From positions 992,001 through 1,056,000 of the forward strand of contig OZ244922.1 of NCBI GenBank assembly GCA_965221905.1: 64,000 bases of DNA, in the 5' to 3' direction. The notes below the pieces were generated by a model. The model searched no databases. It was given only the letters and a program-made list of their open reading frames with translations, and had not been told where the DNA came from. The DNA comes from Chloroflexota bacterium (GTDB taxonomy: Bacteria; Chloroflexota; UBA11872; VXOZ01). Positions within the stretch are counted from its first letter, which is position 1; each line of letters starts with the position of its first letter. A program made the position numbers and the translations under genes. Positions 1 through 64,000 of this stretch are shown here, in pieces.

Positions 1-6
1 CGAACT

Positions 7-497
7 ATGGCGGTAAAGGATACCCATAAAGCGTTTGAGCGACTCAGGGGAGCGGGATACAGCAAGGAAATGGCGGAGGCCCTCCTGGAGACCCTCGGCG
101 ATTCGTGGGATACCCTCGCGACCAAGGCAGAGATAGATGGGGTCAGAGGCGACACCAAGGCCTTGGGAGCAACAACCAAGGCAGAGATAGATGGGGTCAG
201 AGGCGACATCAAGGCTTTGGAACAACGACCAAGGCAGAGATAGATGGGGTCAGAGGCGACATCAAGGCTTTGGAAACAGCGACCAAGGCAGAGATAGATG
301 GGGTCAGAGGCGACATCAAGGCTTTGGAAGCAACGACCAAGGCAGAAATAGATGGGGTCAGAGGCGACATCAAGGCTTTGGAAACAGCGACCAAAGCCGA
401 CATGCGCGAACAGGAACTGCGCATGCGGCTGCACCTCTATGCCGTGGCGATTGTGGTTATTGGCGTCCTGGCCGCGCTGGAACTGATACCGCGTTAG
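7..497 (+). pseudogene. CCDC90/DUF1640-like coiled-coil membrane protein, split by a 1-nt deletion (or sequencing error)
   Basis: N-terminal DTHKAFERLRGAGYSKEMAEAL...LATKAEI head (ORF 7..243), 18-aa coiled-coil repeats, and a C-terminal TM helix (ORF 105..497). The second repeat unit is 53 rather than 54 bp, shifting frame near 222. Confidence 0.75.
121..389 (+). repeat. 54-bp coding tandem repeat, 5 copies (TKAEIDGVRGDIKALETA)
   Basis: Units start at 121, 175, 228, 282 and 336 with accaaggcagagatagatggggtcagaggcgac. Confidence 0.95.
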
Positions 498-756
498 GTC
501 GGCTGGCGAGCACAAAGCGTGCCTCTGCTCATGGCCCAGCAAATGAAATGATGCCACTGCTTGAAAGTTGTCTATTCCAGTCACGAAAGAGACTAGGGCT
601 AGTTTAAGTCAAACGGTGTATCGGATGGCTCTCAATGGATTCGCGCAGATGGGTTCACGCGGCTGCTCCACAACGGTCAAGACCCATGCAAGTGGATTTC
701 CGCTTTTGCGAGATTGACGGGGATAGCAAAATACTGTCAGAGAGTAGGGGCACACC

Positions 757-1605
757 ATGGCAAAAGACTTGAAATTCATCAAGATGCACGGTACGGGCAA
801 TGACTTCGTCGTTGTAGATACCCGTGCCAACGGTGCAAGAGATTGGGCAGACCTTGCGTCAAAGCTCTGTGACCGGAATTTCGGGGTTGGCAGCGACGGC
901 CTCCTGTTGATCGATGCCGATGAAAAGCAAGGATATCGCTTCCGCATGTTCAATCCCGACGGCAGTGAGGCCGAGATGTGCGGTAACGGCATTCGCTGCT
1001 TTGCCAAGTACCTCTACGACACGGGAGAAATTGGCGAGGGTTGGCTGGGAGTCGATACGCTCGCGGGAATGCTCAAAGTCAACGTGCATCCGGGTGACAA
1101 CGAGCACTTCTCTGTCTCAGTGGACATGGGCCCGCCTTTTCTCGCCCCGGCGGAGATCCCGGTGCAGGCCACCGCTACCCCAGTTAAGGACATGCCGCTG
1201 CGTGTGAACGGCACGGACCTTTCCATAACGGCGGTCTCGATGGGCAACCCGCATGCGATCACGTTTCTTGACGACATCGAGTCATTTCCGCTCACCACCA
1301 TTGGACCGGAAGTAGAGCACCATCCGGCGTTTCCGAAGCGCACGAATTTCGAGATTGCCCGGGTAATCGGGCGCGACCGGATCGAGGTCCGGGTGTGGGA
1401 ACGGGGCGCCGGCCCCACGCTGGCGTGCGGCACCGGCGCCTGTGCCACGGCCGTGGCTGCTCGTTTGCATGGCTTGACGGACGAGACCGTCACCGTCGGT
1501 CTGCCCGGAGGCGACCTGACGATTTCGTGGGACGGCGAGGGTCGCGTCTTGATGCGGGGCGCGGCACAGACGGTATTCGCCGGCACCTGGTTGCAGGGGG
1601 ACTAG
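757..1605 (+). CDS. dapF: diaminopimelate epimerase
   Basis: KMHGTGNDF, EMCGNGIRC, MGNPHA and ERGAGPTLACGTGACA motifs. Confidence 0.97.
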   Translation: MAKDLKFIKMHGTGNDFVVVDTRANGARDWADLASKLCDRNFGVGSDGLLLIDADEKQGYRFRMFNPDGSEAEMCGNGIRCFAKYLYDTGEIGEGWLGVDTLAGMLKVNVHPGDNEHFSVSVDMGPPFLAPAEIPVQATATPVKDMPLRVNGTDLSITAVSMGNPHAITFLDDIESFPLTTIGPEVEHHPAFPKRTNFEIARVIGRDRIEVRVWERGAGPTLACGTGACATAVAARLHGLTDETVTVGLPGGDLTISWDGEGRVLMRGAAQTVFAGTWLQGD

Positions 1606-1607
1606 GG

Positions 1608-1943
1608 ATGTCCGATAGTACGAAACGCGTACTTCTCATTGTTCTTGCTCTTCTACTCGGCATCGTGTCAATTGCTCCATTCGGCCGGATTAACCGCAGC
1701 GAACGCGCTGGTGTGCTCGCGGCAATTGCCACGGCTATTGTCGGCCTTATTGCATTCACGCGTCGCGAGACGGAAGGCGAATTTCTGGGTATTCCGTATA
1801 GCTTTAGCCCGCCTACGCTGGAGCGGCTCAAAGGCAGACTATGGAATGCGGAGGACCCGCGCGTCTTCACGCCGCACATATTCGGCTGGGGTTGGAGCGT
1901 GAATTTCTACCAAATTGGCAAGCGCCTAGGCCTGATTTCCTAA
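1608..1943 (+). CDS. small membrane protein, DUF5808-like
   Basis: ATG at 1608 right after the dapF stop; two TM helices; C-terminal NAEDPRVFTPHIFGWGWSVNF motif. Confidence 0.7.
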   Translation: MSDSTKRVLLIVLALLLGIVSIAPFGRINRSERAGVLAAIATAIVGLIAFTRRETEGEFLGIPYSFSPPTLERLKGRLWNAEDPRVFTPHIFGWGWSVNFYQIGKRLGLIS

Positions 1944-1995
1944 CTATTTTCTCTACGATACAGTACAAATCTCATTGCTTTGAAGGTCATAGCGC

Positions 1996-4062
1996 ATGGG
2001 CACGCTCGTTGGTGTTGACATTGGCGGCACGTTTACCGACGTGGTCGTGCTCGATGAGGCCCGCCGCGAACTGCAGATAGGCAAAGTTGCCACCACGCCC
2101 GACGATCAATCGAACGGCTTCATTACCGCCCTGGATGGTCTTAGAGTCCCATACGCCGATATCGATCTCGTCACCCACGGCACAACCGTAGCCACCAATG
2201 CCGTCTTGGAACGCGACGGCGGACGCTGCGGCCTGATCGCTACGCGTGGTTTCCGGGATATTTTGGAGCTCCGCCGCCGCGACCGACCCCACATGTACGG
2301 CCTGACCGGGACGTATGAACCGCTCATCCCACGCGACCGCCGCTTCGAGGTAACCGAACGCATCGCCGCCGAAGGTACCGTGCTGACTCCGTTATGCGAG
2401 GAGGAAGTCTTAGAGGCGGGAAGATTGCTGGTGGCGCAGTGGGTGGAGGCCATCGTCGTCAGTTTCATGAACTCCTACGCCAACCAAGAGCACGAGATGC
2501 GGGCGAAGGAAATCTTGCAGGCCGAGTGGCCGCACCTCTACGTGGTGACGTCCAGCGAGACGCTGCCGGTGTTCCGCGAGTTCGAGCGCACGAGCACGGC
2601 AGTCGTCAACGCCTACGTCCAGCCGAACGTGGGCCAGTACTTGGAACGGTTGGAAGAACGGCTCAGCGAGCGAGGATACGCCAGCGACCTCTTCATCATG
2701 CAGTCGAATGGCGGCATGATGTCCGCTGCCAGCGTGCGCAATTTACCCCTCAACACCGTGCTTTCCGGTCCCGCGGCAGGTGTGATTGCCGCCACCAGAA
2801 TCGCCGCCGAGGATGGATTCTCGAATCTCATTACCTATGACATGGGAGGAACGAGCCTCGACGTGTCGCTGGTACAGGAGGGCAAGCCCCTTCCGTCAAG
2901 CGGGATGGATCTGGAATTCGGCATTCCCCTCATGGTCTCGATGATCGATATTCATACGATTGGCGCCGGGGGCGGCAGCATAGCGCGGTTGGATCAGGGG
3001 GGCTTGCTGCAAGTGGGGCCGCAAAGCGCGGGCGCCGAGCCGGGCCCGGTCTGCTACGGCAAGAACGGCACCGCGCCGACTCTCACCGACGCCAATCTGA
3101 TTCTTGGCAGGATCAACCCCCACTACCCGATTGCTGGCGTAGCGGGAGCTTCATTCGACGTCGCCAGTGCCCGGTCCGTAGTCACGGAGACCATCGGCAA
3201 GCCGCTGGGACTCTCCACCGAGCAGGCGGCACAGGCGATTGCAACGGTCGCGAACAACCGGATTGCCGGCAGCCTCCGACGGGTGTCGATTGACAAAGGC
3301 CACGACCCGCGTGACTTTGCGCTCTTCTCCTTTGGCGGCAGCGGGCCGTTGCACGCCGGTTTTCTCCTGCGTGAATTGAGCATTGGGCAGGGCATCGTGC
3401 CGTACTTTCCCGGAATCGCTTCAGCGTGGGGATGTGTAATTGCCGATCGCCGGCATGATTTCGTGACGATGCAAAACTGCCTTCTCAGCGAGCTTAACCT
3501 AGCTTCCTTGGAAAGGACGTTTGCCGACCATCTTGCGGCAGGCGAGGCAATGCTCGCCGGTGAAAACGTGCCTCTGCAGCGCGTCAACGTAGTCCGCGAA
3601 GCCGACATTTCCTATGAGGGACAGACCCACGTCATCCGCACCAACTTGCCGGCGGGTGAACTCAGCCACGACACCATCGCCGCCAGTTTTCGCAGCGCCT
3701 ACCTGCAACACTACGGCCGCGTAGAAGAGGGCTTTAGCGGCTTGGAGGAATTGCTGGCGCAAATCCCGATTCGCCTGCTAAACCTTAGGACGGCCGTCAT
3801 CGGCGTCCGCACCGACGTGGCGTTGAAAGACTTCATAAGAGCCCCGGAGACAACGCAAGCGGAGGCGCGCAAAGAGGAACGGCAGGTGTACGTGGACGAT
3901 GGTTTTGTCACTTGTCCGGTATACGATCGTGCCAAACTGCCGTGGGGAGCTGTGTTGTCCGGCCCGGCCCTCATCGAGCAGCCGGATACCACGGTTTGGC
4001 TGGAGCCGTGGTGCCGCACCACAGTGACCGAGGGCGGCAGTTTGCTGATGGAGGTAACGTGA
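1996..4062 (+). CDS. hydantoinase A/oxoprolinase family protein
   Basis: GVDIGGTFTD, HGTTVATNAVLE, SGPAAGV, DMGGTS and IGAGGGS motifs. Confidence 0.95.
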   Translation: MGTLVGVDIGGTFTDVVVLDEARRELQIGKVATTPDDQSNGFITALDGLRVPYADIDLVTHGTTVATNAVLERDGGRCGLIATRGFRDILELRRRDRPHMYGLTGTYEPLIPRDRRFEVTERIAAEGTVLTPLCEEEVLEAGRLLVAQWVEAIVVSFMNSYANQEHEMRAKEILQAEWPHLYVVTSSETLPVFREFERTSTAVVNAYVQPNVGQYLERLEERLSERGYASDLFIMQSNGGMMSAASVRNLPLNTVLSGPAAGVIAATRIAAEDGFSNLITYDMGGTSLDVSLVQEGKPLPSSGMDLEFGIPLMVSMIDIHTIGAGGGSIARLDQGGLLQVGPQSAGAEPGPVCYGKNGTAPTLTDANLILGRINPHYPIAGVAGASFDVASARSVVTETIGKPLGLSTEQAAQAIATVANNRIAGSLRRVSIDKGHDPRDFALFSFGGSGPLHAGFLLRELSIGQGIVPYFPGIASAWGCVIADRRHDFVTMQNCLLSELNLASLERTFADHLAAGEAMLAGENVPLQRVNVVREADISYEGQTHVIRTNLPAGELSHDTIAASFRSAYLQHYGRVEEGFSGLEELLAQIPIRLLNLRTAVIGVRTDVALKDFIRAPETTQAEARKEERQVYVDDGFVTCPVYDRAKLPWGAVLSGPALIEQPDTTVWLEPWCRTTVTEGGSLLMEVT

Positions 4063-4063
4063 C

Positions 4064-5794
4064 ATGCCTTTAGACCCCATCACCTTAGCGGTCATTCGCG
4101 GCGGCTTGGAGCAAATCGCTGACGAGATGGACGCCACCCTGGAGCGTATGGCATTTTCTCCCGTCATATCGGACGGTTTCGACCGCGCCAGCGGCATTTA
4201 CCACGTGCGCGACGGTGAAGTCATCATGCAGGGGCCGCGCGGCTTGCCGAACTTTATTTGCGTGATGGAGTTCACTGTCCGCTCCGTAATCGAGCGGGTC
4301 ACGAATATCGCGGATGGCGATGTCTACATCGTCAACGATCCCTACATGGGCGGCACCCATCTGATGGACGTGAAGATGGTGAAGCCGTTCTTCTACAAAG
4401 GAAAGCTCACGGCCTTCTTGGCAAACAGCGGCCACTGGCCGGACATCGGCGGTCGGGTCCCCGGCGGTTTTTCGACGAAAGCAACGGAGATCTATCAGGA
4501 AGGTTTGCGCCTGCCGCCCGTGCGCATAATGGATAAGGGCAAGCTAAATCAGGACGTGCTCGACATCATCCTCTACAACGTGCGTGTTTCAGCCGAGCGC
4601 CAGGGCGACATCATTGCCAAGATCACCGCGCTCAACCTCGGCGCAGACCGCCTGACAAAGCTCCTTGACCGCTACGGAGAAGCCACCGTCTTCGCAGCCG
4701 TCGACGAGATGAAGGAGCGCTCTGAGCGACTGATGCGCAGCCACATCGAGACAATCCCCGACGGCACCTACGAATTCACGGACTACATCGACAGTGACGG
4801 CGTGGACTGGCAGCCGCTCAAGCTCCACCTGAAAATGACGGTGAGCGGCAGCGACGTTCACGTTGACTTTTCTCAGAGCAGTCCTCCGTGCCGCGGGCCG
4901 CTCAATAGCGTCTTCAGCACGACGCTCGCCGGAGTGTTTATCACCTTCAAGCATATCTTTCCCGATGTGCCCATCAACGCGGGCTGCTTTGCGCCGATCA
5001 CGGTCGACATTCCGACCACGACGTTTCTCCACGCGCAGCCGCCGCGCCCGGTTGCCGGCTGCGCTGCCGAAGTTTGCCAACGCGTGATCGACGTCATGCT
5101 GGGCGCGCTGGGACAGGCAATTCCCGATAACGCCTACGCTGCGCCGATGGGTACGGTGACGAACCTCTCGGTCGGCGGTGAGAATCCGGGAAGAGGCTAC
5201 TATGTCTTGTATTCGTTCATTGGCGGCGGCTACGGGGGTAACTTCCTCACTGACGGCCTGACGAACGGCAATCCCACCATCGCGGTCGCGCGTACGCAGG
5301 CACTGGAGATCTTCGAGTTCCGCTATCCGGTGCTCTTCACGCGCTACGCCATTCGCGAGGGTTCGGGAGGCGCGGGCAAGCGGCGCGGCGGTTACGGCGT
5401 CATCTTCGAATTTCAATTGCGGCACGGCGATGCCAGCGCTTCGCTGCTCGGGGAACGGGGGCGGTTCGCGCCATTTGGCATCCTGGGCGGCCAATCCGCG
5501 CAGTCGGCGGAGCACGTGTTTACGCTGCGGGGCGAAGAGTACCGCCCGGAACACATTACAAAAGACGAGGGTGTGCACATGCAGGCAGGCGACGTGCTTT
5601 GCCTGATGACGCCGGGCGGCGGCGGCTACGGCGATCCGTTCGAACGGCCTCCGGCGCTCGTTCTTCAAGACGTGCGGCGTGGCTACTACGATCGCGCGAC
5701 AGCCATGCGGGAATACGGGGTTCGGATTCTACCCGATGCTTGGGTTGTGGACGAAGAGTCGACACGGGTGCTACGCGACCGTGGTCTTAGCTAA
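4064..5794 (+). CDS. hydantoinase B/oxoprolinase family protein
   Basis: NDPYMGGTHLMD, HWPDIGG, QEGLRLPP and TPGGGGYGDP motifs; directly follows the A subunit. Confidence 0.95.
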   Translation: MPLDPITLAVIRGGLEQIADEMDATLERMAFSPVISDGFDRASGIYHVRDGEVIMQGPRGLPNFICVMEFTVRSVIERVTNIADGDVYIVNDPYMGGTHLMDVKMVKPFFYKGKLTAFLANSGHWPDIGGRVPGGFSTKATEIYQEGLRLPPVRIMDKGKLNQDVLDIILYNVRVSAERQGDIIAKITALNLGADRLTKLLDRYGEATVFAAVDEMKERSERLMRSHIETIPDGTYEFTDYIDSDGVDWQPLKLHLKMTVSGSDVHVDFSQSSPPCRGPLNSVFSTTLAGVFITFKHIFPDVPINAGCFAPITVDIPTTTFLHAQPPRPVAGCAAEVCQRVIDVMLGALGQAIPDNAYAAPMGTVTNLSVGGENPGRGYYVLYSFIGGGYGGNFLTDGLTNGNPTIAVARTQALEIFEFRYPVLFTRYAIREGSGGAGKRRGGYGVIFEFQLRHGDASASLLGERGRFAPFGILGGQSAQSAEHVFTLRGEEYRPEHITKDEGVHMQAGDVLCLMTPGGGGYGDPFERPPALVLQDVRRGYYDRATAMREYGVRILPDAWVVDEESTRVLRDRGLS

Positions 5795-6052
5795 GTGCCG
5801 TCAGACTCTGCAAAGTGACGAGCTTGCCCTGTACTTGATACGGGCGGGAATCCATCTGCTGGCACCGAGCGCCCACCGTCCTCAACTGAGAAGAGTTTCC
5901 CCGAGTTACGCTTGACTGTCGTTCTAAGTGCGACGAGGAATCTAGGGCCGGCGTGGGTATGTCTGTTACGCGTACACACCTCATTGCCGGCAAATTCGGT
6001 ATTCCGGTAGAGTTCAGCCACAGCGGCTTACCCGATGCTTGCCGTTTCTCTG

Positions 6053-6940
6053 TCATGGACCCTTATGGGCGTCATGCGCCTTTCGGACAAGTTCGCTCAG
6101 CACATCTCGATGCCGATCAATGTCAGTCGCGTAAACGTATACGCGGTAGTTTCCATGCCGGGAATTGTATGAATTGGTTTCCAGTCCAGAATCCTCAAGC
6201 CAAACGGTCAGTTGCTCATCTTGGGGGATATTGAACTCTGTGAAGACGTTTTTCTTTCGCGGGCGGAATACCACGAAATTGCGCACTGTGCCGCTGCTGG
6301 CGGCAAGGCCAATGTAGTTCTTGTTGTATTTTGGATCCACCCCCGGCTCAATCTCCTTTACCAACTCCATCAAACTGTCCAGGACTTCTAAAGATTCTCT
6401 CGAGGACTGTTCTACCCACCATTTCCGATCCACTTCTGATCCCCCTGAATCTTCTTCATCTGTGCCCCACGTGGTCAGGTCAACCACACGGGTTGCCATC
6501 AAAGTGAGCGCTCCATTAACTTTGGCGCACGTTACTCTAATGGCAATCAGTGGAATTGCCCCATTGAGGAGGGAAATCACGTTGAGGAAACGGCTTGTCA
6601 CGTCCTCCGCCACAATAACGGCGATATGCTCGTATTGAGGATAGCGGCGGCGTTCAATGTCCCAATACTCGATTGTGCGGATAATGTGAGACTCATCCAT
6701 CGCGCCAAGTTGAATCTCAACCTCGTATCGGGTTTCGGTATCCACATTTTGTAGAAGCAAGTCAAGTCTTCCGCCACTGGGCTGGCGGCGCTCGCTGGCA
6801 CGAACTTCCAGTTTCCCCAACCCGAGCAGTGACGGGTTGTCAGTTAGTAGTTCATGGAGCCACCGTTCGTTGAGCGTCGGGTCGTTCTTCAAGCTGATGT
6901 ATTTTGGAACAACGAAATCGGGGACTGTTACGTCGTTCAC
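6053..6940 (-). CDS. PD-(D/E)XK-like (NucS/EndoMS-type) nuclease-domain protein with C-terminal accessory domain
   Basis: E...GRLDLL...YEVEIQLG...IEYW pattern typical of restriction-endonuclease-fold proteins; GTG start with upstream GAGG. Confidence 0.6.
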   Translation of the reverse strand: MNDVTVPDFVVPKYISLKNDPTLNERWLHELLTDNPSLLGLGKLEVRASERRQPSGGRLDLLLQNVDTETRYEVEIQLGAMDESHIIRTIEYWDIERRRYPQYEHIAVIVAEDVTSRFLNVISLLNGAIPLIAIRVTCAKVNGALTLMATRVVDLTTWGTDEEDSGGSEVDRKWWVEQSSRESLEVLDSLMELVKEIEPGVDPKYNKNYIGLAASSGTVRNFVVFRPRKKNVFTEFNIPQDEQLTVWLEDSGLETNSYNSRHGNYRVYVYATDIDRHRDVLSELVRKAHDAHKGP

Positions 6941-7253
6941 CTCTAGCTTCTCCGTTGTAGTAGGGTCTGAACTGATCTCATTTGATCACACCCCACGAGT
7001 ATAACACTCGCTGAGACAGAGACTTAGCCCTATCTGGATAGACTGTCGCTGTTCCATGAGATGTATATGCTTAAACCCTGAGTACTGTGTATAATCGCGG
7101 CAGGATGGGCGCTGATCATCGTGTCCGCGATGTCGCACTCGGTTGCCGGTAACGCGCCCGTCTCGCGAAGGATGCACGTTAGTGCAGGCAAGGCCGTGGC
7201 GGCACATATGGCCGCTTTCAGTAAGGAAAACTGTCTAAGAGGAGTGCGTTCAC

Positions 7254-7724
7254 GTGAATGTGTGGAGCAGGGCTCTCGTTGTCTGTGTGCTGGCGGCTGT
7301 CTTGACCGCCTGCGGCGAGTCGGCAGAGGATGAGGCGGCGCTTACGCCAACGGCTGCAACGTCTGCACCGACTGCAGTGACAGAGACTCAACCCTCGCCA
7401 ATTACCGAGGCTGTAGCTGAAGCAGAGACAACGGCAACTCCGACACCGGGGCCTGACGCCACTTCGACGACTGTGGAAGAGACAGTGCCGGAGGAGGCCA
7501 CACCGGTGCCTCCTACGCGGACGCAAAGCATAATCTTCTATGACCTTACGGAAATAGAGAAGACCTGCCCGGGGTATCAGGAGTTCACGGGATTCCGTCA
7601 AACCGTCTCCCAGGTCAAGATAACGTGCACGGCTCCTGGTGTGGAGACCGTGTACTTCGTTGACTTAGATAACTTGGTGGTGACGGGCATACGCGTGCCG
7701 CTGCTCGAACAGGAAATACCGTAG
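7254..7724 (+). CDS. lipoprotein with Pro/Thr linker and uncharacterised C-terminal domain (paralog 1)
   Basis: Lipobox LTAC, PT-rich linker, upstream AGGAG, C-terminal domain shared with the next two ORFs. Confidence 0.8.
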   Translation: MNVWSRALVVCVLAAVLTACGESAEDEAALTPTAATSAPTAVTETQPSPITEAVAEAETTATPTPGPDATSTTVEETVPEEATPVPPTRTQSIIFYDLTEIEKTCPGYQEFTGFRQTVSQVKITCTAPGVETVYFVDLDNLVVTGIRVPLLEQEIP

Positions 7725-7728
7725 TTGG

Positions 7729-8169
7729 ATGCAACCCCTGGCTGGGGATTGGTTGTGCAATCGTTACTTGGGGCGTGTCGTGAAGCTGCTGTGCGGTGTC
7801 TTTTTTGTGCTGCTTGCTGTGCTGCTAAGCGGCTGCGGCCGCCAGCCGGTAGCTGAAGCTACGCCTCTGCCCACTCCCACCCTAGCTCCGCAGCTCACGC
7901 CGTCACCCGCTCTCGCACTCGGCTTGCGAAAGCAGGGAATCGTCTTTCACGATCTCACCCAAGGCGAGCAGGTGTGCCCCAGCTTCGCGGAGATTCTCGC
8001 GCCGTTAGAACTTTCCACGGAGAATTTCTCGGACCAACCCATGGAAGTCGTGCGGCAAGTGCGGTTGGTGTGCACCAATGAGGAGAAGGGGACGGTCTAC
8101 TTTATAGACCTACAGAATAAGACGATTACCGTCACACGTAAGCTGCCGCCAATCCCGGGAATGCCGTAA
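7729..8169 (+). CDS. lipoprotein (paralog 2)
   Basis: Lipobox LSGC, PT linker, IVFHDL...C...VCT...TVYFID. Confidence 0.8.
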   Translation: MQPLAGDWLCNRYLGRVVKLLCGVFFVLLAVLLSGCGRQPVAEATPLPTPTLAPQLTPSPALALGLRKQGIVFHDLTQGEQVCPSFAEILAPLELSTENFSDQPMEVVRQVRLVCTNEEKGTVYFIDLQNKTITVTRKLPPIPGMP

Positions 8170-8173
8170 CGCA

Positions 8174-8536
8174 ATGGTCACGCTCTGCCGCCAAGGCACA
8201 CTGGTGCTCTGTCTTCTTATTCTGCTCGCCGGCTGTCGAGGGTCGCCGCCAGAGTCTACACCCCGGTCTACCCCGACAGAGGTTGTTTCCGAGTTGCCGC
8301 AGCCGACGCCACCACCCCAGTCCTGGCCGGCGGGTGTGCTCTTCTACGAGCTTGAGGAACCGGAACAGACGTGCCTCGGCTACCAGGAGAATCTGTCCTT
8401 CAGCGACACCATCTTGCAAATCAAAATCGTCTGCACGCAACAAGGTGTGGAGACTGTATATTTCATAGATACAGAGACGCAGATAGTGACTGTATTGCGC
8501 ATACCCATACCTCTGACCGTGAAACCGCAAGAGTAG
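8174..8536 (+). CDS. lipoprotein (paralog 3)
   Basis: Lipobox LAGC, PT linker, VLFYEL...C...VCT...ETVYFID. Confidence 0.8.
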   Translation: MVTLCRQGTLVLCLLILLAGCRGSPPESTPRSTPTEVVSELPQPTPPPQSWPAGVLFYELEEPEQTCLGYQENLSFSDTILQIKIVCTQQGVETVYFIDTETQIVTVLRIPIPLTVKPQE

Positions 8537-8634
8537 CCCGGCTATTGCGCAAAGCAACGACCGACGGTAAGCAGCAACATGACGGATGAGGTGCCCAAAA
8601 TGCGACAAAGCGTGTCCCAGGGCCCACAAACGTC

Positions 8635-9261
8635 ATGACGCAGGACGCGTTGGCTCTTTACACAAAATACTACGTGGCTACAAGCTATGAACGGCTGGGG
8701 TTGTTCACGCTTGTGGCCGCTAGCTTTGCCAGCCGACGCGCGCTCTACCCGGGCAGTTTCACTCACCTTACACCCGCCTTCGTCTATCCGCACACGTGTT
8801 TTGTAGATACGGAAAGGCGCGCCGAGCGATTCTTTGCAGATAAGGCTGTGCGTGACTATGTGAACGAGCGGAAGGTATATTCCCAGGAGCCGTGCATCCG
8901 CTTCCACAGGGCTGACTACGTGCGGGAGTTGCCGGAACCCAAGGAGAGCTACGATCTCCTCATTTCGCAGTACGCGGGATTCGTCTCGCAGCACTGCAAG
9001 CAGTACCTCAAGGTCGGCGGCATGCTCTTGGCCAATAACAGCCACGGCGACGCAAGTATGGCGTGGTTGGATCAGGATTTCGCGCCAATAGCGGCCATCA
9101 AGCGCCGCGGCGAGCGGTTTAGCTTGGTTGAGACGAATCTCGATTCCTACTTTGTGCCAAAGCGGGATCACCCAATCACCCGGGAGTATCTGGAACGGAC
9201 CAAGCGCGGCGTGGCGTATACGCGCAGCGCCTTTGGATACGTCTTTCGGCGAGTGCGTTAG
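8635..9261 (+). CDS. class I SAM-dependent methyltransferase-like protein
   Basis: RALYPGS (motif I-like), FVD, ADY, YDLLISQYAG and LKVGGMLL motifs. Confidence 0.6.
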   Translation: MTQDALALYTKYYVATSYERLGLFTLVAASFASRRALYPGSFTHLTPAFVYPHTCFVDTERRAERFFADKAVRDYVNERKVYSQEPCIRFHRADYVRELPEPKESYDLLISQYAGFVSQHCKQYLKVGGMLLANNSHGDASMAWLDQDFAPIAAIKRRGERFSLVETNLDSYFVPKRDHPITREYLERTKRGVAYTRSAFGYVFRRVR

Positions 9262-9525
9262 CGCCACGCCCCATCAAACCGGGCCTAGGCGTGCGGTGAA
9301 AGTGCTCAAGCCATGCGTGGGGACAGAGAGAGCCGGGTGATCGCGTGAGCGTAGCACATTGGTTCGCAACAGTTCTTGTTTTTGAAAGATTCAAGAGAGA
9401 AGCGTGTTATGCGCCTGTCTATAGAGGTAGAAGCACGTACTTGAACCCCCGGGCTTACTAGCGAGTGGTCTCTCTACTGGAGTGACAGAGTGCGACCGGG
9501 CTAGGCAGGGCAGGATGAGCAGTAG

Positions 9526-9909
9526 CTACTCTGCGATTACGAGCGCCGCTAGTTTGTGAACCAGCAACTTGACACGCTGGATACCACGCCGCACGGAATC
9601 GTCTGTTTGCCAACCTTCATAGAAGTTTTGATGCAGAGAATTAGCTACGTGAAAGAGATCATGGAGCTCAGGGTCTCCGGTTTCCCGTGAAACTCTTTTC
9701 AAGTTATCGAAAAGACGTGCGTGAGTGTTATGCTCCCAGCCTCTTTGCTCGGCAGTGGCTTTCACAGCCTGCGCCGCTGCACCCCACGCCTTTTCCGATG
9801 CTTGAAGCATATCGCCTCTATTGAACTCTTCTTCCGCTTGCTCGATGAATTGGCGGCTTGTTCTCATGTACTTCTCTACGACCTTGTCTCTCCCATTGAC
9901 CGCCATCAT
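9526..9909 (-). CDS. PaREP1 family (HEPN-like) protein
   Basis: GDMLQASEKAWGAAAQAVKA and LHQNFYE signatures. Confidence 0.85.
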   Translation of the reverse strand: MMAVNGRDKVVEKYMRTSRQFIEQAEEEFNRGDMLQASEKAWGAAAQAVKATAEQRGWEHNTHARLFDNLKRVSRETGDPELHDLFHVANSLHQNFYEGWQTDDSVRRGIQRVKLLVHKLAALVIAE

Positions 9910-10068
9910 AACCTCAAAGATAATCTACTCGCTCTCTCATTGTACCAAGCACCGCAACACTGTAACACTCCTGGTGAAGCAATGAGGCAAGGGTGACCTG
10001 CTTAGGTAGGGGGTTTCTGAACCGGAGGACAGTTCACGTGAGCGGAGGTCGCCTAAAGAAACTGCTGT

Positions 10069-11304
10069 TCAAAGGAAGAGATTTGGTGTAGGTTCGGTAT
10101 CCGCGCTGGCCCAGACCTGGCGAATGCGATGGTTGAAGCTATCGGCGATGTAGAGGTTACCCGCAATGTCCACCGCCACGCCGAGCGGGTAGTGGAGTGT
10201 AGCGGCCGGCCAACCGTCTCCGCTAAAGCCAAAGAGCGCGCCTCCCGCGACTGTGTCGATGCTGCCTTCCGGCGTAACTTTGCGAACGCGATGATTGAAC
10301 GTGTCAGCAATGTAGAGATTGCCTTGGCTATCCACGGCAATGCCGTACGGAGCACGCAACGTTGCTTGCGTGGCATTGCCGCGATCGCCGTTGAAACCGG
10401 AACTGCCGGTGCCGGCAACCGTTGTGATTAGGCCGTCGGTATCCACCATGCGTATGCGGCGATTCTCCCGATCTACGATGTAGAGCTTGCCTTCGCTGGA
10501 GACGGCCACGCCACGAGGGCTGTTTAAGCGGGCAAGCGCGGCCGGCCCGCCGTCGCCGCTGTACCCAGCCGCGCCCCCGCCGGCCACGGTGGTGATAGTG
10601 CCGTCCGCCGCCAGTTTTCGCACCCGGTGGTTGCGGGTGTCGGCAATATAGAGGGTGCCGTCAGTCGCCACGGCAACGCCGGTCGGAAAGGAAAGCTCTG
10701 CCGCAGTGCCGGGGCCGCCGTCGCCGGCGAAACCTGACTCTCCAGTGCCCGCTATCGTACTGATAGTACCGTCGATAGTCACCTTTCGGATACGGTGATT
10801 GTAGGTGTCGGCGATGTAAAGCGTGCCGTCGGAGTCGAGCGCGACGCCCAGCGGTGTGCGCAAACGGGCGTCGCGGGCCTGCCCGCCGTCCCCGTCAGCG
10901 CCGGCCTCTCCGGTACCCGCGAGCGTTGTGATTACGCCATCGGGTGCGATTTGTCGAATCTTATGGTTGAAAGCATCTGCGATGTACACGTTGCCCGCAG
11001 TGTCTATGGCTAGGCCCGCCGGAGTATTCAGCGTAGCCTCCACGGCCTGGCTGCCGTCGCCGCTGCTGCTCGCAATGCCGTTGCCCGCTATAGTGGTGAT
11101 GAGGCTGAAGCGGGTGACCACGGACTCGTGCTGGGAAAGCAGGTGGCTGCTTGCCTGGAGCGCGGGGAGACCGAAGATGAACAGCCCGAGAGCGGCGCAG
11201 ATGAAAGTAAGGAGCGCACGAGCAGTGTACGCGGGGTTGACAAAAGAGCGTTGCGTTTGACGAAACATAAGCGTTTGGCAAATACTGTTGACAGATACTC
11301 TCAC
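10069..11304 (-). CDS. secreted NHL-repeat beta-propeller protein
   Basis: Six repeats of P.G.A.D..GNLYIAD..NHRIR....G.I.T.AG.G; N-terminal hydrophobic signal. The true start may be downstream. Confidence 0.9.
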   Translation of the reverse strand: MRVSVNSICQTLMFRQTQRSFVNPAYTARALLTFICAALGLFIFGLPALQASSHLLSQHESVVTRFSLITTIAGNGIASSSGDGSQAVEATLNTPAGLAIDTAGNVYIADAFNHKIRQIAPDGVITTLAGTGEAGADGDGGQARDARLRTPLGVALDSDGTLYIADTYNHRIRKVTIDGTISTIAGTGESGFAGDGGPGTAAELSFPTGVAVATDGTLYIADTRNHRVRKLAADGTITTVAGGGAAGYSGDGGPAALARLNSPRGVAVSSEGKLYIVDRENRRIRMVDTDGLITTVAGTGSSGFNGDRGNATQATLRAPYGIAVDSQGNLYIADTFNHRVRKVTPEGSIDTVAGGALFGFSGDGWPAATLHYPLGVAVDIAGNLYIADSFNHRIRQVWASADTEPTPNLFL

Positions 11305-11382
11305 TTTATCCGGGTTTGCGTTGACTCATTATACGCCAAGCATCTGTGGCGGCCTACATGATTGGCTCTCGTAGGGTGGTGA

Positions 11383-13905
11383 ATGCTGATGTATAAGCGC
11401 CTTCTCGTCGTTGTGCTGGCCGCTTGCATTTGCCTATTGTTAGCGGCATGCGGAGAGGACGAGCCGGACGCTGCCGCTCCGGCTGAAGAAGCGCGGCCGC
11501 TGCCTTCCCCGCAGATTACCCAAACGGCCGTTCCCACAGCAACGGCACTCCCACCAACGCCTTCGGCGATCCCGCCGTCGCCGACGCCGACGGTTGAGCC
11601 AACGTCACTTCCCGCTACCCCAGACGTTTCGCCCACGCTGACCGCAACGCCTGTTCCTAGCCCAACGCCGGATCCCACACCTACGACGGCGCCTTCTCCC
11701 ACGCCGTTCGCTACATCCGCGCCGACTCCATCGCCATCACCGGAGCTCTCGCCCACGCCGGAGGTAACGCCCATGCCGAAGGCAACGCCCTCGCCGGCTG
11801 ACATGGCAGCGCTCAACTTTACCGGCGTTCGTGTCGTGCTGCGCGAGCCAAGCCAGGTGCAGGCGATCTTCTCGCTCCGCGATCAAGAAGGCAACCCCGC
11901 CATCCTGCCTGCGGCAGAGCTGCAGCAGGCGACGCGCATTTTCGAGCGCGGTGCAGGTGCGGACGTGTGGGAAGAGGTCGACTACACGGAAACCAACCTA
12001 TTTGTGCACTCCGCAGAGCGTTTTGCGCTAGAGGTGGTGTTTGTCCTCGACTTCACGCGCAGCATGACCACGTGGCAATTGCCGGACGGCACGGCGGGCA
12101 GTACCCTCATGCGTCAAGCGCTGGAAAGCGCCCTCGACCGTTTGCCGGAAGCGCACCGCGTCGGCGTTGTTGCCTTTCACGACCGCTCTGCAGAGCCGGT
12201 GATCATCGCTTTTCCCACGACCGATAGAGACCTCATCCGGACGGAGGTCGCCCGATTTGCCGAATCCGGTTTCGACTCCGGTTCCAGCCGCCTTTGGGAT
12301 GCAGTCGAACGTGGCCTTGACCTGTTCTCGGCCCAGGCAGACACGGCTGCCGATGTAACCCGCGCCCTGGTTTTTCTCTCGGACGGCAGAGACACCAGCA
12401 GCCTGCGCCAACGCCACGAAGTTGGGCTACTCGCGCAGGATAGAGGCGTGCAACTCTACCCGCTTGGGCTTGGTGATGTCTACCAGGAGTCGGACCTGCG
12501 CGCCCTGGCAACAACGACGAACGGCGCTTACTACGCCGTAGCCGAGCTCGCGCAGCTTGAGACGCAGTTCATTGCGTTGGTGAATGATTTTGCCGGTCAA
12601 TACAAGCTCAGCTACACCACGCTGCGTCGCGACGGGGAATATGCGATTCGTATCGAGACGACTCTAGACGGCGTTACCGGTGTCTTCACCAGTGAGGCAT
12701 TGCCTTTCGGCGAGATCTATAGTCCCGATACGCAAGGACGCATCGCGGTCGATCCGCTTACGATTGATGTCGAAGAGCAGAGCGCAACTACATTCGTGCG
12801 TGCGCTCCACGTGCCGCGCAACATTCAGCACTTTCGCTTTACGCTCGACATCGACCGGCCTGTCACAGTCTCACTCGTGTCGGCGAGTGCAGGCGGTTTG
12901 CTGGAAGGATGGGAACTCTCGCCACCGGATGACGTGGGCTACTGGATGGCAACCGGGCCGACGCCGCTGCCGTTCGGTAATTTCGGCCTGCTCTTTAAAG
13001 TGGTCGTGACGGACGTAGCCGCTGAAGAGATTGCCATACGCATTGTGTTCGATAACAGCGCGTATGCCGGCAATAAGCAATTCGTCGTGGTTTCCGGTGG
13101 CGCCGAGGAGCGACTACCGCAAATCGCTTTTGCCAGTTTACGTGACGAAAATTGGGAAATCTACGCTATGAATGCCGATGGCAGCGGCGTGACGCGCCTG
13201 ACGGAGGATCCCGGTAACGACGTGGCTCCTAATTGGTCGCCCGACGCGCGGCGTGTAGCCTTTGCCAGCAATCGCGCCGGGAACTTCGATATCTATGTGA
13301 TGAACGCCGACGGCAGCGAGGTGACGCAATTGACAGACGACCCCGGCGATGACTTTGCACCCCGCTGGTCGCCGGACGGCCGCAAGCTGGCCTTCTACAG
13401 CGAACGGGCGAGCAACGTCGATATCTACGTGATGAATGCCGACGGCAGCGGGCAGACGAGACTCACCGCGGACCGCGGGCGTGATCTAACGCCGTCCTGG
13501 TCGCCCGATGGGGTGAAGATTGCGTTCACTAGCGACCGCGAACGGAATTTCGACATTTTTGTCATGAATGCCGACGGCAGTCGGCAGACCCGGCTCACGA
13601 GCGACCGGGCAGCGGATACGGCTCCGGCGTGGTCGCCGGATGGGCGTAAGCTGGCCTTCACGAGCAAGCGCTCCGGCAATTGGGAAATCCACACGATAAA
13701 CGCCGACGGTAGCGAGTTGAACCGACTTACATCCCACCCGGCCGACGATTTCGGCGCAGCCTGGTCGGCAGACGGCAACAGCCTGGCTTTCTATAGCATC
13801 AGAAACCTGAACTACGAAATCTACGTGATGAACGTCGCCAACGGCAACGTCACACGCCTCACCAACCACCCAGCCCTCGACGCCGACCCGGCATGGTCGC
13901 CGTAG
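11383..13905 (+). CDS. lipoprotein with Pro/Thr linker, VWA domain and TolB-like PD40 repeats
   Basis: Lipobox LAAC; [10 protein letters not shown] (MIDAS-like) and FLSDG; six P.WSPDG..LAF.S.R...EIYVMNADG repeats. Confidence 0.9.
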
Positions 13906-13969
13906 CGGAATCTCGACAAAGGGATCACCGTGCATTTCAATTGTGGCACTAGAGTTGCCTACTTGCGCT

Positions 13970-15040
13970 CTAATCCCTGCTTTTTGCATCCACTATCAGA
14001 GGTGTAAGGACTAGGCCAAGTAGCATTTTGCTCAACTCTTCTGGGTGAATCGAAAGCATTTCGGCGATTTGAAACACCGTAGTTCCTTCCTCTCGAAGAG
14101 ATCGAAGGACCTTTCCAAGGATTTGCGAAGTTTCTCTTTGAGCGCTCTTTGGTTCATTCAAGCGGAAGCCCTTCTGCCCCATTTCAATGAACAACATCCG
14201 ATATTGGTGATCACTAAGGAGTCCGAGTTTATGCATACGATAGGTCAGGTTAGTCACGGACACGATCCAATACTCCTTTGCCTCAATGATCTGGCCAAGG
14301 GAGCCTCTTCGCGGCGCATGAGCCAAAATACTTCCCGGTGGCATCAGGAATGCTGAACCAAACTGTTGGGCTTCAAACTCAGCCTGGCGATTCCTCAGTG
14401 ACCCACCTTCTGAATGGAGGATTAGATGCCCAAGTTCGTGAGCTGCGTCCATTCGGCTTCGTTCTGTGTTTTTCGTTGTATTGAGAAGAATGTATGGGGT
14501 GCTTCCTCTCCAAAATGAGTATGCATCGATAGCCGCAGCGTCTTCTGCAAGTGAAAAAATGCGTACGCCATGCAACTCAAGCAAATGGATCATATTCATT
14601 ATTGGGCGCTCACCCAAGCGCCATCTGCTGCGTATCTCCATCGCAGTCAATTCAGGGTCCACACTTTGGTATCGAGGAATATCTGTTTCGGGCAAGTCGA
14701 ACCTCGCCTCAATCCAATCAGAGAGGTTTAGTGCTAGCGTACCTGCGGCTATGGCCTGATCACGCAGTCTTGCGGTTACGGTGCTAAGCGCGCGGAAACT
14801 TGCGCCTTCCAATGGTGGATCTTCAAGAGTATCTGCGAAGAAGAAATCTAGAGGGAACCGTAGAATCTCAGAGAATCTAGCAACTGTCTCTTTGCTGGGG
14901 ATTCGACTTCCAGCAAAATAGTTCGCCAATGCCCTTGTCGATAATCCTGACCGCTTAACTAAGTCGCGTTTTGACATTCCCCTCCGTCGCCGTGCCAGTT
15001 CCAACCTGGATGGGTTTATCTTTGAGTGAGCTGTTTTCAT
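13970..15040 (-). CDS. XRE HTH + ImmA/IrrE (M78) zinc metallopeptidase, RmrA-like antitoxin
   Basis: N-terminal XRE HTH (RLELARRRRGMSKRDL); RMDAAHELGHL (HEXXH); EFEAQQFGSAFLMP. Confidence 0.9.
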   Translation of the reverse strand: MKTAHSKINPSRLELARRRRGMSKRDLVKRSGLSTRALANYFAGSRIPSKETVARFSEILRFPLDFFFADTLEDPPLEGASFRALSTVTARLRDQAIAAGTLALNLSDWIEARFDLPETDIPRYQSVDPELTAMEIRSRWRLGERPIMNMIHLLELHGVRIFSLAEDAAAIDAYSFWRGSTPYILLNTTKNTERSRMDAAHELGHLILHSEGGSLRNRQAEFEAQQFGSAFLMPPGSILAHAPRRGSLGQIIEAKEYWIVSVTNLTYRMHKLGLLSDHQYRMLFIEMGQKGFRLNEPKSAQRETSQILGKVLRSLREEGTTVFQIAEMLSIHPEELSKMLLGLVLTPLIVDAKSRD

Positions 15041-15705
15041 CCTGTGCGCCTTTTCCTCCTAACTGGCACATCAATGAGATCGTCAACACTGGGATCGAAT
15101 TCCGTATGGCTTGTATCGATTTGGAACTTATCTTCTGGATCCGAAAGGATGATGCGCTCTTCCCAAACACTCACACGACCATCCAAATTGGTGGCCACGG
15201 GAAGTGAGAATTCTGCCCTAACTTTATCTGAATTCCTACCGTAGATATAAAACAATAGAATCCAAGTCTTCCTCTTTTCCGTGGGCTTGCGCCACTTAGG
15301 ATCGAAACTCACGTCTGAAAAGCTAGGCTGGTTGTCATTTATTATCCTCTTGGTCATCACCCCCTTTTGAACACGAGTCATGGGTGTCCGGTCTTGAATT
15401 CCGGTATTACAGTCTCCTGCTGCTGCAACAATACCTAGTCTCCTATCGGGGTGGACCGTCATCTCATAGTTGTTCGGATTCTCTTTGAGCCAGCCCTTTG
15501 GCACTAGAAAGTCACGCAACCTACGAGTCACCTTCGTCCAAGCAATTACGCTCTTTCCCACAGATGGATCATGTAGCGTGCATTCGGCAGCGAAAGCTTG
15601 TCCGTACTTTACAGACTCCCAAAGGAAAGTCTGCGTAAGATCAAGTTGGTAGAGTCGGTCCTCAACCTCTGCAAGACCCCGGAAACTACTAGCTGTAAGT
15701 TGCAT
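15037..15705 (-). CDS. putative toxin coupled to the XRE/IrrE gene (RosmerTA RmrT-like)
   Basis: 4-nt ATGA overlap with the peptidase gene; lower-GC segment; RLR..L...GW / GD..TG / W.LL / R.E.SLP / W.ERII pattern resembles partners of XRE-M78 antitoxins. Confidence 0.6.
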   Translation of the reverse strand: MQLTASSFRGLAEVEDRLYQLDLTQTFLWESVKYGQAFAAECTLHDPSVGKSVIAWTKVTRRLRDFLVPKGWLKENPNNYEMTVHPDRRLGIVAAAGDCNTGIQDRTPMTRVQKGVMTKRIINDNQPSFSDVSFDPKWRKPTEKRKTWILLFYIYGRNSDKVRAEFSLPVATNLDGRVSVWEERIILSDPEDKFQIDTSHTEFDPSVDDLIDVPVRRKRRTG

Positions 15706-15942
15706 TTATCAATCCTTTAACTCTCAAGATGATGAGTTGATGTGCGTGTTATTCTACCACATATGAGGTGGAAAAACACGCACATCATTGAAAGGTTCCG
15801 GTCTATTTGCAGTATCGCAGCCAAATGCCCTCTCGTTCTGATTCGTGATACCGTATACTGCGACTGTTTTGCTTACTGGAGAAATCCCAATTCTCCCTTT
15901 AGGATAAGCTGAGGACGCGCGTACACGAAAGAGGATGAACCC

Positions 15943-17106
15943 ATGCGTTTTGCGAATCGGATAGCCAAATTGCCGCCGTATTTGTTTGCCGAGGTTGATC
16001 GGCGGATTGCGGCCAAGCGGAAAGAGGGCGTGGACGTTATTTCGCTGGGTATCGGCGATCCCGACCTGCCCACGCCGCAGCACGTGGTCGATGCACTGTC
16101 TGCCGCCGCGGCCAAGCCCTACACCCACCAATACCCGGAGTATGAGGGCTTGCCGGCGTTTCGGGAAGCCGTGGCAACATGGTACGGAAACCGGTTTGGC
16201 GTGAAGCTCGACCCTGAGACACAGGTGGTCTCGCTGATTGGCTCTAAAGAGGGCATTGCCCACTTTCCCGTGGCGGTGGTGGATCCCGGCGACGTGGTAT
16301 TGGCTACCGATCCCGGCTATCCGGTCTATAACACCGGCACGCTCTTTTCCGACGGCGAGACCTACTACGTGCCGCTGCGGGCGGAGAACGACTTCTTGCC
16401 GGATCTCGCCGCCATTCCCAATGACGTGATCAAGCGCGCTAAGCTGCTCTGGATTTGCTACCCGAACAATCCCACCGCGGCGGTGGCGCCCCGCTCGTTC
16501 TTCGAGGAGTGCGTGGCATTCGGCAAGGAGCATGACCTCATAATCGCCCACGACGCGGCCTACACCGAGGTATGTTTCGACGGCTACAAGCCGCTGAGCT
16601 TCTTGGAGGTGGATGGCGCCATGGACGTGGGCATCGAGTTTCACTCGCTCTCCAAGACCTACAACATGACCGGCTGGCGCATTGGCATGGCCGTGGGCAA
16701 TACTGACATCATCGAAGCGCTCGGCCGCGTGAAGACGAATATCGATTCCGGCATCTTTCGGGCCGTGCAGGAAGCCGGCGTAGTGGCCCTTAATGAGACG
16801 CCCCAGTCATGGATCGACGAGCGTAACGCCATCTATCAGGAGCGCCGCGACCTAATCCTTGACACTCTGGAATCCATGGGCCTGCAAGCGCAGCGGCCCA
16901 AAGCCAGCCTCTACGTGTGGTCGCCCACACCGGCGGGTATCTCCGCCATAGACTTCTCCGTGCGGCTGCTCGACGAGGCGGGTATAGTCATCACCCCGGG
17001 CGTCGGCTTTGGCGATGCCGGTGAAGGCTACTTCCGTATCTCCCTGGCCTGCCCCACCGACCGCCTGAAAGAGGCGTTGGAACGGCTCACAGCGGTTAGA
17101 ATCTAA
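15943..17106 (+). CDS. dapL: LL-diaminopimelate aminotransferase
   Basis: LPPYLFAE, SLGIGDPD, IGSKEG, YPNNPT and EFHSLSKTYNMTGWRIG motifs; dapF and lysA are in the same window. Confidence 0.9.
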   Translation: MRFANRIAKLPPYLFAEVDRRIAAKRKEGVDVISLGIGDPDLPTPQHVVDALSAAAAKPYTHQYPEYEGLPAFREAVATWYGNRFGVKLDPETQVVSLIGSKEGIAHFPVAVVDPGDVVLATDPGYPVYNTGTLFSDGETYYVPLRAENDFLPDLAAIPNDVIKRAKLLWICYPNNPTAAVAPRSFFEECVAFGKEHDLIIAHDAAYTEVCFDGYKPLSFLEVDGAMDVGIEFHSLSKTYNMTGWRIGMAVGNTDIIEALGRVKTNIDSGIFRAVQEAGVVALNETPQSWIDERNAIYQERRDLILDTLESMGLQAQRPKASLYVWSPTPAGISAIDFSVRLLDEAGIVITPGVGFGDAGEGYFRISLACPTDRLKEALERLTAVRI

Positions 17107-17147
17107 GTGTAATCTGCCTTGCAGGTCTCGGCTCTATACGCAAAGGA

Positions 17148-17264
17148 GCGGGGGACAAGCCCCCGCGCTACATTGTAACTCTAGTGGTCATCTTAGGGAG
17201 TGAAGTGACAAGGAATCTAGGCGCGAGTTGCTAGGAGTAGGGGCACGGCATGCCGTGCCTCTAC
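17148..17264. repeat. cluster of REP-like palindromes
   Basis: gcgggggacaagcccccgcgctaca (also ~29852, ~35674, ~43682) and gtaggggcacggcatgccgtgcctctac (17237-17264; also 22912, 24840, 26498, 61209). Confidence 0.85.
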
Positions 17265-17392
17265 GTGTCGTGCAAGGACAACTGATCACGAGGCATGGAG
17301 GGGTGGGCGGCGCTTGAAACGAGGTGAGATTTCGCTCGGGCTAGTATCGCGCTGGGCACAAGGGATTAAGTACAAGTATATAGGAGCGAGTC

Positions 17393-18373
17393 ATGAACAC
17401 GCCGCCTGAAACCTTTATCCGGGTACAATCTGCGCTGCTGGAAGCGTTTGTGAAGGACTGCTTTGTGGCGGTTGGCATGGCGGACGGGCACGCGCAGCAG
17501 ATGGCTGGGTGGCTGACAGGGAACGACCTGCGCGGCGTCTTCAGCCACGGCACGCGCCAGACGGTTGCCTACGTCGGTCACTACCAAAAGAAGGACCTCA
17601 ACGTTGCGCCTAACGTGCAAGTGGTACGCGAGACCGCGGTGACGGCTACCGTAGACGGCGACGGGGGTTTGGGGTACTTTCCCTCGTTTGCGGCGGCGAA
17701 TCTCGCGGTGCAAAAGGCGAAAGAGCACGGCGTGGCCAACGTGATTACGCGAAACCACGGGCACTTTGGCGCGGCGGGATTATGGTCACGCGTGATCGTG
17801 GGCGCCGACCTTGTGGCCTACGTGACCTCCGGCGCGCAACTCCAAATGAAGCCCGGTGCGCCCCATCGCCATGCCGCCGGTGGTTCCCCCATGAGCTTTG
17901 CCGCTCCAGGCGGCGAGGAGCCGCCGATTGTAATCGACTTTGGCGCCGTCCATGATCTCTACGATGGTGAACCGCACGTCAATGCCATAGAGATGCTGGC
18001 GCCCAGTGCCACCTATCGCAGCATCGGACTCGGCTCGTTCTGCCAGATTCTGGGTGGGTTTTTGTGCGGCGTGCCCTCCGCGCCGGAGCGCGCGCAGCGG
18101 GAATGGCCCGGCGCGAACCAAGGTTCGTTTATGACCGCCCACGATGTTTCCCACTACATGCCGCTCGATCGGTTCAAGAGCGAGGTGGACGATTATATCC
18201 GCCAGGTGCGTCAACTTGCACCGATTGCCAACCAGTCGGAGGTGGAAGTCGGCGGCGGCATGGAGGCGAAACGCGAACGCCAGTGGCGTAAAGAGGGCGT
18301 GCCCGTTGGCCCGGAGCACGCGAAGGCGCTGCAGGAATTGGGGCAAGAACTAGGAGTGCACGTTCCGTACTAG
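17393..18373 (+). CDS. Ldh_2 family (malate/L-lactate/ureidoglycolate-type) oxidoreductase
   Basis: DLRGVFSHG, VDGDGGLG, NHGHFGAAG and GGSPMSFA motifs. Confidence 0.88.
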   Translation: MNTPPETFIRVQSALLEAFVKDCFVAVGMADGHAQQMAGWLTGNDLRGVFSHGTRQTVAYVGHYQKKDLNVAPNVQVVRETAVTATVDGDGGLGYFPSFAAANLAVQKAKEHGVANVITRNHGHFGAAGLWSRVIVGADLVAYVTSGAQLQMKPGAPHRHAAGGSPMSFAAPGGEEPPIVIDFGAVHDLYDGEPHVNAIEMLAPSATYRSIGLGSFCQILGGFLCGVPSAPERAQREWPGANQGSFMTAHDVSHYMPLDRFKSEVDDYIRQVRQLAPIANQSEVEVGGGMEAKRERQWRKEGVPVGPEHAKALQELGQELGVHVPY

Positions 18374-18391
18374 GAGGTTAGCTAGCCTCTC

Positions 18392-18460
18392 CGTCACTCC
18401 GGCGTAGGCCGGAGTCCAGGGATCGGGGGAAGATGGATTCCCGCTTGCGCGAGAATGACG
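18392..18460. repeat. REP-like palindromic pair of the cgtcattcccgcgnaagcgggaatcca type
   Basis: Inverted pair here; related copies at ~692-719, ~26392, ~28049 and ~54369. Confidence 0.75.
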
Positions 18461-18587
18461 GGCCCGGTTCTCTGGCTGTGAGAGGCAAGCCCCCGAACTA
18501 CGTTTCCGAGCCAGAGGTCTTCAAAGAAACAACAGTCACTGTGACACCCCCTTTTGGGACTAGCAGGCGACCGGAAAGAGGTCACTG

Positions 18588-19373
18588 ATGCCAATACAGC
18601 TATCTGTGCGCCATGTGCTCCACGAACCGAATCCGCCGCACCTGCCGTATCGGGAAGAGCACTTCGGCTACGTGCACCTTCCGGTAAGTATTCCGCCGGA
18701 GCAGGCGGCGCTGGTGCTGGTGGACTGCTGGGACCAAATCATCGTCGAGAGCTTTCAGGAGCGCGCCGAACGGATTTGCGAGACGACGATCCGCCCGGTA
18801 TTGGAGGCGTCGCGGTCGGTTGGCATGACGGTAGTTCACGCACCGTCGCCGCCGGTGGCTGAGAAGTTTCGCCAGTTCCGGCCGCCGGGTGCGGCGGACG
18901 GGGAAGCGCCGGTAATATCAGACAGGCAGGATTGGCCTCCCCCCGAATTCGCTCAACGCCAAGGGGAATGGGCGCACCTACAGGCCCGGCGCAGCGGCCT
19001 GCACCAGGAGCAACTCGACCGCATCGACCGTGACCGCTCCATCCATCCGGCGGTGTTGCCGCAGTCAGGCGACTACGTCATAGCCACCGGCGATCAACTC
19101 CACCGTCTCTGCCGCGAGCGCGGCATTCTCTACCTCATCTACGTGGGTTTTGCCACCAATATCTGCGTGCCGGACCGCGATTACGGCATGCGCGCCATGC
19201 GCGATCGCGGCTATGCGCTGGTGCTGCTGCGTGACGCCACCACCGGCGTCGAGGCTGGCGACACATACCCGATACTTGCAGCCACTAGTGTGATGATCCA
19301 TCAATTTGAGTTGCGGGACATCGCGGGGACGATAACGTCCGATGCGTTCTTGGCTGCCATCGAGGATTTGTGA
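18588..19373 (+). CDS. isochorismatase/cysteine hydrolase family protein
   Basis: ALVLVDCW, VVHAPS, YVGFATNICV and LLRDATT motifs. Confidence 0.85.
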   Translation: MPIQLSVRHVLHEPNPPHLPYREEHFGYVHLPVSIPPEQAALVLVDCWDQIIVESFQERAERICETTIRPVLEASRSVGMTVVHAPSPPVAEKFRQFRPPGAADGEAPVISDRQDWPPPEFAQRQGEWAHLQARRSGLHQEQLDRIDRDRSIHPAVLPQSGDYVIATGDQLHRLCRERGILYLIYVGFATNICVPDRDYGMRAMRDRGYALVLLRDATTGVEAGDTYPILAATSVMIHQFELRDIAGTITSDAFLAAIEDL

Positions 19374-19390
19374 AAAGGATATCCATTCAT

Positions 19391-19443
19391 CCTTCGACAG
19401 GCTCAGGACGAACGGATAAAGACTGTTTTGACGGAGTATTCGT
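19391..19443. repeat. REP-like repeat cttcgacaggctcaggacgaacgg (intact copy of the IS110 target)
   Basis: Nearly identical to the IS-interrupted copy (~19486-19500 plus 20653-20688); related copies at ~32042, ~32350 and ~56362-56420. Confidence 0.9.
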
Positions 19444-19515
19444 ACTTGGTTTCCCTAAGGGGGTGTAGGTCAGTATCCTTACATCCTTCGACAGGCTCAG
19501 AAACTGTCTTGGGTG

Positions 19516-20469
<954 letters not shown>

Positions 20470-20479
20470 CTATGGCTGG

Positions 20480-20636
20480 CGCTCCCATGCAGTCCCTGCC
20501 TTACGGATACGGACTTCGTGTCCCGGTAACTGTTCGGGCTCTGGGGGAGCTCGGCAGGTGTGGCGACCACTCTGAGCCACGGTCTGCCAGACCTAGGACG
20601 AACCGGTCTGCCACGCCTGCTCCCATTCTATCTCCC
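20480..20636 (-). ncRNA. IS110 bridge RNA (target-binding and donor-binding loops); ends approximate
   Basis: Minus strand: GTTCGTCCT (20603-20595), hairpin GGTCT-GGC-AGACC, GGCTCAG (20578-20572) inside a closing stem; then ACAGTTAC (20533-20526), hairpin GGAC..GTCC, CGTAAG (20505-20500). Confidence 0.85.
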
Positions 20637-20778
20637 TTTTCCAAGATATAAGGACGAACGGATAAAGACTGTTTCGACGGAGTATTCGTTCTTCCGTTTG
20701 TGATGAGCACTTCGACAAGCTCAGCGCAGGCTTGACGAACCATGAACGGCGATTGCCCTAGAGCTTCCCACATGCGTT

Positions 20779-21702
20779 CTAAGATGCAGCACTTTCCAGC
20801 CAGCGCACGAATCCCTCCGAGCACCAGTACGCCGGGTCACTCTCCGCCAGCGCGATCCATTCGTCTACAACCGGTCTAATGCGCATGTAGCGCAAGCGGG
20901 CGGAACCGATCGTGCCGTAGCGCAGCAAGCCCTTTTCCGCGAAGAGTTCTTCCGCGATCAGGCGCTTGTCGGTGCCGATGCCGGCCCAGATGCCTGGGCG
21001 CGTCCAGCCGCGCACCTGCGCGAGCAGGGCCTCACGCCGGTCGGGCGCGGCGCGCGCCAGCGCCCGGTGGGCGAGGTGCGTTTCGACAAAGTGCACCATG
21101 GTCAGGCGCTGGCAGTTGACGCCGATAAGACAGTAGAAGACGTTCCAGTCGTAGAGCCGCTGCCAAGGGCTTTCTGCGGCGAACGCGCCAGGGCCCCAAG
21201 GACTCTCACGCAGTCCCGCTCTAGCGTGATGCGCGGTGAGTGCTGCGGCCCGCGCTCCGATGGCGGCCACCGAGTGGGTGTAGTGGTTGCTGCGCTGCGC
21301 TTCCGGTCGTTGGCGGAAGGTTTCCGGTATCAAGCCGCAGTACGTGGGTGTAGTTGCGATGTCCCAGAAGTCCCACACGCGGCGTTTCTCGCGCTCCTTG
21401 CGCCACTGGCTCAGCGTCGGCACGGCAACGGTCCCGGCAGGACCCACCGCGTCTAGAAAGCCGTCGATCACGGCCTCCGCGCCGCCTTCCACAGTTCCCA
21501 TGCTGCTCAATGAGCTATGGAACATCGCGGTATCGCCTTGGCGAAGGCCAACTTCGCGCAGCGCGGCGGCAATCGCTGCCCGCGTGACCCGAACTGACGG
21601 ATCGCCCGGCTCGTGGTCCATGTAGCCCCCGGCGGTTGCCTGCACCTCTACGACAGCCTTTAGCCGTTGGGCGGCGCGCTCTGCGCTATCCCTTGACCCC
21701 AC
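20779..21702 (-). CDS. AAC(3)/YokD-like N-acetyltransferase family protein
   Basis: MFHSSLSSMG, GTVAVPT, GLIPETFR, RSNHYTHSVAAIG and TMVHFVE motifs. Confidence 0.85.
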   Translation of the reverse strand: MGSRDSAERAAQRLKAVVEVQATAGGYMDHEPGDPSVRVTRAAIAAALREVGLRQGDTAMFHSSLSSMGTVEGGAEAVIDGFLDAVGPAGTVAVPTLSQWRKEREKRRVWDFWDIATTPTYCGLIPETFRQRPEAQRSNHYTHSVAAIGARAAALTAHHARAGLRESPWGPGAFAAESPWQRLYDWNVFYCLIGVNCQRLTMVHFVETHLAHRALARAAPDRREALLAQVRGWTRPGIWAGIGTDKRLIAEELFAEKGLLRYGTIGSARLRYMRIRPVVDEWIALAESDPAYWCSEGFVRWLESAAS

Positions 21703-21770
21703 AGGTAGCGTCCTTTCCTGCTCGGCCTAGCAACAACCTTTATCGAGCGGTGAAGTCTCGATCGGTGTCG

Positions 21771-22733
21771 TCAGCCTACGAGCTCGCTTGCCGGTGGGAC
21801 GATTTCGTCAATGGCGGCGCATTCGTCGGCGGTTATCTCAACCTCAAGGGCCCCGAGATTATCCTGGAGTTGCTCTAGTGTGCGCGGGCCGATGATGGGA
21901 GCGGTGATGCCGGGTTGCGCCAGCAGCCAGGCGAGTCCAAACTGGCTCAAGGTGACGCCTCTGGCGGCGGCCATCTTTTCTAAGGCTTCGAGCGCGTCGA
22001 AAGTCGGCGCATACGTTGCGGTGCCAAAATCCATGCTGCGGTCCGCGAAGCGCGAGTCGGCAGGAGCGGCTTCGTCGCGGCGGTACTTGCCTGTGAGCCA
22101 GCCGCCGGCCAAGGGGCTGAATGGCACGACACCAATGCCGTACTTGCGGGTGAACGGCAGCACCTCCGCCTCGATGGCGCGGTTGAAGATACTGTACGGG
22201 GGTTGCTCAGAGACAACGGGCGCGAAACCGAGGCGGTCACTCGTCCACATGGCCTCGCAGAGCTGCCAACCGGCAAACTTCGAGGTGCCGAAATAGAGGA
22301 TCTTGCCCTGACGCCGCAGGTCTTCAAGTGTGCGGAGGGTCTCTTCGATGGGCACTGTGGGATCGGGCCGGTGGAGCTGGTAGAGGTCGATGCGGTCGGT
22401 GTTTAACCGCCGCAGGCTGGCATGTACCTGCTCCATGATGTGATAGCGGCTGGTGCCCCGGTCGTTTGGGCCGTCGCCCATGGGGTGGAAGACCTTGGTT
22501 GCCAGCACCACCTTGTCGCGGCAGTCTTTGATAGCGCGACCGACGATTGTTTCGGAGTATCCCCTGGGTTCAGAGTAGGCGTTTGCCGTGTCTATCACGT
22601 TAATACCGGCTTCGAGCGCGGCATTAATCAGCGCCGTCCCGTCCTCCTCAGAAATACGCGTGTTGAAGTAGGCGGTGCCCAGCCACAACGGCGAGACTTT
22701 GACACCGGCACGTCCCAGATTGCGATACTCCAT
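21771..22733 (-). CDS. aldo/keto reductase
   Basis: LGRAGVKVS, IDTANAY, SLRRLNTDRIDLYQLH and PFSPLAGG motifs. Confidence 0.95.
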   Translation of the reverse strand: MEYRNLGRAGVKVSPLWLGTAYFNTRISEEDGTALINAALEAGINVIDTANAYSEPRGYSETIVGRAIKDCRDKVVLATKVFHPMGDGPNDRGTSRYHIMEQVHASLRRLNTDRIDLYQLHRPDPTVPIEETLRTLEDLRRQGKILYFGTSKFAGWQLCEAMWTSDRLGFAPVVSEQPPYSIFNRAIEAEVLPFTRKYGIGVVPFSPLAGGWLTGKYRRDEAAPADSRFADRSMDFGTATYAPTFDALEALEKMAAARGVTLSQFGLAWLLAQPGITAPIIGPRTLEQLQDNLGALEVEITADECAAIDEIVPPASELVG

Positions 22734-22911
22734 GATTCAGTCTCCTTTTGAATTCGCTTCTTGCTTTCCTATTAAGGATAGCGTCTTGGAGTGCTTTTCG
22801 CTAAGCGGCGAGTGCCGGGAGTGGGACATAGGGGAAGTGCAAAAAGCTTGTGGCCCTTCTGGGCCGCACCCCGTATTAGACTCATGGCAGTGGGGCATTC
22901 GCCCTAGATGG

Positions 22912-22939
22912 GTAGGGGCACGGCATGCCGTGCCCCTAC
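22912..22939. repeat. GTAG-type REP palindrome gtaggggcacggcatgccgtgcccctac
   Basis: Perfect 28-bp palindrome; family also at 17237, 24840, 26498, ~28139 and 61209. Confidence 0.9.
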
Positions 22940-23122
22940 GCTCTCGTAGCTGCGGTGCGCTCTGGCAACTAAGCCCGCGTCTCAATTCAGAAATGACACT
23001 AGCGTGTCTGCGGGTTTCTATCCCCACAGACACGCTAGTTGTTGCCTAAGATCTTGCGCGTGACGAGAGCAAGTGCGCCGCTTATGCTAAGAGCGCGCTT
23101 GGCTCATGTCACTGTCGGTGCT

Positions 23123-24499
23123 CTAAGCAAATTCCGCGATGAAGTCGTCCATCGCCGTCTGGGCTTGCTCCTCGAAATTGCGCATACCTTCAGCAACTGT
23201 GACCTCATTGCGCATGATCGCCTGCAGGTTCTTGCTCGTGATCGGGAGAATGTCGCCCGCGCCGGGCACACTCACGACAAAGCGGGCGCCAATCATCTCG
23301 TCGATGGCAAGCCTGCGCAGCTTGTCGTCGCCGATATACGCTTCACTCTGGGCGACGACCTGACGCACCGGGATGCGGTCCATGGCCAGCGACCAGCGCA
23401 GGTTCACGTCGGCGCCGTACATAAAGTCGGCCCAGGCAAAGCCGCCATCGGGATTGCTGCTGCCGTTGGGCAGGCAGAAGGCCCAGTCGCCGCAGTATGT
23501 AGCCGGCAGGCCGCCGAGTTCCCGCTGCGGATATGTCGCAAAGTCGTAGTTGAGACCCTCGGCGTAGGGCTGGAGAGAGACGCGGGTAGCATTGGTCAGG
23601 TACATGTACGTATTGCCGCCGCTACCGTACTCCTGCAAGCGGTTCTCAAACGTGCCGTGGAACTCACGGACCTTTTCGTAACCGCCTTGGCCGTCAAGGA
23701 CTTTCTTGAGCCAGGTAACGGTGTTGATGGCCAGCTCATTATTCACCTGGATCTTCGTCCTGTCAGGGCTGAGCATCTCGCCGCCCTGTTGCCAGTAGCC
23801 AACCATCCAGGTGTGGATGCCGCCGGAGCCGCGGAACGGGTCCCAGCCGAGACGCTCGATGTTGTCGCCACTCACCTTGTGCACTTTGAGCAGTGCATCG
23901 TCCATTTCATCCCAGGTAGCCGGCGGAGATTCGGGATCGAGACCGGCTTCCAGCGAGTGGTCTGCGTTCAGATAGATGACGCGGGCGTCGATGCTATAGC
24001 TGATGCCGTAGGTCTGGCCCGCCCACTGCATGGCCTCGTACTTCCCCGGCCAGAGGTCGTCCACCTGCACGTTGGCGGCGGTGGCAATGTAGGCATCGAG
24101 CGGACGCACGAGTTCCAGCAGACCCCACTGGGGCTGGATGTACGACTGCGTCTTGGAGTTGTCCGGCGCGACACCCGCCGCTACCACGGTGGGAATATCG
24201 CCAAATCCGCCGTTGCCGCGAATGAGCGGCACGAGCGTGTAGTTGGTGGTCTCGTCGAATTCCTCACGGATCTGCATGGGAATTTCTTCGTTATCGAAAT
24301 TCCACGGCGCAAAGCCGGTATACCAGAAGACGACAGGCGACTTCTCCATCATCGCCTCGCCGGCGTCGCCATCGCCTTCAGGCGCGGCTGCTTCCTCCAT
24401 GGCTCCGGTGCCTGCTTGCGCGCCGCACGCCGCGAGCAATGCGCCCGCGCCGGTCAGGGCGGCAGTGCCGAGGAAATGTCGTCTGGACAGTGATGCCAT
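23123..24499 (-). CDS. Tat-exported extracellular solute-binding lipoprotein (sugar ABC type)
   Basis: SRRHFL twin-arginine signal, LAAC lipobox, YGISY, PPATWDE. Confidence 0.9.
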   Translation of the reverse strand: MASLSRRHFLGTAALTGAGALLAACGAQAGTGAMEEAAAPEGDGDAGEAMMEKSPVVFWYTGFAPWNFDNEEIPMQIREEFDETTNYTLVPLIRGNGGFGDIPTVVAAGVAPDNSKTQSYIQPQWGLLELVRPLDAYIATAANVQVDDLWPGKYEAMQWAGQTYGISYSIDARVIYLNADHSLEAGLDPESPPATWDEMDDALLKVHKVSGDNIERLGWDPFRGSGGIHTWMVGYWQQGGEMLSPDRTKIQVNNELAINTVTWLKKVLDGQGGYEKVREFHGTFENRLQEYGSGGNTYMYLTNATRVSLQPYAEGLNYDFATYPQRELGGLPATYCGDWAFCLPNGSSNPDGGFAWADFMYGADVNLRWSLAMDRIPVRQVVAQSEAYIGDDKLRRLAIDEMIGARFVVSVPGAGDILPITSKNLQAIMRNEVTVAEGMRNFEEQAQTAMDDFIAEFA

Positions 24500-24917
24500 T
24501 AAGTCTACCCTCCTGGGTAAGAACTACAACAAATCAACCTGCGCACCCGTACGGAGCACTGCGCATAATTTTCCGCAAATAAACATACCACTCTACGCAG
24601 AACTCTTTGCAGAATGCTTGTCCTACATCTTAGCATAGAATGCACGTTAATTTGCAATATACAGTTGCAGTGGTTTCGTTTTGCGAAAGTCTGATAGAGA
24701 CGGGGTTGCACTGATGCCGGTTAGAGCGGAGGATAGGGTTCTCGCGAAATTTCGAGTTAACCAAGTAATTCAAGGCATGCTCTGAACACCGGAGCGACCT
24801 AGGTGCTAGCCATCCTTCAGCTGCATGTTGAGGAATGAGGTAGGGGCACGACATGTCGTGCCCCTACCAGCGTATTCGGTCTGATGCAGCGGTGAGCTAC
24901 CGATGCATTTTACGCTC

Positions 24918-26273
24918 TTACCGCAGGCAGCCGCCTTTGTTGATCCAGCCCTGCACCTGCTCATCGGTCTTCGCCATACCCTCGGCGACGGTCAGCGATC
25001 CCTCCACCATGGCGTCCCAGGTGGCGCGCCACTCAGTATTGAAGTCGCCTTGCTTCAGAAGCTGCGGCACCGGCCGGCCTTCGCTTGCCATCTGCTTGTA
25101 GACTGCGGGGTTTTCGTAGGGATACAGCGTCAGGGGTTCCAGATTCTTGTTGGCCGTGAAGCGGCCGTGACCGGTGGCCGCGACTTCCGGCAAAGCGTCG
25201 GCGCTCACCGTGTACTTCAAGAAGGCCCAACCACCATCCGGGTTCTTGGCGCCTTCGCCGATGAAGATACCGATGGGCGTCATGACCGTTGCGCTATCGC
25301 CGTTCGGCCCCTTTGGTCGCCCTGCCATGCCGATCTCAAAGAGATCGTTGGCGGTGATTCTCTCCTCGAATTGGCGGACGCCGCCGGTGGCGCGCTCGAA
25401 CATGCCGAGGGTGCCTTCCAGGAAGTTGCCGCCAATCACCTTGTGCTTGGCAAAGAGGTCAACGCAAAACTGCACCGCATCAGTAAACGCAGGGGTGTTG
25501 AACGTAGCCTGCGTGCAACCTTCATTCCACAAGTCTGCGCCCCAGGCCCAGGCATAGTACGGCAGGTATGACGTGTACATGGGGTAGATCTGCATGCCGC
25601 CAAACGCAATGTCATCCCCTTCGCGCTTGGTGAGTCTGACTGCGGCATCCAGCGCAGCTTCCCATGTCCAGTTGCCTTCGGCTTCGAGCTCGGCGGGAGT
25701 TTTCAAGCCGGCCTCGACGAACTTGTCATTGTTGGACCAGATGGGGTGCGCGGTGAGCAACCAGGCGAGTCCATACGCCACGCCTTTGTACTTGAGAATG
25801 CCGGATTCGTAGAAGTCGTCCGGAGTTACCTCAGTGTCTTTGGCTAAGAAGGAATTGATCGACTGGATGATTCCAGCATCGGAAAACAGTCCCATCCAGC
25901 CAAAGTAGCCGTAAATGGCATCAAACGTGAAACCGGCAGCCATGGTAGTAGTCGCTCTTGCGGAAACCTGGTCGAATGCGGAATCGGTTATTCCCAGCTT
26001 ATATTCAGGGTGCTTTGCTTCGAAGTTAGCGAAGATGGTAAGCCAGGAATTGATCCACGTCTGGTTCTGGCCCCGCAGCACCATGAGCGCGCTTACGGTG
26101 GTCGGCGCCATTGTCTTGGGTGATTTCTCAGTCTTGGTCTCTTCTTGCGGTGCTTCACCGGATTTCGTCGCCGTGGTCGCCGCACCGCACGCCGCCAAGG
26201 TCGCCAAGCCCGCACCGCTTGCCGCTCCGCTGAGCAGGATCCGGCGTGTCATTCGCCTGCGGTCGCTTACAAT
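24918..26273 (-). CDS. Tat solute-binding lipoprotein, tandem duplicate copy 1
   Basis: TRRILL signal and LAAC lipobox; colinear with 26576..27931. The codon aligned with the paralog's ATG is ATT (26273); the alternative start is ATG at 26252. Confidence 0.85.
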   Translation of the reverse strand: MVSDRRRMTRRILLSGAASGAGLATLAACGAATTATKSGEAPQEETKTEKSPKTMAPTTVSALMVLRGQNQTWINSWLTIFANFEAKHPEYKLGITDSAFDQVSARATTTMAAGFTFDAIYGYFGWMGLFSDAGIIQSINSFLAKDTEVTPDDFYESGILKYKGVAYGLAWLLTAHPIWSNNDKFVEAGLKTPAELEAEGNWTWEAALDAAVRLTKREGDDIAFGGMQIYPMYTSYLPYYAWAWGADLWNEGCTQATFNTPAFTDAVQFCVDLFAKHKVIGGNFLEGTLGMFERATGGVRQFEERITANDLFEIGMAGRPKGPNGDSATVMTPIGIFIGEGAKNPDGGWAFLKYTVSADALPEVAATGHGRFTANKNLEPLTLYPYENPAVYKQMASEGRPVPQLLKQGDFNTEWRATWDAMVEGSLTVAEGMAKTDEQVQGWINKGGCLR

Positions 26274-26317
26274 TGCTCTGCCTCCTACGTGCTTGACTGA
26301 GCTACTTCCCACAAAAA

Positions 26318-26347
26318 AGTATGGAGTTATAAAAGCGAGACTGTCAA
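26318..26347 (-). promoter_or_regulatory. sigma70-like promoter TTGACA-N18-CATACT
   Basis: Both hexamers are conserved in the duplicated copy (27975-28004) while part of the spacer has diverged. Confidence 0.65.
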
Positions 26348-26575
26348 GTGATAAAGACAACAGTACTCTTAGATATCGTCCGTTTCGACCCCGTCATTCC
26401 CGCGAAAGCGGGAAACCATCTTCTCTTCGATACGAGCCCTGCAGGTTAGAGTGACGGAGGTTGTTTCGAGTACTTCAACAGGAACCTCAGGAATGAGGTA
26501 GGGGCACGACATGTCGTGCCCCTACCAGCGTACTCGGTCTGATGCAGCGGTGAGTTACCGATGCACTTTACGCTC

Positions 26576-27931
26576 TTACCGCAGGCAGCCGCCTTCGTTG
26601 ATCCAGCCCTGCACCTGCTCCTGGGTCTTCGCCATACCCTCGGCGACGGTGAGCGAACCCTCCGCCATGGCGTCCCAGGTGGCGCGCCACTCGGTATTGA
26701 AGTCGCCCTGCTTCAGCAGTTGCGGCACGGGGCGGCCTTCGCTCGCCATCTGCTTGTAGTATTCGGCGTTTTCATACGGGAAGAGCGTCAGCGGTTCCAG
26801 ATGCCTATTGGCCGTGAACCGGCCCTGGCCGGTGGCAGCGACTTCCGGCAGCGCGTCGGCGCTCACCGTGTACTTGAGGAAGGCCCAACCGCCCTCGGGG
26901 TTCTTGGCGCCTTCGCCGATGAAGATGCCGATAGGCGTCATGACCGTAGCGCGATCGCCGTTCGGCCCTTTCGGCCGCGGCGCCATGCCGATCTCGAAGA
27001 GGTCGCGCGCCGTGATCTTCTCCTCGAACTGGCGCACGCCGCCGGTGGCGCGCTCGAACATGCCCAGGGTGCCCTCGAGAAAGTTGCCGCCGATTACCCT
27101 GTGCTTGGCAAAGAGGTCTACGCAGAATTGCACCGCGTCGGCAAACTCCGGGGTGTTGAACGTGGCTTGCGTGCACCCTTCATTCCATAGGTCCGCGCCC
27201 CACGCCCAAGCATAGTAGGGCAGGTAGGACGTGTGCGTGGGGTGGATTCGCAAGCCGCCAAACGCGATTTCATCACCCTCGCGCTTAGTGAGTCGCACGG
27301 CGGCTTCCAGCACGGCATCCCATGTCCAGTTGCCCTCATCTTCAAGCTCGGCCGGGGTCTTCAGGCCAGCCTCAACGAACTTGTCCTTGTTGAACCAAAT
27401 GGGATGCGCGGTGAGCAGCCAGGCGAGGCCGTACGCCACGCCTTTGTACTTGAGAATGCCGGATTCGTAGAAGTCGTCCGGGGAAACCTCAGTGTCTTTC
27501 GCCAGCAGCGGCGTGACCGGCTGGATGATCCCTCCGTCCACAAACGGCCCCAACCAACCGAAATACCCGTAGATGTCGTCGAAGGAAATACCGGCCGCCA
27601 GGGCTGCGCCCGCTTTGGTCGTGACTTCCCTAAACCCGGAATCGGCGATTTCCAGCTTGTATTCGGGGTGCTTGGCTTCAAAGTTGGCAAAGATGGTATT
27701 CCAGGAGTTGATCCACGTCTCGTTCTGGCCCTGCAGCACCATGAGGGCGTTGACGATGGTTGGCTCCATCGCCTTGGGTGCTTCTTCCGCCTTGGCCTCT
27801 GTTTCAGGAGCCTCACCGGCTTCCGTCATCATGGTCGCGGTACCGCAAGCCGCCAGCGCTAGCATGCCCGCACTGCCCGCTACTCCTTTGAGCAGGTATC
27901 GCCGTGTCATTCGACTGCGTTCGCCTTGCAT
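26576..27931 (-). CDS. Tat solute-binding lipoprotein, tandem duplicate copy 2
   Basis: TRRYLL signal, LAAC lipobox, GGAGG RBS; highly similar to the preceding gene. Confidence 0.9.
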   Translation of the reverse strand: MQGERSRMTRRYLLKGVAGSAGMLALAACGTATMMTEAGEAPETEAKAEEAPKAMEPTIVNALMVLQGQNETWINSWNTIFANFEAKHPEYKLEIADSGFREVTTKAGAALAAGISFDDIYGYFGWLGPFVDGGIIQPVTPLLAKDTEVSPDDFYESGILKYKGVAYGLAWLLTAHPIWFNKDKFVEAGLKTPAELEDEGNWTWDAVLEAAVRLTKREGDEIAFGGLRIHPTHTSYLPYYAWAWGADLWNEGCTQATFNTPEFADAVQFCVDLFAKHRVIGGNFLEGTLGMFERATGGVRQFEEKITARDLFEIGMAPRPKGPNGDRATVMTPIGIFIGEGAKNPEGGWAFLKYTVSADALPEVAATGQGRFTANRHLEPLTLFPYENAEYYKQMASEGRPVPQLLKQGDFNTEWRATWDAMAEGSLTVAEGMAKTQEQVQGWINEGGCLR

Positions 27932-27974
27932 CGCGTTGCCTCCTAGGTGCTTGATTAGCCTATTACTGGTATCA

Positions 27975-28004
27975 AGTATGGTGCTGGAAGTGCGAGACTG
28001 TCAA
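27975..28004 (-). promoter_or_regulatory. sigma70-like promoter TTGACA-N18-CATACT
   Basis: Paralogous to 26318-26347. Confidence 0.65.
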
Positions 28005-28379
28005 GCGAGGAAGGCAAGTTTAGGGTCAGAGATGGCAAGTCAAGAATCCGTCATTCCGGCGAAAGCCGGAATCCATCTTCGGTTAAGCATGTCCGATTGC
28101 CGATGAAAGAGAAGCTCTTTTCCGCACCGACGGGCCGATAGGGGCAAGCATGCCTTGCCTCTACCCCGAGCCCCCGCATGTTGCAAACCTGCGCTACCAG
28201 ATATGATGGCTCGCTGATGGGTGTGGCTAGAGGAGAGCGTGCTTCTTTGTGGACATGGCGGTGCTATGGTAGACTGCCGCTGCGCGAGAAGTAGCTTACT
28301 CGCGTGAAGAAATTTCGTCTCAACTGACGATTTGTACGATTCTCGGTATACAGTCATGAAAAATTGAGGTGAGTGCCTG

Positions 28380-29588
28380 ATGGCGTGGGATGGAAGAGTA
28401 CCAATACTCCTCATTGGCGGCGGCATGATCAGCCAGGACGTGATCATCCCGACGATATTTCAAGAGCAAGATCGCGGCGTGGTGGGTGACGTCAGTATCG
28501 CGTCGCGGCGTGCGAGCACGCTTCGCAAAGTACGCGATCTCTTTCCTGACTATGCGTTTCGCGGCTATCCCGATCCCGATGCGGGCGATCCTGAGGCTTC
28601 CGTCCCCGATTCCTACAAAGCGGCTTTGGACGACCTCGACCCCCACGGCGTGGTGATGGTGGCGACCCCCGACCATCTCCACACCGAGATGATCCTAGCA
28701 GCCATCGAGCGCGGCCATCACGTGGTGGTGCAAAAGCCGCTCTGCTTGAAGGTCTCCGATGTTTACACTATTCTGACCGCCGCTGAGAACAAGGGCATTT
28801 ACGTTTACACCGATTACCACAAGCGCCACGACCGCGCCATTCGCGCCGCCCAGCGCTACTACCGGCAGGGACACCTGGGCGAAATGCTCCACGGGCACGC
28901 GTGGATAGAGGAGCGGCGCGAGATGCCGCTGGACATCTTTTCCCGTTGGGCGGAAGAGAGCTCGCCGTTCGAGTATATTGGCGTGCACTATGCCGACGCC
29001 TACTACTTCATCACCGGCCTTAAGCCCGCCCGCGTGTGGGGTTTCGGTCAGAAGAAATTTCTGCCGACGCAGGGCCAGGATGCTTTCGACGCGGTACAGG
29101 GCGTGATCGAGTGGACTGACGGGTCGGTGCTCTGGGTGCAAACTTCATGGGTCTGCGCGGAGGCGAATAGCGCGCTCACCAACCAGGGGATGCAGCTTTC
29201 CGGCACGCAAGGCGAGTACTGGGCCGACCACAAGGACCGTAAGCTGCACTTCGTCACCCAGGACAAGGGCTTCGAGCACTTCAATCCCAACTTCTTCAAG
29301 CAGTACGAGCCCTGGGACGGCGAGGGCACCGAATACGTGGGCTACGGCTACGATAGCGTGATGCAGGGCGTGCACGACGCGCGGCGCATCCTGCACGAAA
29401 CCGAGGGTCTGGATGCGGCGCAGGCGCTGCAGGCCCGGCGTGGTTTGCTCGCTGAATTTGCCAAGACCCGGCCCCTGCCGCAGCAGGCCGTGGTCGGCAC
29501 CGCCATCGCCGAGGCCGTGCGCCTCAGCATCGACCACAACAACCGCGCGGTGACCTTCGATGAGTTGCTCTATCCGGTGTTAGCGTAA
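28380..29588 (+). CDS. Gfo/Idh/MocA family oxidoreductase
   Basis: LIGGGMIS, VATPDHLH, VQKPL, HKRHD and IGVHYAD motifs. Confidence 0.92.
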   Translation: MAWDGRVPILLIGGGMISQDVIIPTIFQEQDRGVVGDVSIASRRASTLRKVRDLFPDYAFRGYPDPDAGDPEASVPDSYKAALDDLDPHGVVMVATPDHLHTEMILAAIERGHHVVVQKPLCLKVSDVYTILTAAENKGIYVYTDYHKRHDRAIRAAQRYYRQGHLGEMLHGHAWIEERREMPLDIFSRWAEESSPFEYIGVHYADAYYFITGLKPARVWGFGQKKFLPTQGQDAFDAVQGVIEWTDGSVLWVQTSWVCAEANSALTNQGMQLSGTQGEYWADHKDRKLHFVTQDKGFEHFNPNFFKQYEPWDGEGTEYVGYGYDSVMQGVHDARRILHETEGLDAAQALQARRGLLAEFAKTRPLPQQAVVGTAIAEAVRLSIDHNNRAVTFDELLYPVLA

Positions 29589-29967
29589 CACTCCTGTTTC
29601 TCGTGGTTGGTTTCCCTTTCCCGCTGGAGCCCATTGAATAAACCGGGGCCTAAAGTTTGGTATCCCCTCTCCATTGAGGAGACCTTTGCGTAACCTTTGC
29701 TGAGGCGAGAAAGTCCCCTCTCCCGCCAAGAGAGGTTTAGGGTGAGGGTCAGCCCAGCTAATCCAGTCTGACTACATCGGCACTCGTAGGTTACTGAACC
29801 CTCGGACTGTCAGAGTTGCGCCGTGTAAGAGCAACACAGTTCCCTTTCCTGGCGGGGCACAAGGCCCCGCGCTACAAGACTAAAGACCCTACCAACGGCC
29901 CAAAACGCGAATCGGATCTCCCAATCCCTCTTAAGTTATTCGCCTACGGATTCTAAGGACAATAACC

Positions 29968-30723
29968 ATGTTTTCGTACCGCAATAGCACGAAACAGCTC
30001 ACCGACTGCGGAGTCGATACCGCCGTAATAAGCGTTGGGTCCACCGAACAGTGCGGCCCGAGTTTGCCTTTGCACATCGACACACTTGTTGCGGAGTACT
30101 TTGCACGGGCGTTTGGCGAACGGCTCGATGCCTATGTGTTGCCGGCCCTGCCGTTCAATACCGCTGAAGAGCACGCGTCGTTCACAGGCACCGTCACGCT
30201 GCGCCCCAGCACGGTGATGCTCGTGTTGGAAGAGATTGTGGCCGGGCTGCGGGCGCAAGGCTTTCGCAAGCAGGTGCTCACGTGTGGGCACGGCGGCTCG
30301 TACTGGCTGTCGGCCTTCATCAAGCACATTAACCGGCAGTTACCGGACATTGTGGTCTTGAACGCGCATCAGGGAGGCGAGCGTGTCTGGAAAGAGGCGC
30401 GCGAACATGCCGGCCTTGCCGGCCGCGGCGAGGTGCACGGCGGCGCCGAATCCCGTGCGCTGGCGCTTTACCTCGCACCGGACTGCGTGCTGCCTGGCTC
30501 ATTTGGCAGCACGATACCGGAAGACGAACAGGACTACATGGACTACATGACGTGGGAAAAGATCGCCCCGGATGGTAGTTGGGGTGAATATAGCGAAGAC
30601 GATGCTGCCTTGGCCACGGCTGATGCTGGTCGCGCCCTCTTGGAATACTTCGTAACGCGCCAGGGCAGGTGGCTGGTAGAGCATCTGGCAGGTGTGTGCG
30701 CGCGCAAAGGAATACCGGCGTAG
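29968..30723 (+). CDS. creatininase family protein
   Basis: VGSTEQCGPSLPLHID, EEHASFTGT, GHGG and HGGAES motifs. Confidence 0.9.
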   Translation: MFSYRNSTKQLTDCGVDTAVISVGSTEQCGPSLPLHIDTLVAEYFARAFGERLDAYVLPALPFNTAEEHASFTGTVTLRPSTVMLVLEEIVAGLRAQGFRKQVLTCGHGGSYWLSAFIKHINRQLPDIVVLNAHQGGERVWKEAREHAGLAGRGEVHGGAESRALALYLAPDCVLPGSFGSTIPEDEQDYMDYMTWEKIAPDGSWGEYSEDDAALATADAGRALLEYFVTRQGRWLVEHLAGVCARKGIPA

Positions 30724-31142
30724 TTGCACTTAACTTGAACCTTCCAGCAATCTGTGATGCAGAACGAAAAGCGGTAATCCGTCCAATAATGGACCTTGCC
30801 CAAAGTTGCGTCGCGTAGGGGCAACCCTTGTGGTTGTCCTTGCATTGGGTAGGCCTATTGCACAGAGATGAATTCGCGCAGGAAACGGCGGGAGAAAGGA
30901 CTAGTGTTCCTGCCGAGATCGTGCGATGGGCTTAGAAAGAGGGAATCAGTCCACCTACATTTCTAGTCCACGATTGCGCCGCAGAAGGGCAACCACAAGG
31001 GTTGCCCCTACACCGGGTAGGCGACAAGCTCGGAGTAGAGTCCACGCGGGAGTGGAGAGAGAGGACAATTACTCTTACCAAGATTGTCGAATGAGCTTTG
31101 AAAGCGGGGATCTATCCATCAAGATGTCCTGTCCATGATTGC

Positions 31143-31335
31143 GCCGCAGCGGGCAACCACAAGGGATGCCCCAACGCCAGGTAGGCGATAGGCCGCAGCG
31201 GGCAACCACAAGGGTTTGCCCCTACGCCAGGTATGTGATAGGCCGCAGCGGGCAACTACAAGGGATGCCCCAACGCCAGATTGGCGATAGGCCGCAGCGG
31301 GGAACGACAAGGGATGCCCCAACGCCAGATTGGCG
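31143..31335. repeat. tandem array of 4 x 49-50 bp REP-containing units
   Basis: gccgcagcgggcaaccacaagggatgccccaacgccag units at 31143, 31192, 31242 and 31291; single copies at ~30815 and ~30987. Confidence 0.9.
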
Positions 31336-31336
31336 C

Positions 31337-31915
31337 TTAGGGCGAATGCGTTGATGCCGGCTGATTTTTCGTGCCCGCGCCTTGTATGCGCGCGGCGAGG
31401 ATGCCGGCCAGCAGGCCGAAGAGGTGGCCTTCCCACGAAATGTAGGCGTCGGTTGGCAGCACCCCCCACACGAGACCGCCGTAGAAGAAGAGCGTGACCA
31501 GGGCGATGAGGATCGACCGGAGGCTGCGGTCGTACCAGCCGCGCGCCACCAGGTAGCCGAAGTACCCGAAGATGAGACCGCTTGCGCCGATGTGGTAGGC
31601 CGTCCGTCCGAAGAGCCACACCGCCGTCCCGCCACACAGGATGATGAGGAGCGACGCGCCGAGAAACGCTCGCCTGCCCCGCAAGACAACGAGCCCCCCA
31701 AGTACGAGAAACGGGAGGGTGTTCACCAGCAAATGGCCGAGGTTGGCGTGCAGAAACGGACTCAACGGGATGCCGCGCAGACCTATGAGGCTACGCGGCA
31801 ATATTCCCCAGGTGTTGAGCTGATGCCCCGTTAGCAGGTTGGCCGCTTCCACCGCCCAGAGCATGGCAACGGATCCTAGGACGAGGAATAGGCTGGTTTT
31901 GAGCTGTGTTGCCAT
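31337..31915 (-). CDS. rhomboid family intramembrane serine protease
   Basis: FLHANLGHLLVN, HIGASG and SWEGHLFG motifs. Confidence 0.92.
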   Translation of the reverse strand: MATQLKTSLFLVLGSVAMLWAVEAANLLTGHQLNTWGILPRSLIGLRGIPLSPFLHANLGHLLVNTLPFLVLGGLVVLRGRRAFLGASLLIILCGGTAVWLFGRTAYHIGASGLIFGYFGYLVARGWYDRSLRSILIALVTLFFYGGLVWGVLPTDAYISWEGHLFGLLAGILAARIQGAGTKNQPASTHSP

Positions 31916-32108
31916 TACGCATCACACTGTTGGCGCTGGTTATTTGGGGCTAATCACTGCTGGAGAAGTAACTGCTTGCAGCGCTGCGGCAGTATTGTGA
32001 AAGTGTAGGGGAATCATCCTAGTGTTCAGTATCCGTTCATGCTTCGACAGGCTCAGCACGAACGGATACTTGGCCTCCGGCGGTCTCAATCTCAATCATC
32101 TTTGCGAG

Positions 32109-32257
32109 CCAGCCTGAATCGACCGTACGATCCAGCTTGTATCGACCGTACGATCCAGCTTGTATCGACCGTATGATCCAGCTTGTATCGTCCGTACGCG
32201 CCAGCTTGTATCGTCCTCACAAGCCAGCCGATGTCGACCGTTTGCGCCAGCTTGTTC
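32109..32257. repeat. 23-bp tandem repeat, about 6.5 copies (ccagcttgtatcgaccgtacgat)
   Basis: ccag starts at 32109, 32132, 32155, 32178, 32201, 32224 and 32247. Confidence 0.9.
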
Positions 32258-32393
32258 CGAGCTTGTCAATGGATCGAAGGGTGCACGGACTCAATTGCTT
32301 AGATAAACCCCACTTCCGTTCGCCCCCGTATCGAGTACGGGGCAAGCTCTGAGCCTGTCGAAGGGTGAACGGTCGCCCCCAGTCAACCGACCG

Positions 32394-33290
32394 CTACGAG
32401 CCGCCTCTGCCGGGGTAGGTTAGTTCGGCCACGCCGGACTTATCGAGCTCGCCCAGACCCATGTCAATCATCTTATCGTACTGGGCCTTTGTTGCCTGAG
32501 CCAGCGGCAGGGAGAGGCCGGCGTCTGCAGCCAAGTCCAGTGCAATGCCGGAGTCCTTAGAGGCGTGGGCAGCGGAGAAATAGCACTCGTGGTCGCGCGC
32601 CTCCATGTCTTCACCGTCGGTCTCCAGCACCCGCGAGTTGGCGCCGGTCTGGGAAAATACCTCGCGCAGCAGCGCGCTATCAAGTCCCAACGCTTCTCCG
32701 AGGCCGAGACCCTCGGCCAGACCCGCAGTATTGATGTTCATCACCATGTTCACAAGCGCCTTCACCTGAGCGGCCGTGCCGGCCGGGCCGATGTAACGCA
32801 GCGAGACACTCATAATGTCCAGTAGCGGTCGTGCGCGGGCAAAGGCGTCCTCATTGCCGCCGCACATGAGATAGAGCGTGCCGTCGCGCGCTTGCGTGAT
32901 GCTGCTCGCCATGCACGCCTCGAGGCTCTGCGCGCCCGCCGCCTCCGCGCGCTGCTCCACGTCCACGTGGACTTGCGGCGCGATGGTGGCGCAGTTGACG
33001 AAGAGCTTTCCGGCGGCGTTCTGCAGCAGGCTGTCGCCCTCTTCCGCAAAGATTGCGTACATGGCTTGGTCGTCAGTGACGACGGTGATGATCGTATCGA
33101 CGAGACTGGTTACTTGCCCCAGCGTATCGCAGGCTTGCGCGCCGATCTCGGCAGCTAGCTCCTGAGCGGCGGCTGAATTCACGTCGTAGACAGCGGTGAC
33201 GGCATAGCCCTGGTCGTTCAAATGGCGGGCAATGTTCGCGCCCATGCGGCCGACGCCGACGATGCCGACGGTAGTATCGTTTGCTGCCAT
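32394..33290 (-). CDS. NAD(P)-dependent beta-hydroxyacid dehydrogenase family oxidoreductase
   Basis: GIVGVGRMG, GTLYLMCGG, KALVN...GLAEG and KD motifs. Confidence 0.9.
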   Translation of the reverse strand: MAANDTTVGIVGVGRMGANIARHLNDQGYAVTAVYDVNSAAAQELAAEIGAQACDTLGQVTSLVDTIITVVTDDQAMYAIFAEEGDSLLQNAAGKLFVNCATIAPQVHVDVEQRAEAAGAQSLEACMASSITQARDGTLYLMCGGNEDAFARARPLLDIMSVSLRYIGPAGTAAQVKALVNMVMNINTAGLAEGLGLGEALGLDSALLREVFSQTGANSRVLETDGEDMEARDHECYFSAAHASKDSGIALDLAADAGLSLPLAQATKAQYDKMIDMGLGELDKSGVAELTYPGRGGS

Positions 33291-33310
33291 GACTCTCTCC
33301 CTTTCGTACT

Positions 33311-33353
33311 AAAAAAGAGCCGTCCGGCCCACTTAGTAGTCAGGCCGAACGGC
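33311..33353 (-). terminator. intrinsic terminator
   Basis: Minus strand gccgttcggcc...ggccggacggc stem followed by tcTTTTTT, just after the 33380..33823 gene. Confidence 0.7.
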
Positions 33354-33379
33354 AAGTACAGTCTTTCCTTCTGCGTAGC

Positions 33380-33823
33380 TTAGCCGGATAGCGAACCGTG
33401 CAACTCTTGCCAGTCATCAAGAGCGTTGAGGGAGGCGGCATCGGTGATATTGCCATCGTTGGCGAGGCCGGTGGCATCGCAGATGCCCCCTACGGTGTCG
33501 CCGTCATGGTTGTAGCCGAGAATAGCCGCATTGCTCGCCTCAACAGTCTCGGCGGAAATGCTGCCGCCGTTCTGGTCCACGACCCACTGCTCAAACTCAA
33601 GGTAAGTCGGGCCGTTGGAGCGCAGGTAGTTGAGGGCCGCATCGCGGTCGACGTTGAGGCCGTCCAATACCATCTGGTCGAAACCGGCGCCGCACTCGTC
33701 ATATTCGTCGTGCAGCCTGCCGTTCGCGGCCAGCGAGACCTTCAACCACAGACGGGGCAGGTGCACTGCTCCCAGGGGGCCGGCTTCACTTGAACCAATC
33801 AGGGGTACGAGCTTATCTGCCAT
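33380..33823 (-). CDS. DUF5069-like protein
   Basis: GPLGAVHLPRLWLK...GFDQMVL motif; ATG at 33823 with GGAGG RBS. Confidence 0.7.
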   Translation of the reverse strand: MADKLVPLIGSSEAGPLGAVHLPRLWLKVSLAANGRLHDEYDECGAGFDQMVLDGLNVDRDAALNYLRSNGPTYLEFEQWVVDQNGGSISAETVEASNAAILGYNHDGDTVGGICDATGLANDGNITDAASLNALDDWQELHGSLSG

Positions 33824-33894
33824 GACAATTCCTCCTAGATCGCTGCGGTTGTGCAACGAATTCCGAACACAATACATCCTAAAGTATCGGAGTC

Positions 33895-33924
33895 ACTATA
33901 GCCGCCCAGTGGTAGCACTGTCAA
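33895..33924 (-). promoter_or_regulatory. sigma70-like promoter TTGACA-N18-TATAGT
   Basis: Near-consensus hexamers about 70 nt upstream of the 33823 start. Confidence 0.65.
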
Positions 33925-34006
33925 CACCGGTAGGCTCGATTGCCTTTGTTACCGGCCGCTCCGGCAGTAGACCGTTACCCTTCTGGAAATCGCGATGCCG
34001 CTGCTC

Positions 34007-35326
34007 TCAAACCTCAAGGTGCGGCTGGATGAGGTCGTCCAGGGTCTCGCGGCGGCGGATCAGACGAGCGTTGCCATCGTTTACCAACACGACCGCAGGT
34101 CGCGGCACCAGGTTGTAGTTGCTGGACATGGCCAGGCAGTATGCGCCGGAACTGGGCACGGCGATCAGGTCGCCGGGGTTGAGCTTGGGCATTGCCACGT
34201 CTTTGAAGAGCACATCGCCGCTTTCGCAATAGCGGCCGGCGATTGTCACCGTTTCTGCCGGTGCGTCGTGCATGCGGTTGCCGACGAGCACCGTGTACGC
34301 CGCATCGTAGAGCGCCGGGCGAATGTTATCGGCCATGCCGCCGTCCACGGCGACGTATTTGCGCACACCGGGAATCTCCTTGCTCGAGCCGACGGAGTAG
34401 AGACCCACGCCGGCCTGCCCCACGATCGAACGTCCCGGTTCCACGATCAGGCGCGGCAGGTCCCAGCCCAGCGCGGCCATGCGGTCTTTCACTGTGGTAG
34501 TCACCGTCTCTGCCAGAAGCTCGATGGGCGGCGGGTCGTCGGCGCCGGTGTAACGTATGCCCCAGCCGCCGCCGGGTGAAAGCTCCTTGACCTGCAGGCC
34601 GTAGGCGTCGGCCATCTTCTGCGCGAACCGGATGAGCAGGTCGAGGGTGTCCACGTAGGGATCGATGTCGAAGATCTGGCTGCCTATGTGGGCGTGGATG
34701 CCGATGAGGTCCAGGTGCGGCGCGGCTTGTGCACGCTTTACGGCTTCCTCCGCATGGCCGATGGGCAGCGCAAAGCCGAACTTAGAGTCGAGCGCGCCGG
34801 TCTTGATGTAGTCGTGGGTGTGCGCCTCGACGCCGGGACCGATGCGCAGGAGAATCTGCGCCTGCTTCCCCGCTTCTCCCGCGATGGTATTGAGCAGGTC
34901 GATCTCGTTAAAGTTGTCCACCACGATGCGTCCCACGCCGACTTCCAGGGCGTAGGCCAGTTCTGCGGGCAGCTTGTTATTGCCGTGGAAGTAAATTCGT
35001 TCCAGTGGAAAGTCGGCGGCGAGGGCGACTGCAATTTCACCCGCTGAAACTACGTCCAGTCCCATGCCCTCTTCGTTAGCAATCTTGACTACGTGGGGAT
35101 CGGAGTAGGCCTTGCTGGCGTAGAGCGGGAGCGCGTCCGGGTAATTGGCGTTGAGGGCATTTACATAGCGGCGCATGTTGGTGCGTAGGGTCGCTTCGTC
35201 ATAAATGTAGAGCGGCGTCCCGAACTCTCGCGCTAACTCCGTCACCGGCACACCGCCGATGGCAAGCACGCCGGCGTCCGAAACCTCCGTCGAAACCGGC
35301 AGCACCTGGTCTGCTACTTCAATCAT
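34007..35326 (-). CDS. lysA: diaminopimelate decarboxylase
   Basis: GTPLYIYD, YASKA, HGNNK, SKFG, HIGSQ, EPGRSIV, CESGD and GAYC motifs. Confidence 0.97.
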   Translation of the reverse strand: MIEVADQVLPVSTEVSDAGVLAIGGVPVTELAREFGTPLYIYDEATLRTNMRRYVNALNANYPDALPLYASKAYSDPHVVKIANEEGMGLDVVSAGEIAVALAADFPLERIYFHGNNKLPAELAYALEVGVGRIVVDNFNEIDLLNTIAGEAGKQAQILLRIGPGVEAHTHDYIKTGALDSKFGFALPIGHAEEAVKRAQAAPHLDLIGIHAHIGSQIFDIDPYVDTLDLLIRFAQKMADAYGLQVKELSPGGGWGIRYTGADDPPPIELLAETVTTTVKDRMAALGWDLPRLIVEPGRSIVGQAGVGLYSVGSSKEIPGVRKYVAVDGGMADNIRPALYDAAYTVLVGNRMHDAPAETVTIAGRYCESGDVLFKDVAMPKLNPGDLIAVPSSGAYCLAMSSNYNLVPRPAVVLVNDGNARLIRRRETLDDLIQPHLEV

Positions 35327-35857
35327 CTAAGCTTGGCTCCTAATTGATGGAATTGGTTCAAGGTCGTGAGTTCAATAGTATCGTATTCTGTGGGATAGGA
35401 CTTTGCCAAGCTGCGTCTTGGCGCAAAGCACCTTGGGCAATTAAATCTGATGAAAGAGTTTGACAGTGTGTGGCAAGACTTCATTCTTGAAGCTATCCAG
35501 ATGGATGTACCTGTCCTTGTGGTAGGCAGCAGGATCTAGCTACTATGGGCACGTTACACTCCACTTCTCCGTGGTTTTCCTGGCTGAAGATTTGTTGGAG
35601 AATCACTATGAGGAGTGAAGCGCAGTAGAACTCAAGCAGTTCTTACAGGGAGACATTTGCTCTCGCGACAAGAGCGGGGGACAATAAGCCCCCGCGCTAT
35701 GTTTCAGTTGGAGTCGTGAGGAGTGTAGTGTTACAAGGGTTCTAGGACACGCGCAATGATTTCGGTTGGTTACACGAAGCCTTCTGGTTACGCATTGAAT
35801 CCTCCGTGTGAAAGACAGGCTGCGGCCAGCTCTGAATAAATGAAGTGTCAAGTCAGC

Positions 35858-36118
35858 CTAGATGTTCTCAATAACTACCTGGCGGCTGGCGAGAAGTGAC
35901 TGTATTTCATGACGGACGAGTCTCTCCTCTATGGCTGAGTCGTTCAATAAGCACAGCAGGTTGAGAGCACGGGACCATACCTGCACCTCAAAGGCGTCTT
36001 CAGGCTCTTCTAGGAAGAAGGCGGCGTACTCAAGGAGCCATTTGGATAGCTCCTGATGAGCAAGTTGGCTATCTAGATAAGCTTGGATGCGCCTAAACAG
36101 TTCTTTGGAAGGCTCCAT
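35858..36118 (-). CDS. small helical hypothetical protein (MEPSKELFRR...)
   Basis: AGGAGG 7 nt before the ATG at 36118; protein-like composition. Confidence 0.6.
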   Translation of the reverse strand: MEPSKELFRRIQAYLDSQLAHQELSKWLLEYAAFFLEEPEDAFEVQVWSRALNLLCLLNDSAIEERLVRHEIQSLLASRQVVIENI

Positions 36119-36470
36119 GGCAGTGCCTCCTGCTAGACGCGGGAACACAGAGAAACCGCATCGCTTCGTTCATCCGACTGAAATTCGTGCGCACTTCAAT
36201 GGTATGCAATTGTACGCAAAGGCCGCAAGAGGCGAGCTAGATCAAGTCTTGCGCGCGGAGTACTTAACACCACCAGCGGCCAATCAGGTGCCCGGGACAG
36301 TATCACAACTCGTAGCATACTACGAGCGCCTCCATGACGACCAGAAGCGGCCCGTTGCAATCGTCTTCCAATACTTGCAGCCAAATGGGAAGTTAGGTGC
36401 TAGCGGAAGACCGGACCCTAAGTGGCTTCGACTGCCTGACGGCACCATCATTGCTGCGAAGTCGCGTTGA
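36117..36470 (+). CDS. small hypothetical protein (..VFQYLQPNGKLGASGRPDPKW..)
   Basis: GGAAGG before the ATG at 36117; globular-looking sequence. The start is uncertain. Confidence 0.55.
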   Translation: MAVPPARRGNTEKPHRFVHPTEIRAHFNGMQLYAKAARGELDQVLRAEYLTPPAANQVPGTVSQLVAYYERLHDDQKRPVAIVFQYLQPNGKLGASGRPDPKWLRLPDGTIIAAKSR

Positions 36471-36710
36471 GTGGGTTAACTGCATAGGTGTGCATTTCGA
36501 GGGCGACTTTCAGCCTGATCGCTCTTCTCTACAATAGATGAATTCGCTCAAGCTTTTGCCATTCCATTAGCACAGGCTCTGAATTGAATCGAGGCTAGCC
36601 GCTTGGCATAGTAATAGTATTGAGTGAAACGGAGCGGGTGGCGAGGTACAATTCTAGTAGATTCCCGGAGTATTTGGGAACAACCGACGCGCACAAAGGA
36701 GAGACTGGTC

Positions 36711-37643
36711 ATGCACACGCGTGGGATGGGGCTATTTATCTCTCTGTGCGTGCTGATTGTCGTGCTTGCAGGCTGTGCTACTACACCTGGAGCGTTGCCG
36801 TCTGGAAAGACTGAGGCAGGGGAAGGCGCTGGCGCGATTGCCGGAGAGCAGACTGTCCAGAGCGCGGAATGCCCGGTAACCACTCCCATCACCATAACGC
36901 CGCCGGACTCAAAATACCGCAGTCCGCTGCCTCGCGGCGCATACTATGCAAGCGCCGACGAGATGATTTTGGTACCGTCTGAGGAATGGGGGCTAGGGGG
37001 CCGGAAGATTCCTTGGATCAAGCCGCTCGGATCGCGGCTTACCGTGCAGGGACGCCGTCTGGACGGCGACGCCGCGCCGCTCTGGGCCGACATTTCTTCC
37101 GGGTATTCTGGCGATTTTCAGTCGAGCATCGTAATCATTCCTACGGCGGGCTGCTGGGAGATCGAGGCCCGCGCCAATGCCAGTGTGTTGCGCTTTGTGC
37201 TCTTCATTCCGCCACGGCAGCAGCCCGAGACAGCTCCTTCGTGTGCGGGCATAGACGACGTGGTGCGGCTTGTTAACGTCATTGTCGTCGGTCACATTGA
37301 AAGACGCGTGCTGGATCCAAGCGGCCGCTGGGCGTGGCAGCGCGTGCGCGTGATGCGAAGTCTCTACCCCTATTCGTTTTACCGGGAATATGCGAGCCCT
37401 GGCACCGTGCTCACGGTCCTGCAGGACGGCGCGCGCGAGCCGTTGCTTGCGGTGGGAGACGACTACGTGCTCGTACTGCGCGGCAGTCCACTGCAAATCG
37501 TCTGCCCGCATCAGACCGTGGCGGCGGTAGACAGTGAGCAAGAACCGGCCCGCGTCGAGATTCTAACACCGGGAACAGCATTTTGGTCGGGAGAAACGGT
37601 CCCAGAGATCGAAGCCCAGATTAGGGCGGCCCATCTCCAGTAA
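36711..37643 (+). CDS. two-domain lipoprotein of unknown function
   Basis: AAGGAG RBS, lipobox LAGC, CPVT...GRRLDG...PTAGCWEI domain. Confidence 0.75.
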   Translation: MHTRGMGLFISLCVLIVVLAGCATTPGALPSGKTEAGEGAGAIAGEQTVQSAECPVTTPITITPPDSKYRSPLPRGAYYASADEMILVPSEEWGLGGRKIPWIKPLGSRLTVQGRRLDGDAAPLWADISSGYSGDFQSSIVIIPTAGCWEIEARANASVLRFVLFIPPRQQPETAPSCAGIDDVVRLVNVIVVGHIERRVLDPSGRWAWQRVRVMRSLYPYSFYREYASPGTVLTVLQDGAREPLLAVGDDYVLVLRGSPLQIVCPHQTVAAVDSEQEPARVEILTPGTAFWSGETVPEIEAQIRAAHLQ

Positions 37644-37780
37644 TGCGAGCCGTGCGGCGAGTAGGTGGTGACAAGGGGTCCGGTCGGAGTTGGTGAACAC
37701 CATGTACTGCATCTACGCCCGCGATCCGGTTGTTGGCGTGGTTAATGTGGTTGGAACCCCCTGCTCTGGCCATGCCCTAG

Positions 37781-37843
37781 GCGCAGGTTGCAAACCTACG
37801 CTACCAGTCACGCGCAAGGCGCAGGTTGCAAACCTACGCTACC
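37781..37843. repeat. REP-like gcgcaggttgcaaacct(a/g)cgctacc, 2 copies
   Basis: Family also at ~28180, ~43541, ~52708 (inverted) and ~58647. Confidence 0.85.
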
Positions 37844-37973
37844 GGTCGCGCGCTAGGCGGCTCCTATTGGGCCTCTATCGGGACGAAGCGGTGTTGTTTC
37901 AATAGCGAGCGGATTCGCGCACAAGATTCGTGCACAGGAATGGATACCGCAGTCGCCAATTCGCATTGCATGT

Positions 37974-40073
37974 TTAGGCAACTGTAGTGGGAGCGATTTC
38001 CAAGGTCACGACGTCGGTCTCCGACAGGCGCGGCAGAGTGACGATCGTATGCTTGCCATCGCGCCGGACGTGCACGGTTTGACCGCTGGCGGCAGATGCC
38101 GCATGCACGGAGAGGACGGACTTGATTGTTACGTCCGCTAGGGTCACGGCTTCCGGTACGTCTACCCATGCGCTGCTTCTCGGCCCGCGCCCAATGCCGT
38201 CGCCCAGCGGCCGGGTCACAGGGCAGTTGACGAGAAAGACCTTGAGTTCGTTGCCGTCTTTGGTATAGGCGGCCTCGACGTTTGGCACTCCTTGCAGGCG
38301 CAGGTCGGCGGCATAGCCGATGAACATCAGTATATGCATAACCATGCGGCCAAACGCGCGCGCACCCCGCAGCAGGTATTCGGCAAACGGCTCATGGTTG
38401 CAGTAGGCGATTTGGCCGTCGCCGAAACGCCCGAAGACTATTGACGGCATGTCGGTTTCCGTGCTCCAGCGCGTGCCGTGGCTGTCCCAGACCTCGTCAT
38501 GGGGAACGACGACCGGCTTGAGGGAATAGGCAAGTTCGCCAAAACCCGGGAAGTTGCGCAGCGGCCAGTGGCCGAGGGAACATGCCAGTTCCCAATCGGG
38601 GATATTCCAGTCATGCGGGGCATGGATGTACCAGCCGTCCTGGCGCGCGAAGCCGTGGCTTTGGCGATCAGCCAGGATGATGCCGAGGTCGCGCTGTAGG
38701 TTGTTGGCGCCGGTGACGAGCATGCGCCCGCCGTTCTCCACAAAGTCCCGCAGGAGTGGCAGCGATTCCGGCCTGAGGTCGCCGGGATGGGCCACAATGA
38801 CTGCTTTCAAGCCGGTGAAGTCGTTTGCTTCCAAGAGATCGTCGCAGAGCAACCGGAAAGGAAAGTGCTGCTCGCTCAGATACTTGTAAGCGCCCGCCGT
38901 GTCGCGGCTGAAGCCATGCACCGATGGCACGTTCCCTACCGCCACCTGCTCCTCGGAGAAGAGCAGCCCGACTTCTGCGTACGTCGTCGCCTTGGCGCGT
39001 GCTTCTGCAAGCGGACCGATCTTCGCGAAGGTTGTTGCTACTTTGTCCAGCACCGGTTTGCCGAAGAAGCCCGTGCGTGTGTCCGGCGCGCCCCAGAGCG
39101 TCGTGGCGTCGGCGCCGGCGATGAGCGCGCTGGCAGCTTGAAACGTTAGCTGGCTCTCGCTAACGCCTGCGTACGGTACATTGTCCCAGCAGAAGGCAAT
39201 TTCCACGGGACGGCTCTTTGCCAGCGCCCGCAGGCGGTGCGTCTGCAGGGCCGGTAGAAAGAAGTTGGCACCGGTAGCATCGGATTCGCCAAAGAGGTAG
39301 TCATCGTGGGTGTAAGGCCAAAAGGCGTTATGGGTAAGTTGAATGTCCTTGCCGCTGGCTTGGATGCGTTCCTTCACTCCTGCGAGATAGGTTTCTACCA
39401 CGTGATTGCCAAAGGCAGCGATGCGTGAGCGGTGTTCTGCCCCAAAGCGGCGCGCAAAGCCTCGGCGACGCCCTTGCAGAGCGTGCCTCCTTCTCGAATT
39501 GGGGTGAGAACCCGGCGAGCGCGTCGGCATGGCGGGAAACGGCTCGCCGGAGTGTTCTTCCCATGCTTGCCGACAGTGATCGCAGAAGCACAGCATCCGG
39601 TAGTGCACTATGTCCAGGAAGAGGCGCGAGAAGGTGTAGTTGGCGAGCAACTCTTCAAGCATGTCGTAGGTATATTCGCGGTAGGGCGAGTTGAGGCAGA
39701 GCCAACGCCAACGCGTCGGTCGACCGGGCAGCGGCTTTCCGTCGGCATCGTGGCTGCGCCACTCTTCTTGCGTGCGATAGGCGTGCTCGTCCCAGCGCAC
39801 GGAGTAATAGAGGGCCGGATCGATGCCGTGCCGGTGGGCTTCGTCGGTCTGGGCCGCAATGAGATCGAAGTCAAGCGCCGGGTGGCGCAAGCCTACTTTG
39901 GTGTCATAATACGCGTGACCCCAATGGCACTTGGCTTGGAGCAGCACCGCGTCGGTGCCGATGTCACGCAATGCTGCCATCTGTGCAGCCGGATCCACTT
40001 GCGAGAGCGTGTGCGGGCCGTAGGGCCCAAGATGATTGTCGATAAGTACGCGTTTTGGGCCGGCTTCTGCCAT
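37974..40073 (-). CDS. GHL6/GH151-like glycoside hydrolase with beta-galactosidase trimerisation-like domain
   Basis: AKCHWGHAYYDTKVG..HP, LCLNSPY, LFLD and CFCDHC motifs; ATG at 40073 with GGAGG. Confidence 0.8.
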   Translation of the reverse strand: MAEAGPKRVLIDNHLGPYGPHTLSQVDPAAQMAALRDIGTDAVLLQAKCHWGHAYYDTKVGLRHPALDFDLIAAQTDEAHRHGIDPALYYSVRWDEHAYRTQEEWRSHDADGKPLPGRPTRWRWLCLNSPYREYTYDMLEELLANYTFSRLFLDIVHYRMLCFCDHCRQAWEEHSGEPFPAMPTRSPGSHPNSRRRHALQGRRRGFARRFGAEHRSRIAAFGNHVVETYLAGVKERIQASGKDIQLTHNAFWPYTHDDYLFGESDATGANFFLPALQTHRLRALAKSRPVEIAFCWDNVPYAGVSESQLTFQAASALIAGADATTLWGAPDTRTGFFGKPVLDKVATTFAKIGPLAEARAKATTYAEVGLLFSEEQVAVGNVPSVHGFSRDTAGAYKYLSEQHFPFRLLCDDLLEANDFTGLKAVIVAHPGDLRPESLPLLRDFVENGGRMLVTGANNLQRDLGIILADRQSHGFARQDGWYIHAPHDWNIPDWELACSLGHWPLRNFPGFGELAYSLKPVVVPHDEVWDSHGTRWSTETDMPSIVFGRFGDGQIAYCNHEPFAEYLLRGARAFGRMVMHILMFIGYAADLRLQGVPNVEAAYTKDGNELKVFLVNCPVTRPLGDGIGRGPRSSAWVDVPEAVTLADVTIKSVLSVHAASAASGQTVHVRRDGKHTIVTLPRLSETDVVTLEIAPTTVA

Positions 40074-40413
40074 GAGCTTCCTCCCATGTTTAACGCATCG
40101 GACACGCTTGTCGATTACGCGAGTGTGCTCACGCTGCGCGAATGTGCTCGCGGCGACCGAGGACACTTGCTGCAGCTATGGAAAGCTGTTGTTGGGTACT
40201 CACTCGCTGCGAGCGCCCACTCGCTGCGAGCGCCCACGGTAGCCAACGTAGCTGCTGCGGTTCCCTTCAATGCTACTTGTCTAGGAGTCTGTTGCCAAAT
40301 AGCCCTGCACCTGTGTTAGGGATCGCCGCTAAAGGCGCTTACTTGGAGAATCGTCCCTGCAAGGGGGTATTATAGGCACTATAGAGCAATCAGCCTGTTT
40401 CGGAGACTGTTGA

Positions 40414-43371
40414 GTGAACGTCAACCTGCCCCACACCGCGACAGATACGGATAGTCGCGACCGCCTGCTCTCCGATTTATGGCAGGCGGTCGCGGCAGAG
40501 ATCGCGGCGACGAAATCGCGAGCGGCTGTTTTCCGTGCCGAAGTCTGGTCCGGCAAGCTGCACACGGAATCTGAGAGAAACCATATATACACGTTTCTGC
40601 TCGATACGGTTGTGCCGATTGCGGACGACATGCCGGGGGAACTCCACGTCGGGGGGAAGGTGTATCTTTGCCGGATTGTTGCCGTGGAGGGGCTGCGCGT
40701 CTCAGTGCTGCTGGCAACCGCTCCCGCCCGGGTCATCGAGCGTGCCACGCTGATAGCACTGCCGTGGGTAGCGCTTGCACGGCTCCATGAGGCGCTAGAG
40801 CGATGCGCGAGCGAAACCACCGCTGGGCTGGGATTGAGCACGGCATTTTTTGCCGGAGAGTCTGCCGAAACGGAGCAGATTGCCGACGTGGCGGCCGGAC
40901 AGCCGGCGTTGTCACTCAACGAGGGACAGCAACAGGCGTTAACAACGGCGCTTCAGCGCGCGGTTACGGCTATTGCCGGTCCCGCAAACTCAGGAAAAAC
41001 CCATCTGCTCAGCAGAGTTGCGGCGGCTTGCCTCGAAGCTGGTAATCGTGTGCTCCTGCTGGCTTCCTCCAACCATGCAATAGATTCAATGCTCAGTACG
41101 CTCGTCGAGTCTGACGCGAGCACAACCTACGCCGCCGGTGACCTTCTCCGGATCGGCTGCAGCGCTGATCCTAGAGTGGGGCAAACGTTCCGGTCGCTTG
41201 CTCCGGAGCTTGCGGAGAGTCGCCTCAGAGCGGAACAGGAGCAGGAGCTTGCGGCTCTGATTGCGGAGCGTACAGCATTGGCGGAGAGCGACCAAGCGCT
41301 TCGTGTCCTGCAGAAGGCCGTAGCACTGGCACAGCATGCAGCGAATGAGCGCGATGCGGTTCAGGCAGAGGTGGATGCCCTGCTGGCGAAGCAGGAAACT
41401 GATGAGCCGCAGACCATTGAAACTGCCGGCGTACAACGCTTGAGAGAACGGTGGAGTCAGATCTGGCAGCGAGCCATGCTCCTTACCGGGCGTTCGGCTC
41501 GCAGCGTCCGGAGCCTCTATCGCGAAGATTCCGAGCGGCAGCGGCAGGAGGCATACGTCCACGCCCAGCAACTTGCCGAAGCCCAGCGCCGACTTGAAGG
41601 AAAAGTGGCTGCAGCGGCGCGCCTCCAAGAGAGTCTTGACCAACAGCTTGGAGAATTCGGTCTCGGCGCGGACAGTGTTCACGAGGCTTGCCGGGATTCG
41701 ACAGCGCGCCTGCGTGGGCTGGAAGAGAAGCACGAGAGTGCTCTGCGTGCGTTGGAAGGGGTGCCGCATGCCGCCCGCGCAACAGCACGGCTTGTGGCGG
41801 GCACGGTGAACCAAGCGCTTGTGGATGAAGAATTCGAGTTAGGGTCTTTCGACGTTGTGCTCATCGACGATGCCCACCGCATTCCTTTGCCGCATCTTTA
41901 CTGGGCGGCCGGTCTTGCGAGGTCGCGTCTTGTCATTACGCTGGAAGAGTCGGCGCTGCAGCCGTGGTACTGCGCGCAGCAGGCGGTTGCCCAACGCTGG
42001 CTGGGACGCTCGGTTGCTGCATACATGGCAAGCATCGGCGCGCAGTCTGCCGGATGGGTAGCCAAACTGACGGAGCGCTATGCGCTCCATCCCCCTCTAG
42101 CCCAGGCAGTGTCGGGTTGGTCCGCCGAGACAAGCGCCGGTGGTAGGGCGCGACTGTTGCAGGCGAAGAGCCCGCCGCAGGGGCAGCGGCGCAGTGCTAG
42201 GCGGCGTTTACCGGTACGTGGGCATACGGTGCCCCTGGAGAAGGCCCTGGCGAACGAGAGCCCGTTGGTGTTGGTTGACACCAGTGGACTAAAGCCGTGG
42301 TGTGAAGTGATCCCCCAGCAAGGGCGCTTGAACCTGGGGAGCGCCTTGGCAGCGGTGGCGCTCGCGGAACGACTGCTCCAGATTAACTCCAGCGCATCTA
42401 TCGCGCTCGTCACGCCTTATGCTGCGCAGGCAAGGCTGCTTCTCCACTTGGCGCGACAGCGCGAGGTCGCCCCGCAAGAGCGTGAGGTCGCAGGCGCTGT
42501 CGGCATTTACGCGCCTCCTTGCTTGCCTGACCGGGGGGCGGACGTCGTGATCCTGGATACTGTAGAGACACCGGGGCGATTTGCTTGGTCTGCCCTCGAC
42601 GATTCGCGTCCCGAATCTCAGGCTAATGCCTTCTTTAATAGTGTGTGCACCCAGGCGCGTCAGCGGGTGATGGTGCTTGCCCATTGGAAACACGTGCGCG
42701 ACTCTTTCGGGACGCGTGCGTTCTTGCGGCGCATGCTGGGCGAGGCTGTGCATGCAGGCTGGGCGGCGTCCGCGGCCAATCTTGTGCAGAGCGAACGGGC
42801 AGGCACGTTACCGCGAGGGTCAGTGGCATCGTCTCGCGCCAATGGAACGAGCGGTAAGAATTCCCGATCCCAGAACGGCTGGCGACTCTTGTTGCAAGAC
42901 CTGCAAGGGGCAGAGCGCCATGCCACTCTATGGAGTCCGCAACTTGCGCCTGCCGCCGTAGAGCGGGTGTTGGGCGGGCTGCCGTCTGAGCTCTTGGAGA
43001 ACGGCGCAGTGCGGGTTATCACACTGCCCCAGGAGCAACGCGGCGGGACTAGCCTGCAGTCGGCCGAGGCACTCAAGCTATGTGAGCAGATAGGTGCGGC
43101 GGTAGAAGAACGCAGCGGGCTGGTAGCCAATCTTGTGACCGTGGACGATCGGCTTGCGTGGGAATGTACGTTTCCGCCGCTAGGGGCTGGCGGCCGCGGC
43201 GCAGAGATGCGTCGTGTGGAGAACGCGCACGTGACTCGCATATTGCGTCAACTCTTGTCGTCCCCGCCTGCCGATGCTGCTCAGGATGCCGCGGCTTTCA
43301 TGCCATTCACTGAGGCAGCCGGCTTGATGACGCGTACGGTTGCGCAATCTCCTGATCACGCGCTGCCGTAG
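40414..43371 (+). CDS. DNA2/NAM7-type SF1 helicase-like protein with coiled-coil insert and PLD-like C-terminus; catalytic motifs degenerate
   Basis: LNEGQ..A, GPANSGKT, LASSNHAID, VLIDDAH, VTPYAAQ, DVVILD, CTQAR; C-terminal WSP / LVTVDDRLAW. Confidence 0.75.
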   Translation: MNVNLPHTATDTDSRDRLLSDLWQAVAAEIAATKSRAAVFRAEVWSGKLHTESERNHIYTFLLDTVVPIADDMPGELHVGGKVYLCRIVAVEGLRVSVLLATAPARVIERATLIALPWVALARLHEALERCASETTAGLGLSTAFFAGESAETEQIADVAAGQPALSLNEGQQQALTTALQRAVTAIAGPANSGKTHLLSRVAAACLEAGNRVLLLASSNHAIDSMLSTLVESDASTTYAAGDLLRIGCSADPRVGQTFRSLAPELAESRLRAEQEQELAALIAERTALAESDQALRVLQKAVALAQHAANERDAVQAEVDALLAKQETDEPQTIETAGVQRLRERWSQIWQRAMLLTGRSARSVRSLYREDSERQRQEAYVHAQQLAEAQRRLEGKVAAAARLQESLDQQLGEFGLGADSVHEACRDSTARLRGLEEKHESALRALEGVPHAARATARLVAGTVNQALVDEEFELGSFDVVLIDDAHRIPLPHLYWAAGLARSRLVITLEESALQPWYCAQQAVAQRWLGRSVAAYMASIGAQSAGWVAKLTERYALHPPLAQAVSGWSAETSAGGRARLLQAKSPPQGQRRSARRRLPVRGHTVPLEKALANESPLVLVDTSGLKPWCEVIPQQGRLNLGSALAAVALAERLLQINSSASIALVTPYAAQARLLLHLARQREVAPQEREVAGAVGIYAPPCLPDRGADVVILDTVETPGRFAWSALDDSRPESQANAFFNSVCTQARQRVMVLAHWKHVRDSFGTRAFLRRMLGEAVHAGWAASAANLVQSERAGTLPRGSVASSRANGTSGKNSRSQNGWRLLLQDLQGAERHATLWSPQLAPAAVERVLGGLPSELLENGAVRVITLPQEQRGGTSLQSAEALKLCEQIGAAVEERSGLVANLVTVDDRLAWECTFPPLGAGGRGAEMRRVENAHVTRILRQLLSSPPADAAQDAAAFMPFTEAAGLMTRTVAQSPDHALP

Positions 43372-43753
43372 CCTGTGACCGGGTCAAGTCCGTGCAGTGT
43401 ACGCCGGCAAGGCGATGGCGCTTCTGCGCAGGTGTATGGGCTATCCTCGGGAGACGCCAAGGCCGGTTTTGGCAACTTCAAACGAGGTTGCCACCTTCAC
43501 AGGGATGGTCTTGTAAGAGGCGGGTCTTTGCACGAGGATTCGCAGGTTTCAAACCTGCGCTACCGGAGTAAGAAAGCACTGTGGGCGCCCCGGCATTCGT
43601 TGCGCAGGGCAAGGTGACTGAGATGGGGTCACGCGCCCGTGCAAGTCAGCGTGCTTGCTCGCAGGTGCGGCGGGTAAACGGGCGGGGGACAAGCCCCCGC
43701 GCTACACATGGCTATGCGCTAACAAGATCAAGTGACTCTGAAGGGGCGGGTGC

Positions 43754-44224
43754 CTACGCTTCCGCAAAGTCGGCGAGGGTGGGCTGCTCGACGCCGATGT
43801 AATCGCGGCAGGCCATGATGATCGAGGCTGAGCGGCTGCCGGCGTTGAATGAAATGCGTTCGTTTTCCAGCAGGCCGCGGTCTACGTATGTAGGGAGGTC
43901 GAGCACGCTGCCGAACGGCGGCACGGCGCCGACCGGCAAGCCGGTCAAGTCACGCAATTCTTCCGGCGTGATCATGCGTAGATTCTTGATGCCGAATGCG
44001 CGCTTGAAGGCGCGTGTTCCCACTCGTTTATCGGCGGGCACCACCGCCAGCACCATTGACCCGTCCGCGGCGAAGACAAGAGCCTTCGCACCCTCGCGCA
44101 GGGGCGTGCCCCGTATGTCGGCCGCTTCCTGGCTGGTCTTGACGGGTGCGTGTTCTTTGAAGGTGAAAGGTACGCCGCCACTGCGCAGCAGCGCCTGAAT
44201 ACGCTCCGTTACTGGAATTGACAT
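43754..44224 (-). CDS. YbaK/EbsC aminoacyl-tRNA editing domain protein
   Basis: AKALV, TGLPVGAVPPFG and FNAG motifs. Confidence 0.9.
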   Translation of the reverse strand: MSIPVTERIQALLRSGGVPFTFKEHAPVKTSQEAADIRGTPLREGAKALVFAADGSMVLAVVPADKRVGTRAFKRAFGIKNLRMITPEELRDLTGLPVGAVPPFGSVLDLPTYVDRGLLENERISFNAGSRSASIIMACRDYIGVEQPTLADFAEA

Positions 44225-44432
44225 AAGATTACGGGTAACTCGCTAGACCGTGAGGCGGTTTGGAGGATGCATGCCGGCTCGGCGCTTCGTGCCGATAGTA
44301 TACCACTGGCAGGATAGACGGTATTCAAACGAAAGAGGCGCACATGGAAATGGCGGATGCATAAAGCTTCTGCTCTGGGTAATGCGAGATCGGACTCTTG
44401 TTTTGGTGAATGCGAACTGCCTTGGGAAGAGT

Positions 44433-45071
44433 CTAAGCTTGGCAGTTGGGGTAGTCGTCCCGTTCGGGGGTGCCGCTGGCGGGGAACGGCGGGCCGATGG
44501 TGATGCGCTCGAAGAAGCCGGCATCGGCAGCGGTCACGTTGCACCAGAAGAAGCCCATGGCCTGAAACGTAGCCCAATCCGGTATGTGGCGCCACTGCTG
44601 CAGCTCGGCGTCGTAGGCGAATATGCGGACATCGTTGCCGTCGAAACGGCGAGCGAGCATGTTGGGTTCAGGCAAGCGATGGTCCAAAGGGATAGTTCCA
44701 ATCGCCGCTACCGGAATAGTAAACTGCGAGATTACAATGTCCCAAGGAATGACGTCCACCATTGGACTGTAGGGCGGTATCCAGCGGCGGACGACGCGGG
44801 AATCGGCTTCATGGCGAACCACGGAATAGGTTTGGCCGAGGGTTTCATCGCGGATGAAGCCGATGTGGTATTGTTCCGAGCCGTCGGCGGAGATCCAGCC
44901 GATGTCTATGTGCGTGGTAACGTCGATTTCATTGGCGCCGCTGTCATCGCTGGCAGAGCTTGGCTGGTCTTGGAGTTGGAATGAGTGGAGGCGGAGAAAC
45001 TGGCAGCAAGGCGCGATTCCTAGCGTGCGAAACTCCGCAGTATGCCGGCTGAAAGGGCACTTTTCAAGGCT
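44433..45071 (-). pseudogene. start-less second copy of the surface-protein C-terminal domain
   Basis: Open frame encoding IGWISADG..IRDETLGQTY..VRRWIPP..QWRHIP..FQAMGFFWC..DYPNC. No ATG/GTG/TTG occurs in frame until a GTG inside the domain (44822). Confidence 0.7.
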
Positions 45072-45167
45072 TCAACGTACTCCATATGAGCCGAGGAAAA
45101 CGGGATGCTGCTTCGTTCCGGATAGGCAACTACCTGGCGCGGAAGTTGATGAGGCGTATTTGACCGT

Positions 45168-45197
45168 GAAGGCACGAGCCCATGGGCTCGTGCCTTC
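45168..45197. repeat. perfect 30-bp palindrome gaaggcacgagccca|tgggctcgtgccttc
   Basis: Exact reverse-complement symmetry with no spacer. Confidence 0.95.
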
Positions 45198-45240
45198 GTT
45201 GCAATGCACAGGTACTGTTTTGGCGTCGGAGGGGTCTCGG

Positions 45241-46889
45241 CTACGAGAAAGCCACGGGCTCTCTATTGTGGCAGTTGGGGTAATCGCTGCGTTCGGGTGT
45301 ATCGATGACAGGGAACGGCGGGCCGACGTTCATGCGCTCGAAGAATGTGGCATCTGCTGAGGTGACGTCGCACCAGAAGAAGCCCATGGCCTGGAAGGTT
45401 GCGTAGTTTGGGATGTGGCGCCACTGGAGCAGACCCGCGTCGAAAGCGAAGATACGGACGTCGTTGCTGTCGAAGCGGCGGACGAGCATGTTAGGTTCTG
45501 GGGCGAGGTGATCGAGGGGTATGGTGGAGACGACCTCAACGGGGACGCTGTACTCAGTGTTGACGATAGCCCAAGGGATTTGATAGACGTACAGGTCGTA
45601 GGGCGGGATCCAGCGGCGGACGATACAATTGCCGCCTTCATGGCGGGCGATGTAGTAGGTTTGGCCGAGGGTTTGGTCGCGGATGATGCCGGTGATGATG
45701 CGAGCGGAGGCGTCTTTGGCGAACCAGCCGATACCGAGAACGATGGTGGTGCCGGGGATATCGAGGCGTTCGAGCCAGAGGCGGTCGCCGGGCAGTTCGA
45801 AGGCCATGGCGGCGCTGGTGCTGCCGACGAGGTTCTTGACGGTAGAGAGTCGTCCGGTGGACGGGGAGAGCAGCCGTCAGCGGAGCGGGCACCGGAGCCT
45901 GAACCGCCGCCCCTGCCTCCACCGCCTCCACCACCGGCGCTAGGTGCGGTCCCGGGAACTTGGCCGGAGATTCGGGGTGGGTTATTGTTCTGCGGAGGGT
46001 TTTTGATCTGCGGAGGGTTTTTGATCTGCGGAGGGTTATTGTTCTGCGGAGTTTTGGGCTGTTGAGGAGGATCAGGCGGTACAGGAGTGGGCGTGGGAGT
46101 AGGAGTAGGAGTGGGCGTAGGTGTCGGTGTAGGATCCTGCGGAGGGTCAACGGGAGGATTGACAGTCGTATCCGGCGTCGGCGTGGGAGTAGGTGTCGGC
46201 GTGGGCGTCGGCCTGGGCCTGGGCGTCGGCGTGGGAGTAGGCGTCGGAGGGACAACACCGGAAACCCTTATCGTCAAGCTGCCTGCCCTTTTCACAATAG
46301 TCTTGAGACCTTTCCTCACCACGTACCCTACGCCAACACTTGCATTCCCTTCAGCGTGTGAAGCTACTGTCGCTGTGACGGTCTTCTCAGTGTCCCAGTC
46401 ACCTCCCTCACAATTGCCGCTTCCATCGTCGGTGCCGGTGGAGAAGTAAAAGGATTGTGGCTCGAGCTCGAAGTAGTGTAAGAAAAACCCGTCCGAAACC
46501 CCGACAGACACACCATCACCGCACTCCACACCGTCAAGACCCACGGGGTTCGCGCTGAGCTTTATTGTGTACTCCCCACTGTTACCTGGGGAAATCTCCA
46601 ATGTGGACGGCGACACAATTACGCTAACTCCGCCACCCATTGTGCTGCCTGCGCTGGCTGCCATTACAACAAGCATCAGCACTCCCGCCGGTAAAATACG
46701 CAGCCGGTTACCCTTTAGCCAGCGCCATAGGATGCCAAACAGTGTCTGCGGCAGTCTGCGAGCCGGCACCTTCGGTAGCTTGATGCCAAACAGCCAGCTA
46801 ATAAGAATGACTGTATAAGCGAGCAGCAGCAGTCCGGCAAGCGCCAGGCATCGCCTGATGCCTGCGAGCCATCTCCTAGCAGTATCCAT
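45241..46889 (-). pseudogene. secreted/surface protein (Ig/Calx-beta-like segment, PT linker, conserved C-terminal domain), frameshifted near 45840-45880
   Basis: The N-terminal part is in ORF 45330..46889 and the C-terminal domain in ORF 45241..45807. The linker has 18-bp repeats (IKNPPQ/NNNPPQ) and PT repeats. Confidence 0.7.
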
Positions 46890-47492
46890 CGTCCATCCCC
46901 CTGCACATAAAAGAGTCCTTCTCCAAAATTTGTTTTTCCTAAGTTGTGGGCGAATAAGTGCGAGAAAAAAGTGTTTGGGCCTGGGTTATACGTTGGTTGG
47001 CGTGACGTCAGTAGGCGACTCCGTCTGACGGCGAGTGCTTGAAGAGATGCTCAAGGGACGTTATAGAAAAAAGCGATCTTGCTGAGAAACTGATCTGCCT
47101 TCCAATGAGAACAGAGCACGGTTGCGGTAGGACATTCCGGCGCAAACTGCGTTTGCAGGCCGGATACCGATGCAAGAGGAAGTAAGTGAGGCTCATGATC
47201 TTTCAGTGAAGAGGCTTGGCTGAGAGCAGGAGCACGTACCGTCGCAGACGTGAAGCCGCCGTTGCCGACGGTGCGGCTTAAGACATTGGCAGAATAATTC
47301 AGCTAGGGAAAAGCGGGAACGAACGCGTGATCGGATACCACCTAGGGTCTGATGCCCAAGAATAGGATGGCCCGTCTACCCCTAGAGGAGAATTGTCAGA
47401 ATGAGTAGCTGAAGCAGACTCAATTCAGAAGAGAAAAGTGAAAAAGGCAGAATGGGAGGTGCAAAAGTGGGGCTGGTATCGTTTCGCCACAT

Positions 47493-47521
47493 ACTATAAC
47501 ATAGGCCGCAAGTGAGAGCAA
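47493..47521 (-). promoter_or_regulatory. putative promoter TTGCTC-N17-TATAGT with TGn extended -10
   Basis: Motif match only; about 600 nt upstream of 46889. Confidence 0.45.
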
Positions 47522-47620
47522 GCCCGTGGGTCAATTCCCCGTCAATGAGCAGAGCAGTCTAACAAAGTGCGGTGGCGGGCGTATTCTTGACGAGTTCAGC
47601 AATTGCTGCGTGACTTAAAC

Positions 47621-48379
47621 TTAGAGCAAGCCCGCGGTCAGGCCGCCGTCGATATGAATGACTTGGCCGGTTATATAAGAGGCCACGTCACTCGTAAGGT
47701 ACGAGACGAGTGCGGCGATCTCCTCCGGTCTGCCAGCGCGTTTGATGGGTAGCTTCTGCATCAGGCGGTCCATCAGGTGCGGCGGAATGTCGTGGGTGAG
47801 ATCGGTTGGGATGTACCCCGGCGCAATCGCGTTGACCGTGATGCCTCTGCTGCCCATCTCCACGGCAGTGGAGCGGGTGAATGCGACCACACCGGCCTTG
47901 GCGGCGGTGTAGTTGGCTTGGCCGGGATTCCCCACCATCCAGCCGACCGAGGTTATGTTTATGATGCGCCCCCAGCGCTGCGCCAGCATAGGCCGCAGGG
48001 CGGCACGGGTGCAGAGGAACGCGCCGCGCAAGTTGGTGTCTACAACAAGGTCCCAGTCGTCTTCGCTCATTTTGAGGACGAGGGTATCTTTGGTGATGCC
48101 GGCGTTATTCACCAAAACGTGGATGCTGCCAAATCGCTCTAGCGTGCGGTCGAAAACGGTTTTGACCGCGTCTGCGTCCCGCACGTCGCCGCTGACCGCC
48201 AAAGCACTGCCGCCGTCATTCTGGATTTGTGCTACGGCTTCGAGCGCGGCCTCCTCGTTAACCTGGTAGTTAATCGCTACGTTTGCGCCGGACGCAGCGA
48301 GATTGAGCGCGATCGTGCGCCCGATTCCGCGCGAGGCGCCGGTCACGAGTGCTGTCTTGCCAGAGAGGTGTTGTGCCAT
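47621..48379 (-). CDS. fabG: 3-oxoacyl-ACP reductase (SDR)
   Basis: TGASRGIG, NNAGITKD, GNPGQANYTAAKAG and YITGQVIHIDGG motifs. Confidence 0.85.
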   Translation of the reverse strand: MAQHLSGKTALVTGASRGIGRTIALNLAASGANVAINYQVNEEAALEAVAQIQNDGGSALAVSGDVRDADAVKTVFDRTLERFGSIHVLVNNAGITKDTLVLKMSEDDWDLVVDTNLRGAFLCTRAALRPMLAQRWGRIINITSVGWMVGNPGQANYTAAKAGVVAFTRSTAVEMGSRGITVNAIAPGYIPTDLTHDIPPHLMDRLMQKLPIKRAGRPEEIAALVSYLTSDVASYITGQVIHIDGGLTAGLL

Positions 48380-48517
48380 GAACTCCGCGCGTTGTAGCTG
48401 AGCTTCTTTGCTGCTTTGGACGTTGGACTGCCAGCCGATACAGTAGATACGGGGACGCGCTTTTAACTGCGGTGACTGCGCGCCTCGTGGTGGCAGGTAC
48501 TGTGCTGAACTTCGCTG

Positions 48518-49360
48518 CTATGCCTTCTCGGCGACAACCTGCAGCCAGTAGCGGGGGACCGTTGTCAGATTCAACTCTCTGATTGCTTCCCGTATGCCGT
48601 GCTTCAGCACTGCCGCACCCACGTCCAGCGGCACGCCGGGCAAGACCCCCTCGATGAAGAGCGAATAATCGCTAATGTCCTCTATGCTCTCCAGGGTCAT
48701 ATCAACTTGCTGACACTCGAGGTGGGTGACAGTGAAGCCACTCTCGCCGAGCAGAGCCTCATATTGTTCGGGCGAAATCCAGCGCATAGCGGTGGTCTTT
48801 GCATTCTTGACAATCTTGACATTGGGATAGTCTCGCCGCATCTTTTGCACCGCGCGCACGATCCACAAGCGGTTTGTTTTCTCTGTGATCGGGAGATAGG
48901 CGCCTTCGAAGAAGGTCGTGTTGAAGGCCAACACGCCGCCAGGATTGAGCGCCTTGCCGATTTCCTTGAGTACGGTGTGCTTATCTTCTATCAGATGGAT
49001 TGCATTGCAGAAGAAGAGCGCGTCGGCGGATGCGACAAGCTGCGATACGTTTTCCGCACTGCCGTGGAGAAACTTGACCATGGCATTCGTAACGCTCTGC
49101 CGCGCCTTATCCAGCGCCAACGGGGAAGGGTCGATACCAAGGACCTGAGCCTTCAGGCCGAGATCCTGCACTTTAGCCAGGACCAATCGCGTGATCGCAC
49201 CGGTGCCGCAACCAAGATCGACGATGCGCCGCTGTACGTTCGGATCCAGCCGCTCCAGGAAGTTTAGAGCGGAATCTACAAGGTGCGTGTTAGTTTCACG
49301 ATAGAAGTCATGTCGTGCAAATGGCTCAAAGGAGTAATCTGTTCCCTGCGTCCCACCCAT
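48518..49360 (-). CDS. class I SAM-dependent methyltransferase
   Basis: IVDLGCGTG, GIDPS, NAIHL and LNPGG motifs. Confidence 0.9.
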   Translation of the reverse strand: MGGTQGTDYSFEPFARHDFYRETNTHLVDSALNFLERLDPNVQRRIVDLGCGTGAITRLVLAKVQDLGLKAQVLGIDPSPLALDKARQSVTNAMVKFLHGSAENVSQLVASADALFFCNAIHLIEDKHTVLKEIGKALNPGGVLAFNTTFFEGAYLPITEKTNRLWIVRAVQKMRRDYPNVKIVKNAKTTAMRWISPEQYEALLGESGFTVTHLECQQVDMTLESIEDISDYSLFIEGVLPGVPLDVGAAVLKHGIREAIRELNLTTVPRYWLQVVAEKA

Positions 49361-49777
49361 AGAAGACCTCTCTCTCCGGCAAAAGCGCTCTCATTCCACT
49401 GGAGCGGCGCCGGATACTTTTCCTCTTCGCAGTCGGCAATAAACTCGGCAGCCGACTCTTCCCTGGTTTCTGCGGTCAGTAGCGAATCCTAAATCCTCAT
49501 CCTGCCCTGCCGCAGTAACTTCAAACGCGTAGCATTGTCACCATTATACGGGTTTTCCGTGCCGCGCGGACAGTCCCCATCCGGAGTTGTCCTTAGCGCC
49601 CAATGCCTAGAGCAGACCGGCCTGGAACGCAATGCTACAATGGGTGCGTGGCCGCGCGCAAGGTGGGGCAATGAGAAGCGCACCGAATCGCCTTATGGCA
49701 GTGTTGCGCGTGAAGTAGCAACATGTTCGAACTGGGTGCGTTGCCTGCAAAAGTGGATCATATGAGAGGATAGGCGC

Positions 49778-50965
49778 ATGAAGATCCGCTCGGTAGAGGC
49801 CGTTCCGTTGCGGTGGCCGGTGCAAGGAAGCAGTCGCGAGCGACCATCGGACTACGGGACGCATGACGAGGCCCACGCCGTTATCGTGAAGATAGAGACG
49901 GATGACGGGCTTGTCGGTCACGGTGAAGTGCATCCCGGCTACGGCTATACGCGAGGGGCGTGCTGGTCTCTAAAGGCTATTGTAGAGCGAGAACTGGGAC
50001 CGGAGATCATCGGCGAAGACCCCACGCGGCCCGAGTATATCTGGGAAAAGATGTACAACGGCCCGCGCCTGGGCATTGCGCTTACTTACGGCCAGAGCGC
50101 GCCGCGCATGGGCCGCCGCGGTGTAACAGTTTGTGCTATGGGCGGCATTGACATGGCACTCTGGGACATTTTTGCCCGGTCGCTCGGCGTGCCGATCCAT
50201 AAACTGCTGGGCGGCGGCTACCGCTCTCGGCTACCGACGTACGCGAGCGGCGGTCACGCGGTCGCCGAGGAGGCGGGAGATGAGGCGCTTGCGTACATTG
50301 CACAAGGCTTTCGCGCTGTAAAGATGCGCGTGGGCGCGATGGATGCGCCGCGCATTGTCAGGGACGGCATTGCGCGCATTCGAGCCGTGCGGGACGCTAT
50401 CGGGCCCAATAACAGGATCATGCTCGACGCCCACGGTTCGCTCAATGAAGGCCAAGCGATCCGCTTGGCACAGGCGGCAGAGGAGTATGACATCGACTGG
50501 TTTGAGGAGCCGGTGAGCAGCGATAACTGGCAGGGCATGCGCCGCGTGCGCCAAGCAACGTCGATACCCATTTCGACCGGAGAGAACGACTTCACGCATT
50601 TCGACTTCCGTGACATAATTGCCCATGAAGCGGCAGACATCCTGCAACCCGATTTGGCGGTGGTTGGCGGATTCACGGCGGCGCGGCGCATCGGCACACT
50701 GGCCCACGCTGCAAACTTGCAGGTGGCGCCGCACATTTGGGGCTCGGCGCTGCTCTTCTATGCCAGCTTGCAACTGGCGGCGGCCCTGCCAAACTGTCCC
50801 GTAATCGAATTCCGACAGGGCGGCAACCCGCTCTTTTGCGACCTCATTACGCCGCCGCCTGCGATTGATAGTGAGGGCTATGTGATAGTCCCTTCAGGGC
50901 CGGGCCTGGGTGTGGACATAGACCTGGAGGCTGCCAAGCGGAGGTTTCCGTTTGAGGGAGATTAA
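49778..50965 (+). CDS. mandelate racemase/muconate lactonizing enzyme family protein
   Basis: IDMALWD, KMRVG, MLDAH, WFEEP, TGEN, QPD and PGLG motifs. Confidence 0.93.
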   Translation: MKIRSVEAVPLRWPVQGSSRERPSDYGTHDEAHAVIVKIETDDGLVGHGEVHPGYGYTRGACWSLKAIVERELGPEIIGEDPTRPEYIWEKMYNGPRLGIALTYGQSAPRMGRRGVTVCAMGGIDMALWDIFARSLGVPIHKLLGGGYRSRLPTYASGGHAVAEEAGDEALAYIAQGFRAVKMRVGAMDAPRIVRDGIARIRAVRDAIGPNNRIMLDAHGSLNEGQAIRLAQAAEEYDIDWFEEPVSSDNWQGMRRVRQATSIPISTGENDFTHFDFRDIIAHEAADILQPDLAVVGGFTAARRIGTLAHAANLQVAPHIWGSALLFYASLQLAAALPNCPVIEFRQGGNPLFCDLITPPPAIDSEGYVIVPSGPGLGVDIDLEAAKRRFPFEGD

Positions 50966-51107
50966 CGCCGACTACATGGATTTCGACAGGATCTGCGTCT
51001 CCGATGAGATTGCATCTACTGGGCGGGTAGCAGACTCTGGATTTGGGAGCACGATATCCGTGTATTGATGGAAGAGGCCGATTGCCTGCTTAGGAGAAGA
51101 GGAAGCT

Positions 51108-52543
51108 TTGGCAACCCTAACAGGGACGATACACGACGCGACTACGGGCAACTCGCTGGCGGCGAAGGTCTCGGTGCAAAGCAGTCATGGCAGGTTCCTC
51201 GCGCCTGACAATAGCTTGGAGACCGTCGGCACGACGAATCCGTTCTTCTATTGCGACGGCACGTTCACACTGGAATGTCCGCGGGGACAGGTGGATGTGC
51301 ACGTGGAACGCGGCACGGAATATGCGCCGCTCCACATGACCGTTGATCTCCCGCTGCAAGGCTCCGTTAACTTAGAATTGCCTCTCCAGCGCTGGATTAG
51401 CCTGCCCTCTCAGGGTCTCTATCCCGGGAATACGCACATTCACTACCGCGAATTCGAGGCCCAACCGGAGGAGCGCCTGCGCTTCGATTCCACGGTAGAA
51501 GACCTCACCGTAACTATCGTCAGTGTGTTGCAGCGCCAAGAACTGGATTATGCGACCAATCGATTCCCCGTGGGCCGCATGGAGCATCCCACCGTGCCGG
51601 ACCATGTGCTGGACGTCGGTGAAGAGTCTCGCCACAATGCAACCCCGTGGGATATCGGCTACGGCCACGTGATGCTGGTGCGATTGCAGGAACAGGTCGA
51701 GCCGCTCAGTCGCGGCGTGCTAGTGGACGAATCGGCGCCGGACTATCCGCCGCTGATCGATGCGTGCGCTACGGCGCAGGAGCAGGGCGGCGTGACGATT
51801 TGGTGCCACAACGGCCAGGGAATGGAGGCGCCCATTGCCGCCGGACTGGGGCGTCTGGACGCTCTAAACCTCTTCGATCCCTATTGGTCGGACCCGGAGT
51901 ACGACCTTTGGTACCACTTGTTGAATTGTGGATTTCGCCTGCCGGTGAGTACCGGTTCGGATTGGTTCGTGTGCTCGGCGAACCGGGTGTACGTCCAGCT
52001 TGAAGACTCTTTCTCGTATGACACGTGGCTTAGCGGCCTCAAGAGCGGCGCCACGTTCATTACCAACGGCCCTGCGCTCACCCTGCGCGTTGCCGGCCAA
52101 CCGCCGGGACAGGTAGTGGATCTGAGCGCAAGCAGGTGAATACCTTTGTGCGGTGGCAGGCCCTCCGCCCGGTGCAGCGCATCGAGCTGGTCTGCAACGG
52201 AGAGGTGGTGGCGCGAGAGGAATGTGGCGAGGGCCTGCGGGAGGGTGTCTTACGCGCAAGACTGACAGTGCCCAACGATAGTTGGATCGCCGCCCGCTGC
52301 TGGGGACGGCAGCGCGATAGCTACGGCCACGCCCAATGGGCGCACACCAGTCCGGTCTACGTACAAGCGGGGGGACCGAATCCGGCGACCAGAGCCTCGG
52401 CCGAGTTTTTTGTGGAGAAAATCGAGAGCGCGATTACGTGGGTTTCCACGCAGGGCCGCTTCGACCACGACGACCAACGGCAACGTATGCTGGAAATTTT
52501 CAGCACGGGCCGCGAGCAGTACGCGCGCCTGGCACGCGGCTAG
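51108..52543 (+). pseudogene. CehA/McbA family metallohydrolase, split by a frameshift near 52130
   Basis: GNTHIH, GHV, WCH, TGSDW and FITNGP in 51108..52139; RIELVCNGEVV..SWIAAR..AHTSPVYV in 52136..52543, normally part of the same polypeptide. Confidence 0.75.
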
Positions 52544-52816
52544 ATTACGCACACAATACCTCGGCGTCCTCCGGCCGGAGTGCTGTAAACTGTCTCACTG
52601 CGGGCCGCCTGTCGCATCGTTCGCACTGCTATGTTCAGACTTCTGTTGAATGTTGTCGCATCCGCTGCTGGCGAACAACAAAAGGCAGGATGTGCGCCAT
52701 CATTTCCGGTAGCGCAGGTTTGCAACCTGCGGCCGCCCGGTGGCGAAGGAAGTGCAGCGGCGGAGTATGGATGTAGCGTGCCCTCTCTCTTGCGACTGCG
52801 TTGGGCTTGAGAGCGG

Positions 52817-53995
52817 CTACACGTCCTTGCGCCGGTCTTCCCAGGCGTTCCAGTAGAGTTCCTCAACTTCCTCCAGCGTTGGTTGGCGGGGATTGCTGGC
52901 GACGTTGGGGTCCTGGGAGCCGTTAGCGACGAGCTGTGGGAGCACTTGGGACAATTGCTCCTTGGTCACGCCCGCGTCTCGCAGAGAAGCGGGCAAGCCG
53001 ACTTGGGAACGCAGCGCGGCGAGAGCGTCGATGAGAGAGGCGATGGGCCTGTTGGAACTGTCGAGGCCAAGGCGTGCCGCTAGATCGGTGTACTGCTCCC
53101 AGGCCGCGCGCGCATTGTAGGCGACTATGTGGGGCAGCAGGATCGCATTGGCGCGGCCGTGGGGAATGCCGAAGGCCGGCGTGATCTGGTGCGATAGGGC
53201 GTGGCAGAGTCCCAAACCGGCCCGCATCGTAGCGCCGGCCATGGTTGCCGCCACGTGCATCTCAGCACGCGCTGGCGTATTTCCCGACTCCTGAACGGAC
53301 GCGGGCAAGTGCGCCATGACTGCGGCAATCGCCGCGCTCGCCAACGCTTGCGTCAGCCGGTGGGATTCCCGACAGGCGAAAGATTCGACCGCGTGCGCCA
53401 GCGCGTCGTAGCCGCTGTCCGCCGCCACGTGGGGCGGCATGGTGGCCGGCACGGCCGGGTCGAGAATAGCGGCTTCGGGCGGGCCGGTAAAGAGGATGCA
53501 CTTCACAGGGGGTTGTGCGCTATTGTCCGTAATCACTGCACCCCGCCCGATCTCCGAGCCGGTGCCGCTGGTGGAAGGAATGGCGATACAGGTCATTTGC
53601 CCGGCCTGTCGCGGCGGTGGATTGAAGCCCGCGGCAACCAGCTCCGGCACCGTAACATCGGGCGTCTCGCACGCGGCCCGGATAGTCTTGGTGACGTCTA
53701 GGGTAGAGCCCCCGCCCAGTCCGACGATCGTATCCGGCGCAAATTCCTCGGCGAGTTCCACGCCCGCGGCGCAGGTCTCCTGCGATGGGTCGGGCTCGAC
53801 GGCGTCGAAGACAGTCGTCGCTGCGCCCGCCTGGCGCGCCAGGCCGCACACCCGCTCGGTGAACCCCAATTCCGTCATCACCGGGTCCGCCACCACCATC
53901 ACCCGCTTGCCGCACAGCGTCGGCAGCACGTCTAACGCGCCATCCCCCAGGTGTATTTCGGTGGCAATCGAAAACGACTGGATCTCCACGAGCAC
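52817..53995 (-). CDS. iron-containing alcohol dehydrogenase
   Basis: GLGGGSTLD, IPSTSGTGSE, DALAHAVE, HALSH and HGRANA motifs. Confidence 0.93.
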   Translation of the reverse strand: MLVEIQSFSIATEIHLGDGALDVLPTLCGKRVMVVADPVMTELGFTERVCGLARQAGAATTVFDAVEPDPSQETCAAGVELAEEFAPDTIVGLGGGSTLDVTKTIRAACETPDVTVPELVAAGFNPPPRQAGQMTCIAIPSTSGTGSEIGRGAVITDNSAQPPVKCILFTGPPEAAILDPAVPATMPPHVAADSGYDALAHAVESFACRESHRLTQALASAAIAAVMAHLPASVQESGNTPARAEMHVAATMAGATMRAGLGLCHALSHQITPAFGIPHGRANAILLPHIVAYNARAAWEQYTDLAARLGLDSSNRPIASLIDALAALRSQVGLPASLRDAGVTKEQLSQVLPQLVANGSQDPNVASNPRQPTLEEVEELYWNAWEDRRKDV

Positions 53996-54413
53996 TGCTC
54001 CTTATGTTAGGAAGTGATAGCAAATTGCAAGCTGACAAGAGATTGGCAATTGCAGGAGGTTCCTTCTTCCAAGCTCAAAGTACCACCGCTGGTAGAATGT
54101 CCCACCTACGCCGTAGTATAAGGCAATCCTAATCTAGAGAATGAACTCATCAATTCGTGGGAATTCTGGCGATAGCGTGATATGTCTTTCGTGAATGGCC
54201 CACCAGTCCTTGGTCATCCACTGCTCAGCGAGTTCCCGCAGGCCGCGCCTGCTCTGGTACCATTGGATTAGTAAGAGTGTTGGGGAATGGTGTAGCTCTA
54301 GCCCGCCAAACTGCACGAACTAAAGACAGCGATCACCCAAACTACAAGCCACTGAATACTAGATTGCTTTCCCGCGCAAGCGGGAAGCCATCCCTTCACA
54401 ATAATGAATAGTC

Positions 54414-55775
54414 ATGATTACCTCGCTCCGCCTCGTTAACTTCAAGAACTTCGCCGATGAGACGCTTCACCTCGGCCCTTTTACCCTCATCGTGGGTGCC
54501 AACGCCAGTGGCAAGAGCAATATCCGCGATGCTTTTCGATTCTTGAACGGCGTCGGTCGTGGGTACGCCTTGGCGGAAACAATGGGTGGAAAGTATGGTG
54601 AAGGCGGCTATTGGGAATGGGCCGGTATTCGGGGCGCTCCAAATGAGATTATTCGCTTTGGCGGGGATGAGTTTTCTCTTGAGGTTGAACTGAATCCGAT
54701 GGTCTTGCACTTTGCTGATGTAACAGACATTCGGTATTGCATCCGATTACAATGTGACGACAAGCATGGTGGTCGGTTTCTAGTCGAATCTGAGTCTCTA
54801 ATCGCCTATGCTAGTACGCCCGATTCGCCATTTTCGGGAGTGCTGTATACAACCGATCCGCCCCTTGATAGCAACATGAGTGCGCAGCTTAGCGATTCCA
54901 AGCTGACTCTCCACTTGCCTGGGGCAAGCGAATCTATAGAAGCGGTTCCGGATCAACCTGGATTGAGCCAACTGCCGAAATCATTCTATGAGTATCTCAG
55001 GGCAAAAAATGCAGGAATCGAAATGGCCGAGTGGACTTATGACGATCCTGCCTGGTCTAAGGCCAGTTCGGGATGGCTAGAGGCCCAGCTTAAGCTCTCA
55101 AGGATGCGTTTCCTGGAGCTATCGCCGGATAGATTGCGACAACCAGCTCAGCCGGGCGCTACCAGATTGGGCGATTTAGGCGACAATCTACCCACAGTGC
55201 TCGAGGCCATTTGCGCTGATCCCCAGCGCAAGGGCGTTCTTCTTTCGTGGTTACATGAACTTACACCAATGGACGTAAGTGACCTGGAGTTTCCTGTAGA
55301 CCTCAATGGTAGGGTGAACCTCCGAATCCGGGAGGCGAATGGGCGAGCAGTATCTGCCTATAGTGCGTCCGATGGTACTCTCCGCTTTCTTGGCATGCTA
55401 GCTGTGCTGCTTAACGAAGACAATGATGGGCTATACTTTCTTGAAGAGATTGACAATGGCATTCATCCGGCGCGGCTGCACCTCTTGCTCGACCTCATTG
55501 AACGGCAGACCGCGAAGGGGAAGATTCAGGTTATTGCCACTACCCATTCGCCTGACGTTCTGAATCTTATCAACGACACGACCTTCGAGAATACCGTTGT
55601 GGTGTACCGCGACGAGCACGCGGCAGACGCCGTCATCCGGCGGGTGGCGGAGCTACCCAACGCCAGAAAACTACGGAAGTCCCAGGGCTTGGGACGCCTC
55701 CACAGCGGCGGTTGGATGGAGAACATACTTTCATTCACGAAGACGGATAGAGAAGATCAGAAGGGTGAAGAATGA
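54414..55775 (+). CDS. AAA_21-type ABC ATPase (OLD/PARIS AriA-like)
   Basis: NFKNF, GANASGKS, SDGTLR, LEEIDNGIHP and TTHSP motifs. Confidence 0.9.
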   Translation: MITSLRLVNFKNFADETLHLGPFTLIVGANASGKSNIRDAFRFLNGVGRGYALAETMGGKYGEGGYWEWAGIRGAPNEIIRFGGDEFSLEVELNPMVLHFADVTDIRYCIRLQCDDKHGGRFLVESESLIAYASTPDSPFSGVLYTTDPPLDSNMSAQLSDSKLTLHLPGASESIEAVPDQPGLSQLPKSFYEYLRAKNAGIEMAEWTYDDPAWSKASSGWLEAQLKLSRMRFLELSPDRLRQPAQPGATRLGDLGDNLPTVLEAICADPQRKGVLLSWLHELTPMDVSDLEFPVDLNGRVNLRIREANGRAVSAYSASDGTLRFLGMLAVLLNEDNDGLYFLEEIDNGIHPARLHLLLDLIERQTAKGKIQVIATTHSPDVLNLINDTTFENTVVVYRDEHAADAVIRRVAELPNARKLRKSQGLGRLHSGGWMENILSFTKTDREDQKGEE

Positions 55776-56326
55776 AAGCCCTCCTGATCCCGGAAGACTT
55801 CCGCAACGACCAGTATATTCTGAAGCCCATCTTCGAAGGGCTATTCAGAGATCTTGGGAGACCCTTCCTGCCCGTTGAGATGTGCCTTGAACCTTTGCTT
55901 GGCGGCGTTGGAGAGGCATTGAAATCGGAACGACTGAAGGAAATCGTTGAACAATACCCGACGGTTGACATCTTCATTCTGTGCGTTGATCGCGACGGCA
56001 AGAAAGGGAGGCGTCAAAGGCTCGACCAGATCGAAAGGGAGTTCGAAACCCCCTTCTTTGCGGAGAATGCTTGGGAAGAGATTGAAACCTGGCTCCTGGC
56101 GGGAGTGGAACTGCCTGCTGATTGGAATTGGAAGGAAGTCCGCGCGGAAGTCCACGTCAAGGAAACGTACTTTGACCCGTATGCTGCCGAGCGCGACTTA
56201 TCCGATGCGCCGGGCGGCGGACGAAAGAAATTAGGTCAAGAGGCTGCGCGCCGGATTGGCGCGATTCGGCAGAAGTGTCCCGAGGACTTCGACTGCCTTG
56301 CCCAGCGTCTTGAGGCTAAAGTCTAA
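55772..56326 (+). CDS. TOPRIM-like (DUF4276/RloB-like) protein
   Basis: N-terminal PED..ND, VDRD (DxD) and EEIETWLL; 4-nt overlap with the ATPase gene. Confidence 0.65.
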   Translation: MKALLIPEDFRNDQYILKPIFEGLFRDLGRPFLPVEMCLEPLLGGVGEALKSERLKEIVEQYPTVDIFILCVDRDGKKGRRQRLDQIEREFETPFFAENAWEEIETWLLAGVELPADWNWKEVRAEVHVKETYFDPYAAERDLSDAPGGGRKKLGQEAARRIGAIRQKCPEDFDCLAQRLEAKV

Positions 56327-56361
56327 AGGGGTGTTTGCAAAGAGGCGTAGGGCATCGTCGT

Positions 56362-56420
56362 CCGTTCGCCCTGAGCTTGTCGAAGGGTCGTTCATGCTTC
56401 GACAGGCTCAGCACGAACGG
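56362..56420. repeat. inverted pair of cttcgacaggctcag REP-like repeats
   Basis: ccgttcgccctgagcttgtcgaag ... cttcgacaggctcagcacgaacgg. Confidence 0.85.
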
Positions 56421-56521
56421 TTTTCATGGGCTTTGCAAACATCCTCTAAGGTAAAGCGCAAACAGAAGATGACACGGAATATCCCCGTATACTGTTTACG
56501 GTTTCGCTGAAAGGAATACTG

Positions 56522-58366
56522 ATGGCTACAACTACGCCACGCAGTGCTGCTTCTGAGCAAGTTATAACTGGAGAAAACGGCTTGCTGCGTGCGTCTACCC
56601 TTGCGGAATTGCAGGAGCAAGGGGTTGTGACGGCGACCGGGCAGGGGCATACCATTGCCGTGTTTTGGCATAACGAGCGCGCGTACGCCGTGGACAACCG
56701 CTGCCCGCACATGGGTTTTCCGCTGGCGCGCGGCATCTGCGAGGACGGCGTTCTGACCTGCTACTGGCACTATGCGCGTTTCGACCTCGATTCCGGTGGC
56801 GCGTTCGACATCTGGGCCGGGGACGTGCGCACCTATCCGGTAACCGTGCGTGAAAATGCCGTATATGTGGACCTGCGCGAGACGCAGAGCGCCGACGAAC
56901 GGTACGAACAGGAATTGCCGCGCCTGGAGAAGGCCCTGGAGCAGGGCATTGCGCTCAATCAAGCCAAGGCCGTGCTGGCCTTGGGCGACCTGAAGCCCGC
57001 GGACGCGACGAAGCAGATTGTCACTACCACTGCCGATTTCGGCCTGCGGCGGGGTTCCAGCCGCAATCCGGGCGGTTGGGGTGACGGTCTTACCATTCTC
57101 ACGGCCATGGCGAACCTGCAGCCGCTCTTCTTTGCGGAAGATCGGCCGCTTTCCCTTTACCACGGCACGCGCCGCGTGAGTACCGACGCCATGAGCCGAC
57201 AGGAGCGGATCATACTGGATCCGCTGCCAACGGCGGCGATTCCTGATGATAGATTGAAGCGTTGGTTCCGGGAGTACGTCGAAGTGCGCGACGCCGATGC
57301 GGCTGAGCGCACGCTGCGCACGGCGATTGCGGCGGGCTGGTCGCCGGAGCAGTTGCTCGACATGCTGGCCGCCGCTGGTACCGATCACTACTACCGTGAC
57401 TTCTCACACGTCATGGATACGCTGGCAAAGGCGGCAGAACTCTTGGACATCATCGGCTGGGAAAACGCCGCAGAGGTGCTCCCGGCGCTGACCAGCCAGT
57501 GGGCGCAGGCCACGCGTGAAGAGGAACGGAATGCCTGGCTTCGTCCCGAGAATCTCGTGGCGCTTGTGGAGGCGGCAGAGACCGAGCTTGATGACGCCGT
57601 TGATCTCACGGCGCAGCCCACAGGCGGCTGGAATGAGCGCCTTGTGGAGGCGCTGCTCGGCGACGATCCGCAGCACAGTATCGAGTCGCTGCTGACGGCG
57701 TTTCGTGCGGGTCTGGCCTTGGCTGACGGAGCGCAGGCGCTGGCGTATGCCGCGGCGTTGCGTCTTACGCGCTTTACCATCAGTAATGAGTTTGGAGATT
57801 GGGATACGGCGCTCCACCACTTTACCTACTGCGCTTCCCTTGTCCAGGTGGCCAAACGCGCACCGTCTATCGAGCTGGCGCGCGGCGTGCTCCACGGCGC
57901 GATGGTGGTGTATCAAGCGCGCTTCCTCAATATGCCTGCCGCGCGCCTGCCAGGTGCACGTGCGCTGGCGAAACTGCCTACGCACCCCACCGCTTTGCAG
58001 GAGCAACTCCTGGAATTCTGCGAGCGGCAAGGCGGCGTAGATGAGGCTGGCGCGATTACGTATCGGTATCTGACGCTCGGCCATGATCCGGCGGCGTTGG
58101 TCGCCACCCTCGGTCACGCCGTGCTCTGCGAAGACCCCGGCTTTCACGACTTTCAGATGCTGGAAGAAGGGGTGCGTCTGGCACAAGACTTGGCTGAGGC
58201 CGGCCATACCGAAGCCTCTTACCAGACGCTGGTCGCAATCGCCCGCTGGCAGGCGGCCCACGCCCCCACGCGCCGCGCCACCACGCAAACCTATACCATC
58301 GCGCGGCGCCTTCACCGAGGAGAAGCTGTGTACGCCGATTCCGCCGATGATGAGGGTGGGAATTGA
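56522..58366 (+). CDS. Rieske (2Fe-2S) domain protein with long helical C-terminal region
   Basis: NRCPHMG...TCYWHYARFDL Rieske motif. Confidence 0.88.
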   Translation: MATTTPRSAASEQVITGENGLLRASTLAELQEQGVVTATGQGHTIAVFWHNERAYAVDNRCPHMGFPLARGICEDGVLTCYWHYARFDLDSGGAFDIWAGDVRTYPVTVRENAVYVDLRETQSADERYEQELPRLEKALEQGIALNQAKAVLALGDLKPADATKQIVTTTADFGLRRGSSRNPGGWGDGLTILTAMANLQPLFFAEDRPLSLYHGTRRVSTDAMSRQERIILDPLPTAAIPDDRLKRWFREYVEVRDADAAERTLRTAIAAGWSPEQLLDMLAAAGTDHYYRDFSHVMDTLAKAAELLDIIGWENAAEVLPALTSQWAQATREEERNAWLRPENLVALVEAAETELDDAVDLTAQPTGGWNERLVEALLGDDPQHSIESLLTAFRAGLALADGAQALAYAAALRLTRFTISNEFGDWDTALHHFTYCASLVQVAKRAPSIELARGVLHGAMVVYQARFLNMPAARLPGARALAKLPTHPTALQEQLLEFCERQGGVDEAGAITYRYLTLGHDPAALVATLGHAVLCEDPGFHDFQMLEEGVRLAQDLAEAGHTEASYQTLVAIARWQAAHAPTRRATTQTYTIARRLHRGEAVYADSADDEGGN

Positions 58367-58454
58367 GATTAGGGACTTGGCTTTAGAGGTTGTACGGCTC
58401 ATCGCATGCTTGGCTGCGGAACCTAGCGCGTGAGCCGCATTGCTCTCGACTTAG

Positions 58455-58637
58455 GAGAAGAGGGCAGTCACAAGGACTGCGCCTACGGGGAAGAGAAGAG
58501 GGCAGCCACGAGGACTGCCCCTACAGCGGAAAGAGGAGGGCAACCACGAGGACTGCCCTGCGGCGGGAAGAAGAGGGCAATCACAAGGATTGCCCCTACG
58601 GGGAATAGAGGAGGGCAGTGACGAGGAATGTCCTTAC
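58455..58637. repeat. tandem array of 5 x ~38 bp REP-like units (gagggcanncacnaggantgcccctac)
   Basis: gagggca at 58460, 58498, 58536, 58573 and 58611. Confidence 0.85.
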
Positions 58638-58894
58638 AGCGATTTAGCGCAGGTTGCAAACCTGCGCTACCGGCTGCCTGGAATCTCTGCTTGCTCCACG
58701 TTTAGTATCCAAGCGCATGCCGCAAAGAGCGCTGGTAACCGTCTGCCTGCTAGCTTCAGTTCTCGTTCTCTATGAGTTGCATACGGTCTTTCGCTTCAAT
58801 AGTTAGTGGCAGGTACGTTAGAATAGATGGAAAGCGGGGCCGGATATGGGCTCGGCTCTGTGTACATTTGGTCGCTATAAAGTGAGAGACAGGT

Positions 58895-60322
58895 ATGGCT
58901 GGAAAGACGCTGTTTGAGAAGATTTGGGAGAGTCACCTGGTGCATGAGGAGCCGGGCGCGCCGGCGCTGCTCTACGTTGACTTGCACCTTGTGCATGAAG
59001 TTACGTCGGCGCAGGCATTCGAGGGGCTGCGGCTGAGCGGCCGAACCGTGCGACGGCCTGCCCTGACCGTAGCGACGGTAGACCACAACGTCCCTACGAC
59101 GAGTCGCACAGAGTCGATTGCCGACGACATTTCCCGCCGTCAAATCGAGACCATGGAGCAGAATGCGGCGGAATTCGACCTCACGTTCTATGGTTACCGC
59201 AACCCTAATCAAGGGATCGTGCACATCATTGGGCCGGAACTGGGTTATACGCAGCCCGGCAAGGTGATCGTCTGCGGCGATAGTCATACCTCTACCCACG
59301 GCGCGTTCGGGGCGTTTGCGCTCGGTATCGGCACCTCGGAGGTGGAGCACGTGCTCGCCACCCAGTGCCTGATACAGAAGAAACCCAAGACGATGGAAGT
59401 GCGGGTCGACGGCACGCTGCCCCAGGGCGTCACGGCCAAAGACGTAATTCTCGGTATCATCGGGCACATTGGGGTGGAAGGCGGCGTCGGCTATGTGATC
59501 GAATATACCGGTGAGGTTATTCGCTCGCTCTCCATGGAAGGCCGCATGACGGTCTGCAACATGTCAATCGAAGGCGGCGCGCGCGCCGGGATGATCTCGC
59601 CCGATGAGAAGACGTTTGAATACCTAAAGGGACGCAAGTATGCGCCGCAAGGAAGCGACTGGGAAGAGGCGCTCGCTCATTGGCAGACGCTGGCTACCGA
59701 TGCCGACGCTACCTACGATAGAGTCATAGAGATTGATGCCGCCACCCTCGTGCCCCACGTAACTTGGGGAACGAATCCCGGCCAGGTCGTTCCCATCACC
59801 GGCTCTGTGCCCAGTCCGGGAGAGATGGCGACACCGGAAGAGCAAGCCACTGCCGAGCGGGCGCTGACGTACATGGGATTGGAGCAGGGCACGCCCATCC
59901 AGGACATTCCTATTGACCGCGTCTTTCTGGGATCGTGCACAAATGCGCGGCTGGAAGACCTGCGAGCGGCGGCGGGCATTGTACGCGGCAAGCAGGTGCA
60001 TCCCAATGTGCGGGCGATGGTGGTGCCGGGCTCAACGATGCTGAAACAGAAAGCGGAATCAGAAGGACTTAACGAGGTCTTTCAGGCCGCGGGCTTCGAG
60101 TGGCGTGAGGCCGGTTGCTCTATGTGCTTGGGGATGAACCCGGATATTTTGGCACCCGGCGAGCGCTGCGCTTCCACCTCTAACCGCAACTTCGAGGGCC
60201 GCCAGGGCAAGGGCGGACGCACCCATCTCGTCAGTCCGCAGATGGCTGCCGCCGCCGCGATCGCAGGCCGTTTCGTGGACGTGCGCGAGTGGAAAGAAAA
60301 CGTGACGCGAGCATCTGAGTGA
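58895..60322 (+). CDS. leuC: 3-isopropylmalate dehydratase large subunit
   Basis: [32 protein letters not shown] and [12 protein letters not shown] motifs. Confidence 0.98.
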
Positions 60323-60415
60323 AGTGCGCAGACCGAATCCGTAAACCATTAACGTGTAGGATGCGGGGCTGATATTAGCGCCCCTGCGAACTGTGACAAG
60401 ACTAAGGAAACAGGG

Positions 60416-61024
60416 ATGGAACCATTTGTAAAACATCTAGGCAAAGTAGCCGCGCTGGATCGAGCGAACGTCGATACGGACCAGGTCATTCCGAAGCAGT
60501 TCCTCAAGCGGATCGAACGCACGGGCTACGGGCCGTTTGCGTTCTTCGACTGGCGGTACTTCGAGGACGGCACTACCCCAAACCCGGAGTTCGAGCTTAA
60601 CGATGCGCGCTACACCGGCGCCACGATCCTTGTCACCGGCAGGAATTTCGGTTGCGGGTCATCGCGTGAGCACGCCGCTTGGGCGCTCAAAGAGTATGGA
60701 TTTCTGACGATCATTGCCCCCAGCTTTGCCGACATCTTTGCCAATAACGCCGTGGAGAATGGCATGCTTACGGTGGTCCTGCCGCCGGAAGACGTGGCTA
60801 CGCTCACGGAGCGCGCACAGAATATTGTCGACTACCGCATATCGGTGGACTTGGCAAATGCGACGGTCCAAGACGACCATGGTTTTGCGGCGTCGTTCTC
60901 GGTTGATGCTAACGTTCAACACCGGCTGCTCAACGGCCTGGACGCGGTAGGCCTGACCTTGCAGCAGGAAGGCGCCATTGCGGCTTTCGAAGGGCAACGC
61001 CCCGGCTGGCTGCGCGCGTCCTGA
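60416..61024 (+). CDS. leuD: 3-isopropylmalate dehydratase small subunit
   Basis: NVDTDQVIPKQFLK and NFGCGSSREHA motifs. Confidence 0.98.
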   Translation: MEPFVKHLGKVAALDRANVDTDQVIPKQFLKRIERTGYGPFAFFDWRYFEDGTTPNPEFELNDARYTGATILVTGRNFGCGSSREHAAWALKEYGFLTIIAPSFADIFANNAVENGMLTVVLPPEDVATLTERAQNIVDYRISVDLANATVQDDHGFAASFSVDANVQHRLLNGLDAVGLTLQQEGAIAAFEGQRPGWLRAS

Positions 61025-61454
61025 GGGCGGATTTGAGCGTAATCTGCGGTGAGTGGCCCTCCCCTCCGGCTTCGCGTTTAGGTTATCGATTCTTGCCCGG
61101 AAGGAATTGCGAGTTGCTTTGCTTTCAACCGCATATCTTTAAGGCCGAGCGCACAAACTAGATTCCTCGCTGCGCTCGGAGCAGGCGTTCTGCCGCACCG
61201 ACGACCTGGTAGAGGCACGACATGTCGTGCCCCTACGTGCCGCACAAGCCTTAGTCGGAATCCAGGACCCGAGATCTAAAACCTCGCTTCGCTTGGATTG
61301 ACTGCCTCTCGCGGCAAACAGAAGGCGGCCAAGCGTAGGGCGGGGGCTTGTCCCATGCTGATTAACGCGTATGCCGAACACTGATTCTTGTGCTCTCTTG
61401 CTGGCGGGGATCTAGATTCCTCGCTGTGCTCGGAATGACAGTGTGGTGGCGGTA

Positions 61455-62450
61455 TCAGTTTTGTGGCGGACGCAGCAGGGACGCGACCACCGATCCGCCT
61501 AGCAGCACCCCAACCACGGCTAGAGAGTAAAACGGCTGCTCGTGAAAGGCGGTTGCTATCACCTCGATTGTCTCGAGAACGGGGGTAAAGAGGTGATCTC
61601 CCTTCGGTACGCCGTGGAAATCGCCTACGACCATCTTGATGCCCACAAAGATGAGCACGAGACCGAGGCCCACACCGAGGTAGTGAAACCGGTCCATCAG
61701 GTTTGCGAGCAAGAAATAGAGGGCGCGTAGGCCGAGAATTGCAAAGATGTTCGCGGAGTAGACGATAAACGGTTCACGCGTGATGGCGAAGATCGCCGGT
61801 ACGGAATCCAAGGCGAAAACCACGTCGGTGACGTTTACGACGAGCAGCACGAGCAAGAGAGGCGTCGCCAGCCAGCGGCCGTCGAGCTTTACGATATAGC
61901 TCCCGCCGTGATAGTTGGCAGTGCTTGGAAGGACTTTGCGGAAGACGCGGACGGCGAGGTTACGCTCGGGATCGGTATCTTCGTCGCCCTTGAGCAGAAT
62001 GCGAATACCGGTATAGATCAGAAAGCCGCCAAAGACGAAGATCATCCAATGGAATGTAGCCAAAAGGGCGGCGCCGACAAGTATGAACGCGCCGCGCAGG
62101 ATGATTGCGGCAAGAATTCCCCAAAAGAGCACGTTGTAGCGATACTCGTTAGGCACCGCGAAATACGTGAAGATGATCAGAAAGACGAAGAGGTTATCGA
62201 CGCTGAGCGTCCACTCGATGAGGTATCCCGTAATGAATTCAGTGCCGCGTTCGGGCCCGGCAAAGATGAACATGCCTACGGCAAAAATAAGGGCAAGACT
62301 TACCCAAATGCCTACCCAGGTCGCTGACTCACGCGGCTTGATTACATGCGCGCCACGATGGAAAACCACCAAGTCGAGTACGAGCAAGGTCACGACGACG
62401 GCGGTGAATCCAATCCAGAGCAAGGGCGAGTTCAAAGTTCCGAACATCAA
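61455..62450 (-). CDS. TerC/Alx family membrane protein
   Basis: GYLIEWTLSVDNLFVF, DVVFALDSVPAI and NIFAILGLRALYF motifs. Confidence 0.95.
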   Translation of the reverse strand: MMFGTLNSPLLWIGFTAVVVTLLVLDLVVFHRGAHVIKPRESATWVGIWVSLALIFAVGMFIFAGPERGTEFITGYLIEWTLSVDNLFVFLIIFTYFAVPNEYRYNVLFWGILAAIILRGAFILVGAALLATFHWMIFVFGGFLIYTGIRILLKGDEDTDPERNLAVRVFRKVLPSTANYHGGSYIVKLDGRWLATPLLLVLLVVNVTDVVFALDSVPAIFAITREPFIVYSANIFAILGLRALYFLLANLMDRFHYLGVGLGLVLIFVGIKMVVGDFHGVPKGDHLFTPVLETIEVIATAFHEQPFYSLAVVGVLLGGSVVASLLRPPQN

Positions 62451-62690
62451 TGCGTCCTTCAGCGTTGTTGGAGATAGTCACTCTTCGGAACCAGCGCACG
62501 CCACATGATTACGGCGCCGGTGCCGGGTTCCCGTTGAGGGAATAGATGAGTAGCGCTGGAATACGGTTCAATAGTAACGCGAAAGCGGCATGAACGTCAC
62601 ATCTAGCTGCTAGGGCGCGCCGGTCAACGCTCCTACATGAGAGGGAGACTCGGTGTCCGAAAATCAGGCAAATCTGGAGCCGCATTATTG

Positions 62691-62741
62691 TGTGTAATCT
62701 TGCAGTTACTACTTGCAATATTACACATTTCTCCATATACT
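62691..62741 (+). promoter_or_regulatory. promoter TTGCAA-N17-TATACT overlapped by an inverted-repeat operator
   Basis: -35 at 62713-62718, -10 at 62736-62741, ATG at 62748; IR tgtgtaatcttgca / tgcaatattacaca spans 62691-62727. Confidence 0.65.
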
Positions 62742-62747
62742 GAAAGT

Positions 62748-63950
62748 ATGATTGAGCGTGAAATCACTCCCCGTCTTTTCGCCTTGTTCAAGCAGTATCC
62801 CTTTGTGACTGTGACCGGGCCACGGCAGTCCGGCAAGACGACGCTGTGCCGCAATGTGTTCCCTAACTTAGAATATGTGAATCTCGAAGCGCCTGACCAG
62901 AGGGAGTTTGCAGAATCTGATCCGAGGGCCTTTCTTGCACGTCTCGATGACGGCGCCATTCTCGATGAGATCCAACGCGTTCCGAGCCTCTTGTCCTATC
63001 TGCAGGTTCTCGCCGACGAAAAGGGGCGCAACGGCCTCTTCGTGCTTACGGGGAGCGAGCAGTTCCGGCTTTCTGACGCCATCGGCCAGTCGCTGGCAGG
63101 GCGAACGGCACTGCTCCGTCTCTTGCCATTTTCTCTAGCAGAGCGGCAATTGACCGGCGCAAGCACCGCGGTAGACGATATCCTTTACTCGGGTTTCTAT
63201 CCGCGCATTCACGATCAAGGGCTCGATCCGCGACAAGCACTTGGCGATTACTTTGAAACCTACGTTGAGCGTGACGTGCGGCAGCTTGGCGAGATACGCA
63301 ACCTTTCGAGCTTTCGGCGTTTCGTGCGGCTCTGTGCCGGGCGTGTTGGTCAGTTAGTCAATCTTGCTTCGCTGGGCGCTGACGCGGGCGTTTCACACAC
63401 CACTGCCAGAGAGTGGCTTACGGTCTTGGAAGCAAGCTACATCGTCTTCCAGCTCGAGCCCTTTCACACCAATCTTCAAAAGCGCTTGATCAAGTCGCCT
63501 AAGCTTTACTTTTACGACGTTGGTTTGGCCAGCTATCTTATGGGTATCGAACATGCCAAGCAGGTGGCCACGCACCCCTTACGCGGGTCTTTATTTGAGA
63601 ATACGGTTGTCATAGAGGCGCTCAAGCACCGCTTCAATCGGGGCCGGCAATCGAATCTCTCTTTCTTCCGAGACGTGCGTGGTCTGGAATGTGACCTGTT
63701 CTACGAGACCGGCCAAGACATAAGCGCTATTGAGATCAAGTCGGGCGCTACGATTGCGTCAGACTACTTTAGTTCGCTCAATCGCGTTGCAAAGCGAGTT
63801 CCACACATTATTTCCAAGTGTGTCGTCTACGGCGGCATTGAACGTCAATCGCGCACCAATGGTGACGTTGTTCCATTGGGTGACTTCGCCGGTGTTCTTG
63901 AACGCATTGAAGTCGAGCAAGCGGTTGGCGGATATGTCGAAGAGAAATAG
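62748..63950 (+). CDS. AAA_14 ATPase with DUF4143 domain
   Basis: GPRQSGKTT, LDEIQR, LTGS, SLAGR, KSPKLYFYDVGL, FEN and ECD...IEIK motifs. Confidence 0.93.
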   Translation: MIEREITPRLFALFKQYPFVTVTGPRQSGKTTLCRNVFPNLEYVNLEAPDQREFAESDPRAFLARLDDGAILDEIQRVPSLLSYLQVLADEKGRNGLFVLTGSEQFRLSDAIGQSLAGRTALLRLLPFSLAERQLTGASTAVDDILYSGFYPRIHDQGLDPRQALGDYFETYVERDVRQLGEIRNLSSFRRFVRLCAGRVGQLVNLASLGADAGVSHTTAREWLTVLEASYIVFQLEPFHTNLQKRLIKSPKLYFYDVGLASYLMGIEHAKQVATHPLRGSLFENTVVIEALKHRFNRGRQSNLSFFRDVRGLECDLFYETGQDISAIEIKSGATIASDYFSSLNRVAKRVPHIISKCVVYGGIERQSRTNGDVVPLGDFAGVLERIEVEQAVGGYVEEK

Positions 63951-64000
63951 GGAATAACGCCTTCCACGTCATGAGGCTCGGCTGTGGGTGGAAGTAGCCG

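Follow-up and report, generated by a model that had tools for sequence, protein, structure and literature searches.

An IS621-kind insertion sequence in a Chloroflexota genome, very probably complete and recently active, with a predicted guide RNA that spells its target

Described bridge-RNA systems and the layout of the Chloroflexota element

In the excerpts of PMC11208160 and PMC11208158, the left end (LE) of the E. coli element IS621 encodes, upstream of the recombinase, a two-loop RNA with left and right target guides (LTG and RTG) and left and right donor guides (LDG and RDG). Every guide includes the CT core, the LTG reads in top-strand sense and the RTG is the reverse complement. Handshake nucleotides lie directly 3' of the core-binding AG, and a promoter forms at the junction of the right end (RE) with LE. 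Excerpted passages of the same papers give nine non-core programmable target positions in all, with longer RTGs in some orthologues (PMC11208158 / PMC11208160). ISPpu10 and ISPpu9 of Pseudomonas putida are described as inserting in repeated extragenic palindromes or stem-loops (bioRxiv 10.64898/2026.03.19.712850, PMC12288879), and in the excerpt of Siddiquee et al. 2024 (PMC11187229) the IS1111 group, with its seekRNA, combines a transposase of the DEDD superfamily with RNA-guided target choice. Thousands of RNA-target pairs, targeting of REPs and hairpins (ISPpu9, ISPpu10) and handshake guides are already known.

The element described here lies on the minus strand of the window, the whole 64,000-nucleotide stretch of Chloroflexota DNA that was analysed. 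It is very probably a complete, recently active IS110-type element of the IS621 kind, with a guide RNA that spells its target (Table 1). It shares with IS621 the gene order, the predicted two-loop RNA with its guides and handshake positions and the predicted junction promoter, together with the catalytic set of DEDD residues plus serine. The first-pass annotation had proposed an intact, naturally programmed IS110 element with a bridge RNA, and every sequence-level feature of IS621-type systems that was checked supports this proposal. The anatomy, copies, target sites, covariation and homology of the element are direct observations. It is a clear example of a known bridge-RNA recombinase system and no new mechanism.

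Several details differ from the described systems. Compared with the nine programmable positions reported for IS621, the window RTG offers five non-core positions; RE extends merely 17 nt past the stop codon, with a -35 box that overlaps the stop, and the host belongs to the uncultured Chloroflexota. ISPpu10 and ISPpu9 likewise target extragenic palindromes; here the CT core ends the 5' arm of an 11-bp stem. The repeat family, by contrast, is unrelated in sequence. The layout of IS1111 elements with seekRNA (a short LE, the RNA in a long RE downstream, long subterminal inverted repeats) was considered and is absent. Because LE is 199 nt long, with the RNA upstream, and RE is 17 nt, the element belongs to the IS110 group.

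Table 1. Observed and predicted features of the element and its target, in window coordinates
Feature	Coordinates	Strand	Remarks
Whole IS110-group insertion sequence	19499..20650	-	1,152 bp with one CT core counted; ends from six genomic copies
Recombinase ORF, 311 aa: RuvC-like DEDD domain, coiled coil, Tnp domain	19516..20451	-	
Bridge RNA structured core, about 135 nt: target-binding loop domain, then donor-binding loop domain (predicted)	20486..20620	-	Covariance model
Left target guide (LTG) GUUCGUCCU, core-binding CU included (predicted)	20595..20603	-	Equals left flank 20659-20651, 9/9
Right target guide (RTG) GGCUCAG, core-binding AG included (predicted)	20572..20578	-	Reverse complement of CT+GAGCC, 7/7
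Target-loop handshake guide AG (predicted)	20570..20571	-	A would pair with donor position 7 (T) after top-strand exchange
Left donor guide (LDG) ACAGUUAC (predicted)	20526..20533	-	Equals RE end ACAGTTTC save position 7
Right donor guide (RDG) CGUAAG (predicted)	20500..20505	-	GUAAG pairs with CTTAT (core + LE start), one G·T wobble
Donor-loop handshake guide G (predicted)	20499..20499	-	Pairs with target position 7 (C)
-10 box TATCTT, LE positions 3-8, of the predicted circle-junction promoter	20643..20648	-	
-35 box TTGACA in RE (predicted)	19514..19519	-	Overlaps recombinase TGA stop (19518-19516)
Left half of interrupted target, GTTCGTC + core CT	20651..20659	-	
Right half of interrupted target, GAGCC	19494..19498	-	Second CT core copy at 19500-19499
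Unoccupied exact 14-nt target GTTCGTCCTGAGCC	19400..19413	-	Neighbouring REP-like palindrome, 86 nt downstream of RE

The boundaries of the element are the exact similarity limits of its six genomic copies and are also marked by LE and RE motifs conserved in relatives. Read on the minus strand, LE starts with TATATCTT at 20650 and RE ends with ACAGTTTCT at 19499; LE measures 199 nt, and RE ends 17 nt past the TGA stop codon. The left host flank terminates in CCGTTCGTCCT (20659-20651), and the right host flank is GAGCC (19498-19494). The CT core that the first-pass annotation had claimed is found at both junctions (20652-20651 and 19500-19499), and the same holds for all six genomic copies. The element lies between an aminoglycoside 3-N-acetyltransferase-family gene at 20779-21702 on the minus strand (PF02522, 2.5e-43) and an isochorismatase-family gene at 18588-19373 on the plus strand (PF00857). 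The intergenic spacer around it contains two REP copies, and read-through from the upstream gene could transcribe the RNA of the window copy.

The recombinase is encoded by the sole long sense ORF of the element (19516-20451), which is preceded by AGGAGG. It matches PF01548 (2.7e-21) and PF02371 (1.7e-19) above cut-off and, over residues 4-305, the PDB entries of ISCro4 (9t56, E 1.6e-44) and IS621 (8wt6, E 2.4e-42), a full-length homology to both. ISCro4, or IS622 (PDB 9t56; excerpted in bioRxiv 10.1101/2025.05.14.653916), is the best structural match and has the same domain order and catalytic motifs; its PDB chain has 341 residues, compared with 311 aa here. Residues D8, E52, D94, D97 and S232, followed by G233, are invariant in a 16-sequence family alignment and align with the IDV, EAT, KTDxxDA and SG motifs of IS621 and ISCro4. 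A recombinase that joins DEDD and Tnp domains and carries a catalytic serine is characteristic of IS621-type elements. The first-pass annotation had presented a compact 311-aa enzyme as a possible new tool: the length is right, but the enzyme is just slightly smaller than IS621, with its reported 326 aa (PMC11208158), and close relatives have 311-322 aa. The novelty was likewise overstated, as analyses of this sort exist for a very large number of IS110 elements (5,511 ncRNA-target pairs, as reported in PMC11208160).

The predicted bridge RNA and its guides

As in IS621-type systems, the long LE upstream of the recombinase is predicted to contain a two-loop non-coding RNA. A structure of 25 pairs in four helices was evaluated on 51 distinct left ends, in which 96.4% of cells are paired versus a shuffled mean of 87.6%. 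Compensatory changes on both sides occur in 17 of the 25 pairs, none of 500 shuffles reaches any of five structure measures, and slid-partner controls are 32-46% paired. In the RNAalifold consensus of the 51 left ends, the stems around the target loop and the donor hairpin are recovered, and the strands that hold the guides stay unpaired.

A covariance model (R1) was built from 46 relatives, leaving out the window, its three nearest relatives (L007, L010, L011) and one misaligned row (L055). R1 matches the window over its full length at 20620-20486 on the minus strand (93.8 bits, E 5.2e-19), with no other match below E 0.85 across the 64 kb. Rfam contains no family for bridge RNAs; on the bridge-RNA strand its scan accordingly gave no such match, and a further match, ilvB-OMG, stands at chance level (E 0.8). 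The first-pass annotation had placed the RNA at 20480-20636, which brackets the structured core found by the covariance model, and had proposed a fold and a covariance-model alignment as checks. The alignment, made with a model that had left the window out, bears the proposal out at the 93.8 bits given above. The fold is mixed: the consensus keeps the guides unpaired, but the single-sequence energy is ordinary (z -1.44; 20 of 200 shuffles fold equally well), and in the MFE fold some bases of the two target guides pair weakly with each other. Single-sequence fold energy is not informative alone, so covariation was used instead.

The target loop is enclosed by a long stem, GCAGGCGUGGC (20620-20610) with GCCACACCUGC (20564-20554), and by a GACC/GGUC stem; the hairpin GGUC-UGGCA-GACC stands between the LTG and RTG strands. 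The minus strand reads GCGTGGC-A-GACC-G-GTTCGTCCT-A-GGTCTGGCAGACC-GT-GGCTCAG-AGT-GGTC-GCCACAC, exactly as first transcribed. The two guide matches claimed with it, for a reconstituted target GTTCGTC-CT-GAGCC, are confirmed: GTTCGTCCT equals the left flank at 9/9 positions, and GGCTCAG is the exact reverse complement of CTGAGCC (7/7). The LTG and RTG words occur once each in the whole element. Among 200,000 shuffles of the 199-nt left end, the 9-mer appears in 42, the 7-mer in 4,111 and both in none, so the paired matches are not expected by chance. Target guides that match the element's own flanks are a further mark of IS621-type systems. Because the family signal is weak at the two outermost LTG positions, the 9/9 match of the window may overstate the functional guide length.

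The donor domain follows the target loop and comprises outer stems GCUCCC/GGGAGC and GCCC/GGG, with an inner hairpin between two loop strands. The LDG strand has its counterpart in the RE end ACAGTTT-CT, and the RDG strand in the LE start CT-TATAT. A second loop had been said to resemble ACAGTTT-CT-TATAT, and it indeed fits the RE-LE junction apart from a single mismatch and a single G·U pair. The DNA word of the LDG, ACAGTTAC (20533-20526), is the same as the RE end ACAGTTTCT in positions 1-6 and in position 8; position 7 is a mismatch, with A in the guide and T in the donor top strand (RE base at 19501). On the other side, LE base 2 faces its RDG base as A-U in 4 of 51 elements and as G-C in 47, without exception. 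The mismatch at LDG position 7 is stable in the window subfamily, which consists of the window element and its three nearest relatives (4/51 elements), and in this subfamily that donor base has a complementary handshake nucleotide. LD position 7 is described as mismatch-tolerant in the excerpt of Durrant et al. (PMC11208160).

Handshake guides, a concept introduced with IS621 (PMC11208158, in excerpt), can be recognised in the same family. Donor position 7 and the nucleotide 3' of the AG of the RTG were compared in 51 elements and are T-A in 4, G-C in 44 and A-T in 1, with one G-A mismatch and one unknown. A Watson-Crick handshake pair at this position is therefore present in 49 of 50 scorable elements, through three pair types. 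Target position 7 and its donor-loop nucleotide form C-G in 46, T-G in 3 and T-A in 2 of the 51 elements. Both donor-guide complementarity and handshake guides, features of IS621-type systems, are thus found here.

Genomic copies, the REP-like target and relatives with other guides

Six copies of the element are present in the genome (3.52 Mb, one contig); five have identical bodies, and the sixth departs from them by 1 nt in 1,152. Each copy retains the RNA (93.7-93.8 bits) and an open frame of 317 codons, and all six sit between CCGTTCG[T/C]CCT and GAGCCTGTCGAAGG. Target position 6 is T in four copies and C in two, and this C would face a guide U as a U·G wobble. A seventh, distant IS110-type fragment with a DEDD match (37.9 bits) and two in-frame TGA codons lies elsewhere in the genome (G000:C1:352624-352932).

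The target site lies inside a REP-like palindrome, with 220 genomic copies of GAGCYTGTCGAAG. The consensus arms of 11 bp are CCGTTCGYSCT and AGGRYGAACGG, and the CT core forms the last two bases of the 5' arm. The genome has 10 free target sites that are exact 14-mers; accepting either T or C at position 6 raises the number to 61, and accepting C or T as the final base as well raises it to 103. The palindrome occurs in the window at 19383-19425 (minus strand), 32050-32063 and 56405-56418, with no Rfam match in the stretch scanned. The same repeat also flanks related elements in other Chloroflexota and Dehalococcoidia MAGs, and the elements of a Thermodesulfobacteriota MAG have a variant of this repeat at their flanks. 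In the sister genomes G005 and G004, the coding flanks are conserved and a search for an orthologous empty site gave no clean one, because the sister intergenic spacer is unrelated and lacks the REP pair. Uninterrupted paralogous REP copies served as the empty-site reference.

Relatives of the element are numerous. A protein search returned 8,000 matches among 8,000 scored candidates, the best 98% and the next 82% identical, and the few named protein relatives are IS110 family transposases or transposases from Dehalococcoidia. Scanning species-representative genomes revealed 557 encoding loci, of which 80 with 58-82% identity were kept; their MAG titles name Chloroflexota, Dehalococcoidia, Nitrospira, Methylomirabilota, Thermodesulfobacteriota, Gemmatimonadota, Acidobacteriota and a cyanobacterium. 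Conserved motifs mark both ends (LE T[A/G]TATCTT, RE ACAGTT[T/G]CT), and the DNA outside differs widely. The universal CT at these ends is partly circular, because the regular-expression end patterns required CT.

A recognisable LE end is present in 62 of the 80 loci. The other 18 lack the pattern and were excluded from the guide counts (L008, L009, L015, L022, L025, L027, L029, L030, L032, L033, L040, L051, L052, L072, L077, L079, L083 and L086). Where two LE candidates existed (L018, L036), the one nearer the ORF was taken, and 12 duplicate LEs were collapsed. For exact matches between flank and guide, L047, L061 and L080 were left out because the RE or the flank was missing or the flank contained N; the column-wise comparison dropped L047, L055, L061 and L080, the target loop of L055 being divergent and misaligned.

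Among the resulting 48 distinct guide/flank combinations, the different 5-mers number 30 on the left and 31 on the right. The five core-adjacent nucleotides occur exactly in the element's own loop in 26 of 48 cases on the left and 29 of 48 on the right, versus 105 and 87 of 2,256 cross-pairs, a control that is inflated because many loci share the REP target. At four or more of the five positions, the match extends to 40 of 48 on the left and 42 of 48 on the right. Column by column, the five non-core positions of the right guide match their own flank in 87-94% of 47 loci, compared with 24-38% of cross-pairs, and the AG that binds the core never varies. On the left side, agreement at positions -3 to -7 is 64-96%, compared with 35-84% for cross-pairs, and positions -8 and -9 are barely above the control (40% versus 32% and 28% versus 25%), with one-base alignment shifts blurring the left side.

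Closer relatives give concrete examples. One sister element from the same genus pairs RTG AGCUCAG with CT-GAGCT, and another pairs RTG GGGAGAG with CT-CTCCC; as read from their guides and flanks, these elements show apparent natural retargeting. In the same-genus genome G006, a sister element with 77-78% identity is present in at least 16 copies (example L092), and its right guide AGCUCAG and flank CT-GAGCT correspond to the other common REP loop variant. A same-genus sister species also carries a copy (L089, G005:C1:264776-265956) that is 100% identical over 1,181 nt, at a site reading CCGTTCGCCCT on the left and GAGCC on the right. The chromosomal flanks of the window locus are 91-98% identical between the window genome and this sister genome, and the identity of the copy suggests recent transfer between species or very recent activity.

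Some loci have unusual ends. In L008 and L009, from one MAG, GAGACAG[C/T]CTC... replaces the TATATC left end about 30 nt upstream of the RNA and resembles an RE end; other copies in that MAG (L010, L042) have a normal end and a REP flank. The left ends of L008 and L009 could be a tandem or aberrant recombination product. Eight right ends (L027, L029, L033, L052, L077, L079, L083, L086) read ACACAGTTGCT and then GAACAGTTAC, a word like that of the LDG region, and the pattern search found no usual LE motif in these eight loci.

Proposed mechanism, alternative readings and meaning

Since all sequence-level features of an IS621-type system are found, the mechanism given here is that of IS621, adopted by homology and covariation; chemistry, circle formation and transcription are carried over from the IS621 work by analogy. 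The element would excise as a circle, and the joining of RE to LE would create a sigma-70 promoter, TTGACA-17-TATCTT. This promoter would transcribe a bridge RNA of about 135-160 nt and the recombinase mRNA. The RNA would present two internal loops, the donor loop holding the RE-LE junction ACAGTTT-CT-TATAT through ACAGUUAC and GUAAG. Recombinase dimers on each loop would assemble into a tetramer, in which Ser232 with the DEDD site may cut beside the CT core. Strand exchange would be aided by the handshake of A20571 with donor T7 and G20499 with target C7, and the circle would be inserted. The natural target is the junction of 5' stem arm and loop in the REP-like palindrome, of which the genome offers about 220.

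The predicted promoter is present solely in the computed RE-LE junction. In silico, 43 of 50 elements have such a promoter at the circle junction and 0 of 50 have one at the integrated left junction (L047 was left out of this comparison), so that a promoter rebuilt across the circle junction, another IS621-type feature, is found at this level. In 51 sequences, no change occurs at LE positions 1 and 3-6, and conservation at positions 2, 7 and 8 is at least 90%. Transcription would presumably start at about 20636, 7 nt past the -10 box by the spacing rule. A scan of the integrated window locus for promoters and terminators gave no sigma-70-like site and no terminator, and the plus strand of the locus likewise yielded no promoter-like site in the scan. 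These results agree with the promoter reported to be reconstituted in IS110 circles (PMC11208160, in excerpt) and with the weak expression described as the normal state of integrated IS621 (PMC13626964, in excerpt).

The lack of a promoter-like site in the integrated state is also what a sequence-intact but immobile element would display, one whose recent burst has ended or that depends on a host factor, its guide anatomy being a fossil. Ten exact free targets stand unoccupied, one just 86 nt away, which fits the same reading. However, weak expression after integration is the reported norm for IS621 (PMC13626964, in excerpt), a single nucleotide of 1,152 in one copy is the sole difference among the six, and all of them keep open frames and full RNA scores. 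A 100% identical copy also sits in a sister species whose flanks at the window locus are 91-98% identical. Immobility is accordingly judged improbable, and a recently active element remains the preferred reading.

Comparison with Rfam points to a related locus in Xanthomonas. The model RF02234 (sX15) matches the window at 20474-20629 on the plus strand with 43.9 bits, antisense to the recombinase and the bridge RNA. The window RNA is not assigned to sX15, as this score is below the 55-bit gathering threshold and the match is on the opposite strand. In turn, R1 matches the sX15 locus on Xanthomonas plasmid pXCV183 over its full length (L087 1891-2025, minus strand, equal to NC_007507 116390-116524; 61.5 bits, E 3.4e-13). 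This match falls on the asX7 strand, and the published sX15 and the Rfam model occupy the opposite one. The locus is a truncated IS110 element with about 13 transposase codons left; a 98-aa ORF beside sX15 matches no Pfam family, and tblastn of the window recombinase against the locus gave no meaningful match. RF02234 sX15 thus appears, from these alignments, to be the reverse complement of an IS110-group bridge RNA. The two transcripts, sX15 and asX7, are reported as a Northern-validated sRNA pair (Schmidtke et al. 2011, PMC3300014, in excerpt), and the literature matches listed for them contain no link to bridge RNAs.

This homology would also suit a different role for the structured left end, namely a leader or antisense-regulated control of the recombinase, like sX15/asX7, with no part in DNA choice. 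The opposite-strand match (43.9 bits, gathering score 55) at 20474-20629 and the reported Northern signals on both strands of the homologous Xanthomonas locus (PMC3300014, in excerpt) speak for it. Such a leader, however, would not lead loop nucleotides to covary with the host flanks or with the ends of the element itself, and the plus strand here has no promoter-like site. An antisense RNA could, moreover, coexist with a guide role instead of replacing it. A pure control function is therefore very improbable, and the structured left end is still best read as a bridge RNA. That the guide-flank identity is a chance resemblance or captured host sequence is scarcely credible: the words are short (9 and 7 nt), but none of 200,000 shuffles contains both, and relatives with other flanks have other loop words that match those flanks.

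A broader reading of the clade is also conceivable, though unlikely. The clade may be a natural retargeting series (at least 30 left and at least 31 right words among 48 combinations) in which a fixed A·A mismatch at LDG position 7, with the handshake kept, could bias strand exchange and so insertion versus excision, and an sX15-type antisense RNA could add a control layer. If the mismatch bias or the antisense layer were true, this compact enzyme would be a useful comparison system for tuning directionality, with five right-target and five to seven left-target programmable non-core positions. The apparent identity of sX15/asX7 as the antisense/sense pair of a bridge RNA may help database curation, and it invites one to ask whether antisense transcripts control bridge RNAs.

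This example adds a well-documented natural member from uncultured Chloroflexota to the bridge-recombinase family and leaves the understanding of the mechanism unchanged. For further study it supplies a compact enzyme of 311 aa, a natural target of 14 nt and a donor, both defined, and dozens of relatives whose guides differ. These could be used to screen orthologues and to study guide length, tolerance of wobbles and the handshake pairs.
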